A stretch of 64,000 nucleotides of DNA from Podospora anserina (taxonomy: Eukaryota), in contig CM030337.1 of the NCBI GenBank assembly GCA_017654855.1, positions 3,038,001 to 3,102,000 of the forward strand, read 5' to 3'. The number at the start of each line of letters is the position of its first letter. Position 1 is the first letter of the stretch. Below, in pieces: positions 1-64,000 of this stretch. Below the pieces are notes generated by a model, which was not told where the DNA came from, did no database searches, and was given only the letters and a program-made list of their open reading frames with translations. The position numbers and the translations under genes are program-made.

Positions 1-417
1 TTCGTAGGTACCCGCCCTGTTGCTCTTGATGAAGAAGAATTTGAAGGCAGATGACGCTTGTTCCATATCGTAAGGCATCGTTTGGGAGCCAATGTGGGGC
101 TACACACATTACACACGTGTCCAATGATCAAAAAGAGTCCGCTAGCGCGACTACATCTTAGGTAGTTTCTCCAAAGTCCATTATAATTTACTGCAAGGGA
201 ATAAGAGAGTAATCTGTAATCCAGAGACGTATGCATTTATTCTTCTCTAAGCTCTACCATAAGGGATACCTGTCCTGAGAAGACTCCGTGAAGCCGCAGG
301 TCTGTCAATATTCCCAGCACAATGCGCTAATATCGACTTCCAGATAACACCCCCAACCATCTTTCCCTCCAACCCCCCTCCACCATAGCCTCATAGGCTC
401 ATAGCGGCAAGAAACCA

Positions 418-714
418 TCAACGCTTGGCGTTGGCGAAGAGGCCAATGGGGAATTTGGCAAGCCGCTGACCGCGCTCAGGCTTGGGTGGGGGAGCAACAA
501 TCTTTCGGACGCCGCGCTTGCTTGGGCGAGGCGGTCTTTTCATTCCTCCGGCAGGCGGCGGAGCGGCTTTGGCGGGTGGTGGGGCTGCCTGTCGTACGGG
601 CAGAGCATTGCTTGGAGCCGGTGCAGGGCGACCGGCCTGGACTTTATTTGTAGGAGCAGGTGCCTTGGCTGGTGCCTTGGCTGGTGCTGCTGTCTTTGTG
701 GGGAGGAGAGGCAT
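418..714 (-). CDS. Small Pro/Ala/Lys-rich basic protein (98 aa)
   Basis: ATG at 714 in ACCATG context after a C/A-rich leader; MPLLPTKTAAPAKAPAKAPAP...ANAKR; only one acidic residue. Confidence 0.55.
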   Translation of the reverse strand: MPLLPTKTAAPAKAPAKAPAPTNKVQAGRPAPAPSNALPVRQAAPPPAKAAPPPAGGMKRPPRPSKRGVRKIVAPPPKPERGQRLAKFPIGLFANAKR

Positions 715-1273
715 GGTGCAGGTGGTAATAAGAGTTAAAGCGGTGTGAAGGGTCTCGATAGTGTCGACGAAGGACTGGGGCTTTGTGCTGAAGCAGGAGA
801 TGTGGATATATGTCGTCGGGGCTTTGTTAACGAGGTGTGAGGATGTTGCCCTCTGTTTGAAGGGCACCGTGACGGCGGTCTTATAGGTGAACCAAATCCT
901 ATTTTTGGACGGCTCTGGGTAGGTAGCTTGTCATCCAAAGTTGAAATGAACTGGAGTACTATAATCCGAGGTCCAAAGGTGCTGGGCCTCACGGCACTGG
1001 GCAACTTGAGACAAGACTAATTTGTAACGACTGCAAAAATATAACATAGGTGAGATTCCTCTGTCCTAGCGCTGTTTGTGCCCCTAGCTAGCGGCGTGGG
1101 TGTAACAAAGCCCCATGTGCGGCTCAGCTACGGTAGGTGGGGCAAGTTGAAGACCAACAGACCTGCCATCGCACTGCAGCCTTCTTATTGCCCGTTGCCC
1201 CACGTTCCCTTGCTTCATCGGCCCTTTACTTGCCAGATTAATCTGACCTGAACACTTGCAAACACCACCCACC

Positions 1274-2368
1274 ATGCCTTCACCTCCCGGAACTAAAGTC
1301 CCTGTGACGTGGCAACCGCCGGCGGACCCGGACAAGCCTGCCTGTCCGTACCGCAGAAACTTCACGGTGGACATCAAGAGCCATACTCCTCCCCCACCTT
1401 TTGGTGGCCGAGACTACGGTCGTGGTGAAACACGGACAGCAGTGGCCGACCAGACTCTGCGGTCTATTAAGCATACCGAACTTGTCATGAGGAACCCACC
1501 CCTGGGAACAGCCAATCCGCCAGCGCAGAAGACTGCGACACTGACCATCAATGGCGAGCTCGCCGTCGCCGATGGCCGGGGTGCACAGTTAGCCATTTGC
1601 ACCGTCACGCCAAAGATCGCTGGCCAGCGCGCCTTCCAGGCCGTGGCAAAAATTTACGACGCGCTGTATTACTCATTCCGCAACAAGGACATACCATCTG
1701 TACCTGTCGATGTTACCTTCGATGCGGACAAGGACTACAGCCGTGAGGCCGCAGCCTACGAGCACCTGAACAAGGAAAGAGAAGCGGGCGCACTGGCCCC
1801 AAGATACTTTGGCTCTTGGACCTTCAACGTGACCATCCGAATTGGCGGCACCACTCAGCAACGTCCAGTTCGTATGATTCTCATCGAGAACGTCCCTGGA
1901 CCTAGCATCAGCCAGCTTTGTCTTCCCAACAGCGGAGTCGCTCTTGACCGGGCATCTCGCCTGGAGATCCTGGGGAGGGTGCTAGATGGCAATGCGAGAT
2001 TGCTGTTCAAAGGAATCGCACAGAACGATCTGGCTGCCCGTAACGTCATCTGTGCTTACCCACCAGGCACAATGCCCAGCGCCATGCGGCAGCCTCCCCA
2101 ACGAATCGTCCTGATCGACTACAATGCCGCCATTGTGTATGAAAAGACAAGGCATGGAATTCGGCCCTGGCAGAGACCGAGGTCCGCGCTCCCACCGAAC
2201 CCCATGGAGCTCTACTGGCAAGATACGCTCGTGGAGTTCCGAGGCTGGATCCCATCAGAGTGGGAAGCGACACCCAGGTTGCGTCAGGAGTGGTTGAGAA
2301 GTCGCTTTGGAGGACAGAATGCGGCCAAGTATGCACCACTCAAGACAACACTGGAGATTGCCAAATAG
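1274..2368 (+). CDS. Atypical protein kinase-like protein
   Basis: ACCATG at 1274; VAKIYD (beta3 Lys), REAAAYEHL (alphaC Glu), QNDLAARNV (catalytic loop), VLIDYN (DFG equivalent); intronless. Confidence 0.8.
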   Translation: MPSPPGTKVPVTWQPPADPDKPACPYRRNFTVDIKSHTPPPPFGGRDYGRGETRTAVADQTLRSIKHTELVMRNPPLGTANPPAQKTATLTINGELAVADGRGAQLAICTVTPKIAGQRAFQAVAKIYDALYYSFRNKDIPSVPVDVTFDADKDYSREAAAYEHLNKEREAGALAPRYFGSWTFNVTIRIGGTTQQRPVRMILIENVPGPSISQLCLPNSGVALDRASRLEILGRVLDGNARLLFKGIAQNDLAARNVICAYPPGTMPSAMRQPPQRIVLIDYNAAIVYEKTRHGIRPWQRPRSALPPNPMELYWQDTLVEFRGWIPSEWEATPRLRQEWLRSRFGGQNAAKYAPLKTTLEIAK

Positions 2369-3285
2369 GAGTGTTAGCTTGTGTTCTTGCTCTTTGGCAG
2401 CAAGTCAGTTGTATGTACTTGAGAGTTTAAGGGGTTCCTGGGCAACAAATGGGCACCGTGGCTTTGAAGATTTCTCAGGGGTAATATACTTCAGAATGAC
2501 CAAGTACCTTGGCTATTGGATAACGGAAAGCACCCGGATATCTCAGGAATAGAATGACCACCGTCTATCAAACACAATATCACGCTAGACCCATCGTAAA
2601 TAAGTATTTGATACTATCATTCTCACTTACCTACATACAGCACTGAACAATGCTTAATAATGGTCGTAATCCAAAGATCCTTGAGTTCTATCAGTGGTAG
2701 GCTTCTTATAATATTACCTACCTAAACTATCCCCTGAAGGCATAGTTTCTATCCATGCATGTGTAGGACTTAGTAGCAGCAGTGCTAACTTGCGACGTGC
2801 TACACAAGTCGCTTCCAGACGCATATGACCCTCCCAGCAGTCGAGCTCTGCAACGGCTCACGATATCTATTTCGAGGACTATTTTGAGGATTACATGGAT
2901 ACACGTCGGGTCACGACAATCTTCGCGAATTTGAAACTCGACGACCGTCGCTCTTTGAAACAGGGTACTAGCTCCACATCCACACCTCCTACGCCGTACT
3001 GGCGCCCCGCCGCTTCCGTCCAACCTATGCCGCAGAATACGAGTAAGACCAACAATGTATTCGAAGCGGCGTTGGACAGCAACCCGCCGCAAGCCATTGC
3101 CATAATTATCTACCTTGCTTCCTGAAGCTAGTCGTAGTCTTCAGACTTATATCACATCGTCCACCTCTTGTTCAAGAGCTGATCTGCCTCAAACCTGAAC
3201 ACATCGTCTTCGTCTTACACATCTGCAAAGCAATTACGCCACCTTACACTTCAGACCTCTTTTTCCCAACCGTTACTCTTGCAAA

Positions 3286-4128
3286 ATGGCCCAACCAGTC
3301 CGTATCTCCCAATCTTTCGCCAACGTCGCGACAAACGCTCTCCCCACCTACCCCAACCCTCATGGAAATGCCAACGCCACCATCTCCGGTGACTCAACCC
3401 GCGACACAGACCCCCCCTATTTTGCGATTGCCTCCCAGAACAACTGGAACAACCTGGGCACCAACTTCTTAGGCAACCACCCCGCCTCCACCACCCCCAA
3501 CCATCAGCTCAACGTCGAGACCGTCTCCCTCCGCGAAGACGCCGTCCATCACGGCAGCGAAGGCGACGTCGTCCGCTCGGCCGCAATGTACCTCCTCCAC
3601 CCCATCAATCAAGCCCTCAGCACCCACCCCAACATCGCCATCACCTGCCAGTCCGAAGCCTCCACCAACCGCATCCGCAGCGACATTACCTACTATCGCC
3701 ACCCCAACACGGCCAACCCAAACTTCAAGGCCTTTGCCGTCGTCGAGTTCAAGAAGCGCGGCGTGATCACGGCGACCGAGTTCGCCGCCACGATCAGGTC
3801 CCAAACCGTCCCCACGCAGCAGGTAGTTGACAACACGGTGGCAGCCGCCATGGCCCTGCCCCACGGCAAGCAGACGTACTTTGACGGGGACTCGTTTGTG
3901 CTGATCAAGCAGGCGGCTTCGTACGCGGTGGCGCACAGGACGCCGTATGTGGCGCTGTTCAATTGGGACTTTCTGGTGCTGGTGCACTTCACGCAGATGA
4001 CGCCGACGATGGACTATGTGGGGGATTACTGCCAGCTGCAGGTGATTCCGGCTGCGCAGTCGTCGGCGATGAGGGGGGCGTTGTTGGGATTTTTGGCACA
4101 TGCTTACGATAATGCTCCGGCTGTGTAG
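3286..4128 (+). CDS. PD-(D/E)XK restriction-endonuclease-like protein (280 aa)
   Basis: AAAATG start; E..RSDITYY...VVEFKKRG and later QAASY (QxxxY) followed by hydrophobic strands; strong coding bias. Confidence 0.7.
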   Translation: MAQPVRISQSFANVATNALPTYPNPHGNANATISGDSTRDTDPPYFAIASQNNWNNLGTNFLGNHPASTTPNHQLNVETVSLREDAVHHGSEGDVVRSAAMYLLHPINQALSTHPNIAITCQSEASTNRIRSDITYYRHPNTANPNFKAFAVVEFKKRGVITATEFAATIRSQTVPTQQVVDNTVAAAMALPHGKQTYFDGDSFVLIKQAASYAVAHRTPYVALFNWDFLVLVHFTQMTPTMDYVGDYCQLQVIPAAQSSAMRGALLGFLAHAYDNAPAV

Positions 4129-4758
4129 GTCGAGTTCATACAAGATTGGGTAGGTAAGGTATGGGGTGCGAAGGGGGACCTAGATATCAAACAACTTGTG
4201 GTGGGGTTCTGGGAAGACTGGCCGGAACGAACCGAGTCCTGTTAGCTTGCGTTGCGCGATGTAGCAGGACTCAGAAGGATCAAAGATACCGTAATATTAA
4301 ACATATCCTAGACCCTGTAAGACAGTTGTATCTGGTAGAGCCATCATGAACAATCTGTCAAATATTCCTAAAAGCCTCCAGACTGCCACTGCAGTCTCGT
4401 TGTACTTCATCTTCGCCCCAAGTAAAAAACAGTCATCCTCCAGTGGATGGTAGGAGAACAGTAGGTCAAAGGAACAGCGTGTGGACACGTATCGGAAGCT
4501 TGTGTGATCTCTCATACTTCATTTGACAACTAGTAAAAGCAGTCGAAGGGGTAAGTCAAACCAATAGACATGGAAAAGTGGAACATAATGTTGATGGGAA
4601 GCACATTTCTCGATTGTTGACGCCATGGTCTACATAGGTGCTGTCTCCGAATCATCCCCGCCACCCCAGCCCTTTCTCAGCCAATGAGACCCCATCTAAC
4701 CGCCTCTGCGTTCTGCGGCTCGATCAACAAGCGAACATGCGTTGCCGTGTTGATTCGT

Positions 4759-5150
4759 CTAGCAGTTGTCACCAGTGACATAGACGTTCCAGCTTCCCTT
4801 GAAGAAGTCCTGAGCGGAAACCTTGCACTTGCCCGAGTCGAAATCGCAGTGGGTGGACTCGCGCTCGTCCTGGGTAGCCAGGGTGAGGAGGCGGGGTCGG
4901 TGTCTGGATCGGTGAGGTTCATGCCAGCGGTGAAGTTCTGGGTCCAGCCGGGGTGGGAGATCTCCATCTTGGCGATGGCCTCCTGGACTGTGCCGGTGAC
5001 GACCTCGCGTGGGCCGGTGGGAACGTTAGGATCGATGGGAAGATTCCACTCGACCTCGTTGACGGCGTAGTTGGCGATGGGAACAATCACGGCGCCATGG
5101 GCGAGCTGGGCGAGAACAGCGCCGATGGCGCAGAAGATCTTGGAGACCAT
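4759..5150 (-). pseudogene. Small secreted Cys-containing protein, frameshifted and apparently internally deleted
   Basis: Signal peptide MVSKIFCAIGAVLAQLAHG and GTVQEAIAKME..PGW motif; after a shift near 4890 another frame reads LTLATQDERESTHCDFDSGKCKVSAQDFFKGSWNVYVTGDNC*. Confidence 0.65.
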
Positions 5151-5875
5151 GTTGACGGATTGGGGAGTTTCGTGGAGTTTGTTGGTTGGTAGTTGTTCGT
5201 GTCGTTGATGTTGCTGGAAGAAGAGATTGACAGAAATTGGTCTGGCGATAGGTATGTGGTGCTTTATACCCAGGCCTAGAGCATCCCAAGGAGCTTCTTC
5301 ACACAGGACCACAATTGTTGAGAGCTTCCCATGTTGCTCTTTGCCCTATCGCGTCACTTCACTTCAGGCGTGACCGTAGGTAATCATCATGGACGGAGCA
5401 TCTCGACAAATTCACTAGCTTGGAGATGACTTCAATGCAGGCTCCGGTGGATCTTCACTGATGAGATATGTCCTGGTTACTTTATAGAACCCATTTTCTT
5501 CGGACTGCGTTGCTCTCAGATTCAGTGGGGATAGGTACTCTCAACGAGAGTTGATAAGGTAGCTCATGACCACCCTTTCAATAAGAACGTCATCAGTCAA
5601 GACTACCGAGGCCGGTTAAATGGTATTGATCTCTTGAACCGCAGCTTCGTGATTTTATAGCCTTTTTTTCAAACCCTACCTTGCTAATTGCGAACGTGGT
5701 TGGAGAAAGGGTTGTTTACGTCTCACCTCTTTAGTCCTACCTAAGGTACCTATGATGTTCCGATATCCAGCCATCACCTTGTGCCAGGGATAACGGGATC
5801 TACCTTCGTACTCTACTATGCTTCATAGAATGAGTAAATATTCCCATGGTGCGCTCTAAGTTTACCAATGACTTT

Positions 5876-5916
5876 AAGCCTCACAAGCCTCCCAAGCCTC
5901 CCAAGCCTCCCAAGCC
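5876..5916. repeat. 9-bp tandem repeat (AAGCCTCCC) x ~4.5
   Basis: Read directly. Confidence 0.85.
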
Positions 5917-6016
5917 ATTGCGCTGCCTTTTTGTCTTAGCTGGAGGGTAGAGTTTAAAGTTTTCAGTTGATAAACTTTTAAATAAGATACCTTACCTGCA
6001 AACCTTGCCCTCAAAA

Positions 6017-6127
6017 GGCTTTCTTAGTGGGTTCTAGTGGTGGGTTTTAGGTGTATATAAGGGAGTCCGCTCCCACAGGAGGGACCTGTTCCTTTCCTCT
6101 CTTCTCCATCAGACAATACAACCTTCT
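6017..6127 (+). repeat. Direct repeat copy 1 (TATA-containing promoter segment)
   Basis: GGCTTTCTyAGTGGGTTCTA...GTGTATATAAG...GGGAGTCCGCTCC..CAGGAGGGACCTGTTCCTTT shared with 6978-7095. Confidence 0.9.
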
Positions 6128-6206
6128 TCACACTGGTCTTCTTCCCTCTCGGGCTCAAACCATAATAGCCAGCAGCACCTCCAGATAGACATATATCCTC
6201 TCCACC

Positions 6207-6905
6207 ATGGACAGCTTCATCAACAGCATGAAAATCTTCGATTGGCTTCGGGCACCGACGCGCGACAATGACGGTGATGATCTGCGTCAGAAGACGGACC
6301 AGCAAACCCCAAAGACCCAGCCCCAGTGGCATGATCCCGACGAACGCGCTACCCTCTACCAGACCTTCGTCAAGGAGCGTCTTGAGCTACAACGGAGCCT
6401 CAACAAGAACATGATGCCGCAGTCAAAACCGAACAGCCCCCACATCAAGAAGATGCAGAGGGAGATGGCTGCTTTGAGACACGAAAAGGATGACTTGCAG
6501 CGAAGGTTTGTGGATGTCCAGGACGAAATGCATGAGTTGGAGCGAGCGTTTAGGAATACCTGTAAGACGCTTGCTCTTACGCAGGTGGAGGTTACCAAGC
6601 TGAGGGCGGAGAAAACTAAGTATCGCTGTCCGGTGGATATGGACATTGACGAGTTTCTGAGAAGGGGAAGGGAAAGATTGGAGCAGGTCGAATAGGATGT
6701 GCTTCTGGAGGTAGATGAGGAGAAGGGCGACGAGTTATTGGCTGTATACAGGATGATAGGAAAGCTTGGAGAGGAAGAACGGCGACAAGATGCTACTGGC
6801 GGGAGACTGGAAGGAGGACGACTGTTATGGGATGAGATCCGGTTAGGGTTTGGAAATCTGAAGACTACAACCTCCGTACGGATCGTTGGGAGGTCCCACA
6901 GATGA
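6207..6905 (+). CDS. Coiled-coil orphan protein; TAG at 6693-6695 is followed by 69 more in-frame codons
   Basis: ACCATG start, TATA box upstream, heptad-rich segment; ORFs 6207-6695 and 6699-6905 share a frame. Confidence 0.6.
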
Positions 6906-6977
6906 GGAGGAATACGGAGGGGGCGCAACAGGCTTTACCAAGGGGGCGTGATAGGCTTGTTGATACCGATATGAGGT

Positions 6978-7095
6978 GGCTTTCTCAGTGGGTTCTAATT
7001 ACAGTTCAAGTCGTGTATATAAGGCTGAGGGAGTCCGCTCCTGCAGGAGGGACCTGTTCCTTTTCTTTCTTCTTTATCTGACAATTCAATCTTCT
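6978..7095 (+). repeat. Direct repeat copy 2 (TATA-containing promoter segment)
   Basis: Diverged copy of 6017-6127. Confidence 0.9.
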
Positions 7096-7721
7096 ATGGA
7101 GACCTACTCCTGTATTTAGTCGTAGGCCCATATCAGCCACTAGGGATATACCTATCCTGTTTTTGTCATTGCTTTCGTAGATGTGTCCTCTTTCTCATCA
7201 AATAGTAATGTTATAAGGTACTGCTTTTATATATGTAGTAGCGTCACCAACTGGTCACCATCAATGCCCTCTGGTATGATCTATCATGGATGCCATGTTG
7301 GAAGAGCAACATGGCCGGGTCCTCTTATCAAGTACGACGCATATCTGACACAGAGTGAATACATCCCATTTCGGAGCATTCCAGGTTACCATGGAGCATC
7401 AATAAGGCAGGTAGCCTGCAATTAAGGCACACGCGAGTATCAACGGAAATAGCTGAATGACGCGCTATCCCAACAAGTCCCATCGAAGACATCATTCAAC
7501 AAGGTCTTGGAGCAAGAGAACTCTTGCTCCTGATGACCCAGTAATATAGCTATCCACTTCGTGACCGTACAGGTTCAGCAGTTAATTATTTACTGGAGCA
7601 GACCTGGACTCTAACAGCCATTCAGTTTAATCTTGATGCTTTCCCAAGGTGCATATATTTCTGGCAACTCTATCCTTGGAATAGTTTTCCTCTTCACCAA
7701 CACCGACTCAATTGTCATAAG

Positions 7722-8311
7722 ATACAATCTTTCGTGAGCATCGTCCTTGCTGGCCTTCTGGCCGTGCTCGGGCTCTTCACTCAATCAACATCCGCCGCCG
7801 ACATTCTACAGGTACACAATCATTGCAACTTTCCTGTTTGGTGGTGGCACAGCGCCATTGCGGAAGATCCGAACCCCTGCGATAGAGGTGTGAACGGCCA
7901 ATGCATTGGCAAGGGTGGTGAGCCTTTTGAGGCTCTCGCTGGACAGACCACTGCCTACCCTTGGCTGAAGAACGACAAAGGTGTCTCTATGAAGATCCGC
8001 CGCGGAGACAAGGTCGACAAGTACACGTTTCAAGTCCCAGTCTTCCAGTTCGAGTATTGCCATTGCACTCAAGGAGAGCCCTGGGATCAGGGTCTTTGGT
8101 GGTAATCTTTAGCTTTTCACATCCTCGAAAGGACCATTCTTGCTGACTGCATCCTAGGGACCTTTCTGACATCGACGGGAGCGGCCCTGGCCTCTATGAC
8201 ACCCCGTTCGGCGACCAAAACGTTTACGTTCAGACCACTGGTGCCGGCTCTTCTGATGCTCAATACAACACTTGCCGGAATCTCAAGTGCAAGAAGAACA
8301 TGTATGATTGA
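7722..8311 (+). pseudogene. Secreted Bys1/thaumatin-like protein lacking an ATG (ATA at 7722) with a short C-terminus
   Basis: Signal peptide, VHNHCNFPVW, GVSMKI, QFEY, intron ~8102-8157, then WDLSDIDG..PF; no in-frame ATG upstream of the signal peptide. Confidence 0.6.
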
Positions 8312-8993
8312 GGGTGCCAGGTGGAAAGGATGTCAAGGTTTCAGAACATGAAACCCACAAGTAATTTTCTGAAGTTGTCATTTTAAACTTCGACACACCA
8401 CACCACATTCCCCAACAGTTCAACTGGTTCCGTACTTATGAAGATGGTAGCGGATACCAATTGCCATGGCGCTCCGGCTGCCTGCTGCCCCGTAGTCGCT
8501 CGGGAAGCTCTCTCGAGGAGCTTCGTGCTGCGGTGGAGACATAATCGGCAGTGACCGACTTGTTTATTCAAGCAGTAAAAATGTCTTCACGGTGTGCTGA
8601 AATGAGATGTTAGATATGTGAAACGATAGATACTCTCACGGTACCTGATGGTCAAGCCACAATCTGATAAGATAAGGGAAAGCAAGCCATTGACGAAGTG
8701 GAAAACTCACGTGTTGCCGGGGTTTGGCTTGGTCTCTAGAGTTACTTACGTAATCTCCAGTGCGCTGACTGTGGAACTGACACAGTGGGCGATACCCCTG
8801 CAGCAACACTGCTATCAACGAGCTCACCCAGCTGTTGCCATGCTCTCCATTGCGTCGTCATCTTGCCCGCTAGATCCAGACCCAACACCCGCCATCACGA
8901 GATATACGAAGTAACCAAATTACACCATCCCATCCGTACATATACTGCGCTGGTCGCTGGCAACCGATACATTTGAAGCAGCCCATCCGCAAC

Positions 8994-11838
8994 ATGTCTA
9001 CCCCCGCGCCGCCTGAGGACCAGGCCCGCCTGCTTGAGGATGCATTAATTGCCGTGCGCCAGCAAACAGCCATGATGCGCAAATGCCTGGATACTCCCGG
9101 GAAGCTTATGGATGCCCTCAAGTGCTGGTCTGTTTTCTGACTGTCAATTGTCGTGCTAGCCGCACCGCGTGCTGACTGAACGTCTTACCTTGTAGCTCGA
9201 CTCTCGTCTCCGAGCTCCGGACAAGCAGCCTCGGCCCGAAGCAATACTACGAATTATACATGTCAGTTTTCGATGCCCTCCGATATCTGTCTGTCCACCT
9301 GCGCGAAAATCATCCCGTCAACCACCTTGCCGATCTCTACGAACTTGTGCAATATGCCGGCAACATCATCCCACGCCTATACCTGATGATGACGGTCGGG
9401 ACGGCCTACATGTCGGTGGAGGGTGCCCCTGTCAAGGAGCTCATGAAGGATATGATGGACATGAGCCGTGGCGTTCAGCACCCCATACGTGGGCTGTTTC
9501 TGCGCTATTATCTCATGGGCCAAGCCAGAGACTATCTGCCCACCGGCGACTCCGACGGGCCCGAAGGAAACCTCCAGGACTCGATCAACTTTGTCCTCAC
9601 CAACTTCGTCGAGATGAACAAACTGTGGGTGCGTCTCCAGCACCAAGGACATTCAAGAGAGCGGGACCAGCGGACGCAAGAACGCAAGGAGCTTCAGCTG
9701 TTAGTGGGGAGCAACATCGTGCGACTAAGCCAGCTCGTCGACCTTCCGGCCTACAAGAATGGCATCCTCGCGCCCCTGCTCGAGCAGGTTGTCCAATGTC
9801 GAGACGTCTTGGCCCAAGAATATCTTCTCGAGGTTATTACCCAGGTTTTCCCAGACGAGTTCCACCTCTACACATTGGACCAGTTTCTTGGCGCCGTCTC
9901 GAGGCTCAATCCCCACGTCGACGTCAAGGCTATTGTGATAGGCCTGATGGACAGGCTGTCAAGTTATGCAGAACGCGAGTCACAGGACGAGACAGAGGAA
10001 GACAGGGGCAAGATGGAGGAGGACGCTTTGACAGAGTTGCTCGAGAAGGTGAAGCTGGGCAAACTGAACGCAGAGTCGCCAAGTACGGAGCCACCAACTG
10101 ATACAGCCGAAGTCCCACGAAACGGGGACCAGAATCCGGATGATGCTTCTTCGACAGCGGAAACACTAAATAAAGACGATAACCAGCCAGCCCCTTCAGT
10201 CGCTGATACCGAAGCGACCGCAGTGGACAACGCCGAGGCTGAGCCAGCCAAGAAGCGGCGAGGCATTCCGGAAAACGTCCGGCTGTACGAGATATTCTTC
10301 GGCCAAGTCAAGAATCTTGTGCAAGCACAACATCTCCCCATTCAAGATACAATTGCACTTTGTGTCTCTTTGACAAATCTCGCCCTCAACATTTACCCCG
10401 AGCGGTTGGACTATGTCGATCAAATCTTCGACTACGCCAACAGCAAGGTGAAGGAGCACGCCAACAGCCCAGATCTTCATTCGCAACCAGCGCAGCAAAG
10501 TCTTTTGGCGCTTCTCCAGAGCCCGCTCCGGAGATATGTGTCCCTTTTTACTGCGCTCTCCCTCCCAACATATGTCCCTCTCTTCCAATCACAGACCTAC
10601 CCGACTCGGAGGGCGGTAGCCGGCGAGGTAGCCAGGCACCTCCTCAAGAACCACACTTTCATTTCCACACCCGCACAACTAGAGAATGTGCTCGAGATCC
10701 TCAAAGTTCTCATCAAGGAAGGGTCCCAAGCACCAGCGGGTTATCCCGGCGTCGTCCAGCCCCGCGCCCGTGCCCTCGAGACAGACGAGACAATGGAAGA
10801 GCAAGGCTGGCTTGCCAGACTCATCCACCTTCTCCACTCCGAAGACAACGACACCCAATTCCGCCTCTTGCAAATGACGAGAAAGGCCTACGCCGAAGGC
10901 AACGAGCGCATCCGCACCACCACCCCACCGCTCATCACCGCCGGCCTCAAGCTCGCGCGCCGCTTCAAGAAGAGGGAGCACTACGACGACAACTGGTCTT
11001 CCCAGTCTTCCGCCTTGTTCAAGTTTCTGCACTCTGCCGTCTCAACGCTCTACACAAGAGTCAATGGCTCCGGCGCGGCGGAGTTGTCTCTGAGACTCTT
11101 TTGCTCGTGTGGGCAGGTGGCTGACCAGACGGGTTTTGAGGAGGTGGCGTATGAGTTTTTTGCGCAGGCCTTTACGGTGTACGAGGAGGCGGTGAGCGAT
11201 TCGAAGGCGCAGTTTCAGGCTGTTTGTGTTATTGCGAGCGCGCTGCACAGGACGAGGAACTTTGGGAAGGAAAATTATGATACGCTGATTACGAAGTGTG
11301 CGCAGCATGCGAGCAAGCTGTTGAGGAAGCCGGATCAGTGCAGGGCTGTGTATTTGGCTAGTCATTTGTGGTGGGCTACGCCCGGGGCGGGGGAGGAGGA
11401 GGAGGGAGGCGGGGATGTAAGTTTCTCTGGGATATCCGATGATGTGGGTTGTGCTGACGAGAAGTTGAAGCTCTATCGTGACGGCAAGAGGGTGCTCGAG
11501 TGTCTGCAGCGGGCGTTGAGGGTGGCGGATAGCTGCATGGAGACTGCGACGAGCATTGAGTTGTTCGTCGAGATTTTGGACCGTTATGTGTATTATTTTG
11601 ATCAGAAGAATGAGTCGGTATGCTGTCTTTTCCTTGTTGCCCATTCTTTGGCAGGTACTGATATTGGTGGCAGGTCACAACGAAATACCTCAACGGCCTT
11701 ATCGAGCTTATACACTCCAACCTTGCCGGCAACCAGCAGGACAGCGCGAGTGTGGACGCTAGCAAGAAGCACTTTTTGCAAACGTTGGAGATTATCAGGA
11801 GTAAGGAGTATGAGGGGGTGGTGTTGACGCCGAAGTGA
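8994..11838 (+). CDS. VPS35: Retromer subunit Vps35
   Basis: MSTPAPPEDQARLLEDAL..., ELVQYAGNIIPRLYL, GVQHPIRGLFLRYYL, KLLRKPDQCRAV; introns ~9128-9195, ~11416-11470, ~11617-11672. Confidence 0.97.
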
Positions 11839-12308
11839 GGGGTTTCTGGGGGGAGTGTAGGGGTGATGTGGAATTAATGAGACGGGATAAGGTCAAGGGA
11901 AAGCGAGCGTATTGATAGGTAGTTTATTGAATGGGAGACCATGTAAAAAGTACAATTCTGTGAGAACCTCCTGTGTTCTTTGCGTGCACCCTTGCTGGTG
12001 TCTTGAGTTTATCTTGTACATTTTCTCGATTAAGATCGTCTTTCTCATATACAACCCCCATTGCTCTGTGTAGATCTCCTCCTTCTCCCTTTATAAATAG
12101 ATACAAGAAATGGCGGGGACTAAGAATACAAACAAAAGACAAGGAAAAGTTTTGTGTAAGCTGCAGTGGACTGTTGTAGGTCCAGGAGAAAAGGAAAAAG
12201 CCGAAACGCCATGCGATGCAAAAACCAACCCCTCAAAACAGAGCCTCCTCGAGGAAAAAAGGGTCTAGGACAAACCAAAAAAACCAAGAACAAAAAAGAA
12301 AACAAAAA

Positions 12309-15093
12309 TCACCTCGCAGCCAAATTCTCCGCCGCCTTGACCATAATCCCCGCCACCTTCTCCAACCTCCTCATCGCCTCCTCCCACTGCCCGTCCTCAA
12401 TCGCGTCCCTCACAGCAGGGAAATACCCCTCATCATAACTCGACCACCTCTGCGGCCCAAAAACCACATGTTTAAACTGTTTCCTTCCCGGTATCTAATT
12501 TCCCATCATTAGCACACACCCAACGCCGTCAGAGGAAGAAGAAAAAACTCACCCCATCAATATCCAACAAATCCGAATCAAACCTCCCCATCCTAGCATT
12601 ATACTCGGCCCTCATATCCCCCAGCCCGTTCGTCTCGTACCCATTCGTCGCAATAACCTTATTCTCCCACTCCGTCTCCCACTTTACAAACCTCCTAACC
12701 GCCATCCCGACTTCATCGGCCGCGTCTCTGAGTTTCGTGACCTTGAAGATCTTCTCGTCGTAACCTGTTTGGTTTCTCGCCCAGGTTTCCAAATCACCAA
12801 CCCACTCCGAAAGCTTATCCGCGTAAGCGGGCATGTCAAACGGCATGATTGGGCGGTTAGACAGCTCAAATGCCAAAAGGCCGACGACGCGGCAAAGAAT
12901 AGTGTGGTAGACCCAAGACGGGTCCCCTTCAACAGCCATCCAGTCATGGCTCTCGTACGACGAGTGGGCCGGGTAGCCAGGTCCATCAAAGTGGAGGTCG
13001 ATGGAGGCGGTACCGGCGATGTCCTGAAAGGCGACATAGTCCGAGCCGGCGCCGAGTCCTTCCAGATCAGCCGAGCGTTCGTTCCAGAGGTCGAGGAGGG
13101 ATTTGAACTGGTTTTTCGGGTCGGGGTAGTGTTCGTCTGTTGTCCTGGCTAGGACTTCAAGCAGGAGCTTCTTGAAGACGGGGTTGCCGGCGGCGTGGAA
13201 CTCGCCCCCGGTCACGGCCGTGTCGAGGTTGATGTATGCTAGCGCGTTCTCACGTAGGAAGTCGTCGTTTTGCTCGACGTATTCTGTCGAGCCGATGAGG
13301 TTGTATTCTTCCGCATCCCAGGACATGAACTCGATTGTGCGCAAGGGGCGCCAGCCTTGCGCCAGGAGGCTGCCAAACACTCGGATGACTTCCATCATGA
13401 CGGCTGTTCCAGAGGCGGGGTCGGCAGCTCCAAAGGCCCAGGCGTCGCGGTGGTTGCCGATGATGATGGACTTTTCATCCTGCTCAATGCCACCGATGCG
13501 GCCGTAGACATTCCAGATAGCTTGCTTCTCGACTTCATCTTGCTCATTCTTGAGGCGGACAATGGGTGATGAAAGGTTGCCGGTCCACCACTCGTCGATG
13601 GAAGGGACACCGCCGGCCCAGCCATCGGGAATATGTTGCCCATGTCCCTTGAGATGCTGAAGGAGAATTTGGGCATCGCGCCAGCCAAGGGGAAGACTGG
13701 GGATTTTGACGAGACCCTCGGCCTGGTCAACCTTGACACGAAGCTTGTCTTTCTTACTGCCCCAGCCGGGAGTCAACACATCACCCACTACCCAACTCAT
13801 CAGACTGACGGAGCCTCTCTGGACACCATCAGCTGGCATCCAACGGCCCAATGGTGCTGTCGGACCCTTCAGGTACCCGGCATCCTTTGGATCTGTGTAG
13901 ATGAGACAACCTGCAAATCCGGCGAGCTCAGCAGCCTTGACCTTGAGTGCCATGTCAGTTTGGGTGCCATAGTATCTGACCAAGGCAATCGCACCCTTCG
14001 TGTCGATGCCTCTGTCTTTTAGCGTCTGGAAGTCCTCCCTCGAGCCGTAGTGAGCATAAATCAGGGGCCCTTTGACATCCCCTGACTTGGAATGTCCATG
14101 GAAAGCGTATGTTTGACGGCCTGTCGTTTCACCACCGACTTCATCTTCCTCCAACTTGGCCGTCCACTTGACTTTACCGTCGTCACCCAGAATCTCCACT
14201 GCTCTGCCCCCAGCCTTGGGGTAGTTGAGGTAAACATGGTACGTGTCTCGCCTAACATTTTCCAATCCATGCCGACGGAACTGGGCTTCGGTGTACTCCA
14301 TGAGCGCAAAATCTCCTTCAGTCCCTGCCAAATGCGCATAGCTGGTGTAGCGCTTGGAGTACTCTGCAAGATGATCTGGATTCATGGAATTCTCGATGTA
14401 CAGCCTGATCCTCTCCGGCGGGAACGCGGTGCTTCCCATTCTCCTGGCCATGCTGGTGAACATGTCGCTGGCGAATATCAAGTAGAGAAACCCAAGGAGC
14501 ATGAAGATGGCGAGGATGCGGGCGACCAGAAGCAGCAGCGCCGCGCTCCCAAACTGGGGGAACGCAAAGCGCGAGGCTGGTGTTTCTGTCTCTGCATTTG
14601 CCGCCTCGGGGTCGGTATTGCTCTCCTCAGCCGTTGCAGCTCGGCGATGTAATCTTGGTAACTTCCACTTCCACCTCCAGCGCCACTGTGGTAGTGAGAG
14701 CCCTATGCGCTTCCCCCACGACGGCCGGCTTCCCCCGCGCACGTCCGAGTCGTCAATCTCCAGCTCTTGCATTTCCCGGCGCACTTGGCGGGTCTCTTCA
14801 TCTGAATCGGAATCATCGGAGCTGAACAGGCTGTCTTCGTCGTCGGTTTCAACAGTTGGCGCTCGGTAGCCACCTGGTCGGCTGCCACGCTGTGAGGCAG
14901 GATCTGTAGGATTGTGTGCATGTCGGGAGCCCCTTAGGAGGGATTGCCCCTCTACTGCGCCGGCTCCGGAATCGTCGATCGGGGAGGGGGCGAGATCTCG
15001 TTGCTGCCAGTCGCTGTTGCTGCCGCTGGCGACGGCCTCATCGTAGGTCGGTATCGGAGGTACCGGTTCGTACCGCTGTTTTTCGGAAGGCAT
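12309..15093 (-). CDS. M28 glutamate carboxypeptidase II / transferrin-receptor-like membrane protein (Tre1/Vps70 family)
   Basis: N-terminal PPIPTYDEA motif, one TM helix, PA domain, GNHRDAW, GAADPASG, WDAEEY, GAGSDY; final exon FKHVVFGPQRWSSY after an intron at ~12496-12551. Confidence 0.93.
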
Positions 15094-16201
15094 TGTGTGT
15101 AGGATGTTGCGCAAGCGCTGTGCACATTCGGGAGACGCGCGGAGGGCGGAGGGGCAACAAGAAAAAAGGAGGGATGGCCAATTTCTAGAAACGGACAAGG
15201 CAAGGCAAGATTAAATGATGGAAAGGAGGAACCGTCTTCGTTGGATGGCCACGGGCAGGGCAAATGAGCGTGGTGAAGAGTGTTGTTATCTTGGTCGTTC
15301 TAGGTCTGTAGGGAGATGCTCATCATCAGTCCAGCTGGTGTTGGAGCTGGCATCGATGGAAATGTGTTCGGGCAACGTCGCGTGCTTGTGTTCCAGGGCG
15401 GTTTGACGTCAAAATTGTCTTCCGGGATGTCGACAGCCCCCAGAGAAGGGGCAATTGGGGAAACGGTTGCCGACTTCCCGCCTGTGACAGACAGGGGACG
15501 CTTGGCGGCGTGCGACACCCAACAGCGGCCTCAAACAGGGACCCACTGGCTACTTCAGCTGTGCGTCTGCGAACTTGCTTACCTAAGGAATTATGTCCCA
15601 TCCCCTTGGCACCGCATCCTTCGACATTTACACCCATGCCTCACCTTCGCCCAGAACTATTCCAACTGCATTCTCCAAGACGCTCAAATAGCAGCTAATG
15701 CAACATTCTGTCATGGTCACTCGCCCATGGAACTCCCACCCTGTTCAACGGCACCAATCATCCAACTACCCCAGGACACCAGGGTGCCTTGCGTGATGCC
15801 CTTCTTCAAAGAAATGCTGTAGCTCCGGGCCTGGGTTCAACTACACCATGATCCATATGCATGGCTCAGCCCAATAGTGATGCTGGCGACCAGTCGGATG
15901 TCGAGGATGGCTCTGGGCAGCCTTCTCGGGCAAGCGGGGTAGGTCGCAATGAACCCGTCCAACATATCCCCTATCCCTGGTCCCGATGCACACCTTGCCG
16001 GGTTCGGTAGCATGTTTCTAGGGCTAGGTCAGGGCAGTCAGCATCACATCACGACAAGTCTACCAACCTGGCAAGGCGCTGGCAAGTCATGCAGTGAGCC
16101 AACCACCCGCGAACACCTACAAAAGCCATGGAGTCCGCACCTCGGGACAGGATTTGGTGTCCCATCACCATCACTCCCTCTGAACCCAAGGGCCTGACAA
16201 G

Positions 16202-18297
16202 ATGTCGCTTTCCAAGTTCTGTCTGTTGGCGTCTGCCTCGTTGGTGAGCTTGACCACCGGGCTGAGCACACCACATGCCAATATCAAGCGTCAGGTCTCC
16301 CAGTTGCGTGAGAGTTATGACTTTGTCATTGTTGGCGGAGGTACAAGTGGTCTCACGGTAGCTGATCGGTTGAGTGAAGCCTTTCCACAGAGTAAGCCAT
16401 CTCTCGTATCTGATCATCCACATCGTCATACAGCTAACCGAGAACCAGAAACTGTACTGGTTGTTGAGTACGGCGATGTTGAGTACGCTCCATCAAGCTT
16501 CGATCCACCGGTCGACTGGTACGGGCCGAATTCATTTCAAAGCGCCTCTCTCTGGGTATTTTTCTCCCAGCCGAACCCCGAATACAACAACTTGACGGCC
16601 CTCAGCTTTGCTGGGCAAGTGGTCGGTGGAAGCAGTGCTATCAATGGCCAATTCTTCGATCGGCCATCACGTCACGATCTTGATTCCTGGACCCAGCTCG
16701 GCGTTTCTTCAGACTGGAACTGGCGGGGAATGTTTCCCTATTTCAAAAAGGTACCGTGTGACATTTCAGAGCATAATTGACCACAGAGACTGACCCCAAC
16801 GAACACAGAGTATCAAGTTCACCGCACCATCAGCACAGGTGGCTCAGCAGTACAACTACACATGGGATCTTTCTTCTTACGGCGGCACGACACCCATCCA
16901 TTCCAGTTTTCCCCCCTTCCAATGGGCCGACAACTCCGTCGTCCTGAACGGCTGGAGAGAGCTGGGTGTCCGCACACGTCAGGACTGCGCTGGCGGTGAC
17001 AAAGAGGGTCTCTGTGCAGTTCCTACTTCACAGCATCCCATCACTGCAAGACGTTCTCATGCTGGGCTTGGCCACTACGCCGATGTAGTTGGGACTCGCT
17101 CCAATTACGATCTGCTTGTGAAGCATCAGGCAGTCAGAGTCGTCTACCCCAACGGAGTCAATTCTGGCCCTCCACTTCTCGATGTCCGATCGCTAACCAC
17201 CAATGCTCGGTTCAACATCACCGCCAATGCTGAGGTTGTTCTCTCGGCTGGCGCCTACCACACACCCACTGTTCTTCTTAGAAGCGGCATCGGTGCTGCC
17301 AATATCCTTGCAGCGTCTGGAATTACACAGGTGCTTGAACTGCCAGGAGTCGGTGCCAATCTTCAGGATCATCCTGGGAGCACAGGCGTGGCTTGGAACT
17401 GTATGTCATCCATCCCCACAAATTATCCTTCTTTTTCTAAATTCTAGTAACCCTTATGCTAACATGGTCCCTATAGACACCAAGCCTGGAAACTGGACCC
17501 CAATGCCAGAGGAAATGGCCGACCCAACTTTCAAGGCTGATGCCACGGCTGCGTTTGACGAGGTGCCAGCGCGCGGTCCTTACACCATGGCCTTGGGCAA
17601 CCAGGCCATCTACATTTCTCTCCCAAACACCACGCCCAACTACCTCAGCATCATTCGCAAAATCCTCAGACAGACAGTAGATGGATCCGCAGCATCCTTC
17701 CTGCCAGCCGACTACAGGGACAACGCAGCACTGGCCAGAGGCTACAGAGACCAGCTCGCCGTCTTGGCCAAGCTCCTCCTCAACCCCAAGGCCCCCAACC
17801 TCGAAACCCCATGGTCAACAGGTTATTCCGCCCCAGCGATCCTTCTTCATCCCCTCAGCCGTGGGACGGTCCGCCTCAACCCGGCAGATCATCTTGCTCA
17901 GCCCATTGTTGACAGCAGACACGGCAGCAACCCAGTCGACTTTGACATGCAGCTTGCTAATGTGAAGTGGTCACGAAGACTGCTTGACACACCCACGATG
18001 AAGCGCTACGGCGCGGTGGAAACTGCCCCGGGTGAAGCTGTGCAGAGTGATGCGGAGTTGTTGGCGTTTATCAAGAGCGCTGCGACGTTGAGTTATCAGC
18101 ATCCGTGCTGCACTGCTGCGTTGGGACCGAAGAATAAGGGGGGTGTGGTGGATAATAAGCTGAGGGTGCACGGGGCGAAGGGGTTGAGGGTGGTGGATAT
18201 CAGTGTTTTGCCTTTGGTTATCAGTGCGCATACGAGCTCGACGGCTTATGCGCTGGGTGAGAAGGCTGCGGATGTTATTATTAAGGAGTGGAGGTGA
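16202..18297 (+). CDS. Secreted GMC oxidoreductase (CAZy AA3-like)
   Basis: Signal peptide, DFVIVGGGTSG, VGGSSAING, VGANLQDH, HPCCTA, GVVDNKLRVHG..GLRVVD; three introns. Confidence 0.95.
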
Positions 18298-18472
18298 GTG
18301 GAGGTTTGTTTGGTGCATGTCTGTGGCGTGGGGATTTGCCACGTGTGGTTGGTCAGGAGTAATGTAGATTAGGCAGGAAGCGAGGATCAATAGGCTGACG
18401 GGCTCCCTCTTCTTTGATGATTATCTTTGCGTTTTCACAGAAACACATTTCGAGTTGCTTGTAGCCGCTGCA

Positions 18473-20584
18473 ATGGTTTCTCCCAAACCCCCCGTGGATG
18501 ATGGTCCAAAAACACAATGTGACCAATTCCTCGCCCTCCTCCTCTCCACCCACCGACCCCGCCCCCAGAGACAGCATCACATCCTCTGGGAGGCAGCCGT
18601 CACCCACGCCACCAAACAAGACTGTTCCCTCTGCAAGATCCTCACCGACGCCCTGCAAGTCTGGTTCACGCCCTCGCAGCTGGGAGGCGTCCAGCTGCAG
18701 GTCATGCTGATCATGCAACAGAGCAGTGAGAAGCAAGATCGGTTGTTGATTCAGTTCAGAACACCGGCGAGGGTGACACCCTGGACGGAGGGGCAGACTG
18801 TTAACTTCTTTGTGGATGATGGGTTATGTGGGACTGGGGGGTGGAACTTGATGAAGACCCCGGCTGCCTTGAACAAGGAAAGTTTCGCGTGGGAAAGGAA
18901 AGTAGAAAAAATGAAGGCGTGGTTGGGGCGATGTCGGGAAAGTCATGAGATGTGTAGGTCTTATGGGGGTGTGATGCTTCCTGAGGGGGTGACGGTATTA
19001 CCGAGCAGAGTGCTGGATTTGTTACCTGGGAATGGGGGCGTGAGGTTGTATGAATCGAGGGTGGGGGAAAGGGGGAGGTATGCTTGTCTTAGTCATCGGT
19101 GGGGGAAGTGTCAGCCGCTTACCACGACCCGGGCGACGTTGGGGGATTGGAAGGAAGGGTTGCCTTGGGAGAAGATCCCGAAGCTGTTCCAGGATGCGAT
19201 CGACATTGCAAGGGAGCTGGGGGTGAGGTATCTCTGGATTGATAGTCTTTGTATTGTGCAGGATGATGCGGAGGATTGGTATAGAGAGTCGAGGAAGATG
19301 TGCGCGATTTATCAGAATGCGGTTGTGACTGTAGCTGGCACGGCGGGGTTTGGGTGTGAGGATTCGTTGGTTCCGACGAGGGAGAGGACTGTGGCTGGAA
19401 AATTGAAGGATGGGACGGGTTATAGGTTTGAGGTTAGGTTGATGGATAAGCATTTGAGTGGGTCGCCGAGTCATGTTCATTTTGGGAAGACGCTGCTTGG
19501 GAGAGGGTGGGTTTATCAGGAGAGGCTTTTGTCTCGGAGGATCATACACTGTTGTTCGGATGAGTTGGTGTGGGAATGTATGGAGTCGGTGGAATGTGAG
19601 TGTCCTGAGGGGGTTAGCTGGATGACAACCGCGGATCGGTCTAGGTTGGAAATCAAGGCTATTCAGACGCGGTTGCCAAGGGAGGCGCCGGTGTCGGAGC
19701 AGCGGAGAGTCTGGCATGATATGGTCAGGGCTTATACCACGCTGGATTTGACAAAAATATCGGACAGAGCGGTTGCTATTCTCGGACTGGCAGTAGAGAT
19801 GCAGCATTCAAGGAAGGGATTGTATGCCGCGGGACTATGGGAGGATAGCTTTCTGTGTGATCTTGCCTGGCATACTGGGACGGCAACTCGAAGGGGGAAA
19901 AGGCCGACGGATCCTAGACCAAATAGGGATACGACAAAAGCTCCTACATGGTCTTGGCTCTCAGTTGGTACCTGTTGTGAGTATTGGTCTCGATCGGATC
20001 TCGGGAACGGGGAGCCATGGTGGGAGGATAGCGGTACTGTTGTCGAGAAGATTGAACTCCCTCCGTATCATACGCTTTCAGCTGCAGCACAAGGTCTCGG
20101 CTTGGTTCATGTGATCCCTGCCACGGATCTCCAGGTGGATGGTGGCACCAGCAGACTGACCACTCATGGTTGTCTGACGCTCAAGGGGAACTTGCTGGCT
20201 GGAACATCCAGTCAATCAGTGCATAACGACACACTGGAGTGGGCGGGCTGGTTCCAACGTAGCTTTGGGATCGATCTTAATCTTCAAGAATCGAGAGCAC
20301 GTGGGTTCCTTGATATTCAGACTACAAGCGAAAAGCCTATCATCCGACAGGGACAGGCAGTGTTTGGTATGCCGCTTGGTACCAGTATCGACACTGAAGG
20401 GATTCTGGATCCGATATATCGGTATCGGTACCTCCTGTTGTTGGTGTTGGTAGATGCCGATGAGCAGTTGTATGAGCGGGTGGGGATGATTGAGCTGGCC
20501 CATGGCGATTATCAGTGGAAGGCACCTGCGTGGTGGGATATTCCTTTTGAGGCCGGGACCATGACTACTATGAGAATCATTTAG
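18473..20584 (+). CDS. HET-domain (heterokaryon incompatibility, TOL-like) protein
   Basis: YACLSHRWG, FQDAI, YLWIDSLCIVQDD, MCAIYQNA, RGWVYQER, APTWSW, YERVG; intronless. Confidence 0.93.
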   Translation: MVSPKPPVDDGPKTQCDQFLALLLSTHRPRPQRQHHILWEAAVTHATKQDCSLCKILTDALQVWFTPSQLGGVQLQVMLIMQQSSEKQDRLLIQFRTPARVTPWTEGQTVNFFVDDGLCGTGGWNLMKTPAALNKESFAWERKVEKMKAWLGRCRESHEMCRSYGGVMLPEGVTVLPSRVLDLLPGNGGVRLYESRVGERGRYACLSHRWGKCQPLTTTRATLGDWKEGLPWEKIPKLFQDAIDIARELGVRYLWIDSLCIVQDDAEDWYRESRKMCAIYQNAVVTVAGTAGFGCEDSLVPTRERTVAGKLKDGTGYRFEVRLMDKHLSGSPSHVHFGKTLLGRGWVYQERLLSRRIIHCCSDELVWECMESVECECPEGVSWMTTADRSRLEIKAIQTRLPREAPVSEQRRVWHDMVRAYTTLDLTKISDRAVAILGLAVEMQHSRKGLYAAGLWEDSFLCDLAWHTGTATRRGKRPTDPRPNRDTTKAPTWSWLSVGTCCEYWSRSDLGNGEPWWEDSGTVVEKIELPPYHTLSAAAQGLGLVHVIPATDLQVDGGTSRLTTHGCLTLKGNLLAGTSSQSVHNDTLEWAGWFQRSFGIDLNLQESRARGFLDIQTTSEKPIIRQGQAVFGMPLGTSIDTEGILDPIYRYRYLLLLVLVDADEQLYERVGMIELAHGDYQWKAPAWWDIPFEAGTMTTMRII

Positions 20585-21052
20585 GACGCTTTTTAATAGT
20601 CAGCGATGTAATGGAGAACAAAGAATGGATTTTTTTGATTAGACCCCTTTTGTGATAGTGCCGATTACTCTGATTGGAATGACCGTTGTTGGCTTGTGCG
20701 ATTCCGTCCGACAGTGGTGACTTGAGAGAGAAGCTTGCTTAACCTTCCTGTGTGATAATGACGGAGATGGGCCTTTGTCTGGCGGATTCAATAGTGAAGG
20801 ATGCTCCACGTCGAGAACCAAAGCTGGATCAAAATGATGAGAAGGGTGGTTGACCCGAGGAGAAGAGAAAGGCGCGTCACAGCCAAGAGTAAACGCGACC
20901 TCGTCCGCAAAGCCATCTCACCTGGCACGAGCCTTTAGGGAGCTGCCATAAACGGAGCAACTGTCAGACGATAACAGCCAATGGGAGCAAGGCCCAACAC
21001 CTGTCACCTCTTAGATCAACTGTCGGCATGCCAAAGGTATCAAAATCAGAGC

Positions 21053-21296
21053 AGTCACTTGGTCAAGTGGTCAATGCTACCATCACAGGTTGCGCCACCT
21101 CTAGAGGCTGTGGGTTCAACTCCCACTTCCTACTAGATGTTGCGGGTTCAACTCCTGCAACCAGCAATTGTCCATGGCATGAGGGATGAGGGCTTGATAT
21201 TGCATCACTGGTGGTTACGACCTACCTAACCGCGGTATACGTCTGTGGGATTGCTGAGTAGACTGGGGGTTTCACCATGACTTCCACTTCCTTTTT
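21053..21296 (+). ncRNA. tRNA-derived Pol III-type element (degenerate tRNA-Leu-like head, second T-arm, tail and T5)
   Basis: A box TGGTCAAGTGG 21060-21070; T-arm GTGGG-TTCAACT-CCCAC 21110-21126; second T-arm GCGGG-TTCAACT-CCTGC ~21142-21158; TTTTT 21292-21296. Confidence 0.6.
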
Positions 21297-21873
21297 GCCA
21301 TCCAGCTAATCAAACTATTAATAGCCCATGACTTATGGGTTGAAGGATATGATTAGCAGTTCATATATCTTATTTATTTTATCATTCTTTTTCCTCTTTG
21401 CTTGTGTGCCTTTTCCAGGCGGAGCAGATGGAAGAGCTATCGCAGATTGATCTTTGCACCTGCCCTGTTGGTCGCATGGCACCTTCCTGCCTTTTCTGCT
21501 CGCTGCTCTTGCTGAGTCAATAGCTTGAAAACTTTCTGACAATCGTAAATAATTGGCAGGACATTTCTTCAACCCTCCATCCCCCATCTCACCATCGCGC
21601 ACGCCTTTCTACTATCTCAAAACGCCTTCAAAACAAACTCGAACGCCTCTTCATTTCAAATGTATGTGTTCAATCTTCTTCTTCAGGTCTTATAATGATA
21701 GTTTGACGCGTCCAAACGATCATTTGAGGTGTCACTATGCGACTTTGAAGCCTTATACTATCCCGAAAAGACCTCAAGTCTATCTTCGAGGGGGTTGATT
21801 TGCAAGCTCAGGGCGTCAAGATGTAGAATTCAGGCATAGAAAGCTAATATTAATTCCTCAGCAGATACCGAAG

Positions 21874-22559
21874 ATGTCTGTCGTCTCTCTCAAAGCGGCG
21901 TTGAAGGTCAGCGGACTGGCCTGGCCTGGCCATGACAATGTCCTGGCCAGACGCAGTTGGGACCACAAAGTCGAGAAGATACTGGCGGAGTTGAGGGTGC
22001 CCGCGGGCAAAAAGCACATGGTGAAAGCGATCACCAAAATGGTCGAGGAGGCGACCGATTTCGCGCACAGATTGCGCGACGAGCCGGAGGACCACTTTGG
22101 CTTCGTCGAGATGTTCGGCGCCCACTCGCGCCTGGGGGTTGCGCTCGCTCGTGCGTCGCCTGCCGTTGTGCAGGTGTTTGAGAACCTCTTCTTCGCGGTT
22201 GTGATGGCTCGCCATCGGTACTTGGAGGATTGCTTCGAGTACGACAAGGTATGTTGCCATTGCAAGGTTGAATTGAATCAATTCCTAACACCTTGTGTTG
22301 ACAGGAACCCGTCAAAGAGTTCCAGCTCTCTGCCCTGGCCAAGGCCATTGACCTGTTCAATGGGGCCGTGAGGGGCTTTTGGTCCAATACCGAGCTGGAG
22401 CTGTACATGAACGAGGCGGCGGACGATGTCGAGATCTTTGAGGAGGAAGATGGCGCTACTACTGGCGGCCAGCAAGATGTGGAGATGGAGGACGTTCGTG
22501 CTGGTGTTGAGGGCATGATACTCAACAACACGAAGGATGTGGAGATGGGGGGATGTTAA
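21874..22559 (+). CDS. Orphan family member A (intact), acidic C-terminus
   Basis: AAGATG start; phase-0 intron 22249-22304 joins ORFs 21874 and 22368; similar to the 25458 and 30060 loci. Confidence 0.75.
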
Positions 22560-23206
22560 TGCTGCTGGTGGTTCGTTTAGAGATCGCATTTGATGACACA
22601 TGGTTCTTTCAGTTTCAGCATTGGCATTGTTTTGCTTGATGGTCTCTTTTCGTTCAAGGCGTTCATTCGGGTTCACAATGGGCAGCATATTCTGGAGTTG
22701 AGGCATGGCTTTCTCTGTCTTTGGCACCGGATTGGTTGGCGCGCTAGGGATAGGAGCATTGTTTCGTTGCTATGAGTTTCAGGAGGCGTTGACTTCTCAG
22801 GCTAGCACATCAATCGATTGCTGATGCAGCCTTTACCTTGATCCTTTTACTCGTCAAGCAAGTGAAATCATGTCGTGTCACCAACCCCTAATGCCCAAAG
22901 TAAACATTCATCCACAGCATCGCAACCGGCTGCATAGTGGAACTCGGCGTTACAGTGGGGCCGCGCATCTTCCGGCTGATGTCGGGCCATGCCGAGCGGC
23001 TGTTCCGGGAAGCGAAGACGCATGCCACAACGTTACACTAATCCACAAGCCACACTGTGTTTTAACCCCTCCCTTGATCCATGCCGAGACGTGCTTTTTT
23101 CCTATCTCTTTTCACACCAAATCCCTCGTTTCTTTTCCACAATTATTGTTTCAAATCATCACTCCATCCATCTTTGTGTTTACCTTACCCCTGAGTCTCC
23201 ACAACA

Positions 23207-24073
23207 ATGACGTCATCCACCACCGCTGCCCCCTTTTCCCTCACCAAACACCTCCTCTCCCTCGAACCAGAGGAGTTCAAAGCCGCGACTCAGCACCCCT
23301 TTTTGCTCGCTGCAGCAAAAGGGACGCTCCCCAAAGATGTGCTGAGTCATTGGCTGGTGAATGACCGGTTGTATATCCATGCTTATATCCGAGCTGCGGG
23401 ACAGTTGCTCGCTAGTCTGGAGCTGCCGAAGCATTTACCTGGGGTTGAACAGCCGGGGGAAGAGGATGAGGCGTTCGAAGTTAGACTGGTGGATTGGCTG
23501 ATTGAGGCTTTGGGTGCGGTGAGGAGGGAGGAGAGGATGTTTCTTGAGGTTGGGGGGAGGTATGAATTGGTGGATTTTGTGGGAGTGAACTCGAGGGAGG
23601 CGGGGAGGGTGAAGGGGTTGGGGGTTATTGAGGGGTTGTTTAGGGATGTTGGAGGGAAGGAGAAGGGGAGGGGGTTGGGGGCTTGGTTGTTGGGGGCGGG
23701 GGGAGGAGAATTGCCGATGAGTGAGAAGATTCCTTGGTTGGAGGGGGCGGTGACGTTTTGGGGGACGGAGAGAGTTTATCTTGAGGCTTGGAGCTGGGCG
23801 AGGGGGCAGCAGGAGGAGAGGCCTAATGGGAAGAAGGATGAGGATGGTGGGGCGTTGAGGAAGGAGTTTATTCCTAATTGGAGTAGTGATGAGTTTAGGG
23901 GGTTTGTGGGGAGGTTGGGGGTGTTGATTGATCAGGCTGTGGAGAGGGAGATTGGGATGGTGGGTGAGGATGGGCAGAAACAGGAGGAAGTGAAGAAAGA
24001 AATCTTGGGGAGGGTGGAAGGGAAGTGGAGGACCTTGTTGGAGGGGGAGAAGGGGTTTTGGCCGGATGTGTGA
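23207..24073 (+). CDS. TenA/THI-4/PQQC (heme-oxygenase-like) family protein
   Basis: ATQHPFL..A.KGTL, WLVNDRLYI, FWGTERVYLEAW, FIPNWSSDEF, EKGFWP. Confidence 0.88.
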   Translation: MTSSTTAAPFSLTKHLLSLEPEEFKAATQHPFLLAAAKGTLPKDVLSHWLVNDRLYIHAYIRAAGQLLASLELPKHLPGVEQPGEEDEAFEVRLVDWLIEALGAVRREERMFLEVGGRYELVDFVGVNSREAGRVKGLGVIEGLFRDVGGKEKGRGLGAWLLGAGGGELPMSEKIPWLEGAVTFWGTERVYLEAWSWARGQQEERPNGKKDEDGGALRKEFIPNWSSDEFRGFVGRLGVLIDQAVEREIGMVGEDGQKQEEVKKEILGRVEGKWRTLLEGEKGFWPDV

Positions 24074-25457
24074 TGGTTGAAGAAGCATGTGCGAACTGTA
24101 GTGTTTTATTTTCTGGGAGACGCAGCTTCGGATTCCCTTTCGCCACTTTTTAGAAGGCCCAAACAGACTCAGGAAAACCGGCAGGTTTGAATCAGGGATA
24201 AGCAGTCCACTCGATGTCTGTTATTTTACTGGGCGATACACTTTCTAAACCAAGGATTTGGAGTGGTTACGTCTATCCGTATACATTTCATCGAACTGAA
24301 ACCCAGTCCCAATGATATTCAAGGTCCCAGTATCAAGGGACCCACCCTCTGGGCCTCCCTCACACTTGATAGCCTCTCTACCATTCGAACTCAAAGAGCA
24401 CAACAGCCTGTTGTCTCGCACTATAAAATGGGGCCAGGTTTTACATAGGGCATTTGGCCATTCTAGTCCTCCGGCTTTGCTTACCACTACTCGAGTTTCC
24501 TTCTAATGCTGGCTTGTGGGTAAAATAGACATCCAAATCACTATTGTTTACGTTGCCAGTGCCATGATTGAGCTGATGATTGAGCTGGCAAAGTTTAGAG
24601 CGTTCTACAACCAATGGCTCTTGGTCGGCTGGTCGCCTTGCCATTGGTAACAAAGCTGTCAGGTGGTGGGATGACATCTTGCCCATCTTAAGCCTGAGGA
24701 AGGAACTGTCTGTGCTTAATCAGCGGTAGACTGCTACACTTGCGGAAGGAGCAACTACCCCTCATCAATAACAGTTCTGCAGTACCTTCCATCAACAGCA
24801 CAACCGTGTTTGACCAAGTGGTCTGGTTCTGTCATCAAGTGCCACCGCTAGGCTACGGACACCATGGGTTCAATCCCCATGGTGGGCGCTCTCTATCGCA
24901 ACTGTCGATTTCCAGGCTGCTTGATTCCTATGTTCGCTTCCGCTTTAGACCGCGCTGAGGGTTGTGGGTCTGGGGGATGGCCAACACAGTACTTCCATTT
25001 TGTGTTTATCTCTTTTGTAAAACAATCACTTCTTTTTGATCTAACATGTCATGAAAATTGATTGAACCTCAGACGAGTCTCTGTCCCCAGTACTATGTCT
25101 TAAGATATAATATAGTAGAATTGATATGAGCCGCGGTGTCGCCCCTTCCCTTTAAACCAAGTTGCAGGCAGACGCTAACTTGCGAAGCTGTGACTGTTTG
25201 TTTTGGTTTTTCTGCCCCCCTTATTCGCCTGCACATGACTTGCACTGCCGATAAAAAATTCTCTTGCTCGCGATTTTCAAATTCAAAAAGTCTCCTTCGC
25301 AAGCCAACTCCCGACCTCGACCACACGGTCACCACCGCCCTCGCTCACGCCTGCAATCGTTTATGAACGAATTTTGAGAGGTATGCTCGGATGAAGAATG
25401 TAACTTATTCAAATTTGAATTTAAAATTGACAGAAAGAACTTAGTAAGATCGACAAG

Positions 25458-26299
25458 ATGGCTCCCCAACTCCGTCGTTTGCTTCCCAACAAGGGATTAT
25501 CCTGGTCTCAGGGCGACGTAGTCTTGGGAAAGACCAGACGCGACAGGTCCGTGGTCGACACACTGGCCCGGGTCATGCCTCTCGACAAGCAGAATGTTAG
25601 GGGTTTTTTGTTGAAGATGGTGGAGTTCGCTTTGGGGATGGGGAGGTGATTGGTTGAGCAGCACGAGGAATCCTGCGCTCCTCCGGAGACGGTGGTGGAG
25701 ATTGACCCGTTTTGGGTGTTTCAAGAAATGCACATGCATTTCACCCATGAGATGGGCTGGGAGAACGAGATGGACTACGCCTTGTTCATTTCGTTGTTTC
25801 AGGAGTTGATGTATGCCCGGGAGAGGTATCGGAACTGGTGGGACAGCACTCCGGTAAGTTACAATCTGTTTTGCAAAAAAATCAAAAGAAAAATAAGAAA
25901 AAGAGAGTTTTGTGCATGGATGATGAATCAAGTTGTTAAGATTTTGTGCAGAGAACCAGCACCATGCAGGGTAACGGGTTGACCGACGGCTTGGACAAGC
26001 TGTATTTCGAGGTGCCGTTCTTCGCCCGGAATGAGCTGGAGGTGAATTTGTGGGTGTCGGCGAGGCTGCGCCAGGACGAGCGTAAGGAGGGGGAGGCCGC
26101 GGCGTTCGACAGCGTTGCTGATGGCCTCCAAGCATTGGGGGTCAATCCCGCTGCTCCTCCACGCGTGGACTTTGAGGACGTGCGCCAAGCACTGAAGGAT
26201 ATGGATTTCGATGAGACCATGGAAGATGCGGAGGTTGAGGGTGAGGGGAAGGGTGATGGGATGGAGATGGAGATGGATAGGATGGATATGGAGGAGTAA
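25458..26299 (+). pseudogene. Orphan family member B with one in-frame TGA (25647-25649)
   Basis: ORFs 25458 and 25650 are contiguous in frame; phase-0 intron 25854-25951; motifs shared with member A. Confidence 0.75.
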
Positions 26300-26703
26300 G
26301 GCTGCGGTCGGGCTGAAGGAAAACAGTAGACCGGGGGAACCTGAACCACCTACAAAACGGCTGAAGGACAACAGTGTAAACCCGTGGGCTGGCAACCCAT
26401 GTCGGGCGGCGAAGACAGACTCTGTACCTCCACGTGGTGCCGCCTGAGAACCTGGGTCTTTGCGTTGGAGTTTTCCTCCTGACATCTTAGACCCAGAGCC
26501 AGCACAGAGACGCGAGCTTTCATCAGACAACTTGCCTAGCTGAAGCCTTGTGGCTTTAGTGGGCAAACATTAAGTTGTCCTTTCATGCTACTGTATTTTC
26601 CACCCTCTTTCCCCGTTTTGTGTGGTCACTAACCTTTGTCACCTGCCAGCTCTCATCTTCAAACAACTCGATTCCAAGATTTGTCCACCGATCCCCTCCA
26701 TCA

Positions 26704-27030
26704 ATGTCGCGTCCATTGCCTCCTCCCCATACCACGACACTCGATCCGCTACCCCGGCCTAGTTGCCACTCCGTCGCTCCGATGATGCCAAGATACTCCG
26801 TCTACCACCTTCGTCATTTCTGCCGAGGGTGTCAGGAATACGACGCATCGCGGTGTCCACCGCGCCCAAGATACATAACACGGCATGGATGCAAAGAGGG
26901 TGACGGGGTGTGGTTTACGGTGGGCACATGTACATTCGGCTGCGCTCCTTGCGGAAGAGCTGAATGTGGGTTCCCATTTCCAGTGCTGTCTATTCAGCAT
27001 CCCTGCAGCGGGGGTGACCTCTTAAGATGA
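26704..27030 (+). CDS. Small Cys-rich hypothetical protein
   Basis: ATG after a pyrimidine-rich leader; CxxC pairs (CRGC, CAPC); no signal peptide. Confidence 0.4.
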   Translation: MSRPLPPPHTTTLDPLPRPSCHSVAPMMPRYSVYHLRHFCRGCQEYDASRCPPRPRYITRHGCKEGDGVWFTVGTCTFGCAPCGRAECGFPFPVLSIQHPCSGGDLLR

Positions 27031-27699
27031 TAGGATCTGATGAGAGATTGGCTTTAGCTAGCCATGATGATAAAGTTGTTTAGCATTTGTGGTTACCTTC
27101 TATTGTTATTATATGTGTTTATTGTTTTTTATTACATGGTGATGCCTATGGCCACGTGGAGGCTCTGTGTCGTGTCACCGGGGTGTTACGACATCTCAAA
27201 GGACAGAAATCCGTGCTGCACAGGATTGCTGGAGGTTTGTAATAGACCGGCGTTGAGAGGACTATTGCCAGGCTGATTGTTGACATGCACGGGCCATCTC
27301 TTTTGACAGCAGGACGGTTGGGATGGCGAAATCGAAGAACCGCACAACAGAGGACTGGGAACAAGACAGGCTGGTTATATATTATTGTCACCTATCGTCA
27401 TATTTAGCTTTGCTGGCTTCAAGGAGTACATGGGGTTCTCTCCATAGTACGCTACCTTGGGTATTGCCCCTCCGTTAACTAGCCGAAAGATACAGCCAAG
27501 TCTTTGAGCTCAGATACCTCACTCAATGCCACCCACAATGATTTAGCGATTTGGTCTCTTTGTCACTTTCGTAATCTTCTGGGATATCTCTTTTTAAACG
27601 ATCCCTAGCAAAGAAGGTTATGTCTGGTTGTGGGTAATGTAGGTAATTGGGTGGTTTTAAAATCAGTGCAGTGCCGCAGGAGTAAATTATCAAAGGAGA

Positions 27700-29370
27700 G
27701 AATGGCTTCGTCGAAGCCGTATGGGGGGTTGAGTTCCAGGTTTCCTCTTCTCCAATTGCAGTAGTCCAATTGAGTAAGGATCAGAACTCCTTATCAAAGC
27801 ATTGATTGTATGATGTCTGAATTCTTGTAGGAAGCTTGGATGGAATTGGAGGAGCTTGGACCACCAGCAACTTGCTCCAGGTGTGTCTCTCAACTCCCAC
27901 CTCTTTTCGACTTTCTTACTCGTCTGTGAGAGTCGCTCTTTTTCCTTCGGCACCGTCATTTGCGCTGTCTGTCTGCTCCTGTATGTACACCACTGTCTCT
28001 CTGGCCTTTGCCTCGTCAGAACAATCATGCTACTATTCTCAACCACTTTGGGCGGTTTATATCTAAATGCTTTGCTGTTGGAGTCGCTCGCTTGCAAGTG
28101 GCAAGCTGCTTGCGATGGCTCGGCCTTGGCCTCGCACGCCCTCGTGGAATTGGACGTAAAAACAATGCGAACAAACTTTGCAGACACTTCCAAAGATACT
28201 CTCCGCCGCGCTGGTCGGTCTCGTCTCTGTATGTACAGTCGCAACTTTGCTTGAGCTCCAGCCAGGCTTGACGCTCTTGACAACTAACTGTATCCTCAGA
28301 TTTCCTCAAACGACGCCCTTGGGACTCTTCCGCCGTTCGGTACGCTCTCCATCAACTTCTCGACAGTTCAAAGCTTCCAAGTCTTTGAACTTCCCGGTTC
28401 CAAACAGATGTGAAACGAATGTCCAGGTTACCAGCACACTCCATTTACACCGGGGCTTCGCAGGTGCTAGGCAGATTTATCTGACAGTTCATTTGTGACA
28501 TGCACATTAACATCAGATTTGCTGTTTCTTCTTTTCCCTCTGTGAGCAGCATCTCCTTCAGGCGTTTTGTGGTATCAACCGCACTTTGACACTTTGGTCA
28601 AAATTGGTGCAGCAGCTAACATTGTTGTCGAACTAGTCAACAGCCTGACTCTCTACCTTTTCTTCCCCTGGGACCGCTTGGTGAGTATAAACCCGGCTCC
28701 CTTGACTTGTGTGGCCTGGATCCAATACTTTCCTCTCATGAAACGAAAGCTAATAGATTGGAGACAACAGAGTTCTTTACCTTCCTCCTTGCCGTAAGCC
28801 GATCGTTATCCCCACAATTACAAGCCTTCAATCGGCTCGTCGCTTTGCTTCATCTCTCATTCCCAATCGCGAAAACGACGTACCGTTAACTAGAGACGTA
28901 AGGGGGCTGATCCTCTTGGTAATTGGCAGTTCTCTCAAGAAACCCACTTTGTGGTTGCCTGTATCGCTGTTTCTGTAAGAATCTTCCTATTGGGCTACAG
29001 TCGTCTGAGCCTGAGGCTGGGTGCTAACTCCAGTTGATAACAGAAGGCCGACTGCCAGCCCTTCCCGTTTCTTTGGTCCTTTCCCGTATGCTTCGCGCCT
29101 CGTCTCGTGTTTCGTTTGAGGAGCCGTTGACCGCTGACAGTCCTGCCCAGAAAACAGCACAGGCTCTCCGTTCTCTCCGGCGTCCTTTGATATGTTGGCC
29201 CGATTCTCGTGTTCTTCGATATCCCTGTTGTGGATAGCCGTTGTTGATCTTTCTGAGAACCTAGAAACTGACAGCTTAGTTTTAGACAGAAAACAGTTAC
29301 CATCCCGGCTTCTTTCCGTTTCGTATGTGCTCTTGTTCAAGCCCACATCAGTCTTGAACATCAAGACTCA
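27700..29370 (-). pseudogene. Possible degraded gene, product unidentified
   Basis: Overlapping protein-like ORF fragments in shifting frames on the minus strand; no recognisable motif. Confidence 0.25.
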
Positions 29371-30059
29371 TTAAAGGTGATATCTAGATTATCACAGCGG
29401 TCAAGCTCGTCTCTCCTCCTCTTTCTGAGTAGCTACCGGGCTCTCTTTGCGTGGGAAGACTTACCCTAACATCGTGGCTGGGACAGAAATAACCAACATC
29501 AGCGACCAAACCCGTTGTTGTTATTTGCTTTCGGTTGACTTTGTCCCGGTATGTTCATGCCCTTTGTTGTCCCAGGAGTCAATGACGAGGGTAGGGGCAT
29601 CATGTTCCCCAACTGGGCTCAAGAATGCCTGTCTCCTGATGTGTTTGGGGGAAGTAAAGCGAGGAAACTTCAGGGGCACTCCATTCAAAGATCGAAATGC
29701 TGATAATACCTGTAACACAGATATTTAACCCAGTGTCTTTGTAAGTCATGCGCACGTCAGAAGACAGGGACAAAAACTAACATGTTGGTGCTTAGCTTTT
29801 TTTTTTATAAAAAATAGAAGTCAAATGCCCGCCCGTGAGCATTTTTTGTTGTTGGCCCAGATGCTCCCTCGCGAGAGCATGGCTTAGGATGTTGGTGGTT
29901 GTGAGTCGGAAGCTTGGTAAGTTGCATCCCGTTCAATCATTTGCAAAGTGATTTTGCGTTCTTTTATTTCTTTTTGGTGATGCTATGTGGTGTTGATATC
30001 GATCAAGGCTTGTTGTATGATGCTGAAAGACTGACATGACACTCTGATATCCCTAGCCC

Positions 30060-30330
30060 ACAAGCTTTTCTGCCGCTTGTTTCTGTCCCTGGTTGAGGGC
30101 AGAGACCGGTTCCTGGAGAGAACCCAGGCTCGACTGTAAGTATATCTGAAGCATGGTTGAACATAGCATGCATGGTGGCTTCGAGCTGGGTTTATGCTAA
30201 CCTTTGATGATATGGAGATGGGGGTATGGGGAGTATGCAGGTGGAGGATGCGGAGTTGGAGGACGTCCGTGCCGGCATTGAAGCCGTGGACATCGATGGT
30301 AAGATGGGGTTTTGTGGGAGTTCTGGTCTG
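30060..30330 (+). pseudogene. Orphan family member C (relic)
   Basis: KLFCRLFLSLVEGRDRFLE followed by a GTAAGT donor (~30136), then VEDAELEDVRAGIEAVDI. Confidence 0.7.
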
Positions 30331-30992
30331 CGTGCCCTTTCATGGACTAATATGAATAACCCACTCTTTCTTTGGGGTTGTTGAGGCTGATTCCCACTGC
30401 GGATTTTGTGCTCGGATTTATTGTAAATTTGTGCAGTCAATTACCACCTACCTAAGTCTTGCATGCACTTGGGTGATATTTCAATGCAGGGAAATCTTGA
30501 ACAAATCAAGGATTTTATCTAGGAGCTACCTCTTTGCAGTGCGGATTTGGATCATCAAAGATTTGCAAGGTATCAGGTAGACTGACCTCTCCACAACATC
30601 TTCGCCCTTTTTCTTTCCCAATTGCCCACAGCAAACAATTTGATCAACATATTTTCGACGACCTTGGGCAGGAAGCCCCAGTTCTTAGATCCAATCAACC
30701 CTGCTACCTATACCAAAGTTGTATTGTATCACCTTAACCTTGACAGGGTTGGAATTCTTCGAGTTTCAGCTCCAATCGGGACTCTGGACTTCTGTATCAG
30801 CAAAGCAAGCAACGCACATTTATTATGTTGACACCCAATATGTAAAGATTCCCAGGTGAAATAGAGCGTCTTCCTCGTCGCCACTCCCCTTTGACTGAAT
30901 TATGGTGAAAAGTAGTGCAGCACTCTACTACCAATATCAACTGCCCCAGCGGCGAATATTAGAATCAGTGGGAACGGACATTACGATAAGGT

Positions 30993-31704
30993 ATGGCGAC
31001 ATCGGACGCAACCACCAGTGTCATTTCCACTACCGAAGAACTCCAGGCCTTTATCTCTTCTATTCCCCCCTCCAGCGAGCTGTACCTCGATCTCGAAGGC
31101 AAAAGCCTGTCCCGCCATGGAACCATCTCCATCATTACGATATTACTTCATCCGGAGGGATTAATTGGACTTGTCGACGTTCAACTCGTGGAAAACGCGT
31201 CTCGGACCGGTGACAAGACATATCTCAATGGCTTGGAAAAGGCTATTCGACTCGATCTCAAATTGGAGTTTGCCGATCTCAACCGTTGGACCAGATCAAC
31301 AAGGAGATAACAGGCCTGATGTCTTCTAGCATTTTTGCAGTTTGACCACTGGAGGCCAAAACAGTTCAGTACTGCATCAATAGCGTTATATCCACCTCCC
31401 CTCCTTATACGATACGTACCTCATAAAGATCAGCCTTCAGTGGTTAGCAAAGGTGAAGGAGGAGAGCTCTCGGGGGGTCGATGAGGCTCATGGTCTTGGG
31501 TATGACCCTTAATCGCCTATGAAGGCACGGAGGCCACGGGGATCAGGGATAGACCAGGCCCATTTGACTTTGGATGAGCAGTTTGACAGAGAGATGTTCG
31601 GATCTGACGACGAGGATTACCCCGATTACGCTGAAGATGACGAGCGCACAAGCTGCAGGGATACCCTTGATGATATAGATTACTATTTGTATTACTCTAA
31701 CTGA
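30993..31704 (+). pseudogene. DEDDy 3'-5' exonuclease pseudogene
   Basis: ExoI motif LYLDLEG.SLSRHGTIS; QLVENASR, GLEKAI; downstream F.V*PL..KTVQYC with stops and frameshifts; ExoII region absent. Confidence 0.8.
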
Positions 31705-32736
31705 TTTGACAAGAGGTCTCAGGTTTCGTTTGCGGAGGATGGCCGGAGTGGCCGTTGGAATCAAATATGAGGTGTCCAGTAGCTCTAATCTAGCGTTTTT
31801 GTTCGGTGTTTCTTCGTCTCTCGCCCTGGTTCTGCAACCTGAGCTTCCACACCCAATGCTGTCACCGGCATGACAGGTGACAAACCAGCCAGATAGCTGG
31901 AGCGACTCCCGTTCTTGCTCCTTCCTGTGCCTTATAATGACCAAACAGGACACAGCTTCCATCAAGAACCAACACTGTGTTTGCCAAGTGGTTTGGGTGC
32001 TCCCTTCGAGCCCCACCACTTGTCAAAGGCGTTCTGGGGTTCGATTCCCGGAGTGTGATTCTTGTCCATGGCAAAATAGCTACATAAATGAGCGGGGCCA
32101 ATTCTCTGGCTGCCGACGGCGGCGCCCATGTGTATGGGAGTGTTACATAGCCTTGCGAGACTGGGGGATCTTGCTGGACTGGGGGCAGTTCAACAACGTA
32201 ATTTCTTTTTTTGCCTCTCGATATTTTGCTCTCTTCTTTACTCTGCCGCCTCGAGAGTTCCTCCACCAGCACCTCTCCGTATCACCCCAGCGCTTCTCGT
32301 CAAACAATCATTTGCACTGTAAACATGCTAATGACTGCACCCGCCTGCCAAACGCAGCGGCAAGCAACTAGCCTTTCCACGTTTGCAACATATCCTACCC
32401 GATCGAGCTTTAGAAGCCTTCGGCACCGTCGCCATCACAATCATGGTGGTGACGCCCCAGATCGCCAACTCCACAAACAAGGCTGAGTGAGATCTCCACC
32501 CCCGCGAAACCCACCCACTGCCCCAATGACCCGCCGCGCTTGTGCGCCTCCACTAACTGCTTGTTTTGACTTCACTCAAGTTCTTACATTCCCATCAGCA
32601 CGACAGCTCATCGCTAATGATTCCAACGTTACAGGCAGCCACCGCCAGAATAAAAGCTGTCTGCCATCATTGGTATTGCAATTGATCGCATTATATACAC
32701 CCATCTCATCGCCTTCTACGTCATAACAGGACTCCG

Positions 32737-34650
32737 CTACTCCCCATCGACCGACTGCACCCATTCCGACATGAGATCCTCATAATCCTCCGGCCCATAC
32801 GGCTCTGTTGCCTCTTTTAACCACCCCGCCTTCCGATGAACTTTCAAACCCATATCCCCCACCATCAAATCCAAGTACGGCACCGCGTCAAACACAAAGT
32901 CCGGCAGCAGCGCGCCCTTCCCGGCCGGATACCTCCATTTGCCAAACCGAGCATGCAGTACCGTCTCGTGCTGAACCTCTTCCAGCGTCTTGGCCCTCCC
33001 TTCCCGATCCCTCTTCCCATCAACCGGCGGAATCGTCCTCACAGGCAGCTGGTCAGCAAAATACGCCGAGATCCACAACCCCTGGATATGCGCCATGATC
33101 ATGGTGCTGAAGTTCATGCAGATACCCGCAAAGGCAATGTCTCTTGTCTGCATGAACCTTGCTGAGGGTGGCACCATAAACCGGTACAGCGTCCATGGGG
33201 TCAGAGGAGTCGAAGGGTTGATCTTGTCTGTCGTTGACAGACCCTTTGTTCCAAGGAGTGGCTTCAGGTTAGGGTTTTGAACTGGCTGATCCTTCAATCG
33301 CGGAAATTTACCGAGAATTTCCTTGTCAGCCCTTTCGACGGCTTCCTTGGTGAACAGCTTTGCCTTGCTTGGTGTATGAGGCAGCCCAATGTCTAGGTCG
33401 ATTCCCTCGGGGAGAAACTTGACCGGTGGTACGTGCTTCCAGCCAGTCACACAGCACAGGGCATCAGCCGGAAGGTCTGTACCGTTGGATAGGTGGACCG
33501 TTTTGTGGGACAGGCCGGTGATGTCTGCAATGTGAACTTTGACGGTGCCTTTGGTCAAAAGGTCCCAGAAGCTGGTGGGGTAATTGTAAATGGAAAAGGA
33601 CGAAGCGGTGAACATGGGGTGGCTCCAGGGCTTGATCTTCTTGAGCTCGGGGTGGGAGTCGTATTTGTTGAGCGTGATGACGTCGTTGCCGAGGACGGAC
33701 CAGAAGACGTTCGTGATGGCGCGGCCGAGGGCGGTGCCGTGGTAAAAGTTGCGGAGCGTGTTGTACCCGTCGGCGAAGCCCCAGATGCAAGGGCTGAACC
33801 AGGTGAGCATGCGGGTGTCTGGGGGTTGCGACGTTAGTACGATGATGCACAAGAGGGGTGTGGTTGGTCGAAGACACATACTGACCAGCTTCTCTAGCCA
33901 CTTCTTCAATGGTGTCACGTAGGGTGGTGCCATCCACACAGCACCATGGCCGCTTTCTCGGATCACCCAGTCCACGTGGATACCCTTCTTACCGTACGCA
34001 TAGACTGCATCCCAAGCCGATTTACTCCCACCGAAAACCGTCACCTTATGAGTGGTTTCGAGGGTATCGACATGCTGAAGGAAATCAGCACCATGGAACA
34101 AAGGCGCGCTAAACTCCTCTTGTCCATCAATATGAGGCAAAAACGGCTCAGAAGTCAACCCGGTAGCGACAATGAGCTTCTTTGCAAAGATCCTGCTCGT
34201 CTCGTCGTCATGCTCTACTGTCAGGGTCCAACCACCGTCCAGTCCATTCTGGTGTTCAGCAGTCACAACCTTATGACGGAAGCGGATTTTATCCGCGATG
34301 CCAAACTTCTCAGCATAGGCTTTCAGGTACTCGTGCACGACAACGCCTGGGATGTGGTCTCCTGGCTTCACACCGAATTGCTCGGTGGTCATCGGAAAGT
34401 CAGGGAACTGATATGTCCCAAGCATGTTGTTTGTTCGGAGCTCGGGGTAGAGCCGGCTATTGGCCCAAACACCGCCGACGCTCTCTTTGTCGTCGAGTAG
34501 GGCGAGAGTCTTGCCATTGTTGAGCTGGTGGTAGGTCTTTGCAGCGGAGAGTCCGGCGATGCCTATGCAATGCAGTTAGTTCCGGGTTGCGACACGCAGG
34601 GCGGGTGGTGGCATACCTGCGCCGATGACCACGAGGTCGAGGGTTTCCAT
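32737..34650 (-). CDS. Flavin-containing monooxygenase (FMO-like)
   Basis: METLDLVVIGAG|IAGLSAAK across intron 1, GGVW, ATGLTS, FGGSKSAWD, VTGW; second intron ~33820-33880. Confidence 0.92.
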
Positions 34651-37098
34651 GGCGGAGGATTTGAGTTGCCCGTTGAGGTACTCGGTGAAGGACGGTGGGT
34701 GTTTGCTTCGAAGGCTGTTCCCTGAGCGCAGCAATGGTTGGAGGTATGACCTCTTTGACCCTCGGACAACTCGGGCCCTGAATGCAGGTACGTCCGCTCC
34801 AAGTCAAAAAGGAATGTTTCTTACTGTCTCAACGGAGGGTATGTGCAGTGCCGTGATCTGATTATGGCAATTGCAAGTTGAAGCCCTTCTTCATTGCTGA
34901 CCCCGCTCACTGAAGATTTCTTTTTTTTCAGGAACAAAATCACCGAGGGGCACGCTGCTGATGTGTGATCAAGGGAGCTGGTCCCGCGGTCTCGGCGCAT
35001 GCCCTTGAATTGGGACATATGTCCCCTGTTCTTTTATCAGGAGGGTTGCAGTCGGATCCCAGATGGGATGCCAGGCAAAGAACCAAACTGCATGTTCGGC
35101 CGTGCTTACAATGCATCCGATAGGCAGAGGCGAAACTCTCTTCCCTATTCACCTTGTCGATTTTCCATTCTGACCAACGAGAGGCATTAGAGAACGTGGG
35201 GAAGCTGACTGTGTCGCGCTGAGGGGCTTGATGCCAAGGCCAACATTCCATTGAGCTGTGAACCGCTTTGCGCCTGAACTTGGCTGCGATCGGCGGGGTG
35301 CAACCCCCCCTTTTTTGAGGTTGTTTCAGGGGTTCATCGTGGTTGATCCTTGGGCCTGGCCAGACTCTGAGTCTTGTAGTTTGTGGGGGATACCTTATCA
35401 TGGTGTGGGGATGCTATCAAGGTGCGTACAGTAAAGGTTGTCATGAGCTGCCAAAATGCATTGTCAGCTTGCTGCGGAGATTTCTTGAGGCTGGAACCAA
35501 TAGCCTTCTCGTCGCATTCGATACCGCATGTAGTGTCACAACCGGGAGGCTCTTGGGGGAGAGGGGGGTTGGGGGTCAGCAATGGAGAGTTGCCATATCA
35601 TTGCAGGTGAGCAAACACATCATAAAGTAATGCATGGTATCTTACTGTGCTACCGTTGAAACCGATATCGCCCCTTCAGGACTCTAGGGATTATCAAGGA
35701 CAGCAAAATTTTGGCATCAAGGCCACCGTGCCAGCATCAGACACATGGAGAATCCTGTCAGGGCAATGATGACGTGCATCACTGACTGCTTTCAGTCCAA
35801 CACCCACCATCCAGTAAATTCTTCCTTTCTTTTTACGTGGGGGGGCTAACGGCGGCGGGCGTTGTGTGGGGTTGTTTACGACATTCTACACAAAGAGTGA
35901 CGAGATTGGTGATGAAATCTGAAGAAAAGAAAAGGGAAAGATGCCGGTCAATGTCATAGCAGACAAAGAAAGACCTGAGCGGTCCGTCCGTCCACAAGCA
36001 CGTGGGTTTTAGATCTCTTCAATTGATCAAGTCAAAGAAATGCTCTTCCCTTCGGTGCTGCCGATGAAGAGTACTGTACCTCTCCGTCCCCACGTGGCCG
36101 TTCGGCTCAACCCGTTGTGTTGAAGATACCCCTCTCAACACTTCAGCAGTTGCTCCATGGAGATATTCTCGCTCGATTTTAATCCCCTCCCGGTGCAACA
36201 CCTCCGTCGGCCTACCTTCCCATCCCATCCCGGAGCCTCGTCGGAGATTTTCTTTTTCTTTAACGGCACACTGCAGCCACTGGTTCGCTCAGCTGAGCGG
36301 GTTTGCTGCTGTGAAACCGGATCACTTTACCACGTGCAGCCAGGACGAACATATTTAATGTTATAACCAAGGGAAACTTGCATGCGCCCGAAGAGAGAAG
36401 GGAATTGCTTTTTCTTTTCTTGGTGGTATTTCTACCCGTCAATGTGATCTGCGGTGACGAGTTTCACAAACGGTTGGCAGCAGGAGGGGAGTAGGGGATT
36501 GCCAGTGGTCAGCCAATGCAACGGGCCCCCTTTTTTGGATTGCCAGGGGGTTTGGGGTGGTCAGCAGTGGAATGATATGATCGGATTTCGGGGGGGGGGG
36601 GTGGGCTTGATGTAATTAGGTAGATATGCTGCTTGCCTGATGCTGTCCTACGGGGTGGATGCTGTATACACTTCGCTCCTCTGGCCGCCCGCGCTTTGTT
36701 TCTCCTGAGGCTTCTTGTGTTCCCATCGGAAGCATGGTGCGCAAGAACGGGGTGTTATCTACCTACATTGGTTTCCTTTAAAGAAGAAGACGCCTCGGGT
36801 ACCTTAATCTGCTTTTGCTTTTCCGAGCCGGGGGCGTCCTGCTGGAAGTTTCTTTATCGTTCTGGACTTTGTTGTATTTTTAACTTGTGGGCTTCTGTCT
36901 GGCGGGTGGTGTTGATGAGGTCATCTTTTCTTCATGAAGGTTAAAAAGACGGAATCTGCCGTTTTTTATCTCTCCTTCGAGGTCTTAGCGACCTTATTGG
37001 GAAATATTGCACGCCCCCTTTCCTTCCCACGTGGGCCAAGATCGATATATCGACCTTACCTACCGAGCGCTTTGACGGACAGTGGTGCCAGATTCACC

Positions 37099-38692
37099 AT
37101 GGAGGCGTTTATTATTGAAGCGTTTACCTTGTTGGGAGTTGCGTTGGTGGTTGTTGGGATGAGGACGTATGTTAGGTTGACGACTGTGGGGATTAAGGGG
37201 TTTCAGGCGGATGATTATTTAATGTTGGTTGCTGCGGTGAGTTTGTTCTTCTTGGAGATGTGATGATGGGGATGGGGAGAGTTGGGGACTGATCACCTGT
37301 GTTGTGGGATAGGGCGCGTATACCGTGGAAACATATCTTGCGTACTCGGTGGGTGCGTTATGGAAGGGGTTGGCGAATAATGCGATGACGGATGAGCAGA
37401 GACGTCTGCTTGATCCGAACAGTGAGGAGTTTAGGTTGAGGTATGTTCTGACTACATCACGGCCTGCTGGAGTGTGGTAGCTCATGATTGGACTGCAGGG
37501 TCAACGGGTCCAAAACTCAGGTTGCTGGGTGGTCGACGTACACATTTCTTCTGTGGACGATCAAGGCGGCGATATGCACCTTCTATCTTCGCCTGACGGT
37601 GGGTGACAGACCAGCCACTGTATCATCACGATGACTGCTTGCTGATACCGGCGTAGGAAGGGTTGGAATATCGCAAGCGCATCTTCACGGGCTTCGTGTT
37701 GATCTTCACCACCTGGGTTGCCGTCCTCCTGTCAATATTGCTGGGCTGCCGTCCTCTCGAGAGGAATTGGCAAATCTATCCAAATCCCGGCAGCAAGTCT
37801 CCAATCTGTTGTACCCAAAACACCGAATGCTAACGCCATGTCAGATCACTGTCAACCGGCCATCTCCAACATTGACATCTTTGTAACTCTTGGGTTGAAT
37901 GTCTCCACAGACATTTACCTCATGAGCATTCCCATACCCATGCTATGGCGTGCTACCATGAAACCGATGAAAAAGATTGGGCTCATTGTGTTGTTTTCTG
38001 GTGGAGCATTTGTGACGGTGGCAGGAGTGTTGCGATGTATCCTGATTGTTACAGTGAGTTATACAGAACGTCAGTGCAAAAAAAGAGACAGTAACTGACC
38101 TGGGGTGTTGCAGGATCCCATCAACGGCGCTCAACAAGCAGGTTCCTGGGCCGTCCGGGAGACGTTTGTGGCTGTGGTGACTTCCAATCTTCCCATGTGT
38201 GTTCCCCTAATTAACAGATGGGGTCGACCAATTTTGGGAAGCCTAAAGTCCCTCAAGTCAACAACGGGTAGGATGACACGTTCTGGCCGTTCAGATCCGA
38301 AGCATGGAGCGTTCAGGCTTGAGGATAAGAACCCGAGACGTGGAATGGGGCCGAGGAGTGTCAATCCTATTACTGAGCTTACGATATCCGAGACGGAGCT
38401 GGCTGAGATTCAGCACCAGGAGTATTTTTGGAATCCCAATAAGGGTCGTCACGACCCAGAGAGCGGACTGGATGGTGAGGGTACGAGCCCAGGTGGGTTG
38501 ATCTGGAAGCAGACATCCCTCCAAGTGTCGGAGTCGAGAAATTACCATGGTCATGGTGTGGATGAGATTGACTTTGGGGATTATTATCTTGTGGAGCAAG
38601 CAAAGAAGAGCGCCGAGATCATGGCCACTTCGCCGACTGGAAGGAGTTGGAAGACTTCGAATAACAACCGCCAGGATCGACGATCACCGTGA
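37099..38692 (+). CDS. PTH11-like (fungal rhodopsin-domain) integral membrane receptor, no CFEM domain
   Basis: RTYVR..GFQADDYLM, STDIYLMSIPIPML, KKIGL..LFSGG, WAVRETFVAVVTSNLP; five introns. Confidence 0.9.
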
Positions 38693-38989
38693 ATAGCAGC
38701 ATGATGTCGACACTGCCGTGAATACTGAGGAAGTGGGGTTCATGTTTATTGTGGTCATTCCACAATAGAGGGACAATAGTGAATAGAGCGCACTAAAAAG
38801 TGCATTGTCGAGCTGCCAGTATTGGGCCGTGGTCACAACAATGGCAGGAGCGCTGGGGAAGCCCACCCACCTTTTTCTTAAGACTTGCTTGGATTTCTCC
38901 TTTGAGTTTTTTTTCTCTTGCACTTGACATCACGATATCCCAGCAAACCTCATTTTGAACGTTTGCAAACGAAATTTGAAACAGCAGAA

Positions 38990-40109
38990 ATGTCGTCGTC
39001 GAATGCTTTCCTCGCCACCTCGCGCGCCCCCGGTCGCCCTCACACACTCGATTTGGCACCCGGGTGCGTGGTGGTTTGCGGCTGGAGTTGTAAGTTTTTC
39101 ACCCAAGCTACTGACATCTTCGACATGATTGTCGCTCTGTGCCTTGGACTCTTTGATCTTTCAGTTTCAGCCCACCCCAATCCATCACATTCACCACACA
39201 ATCTTCCCTTGTTCTTCCCTAACCTGGGATCACTAACAAGTCTTGAATGCCAGAACCCCGATCATACTGACCTGGCCCGGGCCAAAGAGAACGCGGAGAG
39301 GGTGCAGAGGGAGAGGGTGGAGGTTATGAGGGCGAATCCCTGCCCCCAGGGACTCCTTTGTGAAGTTGCTTCGGGACGAAGATTGTAAGTTTCCCCACAC
39401 ATTTTTGACTCTGGCTTTTTTCTCTTGTTACTTTTCTTTTTCTTTTTAAAAAGAAACTCTAATATTTTTAGGGGAACGAGTCTTGCCCGCACGCGTGAGC
39501 CCTCCCGCGACGCCTGTCCGCGCATTTGTCAGCAGCTCGCCCGAGCGCAAGACGGGCGTGGCCAAGCCCAAAGTTGCCGTTCGTGAGCGCCAGGGGGGTA
39601 GTCCTGCTGGGATGGTTTTGGGAAATGTTGGGATGAAGGAGAAGGTTGGGAGGTTGGGGGTGGACTGGTTGAGGCAGCGGAGGGGTGGGTCCAATGCTGT
39701 AACGGGCACAGATTGGATTGGGGTGTTCAAGCAGTTGGTGGAGTGGGTGGTTGGCGAGGTGGGCGATAAACTCACTGTTGCTGGGTTTATGGTGTTTTTC
39801 GCGCTGTTGTGGGCCGTGGTCATGACGGTGGTGTGGATGGTGCAGGCGGTTGGCCAAATATGGCATACCTGGTATGGGCAGCAGAAGATTGTAGTCTTGG
39901 AGGAGGTTGATTCCGAGGGCAGGGATCGCCACAGACCGGCTTTCCTGGATATCAATGTGGAGGAGATGGCTGGGAGTTTGCTTGGGAAGCGGAGGGAGAA
40001 GGGCACCGGTGTTGTTGGGGCCGAGGCTGAAGATATCGAGGCGTTTAGCGGACGGCTCAAATCTTTCGCTACTAAGCATCCGGGTCGTCGTGGGAGGAGC
40101 TCGCCATAG
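38990..40109 (+). CDS. Hypothetical membrane protein (exon structure approximate)
   Basis: ATG 38990; GTAAGT donors at ~39090 and ~39385; TM segment VAGFMVFFALLWAVVMTVVWMV. Confidence 0.5.
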
Positions 40110-40149
40110 GCTTTATGCCTTTCCCAACACCCAACAGGCGTCATCACTA

Positions 40150-40604
40150 ACCGAGTGGGCATTATCGAAACTCGGCGAGGCGCAGACAAATGCAAACGAC
40201 ACCATTGGCGGGCATGATCAGCATCCGATTGCGCATTATCGAAGGCTGGGTCAGCGTTGATGCATTGGAGGTTATTTTGAAAGTCCTGTCCGCGACCGCA
40301 AGAGGCATACGGGCCATCCAAGTGGGCATTATCGAAACTTGGACCGGCGTTTTGAAGACCCAAGCGGGCATTATCGAAGCTTGGGCGGGCGTTTAGAGTG
40401 TATTGGGAGGTCTTTAGTCATTGGAAGAAGGAGTATGGGCCGTTCAAGTGGGCATCATCGGAACTTGGATGGGCGTGGGAGACCTGGGCCGGCGTCATCA
40501 AGCTCGGGCATGCATCTGCACATGACTTCGTCACCTCTCTGGATCGTCAGGACATTATCTATCGTTGGGCTAGGGATGCGTTGGAACATTTTAAAGGTCT
40601 GTGA
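40150..40604 (+). repeat. Five degenerate copies of a ~25-bp motif encoding (K/E)WALSKLG
   Basis: AGTGGGCATTATCGAAACT-like copies at ~40153, 40228, 40320, 40362, 40447. Confidence 0.75.
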
Positions 40605-41105
40605 CGCAGGTTGCTAGGGGCATATCGGGTTATAAAAGGTGTTCAGGAGGTTGCTTTATGGGTAGATGGATACCAGCCAGCTCTTTTGTGTTGTTTATTG
40701 GGCGTATATATATATTACGGGATGCATTTGTTTAGATGATCTTTGGAGATACCGCAGAGAACCCGTCTCCCCCACAGAACGCTTGAAGACTGCCAGCAAT
40801 ATATCGCTTTGCCCGAAGTGAGACTATTCCCAATGACGTGATACCAGTCCCCCCGCATTTGCCCCTTTTGCTCCGCGCTATGCCCGCCAAGCCGTAACGT
40901 TGTGACACACGGCTCTTTATCTGACGCGCCCTTTGCTGAACTCGAGCAGAATGCTCACCTAACGCAAACGGTGTTTATCTTCCTGTTTGAGCCGCTTGCG
41001 TAATTCATCGTCGTTTCCTGGGCTCGATATAATAAGGCCTGCTAGAAATCGGCCCATACACCGCTGAGCATCACCAAACCCTCACCAACATCAACATCAG
41101 CAATC

Positions 41106-41639
41106 ATGGCCTCCCCAGACAAATCCCAAGAGCAAGGAAAAGGCTTCACGCTCTCGTGCGAATGCGGCTACATAACTATGACGACCCCCTCCCGCACCCC
41201 CTCCGGCATGGCACATTGCCACTGCCGAACATGTCAAAAACAATCAGGCTCGGCGTTTGGAACCTCTGTTTATTACCCCACCGACCAAGTCTTTCCCTTA
41301 CCCGTGGACTTGGAGGCGAAGTTGTCAGTGTTTGAGCACGGGACTGACAGCGGGAACACAATGAGATGTTATTTCTGTCCCAAGTGCGGCGTGAGGATTA
41401 TGCACCAGGGAATTCTGCCAGATGGGAGCTGGAGGGAGATGATGAGCTTCAAGGCGGGGACGTTTGATGACTGGCCTGAGGAAGGAGGGCTGAATTGGGA
41501 GGGGATGGGGGCGAGGCACATCTGGACGAGGAGTGCTAGGATGAATCTTTGTGGGAATTGGGAGGCCTGGGAGAAGTATCCGGATGATATGGTGGATAAG
41601 AAGAAGGGGGAGGGGGAGGGGGAGGAGAAGAAGGCGTAA
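41106..41639 (+). CDS. GFA/Mss4-like zinc-binding protein
   Basis: CECG, HCHCRTCQKQSGSAF, FCPKCG, HIWTRS. Confidence 0.92.
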   Translation: MASPDKSQEQGKGFTLSCECGYITMTTPSRTPSGMAHCHCRTCQKQSGSAFGTSVYYPTDQVFPLPVDLEAKLSVFEHGTDSGNTMRCYFCPKCGVRIMHQGILPDGSWREMMSFKAGTFDDWPEEGGLNWEGMGARHIWTRSARMNLCGNWEAWEKYPDDMVDKKKGEGEGEEKKA

Positions 41640-41959
41640 GGTTGGGGGGTTGGCGGAGAGGGTTAGGGGTAGGGTTGGGCGAGATTGGGTCAGATGTACT
41701 CTGGCTTGCTGACAATGCGTACGATGTTTAATCTATCAACGAACCCTTATGTTATGTAATCGCATTAAAGCAGAAAAGTGAGGTGCCTGTGACTCAGATA
41801 CCACAATGTCATCCTCAAAGTCATGGGTGTCGTCATTCAGGAACAGTCAGACCCTGAAAGCCAATTGAGTGGGGCAGTTATGCACGCCAAACTTTGTGCC
41901 TGGGCAGAACCCTCGTCAGAGTGGCCCAATTTCCAAACGGCGCCTTCTTTCTCCAGACC

Positions 41960-42967
41960 ATGCGACCGTTGCAGCAGCTTTCCCGATCTTCGTTCAACGT
42001 CCTTCGTTCACGCTTTGTACATACAATGGCTCCAGGTCAGTTCCTCTCCTCGTCTTCTTGCCCTGATAGCGCTGAACCCGGCCTTCCGCGTTTTCTGCCC
42101 CGCCATTTCCGAACCATCCGAAATCTCGAGGGGCATGCGCACCTTGACGAACACCGCTGATGTTCCTCGACAAACAGTCCCTGATTCTCGTCCTATCGTT
42201 ATCTCCGGCCCCTCCGGCGTCGGAAAGGGAACTCTCTACGGCCGCTTGTTCCAAGTATGACCTACCCTACCCACGCGCAACAGTTTCCCAGCACGAGACC
42301 ACGAGACCGACGATGTTGACATGACCCGTCTACTCAGAACCACCCCGACACATTCACTCTTTCCGTTTCGCACACCACACGTGGCCCCCGCCCCGGTGAG
42401 ACCGATGGTGTCCACTACCACTTCGTAACAAAGGAGGCGTTCGAGGCGCTCAAGGCAGCTGATGGGTTCGTCGAGAGGTAACACGCCCGCCGCACAAAGA
42501 TCTACACAGAGAGGAGGAAGAAAGCTGACTAATGCCTTCGGAATAGCGCCAAGTTTGGCGACAACTACTACGGTACCTCAAAGCAGACGATCGAAGAGCA
42601 AAAGGCCAAGGGCAAGGTCACCGTGCTTGATATCGAGGTCGAAGGCGTGAAGCAGATCCAGGCGCAAAACTACCCCGCGCGGTATGTCTTCATTGCGCCG
42701 CCTAACGAGCAGGCGCTGGAGCAGAGACTGAGAGGGAGAGGCACCGAGAGCGAGGAGAGCATCCAGAAGAGGCTAAAGCAGGCCAAGGTTGAGCTCGAGT
42801 ATGCCAAAGTGCCGGGAGTGCATGAGAAGATCATTGTCAACGATGTAGGTTCAGGGTGTGAGTCTGTCTTGGTTGCAAAGAGAGGTTCTAACGTTCTGGG
42901 TGTCTAGGATCTGGAAAAGGCGTACAAGGAGCTGGAGGAGTTTGTCTTTGCGGAATCCAAGGCGTAA
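41960..42967 (+). CDS. GUK1: Guanylate kinase (second in-frame ATG at 42026)
   Basis: [13 protein letters not shown]-loop, [42 protein letters not shown]; four introns. Confidence 0.96.
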
Positions 42968-43377
42968 GGAAGGTTTGGAGTTGGAGTTGGTTGGAGTTGT
43001 ATAGATGGAATCCTTCAACCTCGTCGTCAATTTCGAACGCTAGCATCCAAGTCCATGTGCTCATTCCAGAAGAAGGTCGCCACTGTTTGACAATGCGGCT
43101 GACTACGAGGCAGTTGAAGAGGTGCAGGGGACTTGGATCATCTGTCGTCTTGACCTGCGATTCCGCCTTTTTGCATGTTCAATTCGGTGTCTTTTCGTCT
43201 GAACCTACGAGCCGTACCCCATGACAGACTGGTTGCCGCCCTTCCGCTATTCCTTTCGCTTTCCCTCCTCTGTTTATACTTTGACTGGACCTCCTCCCTC
43301 TGCTTCGACGTGGCCAACTCGAAATGCTTCTCTGAAGACGAACCACCACGGAGCACCCGCCATCAACACAATCAACG

Positions 43378-44799
43378 ATGGACGGAACATCTACAGAAGA
43401 CGATGCCCTCTCCGGTATGGTTGACATTTTGTCTCTCGCCATGGACAACACATCTTTCAGCTCTACCACTAAACCAACCGCGACCTTTGAGCTGTTCAGT
43501 CAATTCCCCGCCGAGATACAGTGGTGCGTCTTCGAACAATTGCTCGACCTAGAAGGCCTAGGACGTGGCCCAGCAGTGCACTTCCTAACCGGTTTCCCCA
43601 GAACGTTGGCAAAGGCACTGTTCAGCTCTGACCCAGACGAGAGGATGGATACAGGGCTCAGGCATAACTTTGCACAGGGCATCGACTTTGTAACTCATGA
43701 TACCATGAGCCTTCTCGGAAGTTTCAAGCGCACAGATCGGCGCGGACGAGAGTATATCCCAAACGCCATCCCTCATCACATTCGTCTCCCGCAAATTGCC
43801 CAAACATGTTCGCTCGCAACGCGTGTAGTCCGAACTCACCAACAAAACAAGACGCCAGTTGGCCTGCACGGTGGCAGGTCTATTCTCGTCAACGAAGAGG
43901 ATGACTTGTTCTATTTCGACACCCTCGTCCTGTCAAAGAAGCCCCGCTCAGACCGTGTTTTGCATCTCAGATCGGCGAACACCATCAACGAAGAGCTGAC
44001 GGACTGTCTGATAAGTCCGGTCCCCATGGTTCATGGTGCAGATCTTCTCAAGGGCGTCCGCCGCTTGGCTGTGCCGGGCTGGGTGTCAAAGCTGACCGAT
44101 GGCGGGTGTCTAGGGTGGCATTTCCAGCCGAAACGGCAACGTGATCTGGTGGATTACATTGATAGCTCTTGCTCGGAAAGCGATTCGGAAGATTACGATT
44201 CCAGCGATTGGCTTAAGAAGGTGCCCTGTGACAGGTGCGGTCGCGTTATGGGAGGACATTTCAAGGTCACCTGGCCGGAGGAATACGTACTACTGGCTGC
44301 CGCTTGGCTTCCTGCCCTCCAAAGCATACACTATGTTGTTCGTAACGAGATTCCACCGCCGGGTTCACTCGGCTCTGATTACGCCCCCTGGCGGGCCCTG
44401 GCAGGTCCGAGCCCGCAAGAACCAGCCTTGGTGTTCGGAGATAGTTGGGTGACGACCGCTACAGCAATGTACCGACATAGAGGAAATCGCAAAAGCTCAC
44501 GATTCAGCACAGTGGGGGCTGAGCCTGCACAAACCTTTCAGTCTATCGGAGGATCCTTGGTCGAGCTGTTTGCTCCTATTGACTTCCACGTCTTGCTTCA
44601 CGCTTTCGTCACAGTGCCATTTTTCGATCTGGATTGGGCAGCATCGTTTCCTATGGACAGTCAGCTTCTCAAGGTGTGGAAAGACAAAATTCCCCATCTG
44701 AGCTTCAGATACCTCAGATGGGTGCCAGAGGGGTCGGACTTACTTCCTTGGAAGGCGGATCTGAAGCCGCATGGTACACCCAAGAAGAGGCGACAATGA
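43378..44799 (+). CDS. 2EXR/F-box-like N-terminal domain protein (473 aa)
   Basis: TFELFSQFPAEIQWCVF, DDLFYF, VRRLAV; intronless. Confidence 0.75.
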   Translation: MDGTSTEDDALSGMVDILSLAMDNTSFSSTTKPTATFELFSQFPAEIQWCVFEQLLDLEGLGRGPAVHFLTGFPRTLAKALFSSDPDERMDTGLRHNFAQGIDFVTHDTMSLLGSFKRTDRRGREYIPNAIPHHIRLPQIAQTCSLATRVVRTHQQNKTPVGLHGGRSILVNEEDDLFYFDTLVLSKKPRSDRVLHLRSANTINEELTDCLISPVPMVHGADLLKGVRRLAVPGWVSKLTDGGCLGWHFQPKRQRDLVDYIDSSCSESDSEDYDSSDWLKKVPCDRCGRVMGGHFKVTWPEEYVLLAAAWLPALQSIHYVVRNEIPPPGSLGSDYAPWRALAGPSPQEPALVFGDSWVTTATAMYRHRGNRKSSRFSTVGAEPAQTFQSIGGSLVELFAPIDFHVLLHAFVTVPFFDLDWAASFPMDSQLLKVWKDKIPHLSFRYLRWVPEGSDLLPWKADLKPHGTPKKRRQ

Positions 44800-46018
44800 A
44801 AGCGTCGATAGGCTGTGTCTTAGAGATCGAGGGATCGTCGTATGGATTGAAGGGGGAGATGTCAATCTTCCGGCCCTGGTGGCTTGTACTAACTTGGGAA
44901 GAGTATGATTAATGGGGTTTGCTGGAGCATTGCAGGTGGGGTTGAAGATGGCCGCGGCATAGAAATAGACAGGGTTTCAATGATTAAGTCTCCAGCAAAC
45001 TTTGCCATCGAATTTCTCCCCTCCACTTGAGAAAGCCTTCTCTTTTCATCAAAGCTGAAGGCCTTGGTGTCTGGTCCGCATTTAACTAACCCCAAGGCAA
45101 GTTATGCATACAATATGGTACCACAATAAGAGAAAGCCTGTCTCAAAGTCCACTCGTATGGAAGTTGCGGAGGAGACTTGCAGTCGGACTAACATCAATG
45201 CCTTCTCCATAGCCGACACACTATTATCTTTCCATGTCACTTTCCACGTTTACTTTGCAGGCTCTGGTCGGCTCGGTGTGTGGGCTCGGTTTGTGGGCTC
45301 GGAGTGTGTTTTCGCCGTATTTTCGCAAAACCAAGAGTGATGCGAAGGCGGTGGCCTCCAGTGGTAGTAACCCTCCACAACGCGTACCAACTGTCTTCTC
45401 TTTTTCGGAACTGCAATATCTTGTTCGTATTACCAGTAGAGAGATCACCGGAGGAGCCATTCTTTCTGACCATTCACTTGTGTTTTATTAATCAGCCTCA
45501 AGGAAAGCCCCGCCGTTCAACAGAGTAGCATAACGGAGATGTTCGGTGGAAGACGGATCTGAAACGGTGGGTGGAGAAGAAGATTGATGGTTAATTTTGC
45601 ATTTGGCGGAGTTCATATTTTGCACAAACAGCGTGTCTATACCGGGGTACTTTGAGCATCGTGGACTTGGGATGTCAGCGGTCAGGAAATATACCTAGAC
45701 AACATGGCAAACGATCATTCCTGAGATGACCACGTCATCCGCCCCCAGTTTCCGCCCTTTCTGGTGCAATATGTTCGTTTATCCGGAAAGCATTCGACAG
45801 TTGACATGACAATGGATCACATGATGTCTCCACGTGGTAGGTAGCCTACGACATTTTGCCGCAGTCTTCTTCCCACACTTGCGTTCATCAACCTCTGTGT
45901 TATCTGTCCTCGTCCTAAGCGACTTCCTACGAGGCGTTAGCAAACCCGAGGCCCAACACCAGCGTAGTTTCCTGAACCTACCTACTCTTTTGCTCTATGC
46001 CCGACGCCCGCCATTCCC

Positions 46019-47340
46019 ATGGCTGTTTCTGGCTCAATCGACTCTTTTTCAGCCACCACGAGCAACAACAACCCCGACCCAGCTGAAGATGTTACTCCTC
46101 CTACCATCACGACCTTCGAATACTTCGTCAAACTCCCCCCTGACATACAGTTTTGCATGTTTGAGGAGCTCATAGCCATGAAAGGACTCTGGATGTCCCT
46201 AATATCCACTTCTTTGCTGCCTTTCTAACCAGTTTGTAGCCCTTGTTCAGTCAGCGAAAAGAGAAGAAGCATCAAGAGGCCACCGACGCCCTGTGCCAAT
46301 TCTTCAACAATGTCCGTCGACCCGTCGCGCGATTCCTGTTCCTCACCCATCGCCGATTTCGAGATGGTATCCGGTTCAGAAAGTCTCTCCGAAAGCGAAT
46401 ACTTTTCATGACGTTCGACCAATATCAGAACATGGTGACACCCTCAGATCTCCCCTCCTGGTTTGGGTCTCGTTACTGTCAGTTGCAAGAAGTTGCAAGT
46501 GTATGTCTTACTGCGAAAAGACTTGTCGAAAGACTGCATCAGACTCACCAAAGCACATTACCCTTTCACTTATACAATAACCAAACAGTTTTCGCGAATA
46601 CCGAGAACGACATATTCCTCCTCGAGGTGTTAGTTCGCGCCTACGAGAATTACCCCGGAGACGTGGCCTGTGTAAGACAAGCACTTGTGATAGAGGATCA
46701 CTTCGGAGACCTTTTCAGGATACCACCACTTGTGCTCCCTGGCTCTAACCTTCTCATTGGGGTTCGTCAGCTTGCTTTTCGCCTTTGGGCATATGAACAG
46801 GATGAGGGACCCGAGCCAGATGAGACTCAATGCCGGGACTGGAGGTGCGTCCAGGTATCTTACGAGGAGGAATTCGCGACTATATCACTAAAATGCGGCC
46901 CCGCCGTCTATTGGTGGGACAGTAACTCCAATGATTATGAGGCGACAGTGTGTTATAGCTGCTCTTAGCCCGCTGTTAACCACCATGCTTTCGGCTCCCG
47001 GCAGATAGAAGATCTGCTAGTCACCGCCTGCCTCCCTTCCCTGGAGTCGGTCAACATCATTGTCCATGACGACGAGAACGCTGAAGTCAATTTGCTGGAC
47101 TCGGAAGATAACTATCCGTGGCGACTGCTCCCGTACCCGAACTCAGACGATAAGCATCCAACAGGGGAGCAAAAACACATATTCATCCCTGCGTCGCCTT
47201 CCTTTTTCAGCCGTCCGGAACTGGATCTCTGCCCCTGGATGCAGCAGGCACCTTTGAAAAGCTTCGGCTATTTTGGAGGATCAATGACTGAGTTGTTCCT
47301 TCACGACGAGACTTTTCGATGGATGCACACTCTTATGTGA
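46019..47340 (+). pseudogene. Tandem paralogue of the 43378 gene, disrupted
   Basis: TFEYFVKLPPDIQFCMF; frameshift near 46195; in-frame TAGs at 46237 and 46966; colinear motifs (GVRQLA, LPSLESV, PWRLL). Confidence 0.82.
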
Positions 47341-47792
47341 CGTCAGTTTTGCGGCATTGTATGGCGGGACGAAATTTTACTTGATGCCGATGCCAAAGGA
47401 GCAAGGAGAACAAGGGCCATTGGACTGCGGTTTCATTACCTACGACCTGTGACAGGAGAGTAAGGTGTACAGTCTCAATGAACCCAGTAAGTAATACGCA
47501 GCACGCGGAACACGGACATCCGAGACTGTTGCTCTGCGGCCGGGATCAACGTACTCCCGAAACGACAAAGGACTTGGAATTGAAGATCTTGGGTGTGGGG
47601 AGACAGGTTTGACTGTTAACCATCACCACTTCTCTGACCAAGCCTCTGGGAATCATTGGGAGGAAGAACGTATGCCCGGAAAGGTACGCTGTTGGCGTGG
47701 TATAACTTGGGATTAATTTTGACACACTCTTGAACGCTGTTGCTTCAATACAATCCCATTGCCGTGTCACAGTGCATTGACTCAGAGATTAC

Positions 47793-49490
47793 CTACACTC
47801 TCTGGTCAGTAGCTTGAATTCCATCCTTCGACGACCTCCTCTTCACCCCTTCCAGTTCCACATCGAGCACCTTGTCCACGTTCTTCTGAATCTTGTCCTG
47901 CATCTCCTTGCCCTCAAACATGAAGCTGAGTTCCTCAAGTGTGCGATTGTGTGTCTCAGGGAAGAGAAGATACACCGTAGCAATCTCGATCAGAATCCAG
48001 ACGCAGTACACAATGTAGTACTTCCATCCAATGGCGTCTAACGCAATGGGGTTGACATATGTGTTGAAGAAGACCGCAAATCGGACCGTCAACTGCTCAA
48101 CCGCGATACCCTTTGCGCGTTGTTGATAAGGGAAGATCTCAACCATGTACGTGTATGCCAGGGCGTTCCAACCAATGTTGTAGAACCTACCCCTATTGTC
48201 AGTCAAATCTCCCATGTCAGGACACAAAAATACTCACGGCGAATAAACAAAAATAAACACCAGCACCGGTATGGCCGCAGCGCTACTATTCTCAATCGTC
48301 GCCCTCGCGCTCGCAATAGTCCAAACAACATACACCACCGCCGTCCCAATCGTGCATATCAGAAACATCCTCCTCCTCGGAAACCTCGGCGCGATCAACG
48401 CAATCGGCACAGCATTGATAAACCCCCAGCAAGTATTGCTCAGAATAACCTGCTGCACCGTCCTATTATCCGTGATGTTCACCAACGCCAAAATCTTCTT
48501 CATGTAGAAACTCAACAACCCATTCCCTGACCACTGCGTGAAAAACCCGACTACCGCTGCGAGGAGGAAACGACGTCTCATGGCAGCGTCACGGAAGACA
48601 TCCCCCCACACAAACCGCGAGGCAAGTTCTTTCTCCGCCGCGATGGTAGATTGAATTTGCGCGTATTCCAATCTGACAAACTCGTCCCCGTCTTTACCCT
48701 CAGAGTGGTATTTTTGCAGAATGGCAAACGCTTCCTCACCGCGGTCTTGGCTGACGAGCCAGCGGGGTGACTCGGGGCACCAGTGCATGAAGCCGAGTTG
48801 GAACGCGCTCGGGACGAGTTGCAACAGGCTGGGGAGACGCCAGGCCCAGGTTGATTCCATTTGAAAGGTGCCGTAGGTTGTCCCTGCTGCGATGATGGCG
48901 CCGACGAACCAGGATGCGTTGAAGAGGGATGTCATTACCGCGCGTTCGTTGGCGTAGGAGAGTTCACCGATCATGGAGGAGGCGTTTACGATTGCGAAGG
49001 GGATGCCGAAGCCGAGGACCCAGCGGGAGGCGAGGAACATGTCGCTGTTGCGGGCGCCTGCTTGGAGGCCGGCGCCCATGCACATTATGAGGGAGGCCAT
49101 GAGGATTGTGCGGCGGCGGCCGAGGTACTGGGAGATGGTGGGGATGAAGGGGATTGCCATGAGGGCGCCGAGGGAATACATTGCGTTGAGGAGGCCGAGG
49201 CGGGAGGAGGTTGGGTTGTCAAAGTCTATCGGGGGGTCACCGCGTCAGTGTAAGGGATGCGGAGAGGGGATAAGAGGTAACGTACAGTCAGTCCATGATT
49301 TGACAGCCTGGAGACTGTTCATCATCGAGCTGTCAAACCCAGAGGTCCATTCCACCCCGAGGCCAGTCGGCACAAGAATCAGATACAGAAAGCGAAGGTT
49401 GGGTTTCTTGTACCAGGGGATGTCATCCGCCTGCGCAATGCGGGTGAGCCGAGGGTCGGCATGTTCTTCTTTGGCGCCGATGATGGCCAT
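47793..49490 (-). CDS. MFS sugar porter (lactose permease/cellodextrin transporter-like)
   Basis: GFDSSMMNSLQ, GRR, WRLP..LQ, PESPRWL, QWSGNG, PETHNRTLEE; two introns. Confidence 0.95.
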
Positions 49491-50324
49491 CTTGGTGATG
49501 GTCGTTGCTGCTCTCTGTCTTGCTCTGCTGTGGTGAGGATATCCGGTAGAACGAAAACTTCACGGCAGGGTCATCAATTACTTATACCTCATCACCCCCA
49601 ACAATCTCCAACTACCCGGCAGCCGGGTATGTTACATGCATTCCCCCCATCCTGCCGTATCATCTTCCCCTTCCTGATCAACAAGCGGATCCTCCACCAT
49701 ACGTTGCGAGCTCAAATCCTGCCTTGTAGGTAAGGCATCTTGCACCTCGATAACGTGACGATCCTACAGGTCGGGCATATTTTTGTTAGAGAACCGATCC
49801 CGCGAATCAAATCGCTAACTACCAAGTATCGCCTAAATGGCACCTATGTACCGACATGCCAAGTCAACTGTTTGGAGTTGTTTCCTCCGACGTATGCGGG
49901 GTTGGCTTGTCTGCCCTGCCGTGCCCGGCCGACGGCGGATTTTGGGGAACGCGGGAGGGTGACGGGATGCAACGGTGTTACGTGGGGACCGGGACAGGTG
50001 TGACCGAAGAGCAGGGGGTGGTTCAGGTGTCGGTGTTCGGGAATAAGGAGCAATGCTGCTTAGTTGAGAAGGATATCAAAGGCTTTGTCATGCGAGAGGG
50101 TCAGTAAACAGAGGGAACAATGGAACGGGAGTGGATTAAAACATTAGTCTATTTTTGGGTTTTGCCTGGGTATCTTACTTTGTCTAGGTTATCTTGCCCC
50201 TTATCATTATGTCAAGATGAGATTAGAAATTAGTAGTAAGCAGCCACTGGCCCGCCAGTAGTGCCCGAAGCTTGTTTCTATGTGCATAGTACAGATACTA
50301 GTGTAGAGTTGGCGTGCTCACTTG

Positions 50325-50996
50325 CTACACCTTTGTTTTGCTGTTTGGGTCGCTGGCAAAGCGAAAGTCAAAGAACAGAGGATATACCCGAGCAAAGGCG
50401 GCCCTAAGATCCTCTTCTGTCTTGGCACCGGTGACCACGATCTTTCCGGTTGTAAAAATGAGAAGGGTTGGACAGGAGCGAGGTGTCCCATCTGCTCGAT
50501 AACCGAGATACTGCTTGAAAGACAAGCCTGGGAAAATCTCGGGGACAAAAGAGGCGCCAACAGTGACATACTTGTTGGCTAACCCCTCCAGTCTGATGTT
50601 GAAGCCAACATTGGCACTGCCAATGATATTCCGGACAGTGAAGTCGCGGAATTTCGGAGTGAAGCCGCATTTCTGGAGGGCGTAAGCGTGTTTCTTAGCG
50701 GCAAGGCGAGCCAGGGCTTCGCTCTTGGCACCTGTGACAACCATTCTGCCCGTTGCGAAGATCAGTGCTGTCGTTCGTGGATCGCGGATGCGCATGATCA
50801 CAGCATTGAAGCGACGCGGTCTGTATTCGACATTGCGGGCCCGTTGGGCTAGGTAGTTGAGGTCAATGCGACAGTCAAGGTTGACGGTGACGACGAAGTT
50901 TTGAAGTTTGGGGATGGGCCAGTCTGGAGGGTACTCGTGGGATTCGGTTTCTGGGATGATGTCTTGACGGCTGTCCATCTGGTTAGAGTCGGCCAT
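50325..50996 (-). CDS. Divergent TATA-binding protein paralogue (TBP-like factor)
   Basis: Two TBP repeats: LQNFVVTVNL...EYRPRRFNAVIMRIRDPRTTALIFATGRMVVTGAK and RNIIGS...PEIFPGL...LLIFTTGKIVVTGAK; AAAATGG start; no intron. Confidence 0.95.
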   Translation of the reverse strand: MADSNQMDSRQDIIPETESHEYPPDWPIPKLQNFVVTVNLDCRIDLNYLAQRARNVEYRPRRFNAVIMRIRDPRTTALIFATGRMVVTGAKSEALARLAAKKHAYALQKCGFTPKFRDFTVRNIIGSANVGFNIRLEGLANKYVTVGASFVPEIFPGLSFKQYLGYRADGTPRSCPTLLIFTTGKIVVTGAKTEEDLRAAFARVYPLFFDFRFASDPNSKTKV

Positions 50997-52087
50997 TTTG
51001 AAAAGATCTGTTGTGCTGTTACCTTGTTATGTTGAAAACACTTACCGTATCTGGCGGCGCTTGGTGAATGAGTTAGTAGAAGGTAGCCGGTTTATGGAGG
51101 CAGGCTGGGCATTGTTATATCTGATAGTCTTACTTCAAGACAAAGACTCCGACATCAAGACAATTGAAGGACAATGTCATTGTCGAACACAAAGGCTCTC
51201 TGTCCACGCTGTGGGTCCAAGTATGACAGTGCATTTGTTGAAATTTCGGTGGGCAGGTTTCGACCTTGAATTGTAGAGCAATATCGGAGAAGCCTTAATT
51301 GGATAATTGCGGCGGTGTTTCGGGCAGGAGCACTGGTAGGCATGCGACCTGTGATGTAAACGGGCACTTCGGAAACTCTGGAAAGCTGGAAAGGCATGAG
51401 GACGGGAACTGGAAAATGGAGCAGTGAGGAGCAACTAAGCGGTGGCCCGAGCTTCGTGGCGTGCTCGCTAATCTCACTATTGCTAGCGCCCCTTGCTGCC
51501 AAGTTATGGGGCATCAATCGACGAACTAGCCACCGGAACACCCCGCCCGATTTGCCAACGTCTCCATGGACTCGATATCAAACATCATGCAGTTTTCAAA
51601 ACTCTTGACAGAGGATGATTGAACCTAATAAACTCTTTTACTCGCCGGCGCCGCCTTGTTTTTCAATCTATGAAGGATCGCCAAAGAAGAACGAAATGAC
51701 GTGCATGATTGCCGTCTAGCCAACCCTCTCGGGCTCGGAGTGATGGCCCGAATTGACTTCGAGGCCGGCCCTTGAAACGTCAACACCGAAGCGACTGCCT
51801 GCGCTTGACTTAGCTTGTTTCCCCGCATGTCAAGATGGGAGCTACTGGCCAAACGTTTTGCTCAGCATTAGCACCCGCAGTCTCGAAGCCCGGCACGGGC
51901 ATACGATATGGCGATATCATCAATTTTGACCTCTGAAGACCCGCTGATGACGGAACAAAAACAGCAGGGCCCCCTCTTCATCACCCAGACACCCATGGCA
52001 CCATGTACACCAACAGTCCAACCACTTTTTTAGCCGTTCGATAACATCCACGTTGCCCCTTGCCACAGCACAACGACACCGGCCGGG

Positions 52088-53350
52088 ATGTCTCTGCTCG
52101 CTTTGTTCAGAAATCGAGATGCAAAAACCCCGACCGAGTCACTTCCGGCCAATGTGTCCAAGAAACGATTGAGGAAGAAATCTTTTGCTCGTCTCACAGA
52201 AAGAAACATCGAAGCTGTCCAGGAATTGAGCAGCCCCATGGGAAACCATGTCTCCTTCGAAAGCAACCCACGGTCCCAGCGCCACCCACGCGCTTCCGCC
52301 AACATCCCCGAGCTGCCATGCTTACCCATATATGAGACCTTGACACTGTCTATGGGATCTTCCAACGGGCCATGCCATGGTGGCAGTGAAACGTCGTCAA
52401 CGAAGGTCAAGGAAAAGCTGCGGCCTCTATCGAAATGTATGCCTCAGAATACCTCACGGGTTCACTTTCTCCCACAACAAGAGTCACCAACCTTCAAACT
52501 CGTCCCCAACATCCACCCAACGCTCACCCCGCAGCCAACTCCGAAATCCCCGGTTTACGACCGAGCTTCGATACTCGCTGACTCGTATCGATCAATACTT
52601 CCCGACTTTGATGCCATGGAACAAATCATCGAATCGGAAGATAACCTCTCTCTGCCAAAGAGTCCCTCTGAACAATGCCCCCATATTCCACTCTGCCGGC
52701 ACCCCACCAATCAGTCGGTATGCCGGCAGTCAACAGTCGCCAAGCAAGTCATCGTTGAGGTGCCATCCTCACCTCAGCACCACTCCTTCATTGCGCAGAT
52801 AGATTCAGTCGTTGAGCCCCAGTCAGCAGCATCTTCGTTTACCGTTGTGGAAAATAGCGAACGGAGTTCCGAAGAGGAGGCCACAGCGCCTGCCATTCCG
52901 CCTCAGGCTCCTCAACGGAAGGTTCAAGCCATCAACCAGAGTCGTGCATTGCAACAGTCCCCGTCAGTCGCAGCGAGCAGTAATCCTGCCTCCCCGAGGC
53001 GACCAAGGCCTCCTTCACCGCGGTTTAAAGTTACAAAAGGGGACAACACCAAGAGCTCTCTGGCGTTGCAAATTTGCACGCATATGCTCACTGACGAGCT
53101 GAAGAAGGCGTTGTTTGCCAAACAGGATGGTGTCGATGAGGATTCACAAGCTGCGAAGCTGCAGGTTTTGTTGTTGATCGAGGCTTATGAGGGTGTGATG
53201 GAGAGCTGTAAAGAGCAGCTTGCACAGTCAGAGCAAGAGGGGAGCAATGTCGAAGTCAAACATGCTAGGGAGGCGGTGGATATTTTGGGGCATTGGTTGG
53301 ATAGTTTGTATGAGATTTATGGCGAGGCCTTTGGACGTGATGAGGACTAA
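52088..53350 (+). CDS. Hypothetical protein, disordered S/P-rich body with a helical C-terminal domain
   Basis: 420-aa ORF; C-terminal LALQICTHMLTDEL...LQVLLLIEAYE...ILGHWLDSLY. Confidence 0.75.
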   Translation: MSLLALFRNRDAKTPTESLPANVSKKRLRKKSFARLTERNIEAVQELSSPMGNHVSFESNPRSQRHPRASANIPELPCLPIYETLTLSMGSSNGPCHGGSETSSTKVKEKLRPLSKCMPQNTSRVHFLPQQESPTFKLVPNIHPTLTPQPTPKSPVYDRASILADSYRSILPDFDAMEQIIESEDNLSLPKSPSEQCPHIPLCRHPTNQSVCRQSTVAKQVIVEVPSSPQHHSFIAQIDSVVEPQSAASSFTVVENSERSSEEEATAPAIPPQAPQRKVQAINQSRALQQSPSVAASSNPASPRRPRPPSPRFKVTKGDNTKSSLALQICTHMLTDELKKALFAKQDGVDEDSQAAKLQVLLLIEAYEGVMESCKEQLAQSEQEGSNVEVKHAREAVDILGHWLDSLYEIYGEAFGRDED

Positions 53351-53732
53351 TGATGGTGGGTAATGATGGAGTTGTGATGCTTTTGATGGTAATGATGATC
53401 GATTGGTGGTGGTTCATGATGGAGATAGGAGGCTTTGTCCGGTTGCTTTCTCAATACACTAGGGTATGTAGGCGTTTGTTTGATCATAGTATATCAGTAA
53501 TAATTTTGTACATAGCGATCACATCTCAGCAACAAAGTTGACAGTACTCTTTATGAAGGATGAACTCAATTAAAAGCAGAAGAGGTCATCGAAAACAGTC
53601 TTGCCCGTTTTGCCTTTGCCTCTGCAGCAGCGAGGTATGAGCATTTGGAAACACCCTAGCACCAGGAACATGCCAATACAACACGGCCAGGTCTTACTAT
53701 CCGGAAGGTCCATGATGGAGTCTCTGCCAGGC

Positions 53733-53930
53733 TCAAGTCTTCTCGGGGGGTCGCTCAATAGCCCCATCGACCTTCTTGCCGTCTCCGTGTCCGCTCTTCT
53801 TGGGAGGCTCAAGGGCGCCACTTCTCTTGAGGGGTTCAAGAGCTCCGCTCCGTTTCGTAGGCTCAGGTGCGCCGCTTCGCTTGGGGGCTTCGATGGCCCC
53901 TGATTTTTTGCCGCGCTCAATGGTGAACAT
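53733..53930 (-). CDS. Short ORF with 9-aa tandem repeats K(K/R)SGAxExx; possibly a 5' gene fragment
   Basis: ATG at 53930 after a C/A-rich leader; four 27-bp repeats; intron-like GTAAGA...CAG just downstream. Confidence 0.45.
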   Translation of the reverse strand: MFTIERGKKSGAIEAPKRSGAPEPTKRSGALEPLKRSGALEPPKKSGHGDGKKVDGAIERPPEKT

Positions 53931-54503
53931 TGCTGGTTGTGCGGTCGTTGTTTCTGTTGATGGTTTAACTCGAGCTTTACTTGTGCGGTGGAAGATGTTG
54001 GGTTGCTTACGGGAAATGTGATTTTGTGTCTGAACAGATTGTAGACTTGTTTGCTGTGATGGTTGAAGGTAGGGGTATATGGAGGGGAAAAGGAGGGTTC
54101 ATATACATGTGTTTTGGTGGTCAGCCGGGGAGGCTCGGTCAGGAGTATGCTTGAAGGCGAAACGGAAGCAGGCTCCAATGACCTTGGGGAAGTTTCGTGC
54201 TGTGGATAGTCGTACCAGGCCAGCAAGGTGTTACCGCTTCATGGACGTCCACAGAGTGTCGTGTGGTTTGGTGAAGTATGGACACGGGCGTAACGTGGGG
54301 CTGTGCGACGGGTGTGATACTGTTAAGAGTTCGGATGCTAGGATATAGGTGTGCCGGGAGCCTCGTGGCAACAAGTCACCACGCTGTCCTGTGCGAGTTG
54401 GGTATCAGGGATATCTAAGCTTGCATGTACCACGTACAAAGCATTGAAGAAGGCAAGCAGAAAAAGAACATTAGCGGCTAACCTCTGCTATGGTCGTATG
54501 ATA

Positions 54504-55424
54504 GCCGAAGCAATCACCCCCTCTGAATCCGGAGCTCGATATCGACTCCGATTACTCTTCAAATCCCACCTCGGCAAGGGCGCATCAGGCGGAAGCGCAG
54601 ACGATTACTACGCTTGCCTGTGGTGCGTGAGTGCGGCTGTGACAGTGCGGGAGAGCGACGCGACTGTCTTCCGGTCAGCGGACGACCTCCTGCAGCATTT
54701 ATCCCGACACCCGCAGCCATTACCTCAAATACCTGGGGTGAACGTTTGCTATGGACCCGAGCCAGAACAGCCCGATTTTGACCTGCACCTGCCCGACGGC
54801 CCTGTGCCCGTACCCATGCCGGACAACGTCACCCGGTTGGCGACGGCTATTGCAATCAAAGACCACTTTCGACGTCATGGGCGAGGGAAGCTCGAGAAGC
54901 CGCCGAGGTATGATGGTGAGATGCTTGAGTTTATGGAAGGGGCGAGGATCATGGGGGTCATGTTCCCCGAGAAGTGCGAGGGCAAGTGGTGTCTGGGGAG
55001 ACATGACGGAATGTTTGGGGCTGTCCCGTCGAAGGTGATTGAGCTCCGGGCGCCGCAGGAGAGTGAGGTTCCTGTGGGTGGGGAGAGTGGGATGATTGTG
55101 ACCACGCGGTGGAAGTGGACTCCTCCCAAATCCGGCGGTGTAGCTTGGGTGGCGTTTGGGAAAGGCGAGGTCATCACAAATGTCCAGTGTAGGTTGAAGT
55201 TCTGCAGCGCGATCATACGTCACGATTTTGGATTCGATCTAACTAGCGTGCTACAGGTCTTTATGCGGATTACTGGTGCTGGTATGGGACAAATAGCAAG
55301 GGCAAGACTGGTGCATTTCCCCAGTCACATGTCGATTTGCAGACCCTCAAAGCGCAAGAGTCAACTGCACCGAGACGTCCAAGCCGGGGATTGTTTTTGT
55401 TTGGAAGATAATCTCCGCGTCTGA
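54504..55424 (+). CDS. SH3-like domain protein, 5' end not found
   Basis: RYRLRLLFKSHL, YACLWC, ESDATVF, HLSRHP, WCLGRHDGMFGAVP, W..FGKGEVITNV; GCTAAC...TAG acceptor at ~54503; no clear ATG. Confidence 0.65.
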   Translation, partial: AEAITPSESGARYRLRLLFKSHLGKGASGGSADDYYACLWCVSAAVTVRESDATVFRSADDLLQHLSRHPQPLPQIPGVNVCYGPEPEQPDFDLHLPDGPVPVPMPDNVTRLATAIAIKDHFRRHGRGKLEKPPRYDGEMLEFMEGARIMGVMFPEKCEGKWCLGRHDGMFGAVPSKVIELRAPQESEVPVGGESGMIVTTRWKWTPPKSGGVAWVAFGKGEVITNVQCRLKFCSAIIRHDFGFDLTSVLQVFMRITGAGMGQIARARLVHFPSHMSICRPSKRKSQLHRDVQAGDCFCLEDNLRV

Positions 55425-57133
55425 AACATTATGGTACTCCTCTTCCTTGCCTCACCCTGTCTGTACCGTGGTGTGTGCAGATGGGGAACTGGCACTGCTC
55501 ATGATGAAGGGGGCTGAGAAGGTAGTCTGTATGTCGATAATGAGTTGTGAGGGCCACGGGGTGACCAAGCTAGCAAGCTTGAGTCCACATGCTCATTCTT
55601 CCCAGTCAGCTCGGCTCCTTCACTTCTCTGCTTCACCAAACCACATACCTCATCACATCACACAAGCGGGGTTGAACAGACTGCCCAAGAGTAGCTAGGA
55701 TGAAAAGTTCGTTTACAGTCGAGGCAGCCTAAGAAGGAATGGATGATTCGGGACCTACAAGGCCGAATCGGCAGATGGCCGGGGAGGTGTTAAGATTTTT
55801 AGTGTTGTTGTAATGGTTATGGTAGCTACCTGGTTTGTCTGGGGCAGACCAATCAGCGTATCCCAGCGTACCCTGTTGCACATTTGTTGCCAGACTCGTC
55901 TCGGTGAGACGGCTTTGAGACCTACAATAAAGACCTGCTATCGCCTGACTATGGGCGTGTTCGAATTAGGAATCCACTTCAATTTGAAGCTAATACTTTT
56001 CATCCAAGACTAGGTACCGGGCCCTAGCCAGACTTCTGTACACTGTGGGACTAGTATTAGATTACAGAATTTTTCCACCGTCCACAGGCTCATATACGTA
56101 TCTAGTTAGACTTTGGGATAGGCGCCCGCACCTTATCCTTTGACAATATCCTTCAAAGGAGAGATGATAATGTCTCGCTCTACCAACGGTACTCCTCAAC
56201 TGTCACGAATGAGAGGCATAAGTAGGTCAAAGGCCAATACCATTGCCAGTCTATCAATGTAATCGTAATATAAAGAAGAAAGGAAGAAGTGTGGGCTTGC
56301 AGCTCCATCTTCTTATCATAAACCCCGGTCAGAGCTCCGGGTCTTGCAATCAACCCTAACCCTTCATCCTGAGTAATCCTGTCCTTCACCACCAAGCCGT
56401 AACATCAACCTCTTAACTTGGCATTTCAATCAGATGTTCAGGCCTCTCTCCTACATCCAAGCCTTCTGTCGTTAGGATTAATAAGACTGACGAGGTCCTT
56501 GATAGACATGGCCTGGATCGCGCCAAATATATGTTCGAGGAGCTGCAACTCAGGGAGATAGATAGGAGCCTGTCACACGTTATCCACCTTGGCTTGGAGC
56601 ACAACCAACAACACAGTGAACTGAAAGCTCTGAGCCGGTTGTTGAAAAGTGAAATGAGCGACGGGTTACCGGCGCAAGCAGCAGAGGCATTATTGACTCG
56701 TGTATAATCAGAGGGAAGCGCCGGACTTAGAAGATGGCCAAGGCTATCACAAGCACGGACCTCTTTGAGATAAATACATGAGCAGAAGAGCAGAGCAGTG
56801 GGACGAAAGGATTCCTCATCAAGGATCTTGAGGCCACTGAAGATTATTGAAATGAATTGAACCTATGTTGTTCCAAGCCCTGAACTCCAGCCCTTGTCAC
56901 AGTTACAGCAAGGCATCGATGCATTCTTGTTTAAAAGACTGGGAACACGTCAGGACTCCATTGGTTTCAGTACCCGCGCATCTTGATAGATAAAATAGCG
57001 AAAACTAGTTGGGAGAGGTGCCGAAGGACTTCCAAAGCTTCTCTACGTAGGTATGCTTCTATTTCGCACGCAAGCGGGGAGTGAACCCAGAATCCCCTAG
57101 CCGTGAGAATAGTGCTTCGACAAACGCTCGCTG

Positions 57134-59428
57134 TCAAGGTTCCAACTCAGTAATGACTCCCAGCGCTACAAGCCCCTGAAACTGAGCCCCATAGAATCCC
57201 GTAATAATGTAACCTGGAGGTGATGTGAACAGCTTCGTCTTGACGTTCCAACTCCGTGGCTTCGGTTCGTCCTCAAACTGGTAGTACCGTCCACGGTTGG
57301 TGAAGACCTAATGGTTCATTCTTCTGTTAGCTTGAGACCATTCGTCAGCCCGGTTGCTGTCTGTGTTGACACTCCCTAATAAGGTGGAATGGGCAGTGGC
57401 TGCAGGTGTGCAACATACCTTGAACAGCGCTAATGCTCCCTCCGACATCAACCATCTTTCACCATCTTCCTTATAGTATTTTTGACTGATTTCAATAGCG
57501 GTGATCCTTTCCCCTCCAGGGCCATCGATATCAAAGATATCGAGATTGTCCTCGTCGTCTGAGTCAGGCAGCGGAGCCCGACCAAACATCCGACAGTCCA
57601 ATGGAACGTCCTCCTTTTGAAACTCAAAAGCCATGATCTCGTCTGCCGTACTCCATGATATCCTATGCAAGTCCTTTAAGTATATACCTCCTGGTCCGCC
57701 GAAATGGGTCCAGAATAGCGGCTTGAATCCTTGAGTGTATGACTGGGCAGGAAAAAAGAACTCTTCGTTGAGGTTGAGGTGAGCCGGTGGTATATCAGGA
57801 TACCATACTGCGGAGTTTCTCAAGATGATGTTGTTCTCCACGTCGCTACAGTCAGCGTCTTCTTTCTTGACAATCGCAATTTCGACAAGTCTGAATCCCT
57901 ATAGCACCTTGTTAGCTCTGCATCTTCCATAGGATTTTTTCACATACGTCGGACCAAACTTCCAGTGCTGCAATATCTGCTACATTCCCAAGCCGTGTTG
58001 TTATTGCAGCATCATCGGGATCACCAAGCCAGGGGGCTGAGCTTGTTGAGTCCGCAAACAGTAGAGCGTGGATACCTCGTAACCCGACAGCAACGTTGAA
58101 AACTCTTAGCTTAGAGGCATCCAGTTCGATAGATCGCTCCTTTTCCTTGGGACCAATGTAGCCGACCTTGACAGTTTGTGAGTCTGATACGACTGATAAG
58201 CCCGCAATATACGTGAAGGATCCAGCCGTTATCGTCGAGGCGGAAATTCGGGCCCTTTCCTGAGGAATGGGCAGGTACTGCTTGTATCGACGGCGACATC
58301 CAGGTTTTAGCGGGCTCCATATATCAGAGTGCTCCGCTGCCGTCCCACCAACTCGTAAATTGAAGCCGGGTTTTGGAACCACCTGCTCATCCCCTTCTGC
58401 AACCGCGACCTTTGGGGTTAAACGAAGCTCCAAAATTTCCACAATGGGCAGAACGGAAAGCCAAATGTGTTGCCTGTTGTGAAGAGCGCCCCGGATCAGC
58501 TCATTCCAGTTATTGTCCTTGTCAGTGATTTGGTGGTACAGCGAGCGCCAATCGCGAGCACCTCTGTAGGGATGCCGACGAACTTCAAATAGCCATGAGA
58601 GGTCTGAGTTTCGACCTATGAATCGGGATGCCCAGAATTGTTGACAATCAAATAGATGCCAAAAGGACCGTGATGCGAGGCGGGCGTGAAGAGCATCCTG
58701 TGTAGGCAGATAGAAGGCAATTGCAGTGCAAAGCTCTTCCGGAAGTGAAAGGAATGGATCGTTTCTCGATATTGGACCAGATGAAATGTTGGCCGGGGGG
58801 GCAGGGACTTCACAAGTTCCAAACCTTCGGCTCAATATCTGATCAACGTCGATGGAAAATGGATCCGATGAGAAAGGGGGCGCCGTCACTTGCCTACTGT
58901 CAGCGACTCCCTCCCATGGGAATGACTGCTTCACAGCGCAGCCGTCTGGCGGACAGCATTCTTTGTAGCCCCAATCAAGCTTTCCGTACATAGCGCTTAT
59001 TAAAGAGTCCAAGACATCGAACAACCTATCAAGAGGCACCGGTTCTGGGTGGATGGCTTCCTCCAAAAGTTTCCAGCAGGCGTCGTGCATAGGAAAGCCG
59101 CGTCTGTTGTTGACTGCATATCCCCAGGTTCCAAACTGGTCCTGTTCTGAAATATTGTAGCCATCATCATCATATCGGCTAGCTGTATTCGGTGGAGCGA
59201 TAAAGACGCCACCTTCAGGATCGCTGTAGAGGCCAACACCTGTCAGGGTAATCTTCTTTTCCGTCGAACATAAGTAAACTGAGTAACGACGCGTCAGCAG
59301 GCGCGCCAAATGAGGTGACCTTTTTTGAGAGACTTACGGCCACGAAATTCATTCATCCAGGATGATGTGGCTGAGGGTTCGTAGATGCGCCATCCACAAA
59401 GGGGACAAGTAAAGATGATTGGACTCAT
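57134..59428 (-). CDS. F-box domain protein (fungal family with N-terminal CPLCG)
   Basis: MSPIIFTCPLCGW..WMNEFRG|, GFPMHDACW, F-box LSLPEELCTAIAFYL..ARLASRSF, FGGPGG.YL, IDGPGGERI, FTNRG; three introns. Confidence 0.85.
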
Positions 59429-60353
59429 TCTCTTGTCATGGTTGCTCAGTCGAGATTGATAAGCGCAGGATGGCCGCTCTTTGTTGTTATTTGTGAGAGA
59501 AATTGCATTGGATGAAGACCAGCCGGAGTGCGGGGTTGTGATCGCCTGAAAGCGTAAACAGTCGCAGCAAATGATTGGTTAGAAATGGTTCAGGCCTGGC
59601 TCTGTTTTCACAGCCACAACAAAGTCCCCCAAATTTCATATTATTACGTGGATGGAACTGTGCCGTCTTCACCTTGTATCAGCGGTGGGTACCTGAATGT
59701 CCCCTATCTAGACTTGTCACTTTTTTTAGAGTCAAAATCCGCCACCATTGCGACCGTCTGTGGCACAAGCCCGCCTAAGTCCAGCCTCAACTCCACCGGC
59801 TCAAGAAAGCTTAGTCTACGGCGTGAACTGGCCTCGGCCTTCTAGATCACCAACTCATGCAACGTAACGTCACAGTGGCTCTGGCAAGGTGTAATGTCAC
59901 CGCATAATCACCAAGCTCCATTGCTGCGCCTGCGTTGGTTTTAGGACACCGCGGTGTCGGCCAGGGCCGTCCTTGATTAGAACTCCTAGCATCGAGATTT
60001 GAAACAACACGATGGCATTCCCGAATTCACTTCCATGTCTTTGAATTCCCAAAAAAGAGCAGTTGGGAACGTGACAGATTTTGAACCCAGCAGCTATGGG
60101 TCACCAACGGCCCTCGACACCATGAAAATAACCAAGCGCGAAACAAGGAAGACGAACTGATGTTGTGTAGATGGGATCTGAAACTATTTTTACAACCCTC
60201 TTCTTTGTATAAAGATAGGATATCTGCACCGTCCAAGCAGTGAAGGTCTATAGAAGCAAAGCAAACAACAGCATTCACGACTTACAACTACCACTCACAG
60301 TTAATTATCTTTTCCAACTAACCACCAAAGACTTTTTTTCAGTAACCTTCAAC

Positions 60354-61127
60354 ATGTCTGGATACATGCACATCAGGGCCATCCTCAAGCTCTACGAGGC
60401 TTTGAAGCCCGGGAGCAAGGAAGATCGAGTTGACGCTCTCTGGGCCAACATCCTCCCTCTCTTTTTCCCTATCCTGGAGGACTTCGTCACCGAGACCCAG
60501 CCTCACCCCAAGCCGTCCACCGATCTTAAGGAAGACGTTAGAGTACGCTACGTCGAGCACAAGTCGGACAGGTTCAAGCCCCTCTTCGTCATCGAGAACA
60601 AGCGGACCGAGTTCGAGACCCATGGAGCAGTCTGGGACTCCGCCGCCGGCCAGCTTCTTGACTACCTCGAGATCGAGCGTGACACCGCCAAGCGCCAGGG
60701 CTTCAAGAACATCACCCTCTATGGCGCTGTGACCGTTGGCCGATACTCCAAGTTTTACATCTTCCCTGCCGAGGCCAAGAGCCTCCAGCCGTTCGAGTCC
60801 CTCGACCACCTCGAATTCAAAAAAGACGAGGCTAAGATTGTTGCTATTCTCAAGAAGATTTATGGTGCTGCTTCCCGCCCTCCCTCGCGGGCTGGTTCTG
60901 CCAGTGGCGTGGGGTCTCGCCCCGGGTCCCGCGGTAACACCACGGCTGCTCCTACTGGTCGCCCTGGAAGCAGTGGCAGTAACACTGCCCGGCCTGGAAG
61001 CAGTGGCACTACCGCTCGTCCCGGTGCTACTACCACTGCTTCCCGCCCCAGCACCACTGCCTCCCGCCCCGGCTCGAGCGGCAGTACCCGCCCTGGTTCC
61101 TCTGGAAAGATCTCCGGCTCCCGCTAA
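60354..61127 (+). CDS. PD-(D/E)XK-like protein with C-terminal RPGSS repeats
   Basis: AACATG start; E..P....D.RV, FVIENKR, QLLDY, LYGAVTVG; tail of SRPxS/RPGSSG repeats. Confidence 0.75.
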   Translation: MSGYMHIRAILKLYEALKPGSKEDRVDALWANILPLFFPILEDFVTETQPHPKPSTDLKEDVRVRYVEHKSDRFKPLFVIENKRTEFETHGAVWDSAAGQLLDYLEIERDTAKRQGFKNITLYGAVTVGRYSKFYIFPAEAKSLQPFESLDHLEFKKDEAKIVAILKKIYGAASRPPSRAGSASGVGSRPGSRGNTTAAPTGRPGSSGSNTARPGSSGTTARPGATTTASRPSTTASRPGSSGSTRPGSSGKISGSR

Positions 61128-64000
61128 ACCGGCATTGAGGATTCAGGACAACATGGTGGGTTGACTGACCCTGTCTAATTGGATACAAACGGTTCCAACT
61201 CTTTGGATATTTCTTCCGGCGTTTCTCTGTTTCTTGTGAGTTGAAATACAGGTTGGGATAATGTTACAGTTATTGGGGAATTAGGCCTTGGAACGGCCTG
61301 GAGTTTTACTAGGATAGATAGATTTGGATACGGTATGCACAGGGACAAACAGCATAGCAAACTCTCACCCTCCATCGTCTCTGGCAGACAGTGGGCGGCC
61401 GGGACTGCTGGACAAATATATTGTTTGTTATATAGAGCCACCGAGTCACCGCAAAATGCAATCCAATGTTACACTCTCTCTACACCAAGTCAGAACATCA
61501 CACATGGTCAAACGCCTGAGCTTGATACGGCGATTACACCTATTCAGACAAAATAACAAATAACAATGAGCTTCATGGTGATGGGTTGCCTACTGAGTTT
61601 GATGGGACAGAGCTTACCTACGGAGCTGAATAGTGTTGGCTTGCCCGCTGAACTGACAAGTGAGACGGAACCAACGAAACTGCGGGTGGAACAACGAAAC
61701 TGCGGGTCCGGACCTGTCAGAAAGAAAGGGATTTTACTAGCAAGGAGTTCATCCTTCAGTTGGCGGTAGCCATGGTCTGTCGGCCGCGGCCATGGTCTGG
61801 TGGCGGTGGCCATGATATGTTGACCATGTGGCAGAAGGAATCCTGCAGAAAGGTCTATAAAAGAAAGCAGGAACAGAGAGAAGGACAAGCAATACAAGGA
61901 CACAGTTGCGATCCCCATAATATGGACCCTCATAGAGTGCATCGAACTTCTGACAGTACCCCAGCAGTTTTGCGGCACGAGTCGGACACATCACCAGTTA
62001 CATTTTCTAGACCCTCAAGTGCCCTAATATGAAACGCGGTGTCTGGTGTGGTGAAAATGCGAAGGTAAATCTTCCCGTAGAGACTTCACGGTTGTATTGG
62101 GACTTAACTGAGGGTCATGAAGGGGTGAGGGTTGCAGAGACGGAAGATCTGTCCACGTTGAAAAGTATGACCCCTTAGTAGAAGAGGCAATAAAACAAAC
62201 TTGGTAAAATTAAGTGTATGCAACGTGTGACGATGCCCTGTCCAGAACCTCTGAAAGGGATACCGGTTGAAGGCGAACTTCTAGATAATGGAACGGTGCA
62301 GCTAAACAGTGCACAACAAGATGTCTCAATGTAAACACAAGATACCGTGAATACAAGATGTGATTGCATACTGCGGAACTGTCTATCTACACCAGCCAGT
62401 TCCTCCGTATATATAGACCCTGTGCCAAGCCTGGCACCGTCCTGGATCGATAGACTCGAGTATCGATCCCATCGATACTGTCCATTTTGGGATTGACTCT
62501 TCTGGATCGATCCTCGATCCCAATGATCCTGTTCTGATTGGTCCTTGACCCTGCACTAATGATTGGTCCGTGGTGCGCCTGCGCCCCACTGAGTGTCAAG
62601 CCGTGACACTACTTAGATATTCTCCAACATGAAGGAAGTTGGATACTAATGCACAGTGAAAGCTACAGGTATCACATACAAGCCATCGAATGGAGCAAGC
62701 AATGTAGAATCATGTTTCGTTCCTAATGACTAGCTAGTTAACCCCTACCGGAAAGCAAACTCAGATCCCAGCCACAGTCCATCTTGACCATCCACACGAG
62801 CGGGAATCTGTCGGTTGTGGAACCTGGAATCGACGTGCCAGAAGCATAACCTCGACGACCGAGTTGCTGGGCTCCCCGTACAGCACAGTGAACATGACCA
62901 TAGTGAGTATGTAGGAGATTACTTTGTCTTGACCGGCGGCCTCTCCGCGCCAACGTTGGGCTTTTTGGACTCAATGCTGCCATAAGGCTTCTTGGGCTCA
63001 GACACTTTGAGAATATGTTGATGCATGGGTTGGTATATAAGACAGGTGAGTTTCTTTGCGGGTGTCAGCAAGACCGGTGGCTGGTACTGGGATAATGGAT
63101 CAGTGTTGACGTACAGGTTTGAAACCTAGGTGACTGGTTGATAATAGTTGTAAACTTTCTATGTGTGGGTAATGTTGACTGAGTCAGTTCGGGAGGTCTA
63201 AGAGGGTGGACAAGGGTGTATTATAGCCTCCCCTGAGCACCTTGATGACCTTCCTGTTAATGTGAACGGAAAATGCTGAGCTATGGTGCGAGCTTAATAC
63301 ATGTTGGCTTTAGACTGAGCATCGATTTGTTTTATGATGGCCCCATAATCCGCGAACACCCGCACTGTGATTTTCAGCCTGAGTCGGTCGGTGGCTATCG
63401 ATACCTCCTCGAGAAAGCCGAAAAGATGACGATATTCTGGCTATATGTGATGGGATAAGATCGTGATACTAACAAGGAAGTCCTGCGCCAATTCTTCTTC
63501 TGGTGAGTGATAGTGAATGATACAACTGTCACAAAATTGGCGAGGTCAGCCACGCTGGCAATATAAACAAGTCATCGAGCAAGCGGCCTCGATATATATT
63601 TGCAATTGAAACTGGGGATCCCATTGCACGCCTGATGACCCCGCGTGGCATTGCGTAAGGTATCTACCTACCTGCCTAGGCATCCAAGGCAGTCCCTCTG
63701 CAAGGTAGACATGGAGCAGGCACACCCCGCCTTGAGCCGGTGCCTCGTGTAGGTAGTTCGGAGAAGAGCTTTCTGCACCCGTGACAATTCACGTGCACCA
63801 ATTACACCCTGTCGGGGAGGTACCACGTCCATGCACCGCCTCAGTTCCGAGCTGAACCCAACCGCCCAACTAAAACACGACTGCTCAACTACCTAAGGTC
63901 GCATCGCTTTTTTGCCCATTGACCTGACCACCCAGATGCTTTCTTATCCATCACCATCGAGTAGCTATTTCATCAAGTCAGACTTCATCCATCTCCATGG

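What the first reader, a model, noticed from the sequence alone, without database searches (positions are those of the whole stretch)
50325..50996. Intronless, highly divergent second TBP: a candidate fungal TBP-related factor with altered promoter specificity
Seen: an intact 223-aa ORF with both TBP repeats. Aligned by eye to yeast TBP numbering, it keeps the four intercalating Phe (99/116/190/207) and both Asn (69/159), so it probably still bends DNA. It has A100N, I194S and V203T on the DNA-binding face, E186V in the TFIIB stirrup (SFVPEIF vs SYEPELF), a remodelled helix 2 (AKKHAYALQKC vs SRKYARIIQKL) and a ~9-aa insertion before the last strands. Established: the fungal TBP core is nearly invariant, and positions 194/203/205 define the altered-specificity mutant TBPm3. 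TBP-related factors (TRF/TLF) are characterised in animals, often in the germline, rather than in fungi. Inference: this is a duplicate, possibly retroposed, that drives a separate transcription programme, perhaps in the sexual stage. It stays intact among many decayed neighbours, which hints at selection.
Basis: partly seen in the sequence, partly recalled or inferred. Interest (0 to 1): 0.85.

Follow-up and report, generated by a model that had tools for sequence, protein, structure and literature searches.

The report
Fast-evolving second TBP gene in Podospora
This fungus carries, beside its normal TATA-binding protein, a second, transcribed and much faster-evolving copy that belongs to an apparently undescribed paralogue family spread across the order Sordariales, so it offers a genetically tractable fungal counterpart to the animal TBP-related factors.

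Summary
The ORF is real: window 50325-50996 (-), 223 aa, two TBP repeats (Pfam E 3.1e-51), modelled as a TBP saddle. It is not the only TBP. The window is from the Podospora anserina complex. The same species has a canonical TBP, PODANS_4_8980, on another chromosome; this gene is PODANS_6_7640. It is also not a Podospora oddity. 36 named Sordariales proteins form one clade with shared substitutions G62W, A92V, S132A, Y139H, L146C and K167G. Their cores are 54-83% identical between species whose canonical cores are 97-100% identical. The P. anserina-type subclade adds E186V, I194S, V203T and the insertion. Spliced RNA contigs from 4 runs of 4 studies cover the ORF. The gene is not intronless: a 74-nt 5' intron and an optional 52-nt intron that removes the annotated ATG were seen. 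Neighbours are ordinary genes, not decayed ones. Retroposition, a sexual-stage role and altered promoter specificity remain untested. Seven literature searches found no description of a fungal TBP paralogue.

The parts
50325..50996 (-). CDS of the 223-aa TBP paralogue (ortholog of PODANS_6_7640), stop codon included
50670..50720 (-). Helix 2 of repeat 1 (residues 93-109). It carries the paralogue-wide changes S132A, Y139H and L146C, and the subclade change R141Y (yeast numbering)
50526..50549 (-). C-terminal stirrup (residues 150-157, FVPEIFPG) with E186V and L189I. E188 and F190 are kept
50484..50510 (-). 9-residue insertion (residues 163-171) in the S3'-S4' hairpin of repeat 2. It occurs only in the P. 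anserina-type subclade and is modelled at pLDDT about 90
50971..51022 (-). Optional 52-nt intron (GTAAC...CTCTAAC...CAG). Splicing removes the ATG at 50996 and codons 1-8. It is spliced in contigs of X18 and X19 and retained in X15
   Evidence: The joint was listed as 50972->51036 with 10 letters between. I re-read it by hand as 50971-51022, because those 10 letters equal window 51025-51034
51023..51059 (-). Small 5' exon, 37 nt in the window allele. It is 36 nt in the allele of the RNA runs, which lacks one base at 51035
51060..51133 (-). 74-nt intron of the 5' leader (GTAAG...ACTAAC...AAG)
51134..51369 (-). 5' exon/leader with upstream ATGs (51234, 51180, 51155). It diverges like non-coding DNA between alleles. 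The upstream end is only approximate: contigs stop at 51317-51380
50204..50324 (-). 3' untranslated region. Contig ends at 50204 (X18) and 50218 (X17). 8 differences between alleles
50083..50178 (-). 96-nt intron, removed in contigs that run on from the paralogue's 3' part into the 5' region of the downstream sugar-transporter gene

Best explanation
This is a genuine, transcribed and selectively maintained second TBP gene. It belongs to a fast-evolving TBP paralogue family found across the Sordariales.

Shown: the gene, its expression as spliced RNA, its paralogy, the family, the rate difference and the residue pattern.

Inferred mechanism: the protein folds into the TBP saddle and still binds and bends TATA-like DNA, because all minor-groove and intercalating residues are kept. 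It differs from TBP on its partner surfaces. It has no canonical N-terminal domain. A conserved P-x-W-P-x-P segment precedes strand 1. Helix 2 carries S132A, Y139H and L146C. [quoted passage not shown] The most likely role is a TBP-related factor that forms alternative promoter complexes at a subset of genes, with changed cofactor use and possibly changed base preference.

Output seems to be tuned at the 5' end. Upstream ATGs and an optional intron remove the start codon. In the window allele the doubly spliced mRNA cannot encode the full protein.
For: Identity and fold.

Second gene beside a canonical one. Both kinds were also found in C. samala, A. backusii, T. verruculosa, Corynascus novoguineensis, Thermothelomyces myriococcoides, Podospora conica, Echria macrotheca and Madurella mycetomatis.

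One clade:
- 26 of 53 rows, support 100/99.
- 36 of 50 rows, SH-aLRT 100.
- Shared substitutions G62W, A92V, S132A, Y139H, L146C and K167G, fixed or nearly fixed in both subgroups and absent from 14 of 14 canonical rows.
- In the profile search, 63 clusters score 306-393 bits against at most 303 for ordinary TBPs. All 34 that name an organism name Sordariales by my reading; 8 of 8 species checked are Sordariales.

Constraint:
- N69, V71, T73, L114, F116, V122, T124, N159, F190, P191, L205, F207, V213 and T215 are kept in at least 83% of rows in each paralogue group, mostly 100%.
- 46 columns are invariant among 22 paralogues.
- Between the window and the allele in the RNA runs, the ORF differs at 9 of 672 bases (1.3%) and the rest of the transcribed stretch 50179-51369 at 24 of 519 (4.6%).
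- Those 9 are 5 non-synonymous and 4 synonymous changes, pN/pS 0.39.

Expression: contigs of 4 of 4 laid runs (4 studies) cover the ORF. They carry four joints, all GT..AG on the minus strand with CTAAC/CTGAC branch sites, so they derive from spliced minus-strand RNA.
Against: - No binding, ChIP or phenotype data exist. Function is inferred from residues only.
- The interface roles of E186/E188/L189 and of helix 2 are recalled from the TBP literature, not checked here.
- pN/pS rests on only 9 changes and is compatible with fairly relaxed constraint.
- The window allele has R at Q158, where 30 of 30 other paralogues and 14 of 14 canonical rows have Q.
- T. verruculosa has L at F99.
- In the window allele the doubly spliced transcript stops at codon 78. 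The intron-1-spliced, intron-2-retained leader carries an overlapping 103-codon upstream ORF. Protein output may therefore be low.
- All runs were contigs, labelled RNA only by a guess, so level, stage and transcript ends are unknown.
- Both trees carry a long-branch warning.
Confidence: 0.6

Rival explanations
1. Competitive decoy or repressor. The paralogue occupies TATA boxes, or titrates TBP partners such as TFIIA, NC2, Mot1 or TAF1, without building a productive Pol II complex. This would apply above all in the P. anserina lineage, where a TFIIB-stirrup glutamate is lost.
For: The DNA-contact set is intact. E186 is V in 5 of 6 rows of the subclade and M in C. samala; L189 is I. The canonical N-terminal domain is absent. 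Helix 2 is changed at Y139H, S132A and L146C in all paralogues.
Against: 30 of 30 paralogues outside the subclade keep E186, and all 36 keep E188, so loss of TFIIB contact cannot be the ancestral role of the family. A single E-to-V change may only weaken binding; that judgement is recalled, not tested. No interaction data were obtained.
Confidence: 0.2
2. The paralogue serves another polymerase system or a narrow gene class. For example it could be a Pol III or Pol I initiation variant, as insect TRF1 is for Pol III, rather than a Pol II developmental programme.
For: TBP works with Brf1 and with Pol I factors through the same stirrup and the convex surface of the first repeat, which is where the paralogue-wide changes lie. 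The interface assignment is recalled. TRF1 as a Pol III factor is named in the introduction of bioRxiv 10.1101/2025.10.03.680374 (passages).
Against: Nothing in the data points to Pol III or Pol I specifically. The canonical TBP is under extreme constraint in the same species, which suggests it still serves all three systems.
Confidence: 0.1
3. A drifting, functionally redundant duplicate on its way to loss, transcribed only incidentally, for example as part of read-through into the neighbouring transporter gene.
For: - Evolution is very fast: 54-83% core identity against 97-100% for the canonical protein.
- Five amino-acid differences lie between two alleles under one species label.
- R stands at the otherwise invariant Q158 in the window allele.
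- A splice form removes the start codon.
- Contigs join the ORF to the transporter's 5' region.
- No member from Neurospora or Sordaria is in the listing, which would fit dispensability.
Against: The frame is open in all 12 cluster sequences and in 36 named species of at least four families. DNA-contact and fold residues are kept. Coding DNA is 3-4 times less diverged than its own untranslated flanks. Separate contigs in X17 and X18 end at 50204-50218, so the gene has its own transcript.
Confidence: 0.07
4. It is simply the organism's only TBP, or a gene-model artefact.
For: None after checking. Some records name it only 'TATA-box-binding protein'.
Against: PODANS_4_8980 (P0242) is a canonical TBP in P. 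anserina S mat+, listed for 5 Podospora species. The ORF stands in the raw window and in 14 runs that hold all or nearly all sampled words.
Confidence: 0.01

Closest known systems
Canonical fungal TBP (yeast SPT15; P. anserina PODANS_4_8980; the Chaetomium thermophilum TBP of PDB 7z7n_D, the best PDB hit)
   Same: Two TBP repeats and the saddle fold. All four intercalating Phe, N69/N159, T124/T215 and most other DNA-facing residues. E188 and the F190-P191-G192 stirrup core. Basic residues K/R133, K138 and K145 of helix 2.
   Different: Only 50-54% identical in the core, where canonical fungal cores are 97-100% identical. No conserved N-terminal domain. Changes at G62W, A92V, A100N, S132A, Y139H, R141Y, L146C, K167G, E186V, I194S and V203T, plus insertions of 1 and 9 residues. 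The CDS is continuous where the canonical ORF is interrupted after residue 83.
Animal TBP-related factors (TRF1, TRF2/TLF/TBPL1, TRF3/TBPL2)
   Same: A lineage-restricted duplicate of TBP that coexists with an invariant TBP, diverges on partner surfaces and lacks the canonical N-terminal region. It is the same kind of thing in evolutionary terms (paralogues described in passages of PMC7221094, and PMC3597702).
   Different: The origin looks independent: every member that names an organism is from the Sordariales. Unlike TBPL1, for which a Phe-to-Trp change at a universally conserved DNA-contact position is reported (PMC7221094 passage), the DNA-contact Phe residues are kept here. No function, expression stage or partner is known. 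Animal TRFs were not included in my trees.
Yeast altered-specificity mutant TBPm3 (I194F, V203T, L205V)
   Same: V203T is identical and is fixed in 6 of 6 rows of the P. anserina-type subclade. Position 194 is also changed.
   Different: Position 194 is Ser, not Phe. L205 is unchanged in all 36 paralogues. Whether this relaxes recognition of the second TATA base pair, as in TBPm3 (TGTA; PMC1636458 passages), is untested.

Membership tests
TBP family (Pfam PF00352) | Two tandem TBP repeats that form the saddle fold | tested here: met
   2 stretches, E 3.1e-51. Model pLDDT 87.7. Foldseek TM(target) 0.8-0.88 to solved TBPs.
TBP family (Pfam PF00352) | DNA-kinking Phe pairs (F99, F116, F190, F207) and minor-groove N69, N159, T124, T215 | tested here: met
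   All are present in the window protein. Their roles are recalled from the TBP-DNA structures.
TBP family (Pfam PF00352) | Binds and bends TATA DNA | not testable with these tools
   Needs EMSA, SELEX or a structure.
Canonical (orthologous) fungal TBP, SPT15-type | Near-invariant core shared with other fungi | tested here: not met
   50-51% identity to the canonical rows in A1. Canonical cores are 97-100% identical in 8 of 8 species pairs.
Canonical (orthologous) fungal TBP, SPT15-type | Conserved fungal N-terminal domain | tested here: not met
   Absent. A 23-residue unrelated N-terminus stands there, modelled at pLDDT below 50 for residues 1-18.
Canonical (orthologous) fungal TBP, SPT15-type | TFIIB-contact triad E186/E188/L189 | tested here: not met
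   V151, E153, I154: E186V and L189I, with E188 kept. The triad's role is recalled.
Canonical (orthologous) fungal TBP, SPT15-type | It is the genome's ortholog of TBP | tested here: not met
   PODANS_4_8980 fills that place and groups with the canonical clade.
Sordariales TBP paralogue clade (unnamed; defined here) | Groups with the other divergent Sordariales TBPs, apart from canonical TBPs | tested here: met
   Support 100/99 for 26 of 53 rows. SH-aLRT 100 for 36 of 50 rows. Both trees give a long-branch warning.
Sordariales TBP paralogue clade (unnamed; defined here) | Signature residues W62, P63, V92, A132, H139, C146, G167 (yeast numbering) | tested here: met
   W26, P27, V56, A96, H103, C110 and G131 are all present. 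Each is at 80-100% in both paralogue groups and absent from 14 of 14 canonical rows.
Metazoan TRF/TBPL families | Descent from the metazoan TBP duplications | tested here: inconclusive
   No animal TRF was put in the trees. The restriction of organism-named members to the Sordariales argues for an independent origin.
Retrogene (processed copy of TBP) | Lacks the parent's introns; poly(A) remnant and target-site duplications | tested here: inconclusive
   The CDS is continuous, while the canonical ORF breaks after residue 83 on genomic contigs. The gene has its own 5' introns. The duplication is old, so flanking hallmarks are not expected. The exon structures of the canonical gene and of other paralogues could not be read, because no fungal genome is held.

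The most novel reading that the evidence does not exclude
The Sordariales possess their own TBP-related factor, of independent origin from the animal TRFs, which nucleates an alternative pre-initiation complex on a distinct set of core promoters. In the Podospora anserina lineage it has been rewired further, with changed base preference at the second TATA position (I194S/V203T), a weakened TFIIB stirrup (E186V) and a new hairpin. It evolves under recurrent adaptive or conflict-driven change. This is seen as 5 amino-acid differences, and a divergence peak about 7 times that of the adjacent stretch (2.8% against 0.38%), between two alleles under one species label. Its output would be gated by an intron that deletes the start codon.
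Probability: 0.25. Interest if true: 0.8.

Novelty: new variant of a known kind. Interest (0 to 1): 0.62.

Why it matters
Fungi are usually treated as having one nearly invariant TBP that serves all three polymerases. TBP-related factors are discussed for animals (passages of PMC7221094, PMC3597702 and bioRxiv 10.1101/2025.10.03.680374).

An order-wide, fast-evolving second TBP would be a natural experiment in how far the TBP saddle can diverge while keeping its DNA-contact residues. It occurs in genetically tractable or industrially and medically relevant fungi: Podospora anserina, Thermothelomyces, Thermothielavioides terrestris and Madurella mycetomatis.

It would also be a ready system for asking whether alternative core-promoter recognition exists outside animals. 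Knock-outs, tagging and ChIP are routine in P. anserina.

The natural V203T/I194S combination touches the positions of the classic TBPm3 altered-specificity mutant.

Tried and rejected
- Whole-genome search for a second TBP. No genome is held for this window. I answered the question through protein clusters instead.
- Sequencing runs. No listed holder is on record as RNA; X15-X20 are 'RNA?' by a guess. The laid runs are contigs, so depth, stage, transcript ends and expression level cannot be read. X21-X24 hold next to none of the words, which says nothing.
- ESM Atlas returned only generic TBP clusters, the first with mostly viral labels. I did not use it.
- Literature. Seven searches and passages of four papers gave nothing on a fungal or Sordariales TBP paralogue or on Pa_6_7640. 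Supplementary tables are closed, so transcriptome tables of P. anserina that may list this gene were not seen.
- Dating the duplication from tree topology. I rejected this because canonical cores are almost invariant and the paralogues sit on long branches. The grouping near Allomyces TBP2 is probably a long-branch effect; the clade hangs from an unresolved base.
- dN/dS across species. There is no fungal DNA outside the window. Only a two-allele count was possible.
- TFIIB or TFIIA complex prediction.
- Sole TBP, and recent species-specific retrocopy: both rejected.

Full report
**1. The observation**

The ORF listing finds an ATG-started ORF of 223 aa at window 50325..50996 on the minus strand (translated as P0001). 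Pfam TBP (PF00352) matches in two stretches at E 3.1e-51, 171.6 bits against a cut-off of 22.9. phmmer against PDB sequences gives 35 distinct sequences. The eukaryotic TBPs score about 1e-54 to 1e-57, and the best is the Chaetomium thermophilum TBP of 7z7n_D. An AlphaFold2 model built on 22 paralogues has mean pLDDT 87.7 and pTM 0.74. It shows the S1-H1-S2-S3-S4-S5-H2 pattern twice. Foldseek matches solved TBPs at TM(target) 0.8-0.88.

Yeast numbering can be read. Full-length yeast TBP 1rm1_A (240 aa) aligns query 13-212 to chain 49-238. The canonical Podospora row gives the same numbers.
- F99, F116, F190, F207, N69 and N159 are kept.
- A100N, I194S, V203T and E186V are present.
- Helix 2 reads AKKHAYALQKC.
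- There is a 9-residue insertion (163-171) plus a single extra residue (V146).

**2. It is a second TBP**

No genome is held for the window, so I worked through protein clusters. P0001 sits in a 90%-identity cluster of 12 sequences. The cluster includes PODANS_6_7640 of P. anserina S mat+ (chromosome 6) and the orthologs of P. comata, P. pseudoanserina, P. pseudopauciseta and P. bellae-mahoneyi.

A search with the canonical TBP of Sordaria brevicollis, followed by a cluster look-up, found PODANS_4_8980. This is 255 aa, on chromosome 4, and one sequence is listed for five Podospora species. So the species has a canonical TBP elsewhere, and the refutation condition 'no other TBP' fails.

**3. 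It belongs to an order-wide family**

The closest relatives are in Cercophora samala (81%), Triangularia verruculosa (75%) and Apiosordaria backusii (67%). Next come many Sordariales proteins at 48-58% identity. A careful tree of 53 rows puts all of these in one clade of 26 rows (support 100/99) on a long stem. The P. anserina-type group is a 6-row subclade (100/99).

A profile of 22 paralogues separates 63 clusters (306-393 bits) from ordinary TBPs (303 bits or less). I set aside six long plant or fish proteins of 305-420 aa that also scored high. 34 of the 63 name an organism. All 34 are Sordariales by my reading, and 8 of 8 that I checked in the taxonomy are Sordariales. They fall in Chaetomiaceae, Lasiosphaeriaceae, Podosporaceae, Schizotheciaceae and incertae sedis. 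Two more Chaetomiaceae species turned up inside unnamed clusters. No row names Neurospora or Sordaria, although their canonical TBP is in the collection. That listing is not proof of absence.

A second, quick tree of 36 named paralogues and 14 canonical TBPs again gives one paralogue clade (SH-aLRT 100, stem 1.7). Both trees warn that long branches meet. Independent support comes from shared derived residues. G62W, A92V, S132A, Y139H, L146C and K167G are at 80-100% in both subgroups and in none of 14 canonical rows. Eight species have both a canonical TBP and a paralogue in the listings.

**4. Rate and constraint**

For 8 of 8 species pairs, the canonical cores are 97.2-100% identical while the paralogue cores are 53.7-82.8% identical. 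Even so, 46 columns are invariant among 22 paralogues. The DNA-facing set is kept in both groups: N69, V71, T73, L114, F116, V122, T124, N159, F190, P191, L205, F207, V213, T215. Their roles are recalled from the TBP-DNA structures.

The RNA-run allele equals the S mat+ protein at the five changed residues. It differs from the window as follows:

| Stretch | Differences |
|---|---|
| ORF | 9 of 672 bases (1.3%) |
| Rest of 50179-51369 | 24 of 519 (4.6%) |
| 49286-50082 | 3 of 797 |
| 49000-49225 | 0 of 226 |
| 51523-52500 | 8 of 978 |

The nine ORF differences are 5 non-synonymous and 4 synonymous, pN/pS 0.39. The sample is tiny. It fits moderate purifying selection but does not prove it.

Points against strong constraint:
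- The window allele has R at Q158, which is Q in 30 of 30 other paralogues and in 14 of 14 canonical rows.
- T. verruculosa has L at F99.

**5. What is special to the Podospora anserina lineage**

E186V (M in C. samala), S118T, R141Y, I194S, V203T, the 9-residue insertion (shorter in A. backusii) and the extra V146 are confined to the 6-row subclade. The other 30 named paralogues keep E186 without exception.

TBPm3 is I194F, L205V, V203T and binds TGTA as well as TATA (passages of PMC1636458). The subclade shares V203T, has Ser at 194 and keeps L205. The insertion lies in the S3'-S4' hairpin and is modelled with pLDDT about 90.

**6. Expression and gene structure**

20 listed runs hold the stretch or a part of it, and 14 of those hold at least half of the sampled words (13 hold 0.98-1.00). 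Six runs guessed to be RNA hold 35-42% of the words. I laid four of them, from four studies, on 49000-52500.

Their contigs lack four segments: 49226-49285, 50083-50178, 51060-51133, and a fourth listed as 50972->51036 with ten letters between. By hand I re-read the fourth as 50971-51022, because those ten letters equal window 51025-51034. On the minus strand all four begin GTAAG, GTAAC or GTACG, carry CTAAC or CTGAC branch sites and end in AG. The contigs therefore come from spliced minus-strand RNA.

All four runs cover the ORF. X17 and X18 have separate contigs ending at 50218 and 50204. That gives the gene its own 3' end about 110-120 nt after the stop.

The 52-nt intron removes the ATG at 50996 and codons 1-8. 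It is spliced in X18 and X19 and retained in X15. The consequences differ by allele:
- In the S-type allele the doubly spliced mRNA reads in frame from an upstream ATG. This gives the Logan-derived 260-aa and 251-aa proteins P0131 and P0127.
- In the window allele the small exon is one base longer. The same mRNA then stops at codon 78.
- Annotated models of three sister species join the first exon directly to the body. In the window that join would be in frame. It was not seen in the four runs.

The upstream exon diverges like non-coding DNA. By contrast, the MADSNQ start is shared with T. verruculosa. I therefore take the 223-aa protein as the conserved product and read the 5' introns and upstream ATGs as regulatory. 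That last step is inference.

**7. Surroundings**

GC stays between 0.46 and 0.58 in every 1-kb bin. Neighbouring ORFs carry these domains:
- Sugar_tr/MFS at 47793-49244 (-), which is spliced and transcribed
- GFA
- guanylate kinase
- F-box-like plus DUF7600

The impression of 'decayed neighbours' is best explained by introns breaking the frames.

**8. Retroposition**

On genomic contigs the canonical TBP ORF stops after residue 83, just before N69 in yeast numbering. The paralogue reads through that point. This fits intron loss or a processed origin, but it does not show either.

**9. How it most likely works**

Shown: a transcribed, conserved, saddle-forming TBP paralogue with an intact DNA-contact set and altered partner surfaces.

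Inferred: it binds TATA-like DNA and forms alternative promoter complexes. Cofactor use would be changed through helix 2, the W-P segment before S1 and the missing N-terminal domain. In the P. anserina lineage there may also be a changed base preference and a weaker TFIIB contact.

Rivals are a decoy or repressor, a role with another polymerase, and a drifting duplicate. None is excluded by direct data.

**10. Novelty**

Seven full-text searches and passages of four papers gave no description of a fungal TBP paralogue family. The reviews read speak of paralogues in animals. Databases already hold these proteins under generic names, so the gene itself is not new. The recognition of an order-wide, fast-evolving TBP-related family and of its lineage-specific rewiring appears to be new. 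Supplementary tables were closed and may hold expression data for this gene.

Noticed in passing
window 50179-51369 against 49000-50082 and 51523-52500: Between the window and the allele in the RNA runs (same species label), divergence peaks at the paralogue locus. It is 33 of 1191 bases (2.8%), against 0 of 226 and 3 of 797 on the transporter side and 8 of 978 on the other side. Cluster proteins P0129 and P0130 look like recombinants of the two allele types. This could be balancing selection, introgression or relaxed constraint.
   Followed up: partly
window 51035 (small 5' exon 51023-51059): A one-base length difference between alleles decides whether the doubly spliced mRNA reads in frame from the upstream ATG at 51234. 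The S-type allele gives 260 aa; the window allele stops at codon 78.
   Followed up: yes
window 49954-50623, intron 50083-50178: Contigs of X15 and X19 join the 3' part of the paralogue ORF, across a spliced 96-nt intron, to the 5' region of the downstream MFS sugar-transporter gene. This may be read-through or a distal transporter promoter. Contigs cannot prove a single transcript.
   Followed up: partly
window 47793-49244 (-), intron 49226-49285: Sugar/MFS transporter gene (Sugar_tr E 8.6e-57), spliced and covered in all four laid runs.
   Followed up: partly
window 57308-59333 (-): A 473-aa ORF with F-box-like and DUF7600 domains, and an adjacent 196-aa ORF without a family. Several other long ORFs have no Pfam match (43336-44799, 52034-53350, 54342-55424, 60219-61127).
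   Followed up: no
P0003 (Triangularia verruculosa paralogue): Position F99, one of the four DNA-kinking phenylalanines, is Leu in this species only (1 of 36 named paralogues).
   Followed up: no
hits P0005, P0132, P0008, P0262, P0013 (plants), P0278 (fish): Long proteins of 305-420 aa score above everything else in the TBP searches, probably because they hold more than one TBP unit or are fused gene models. They were set aside when counting the paralogue clade.
   Followed up: no
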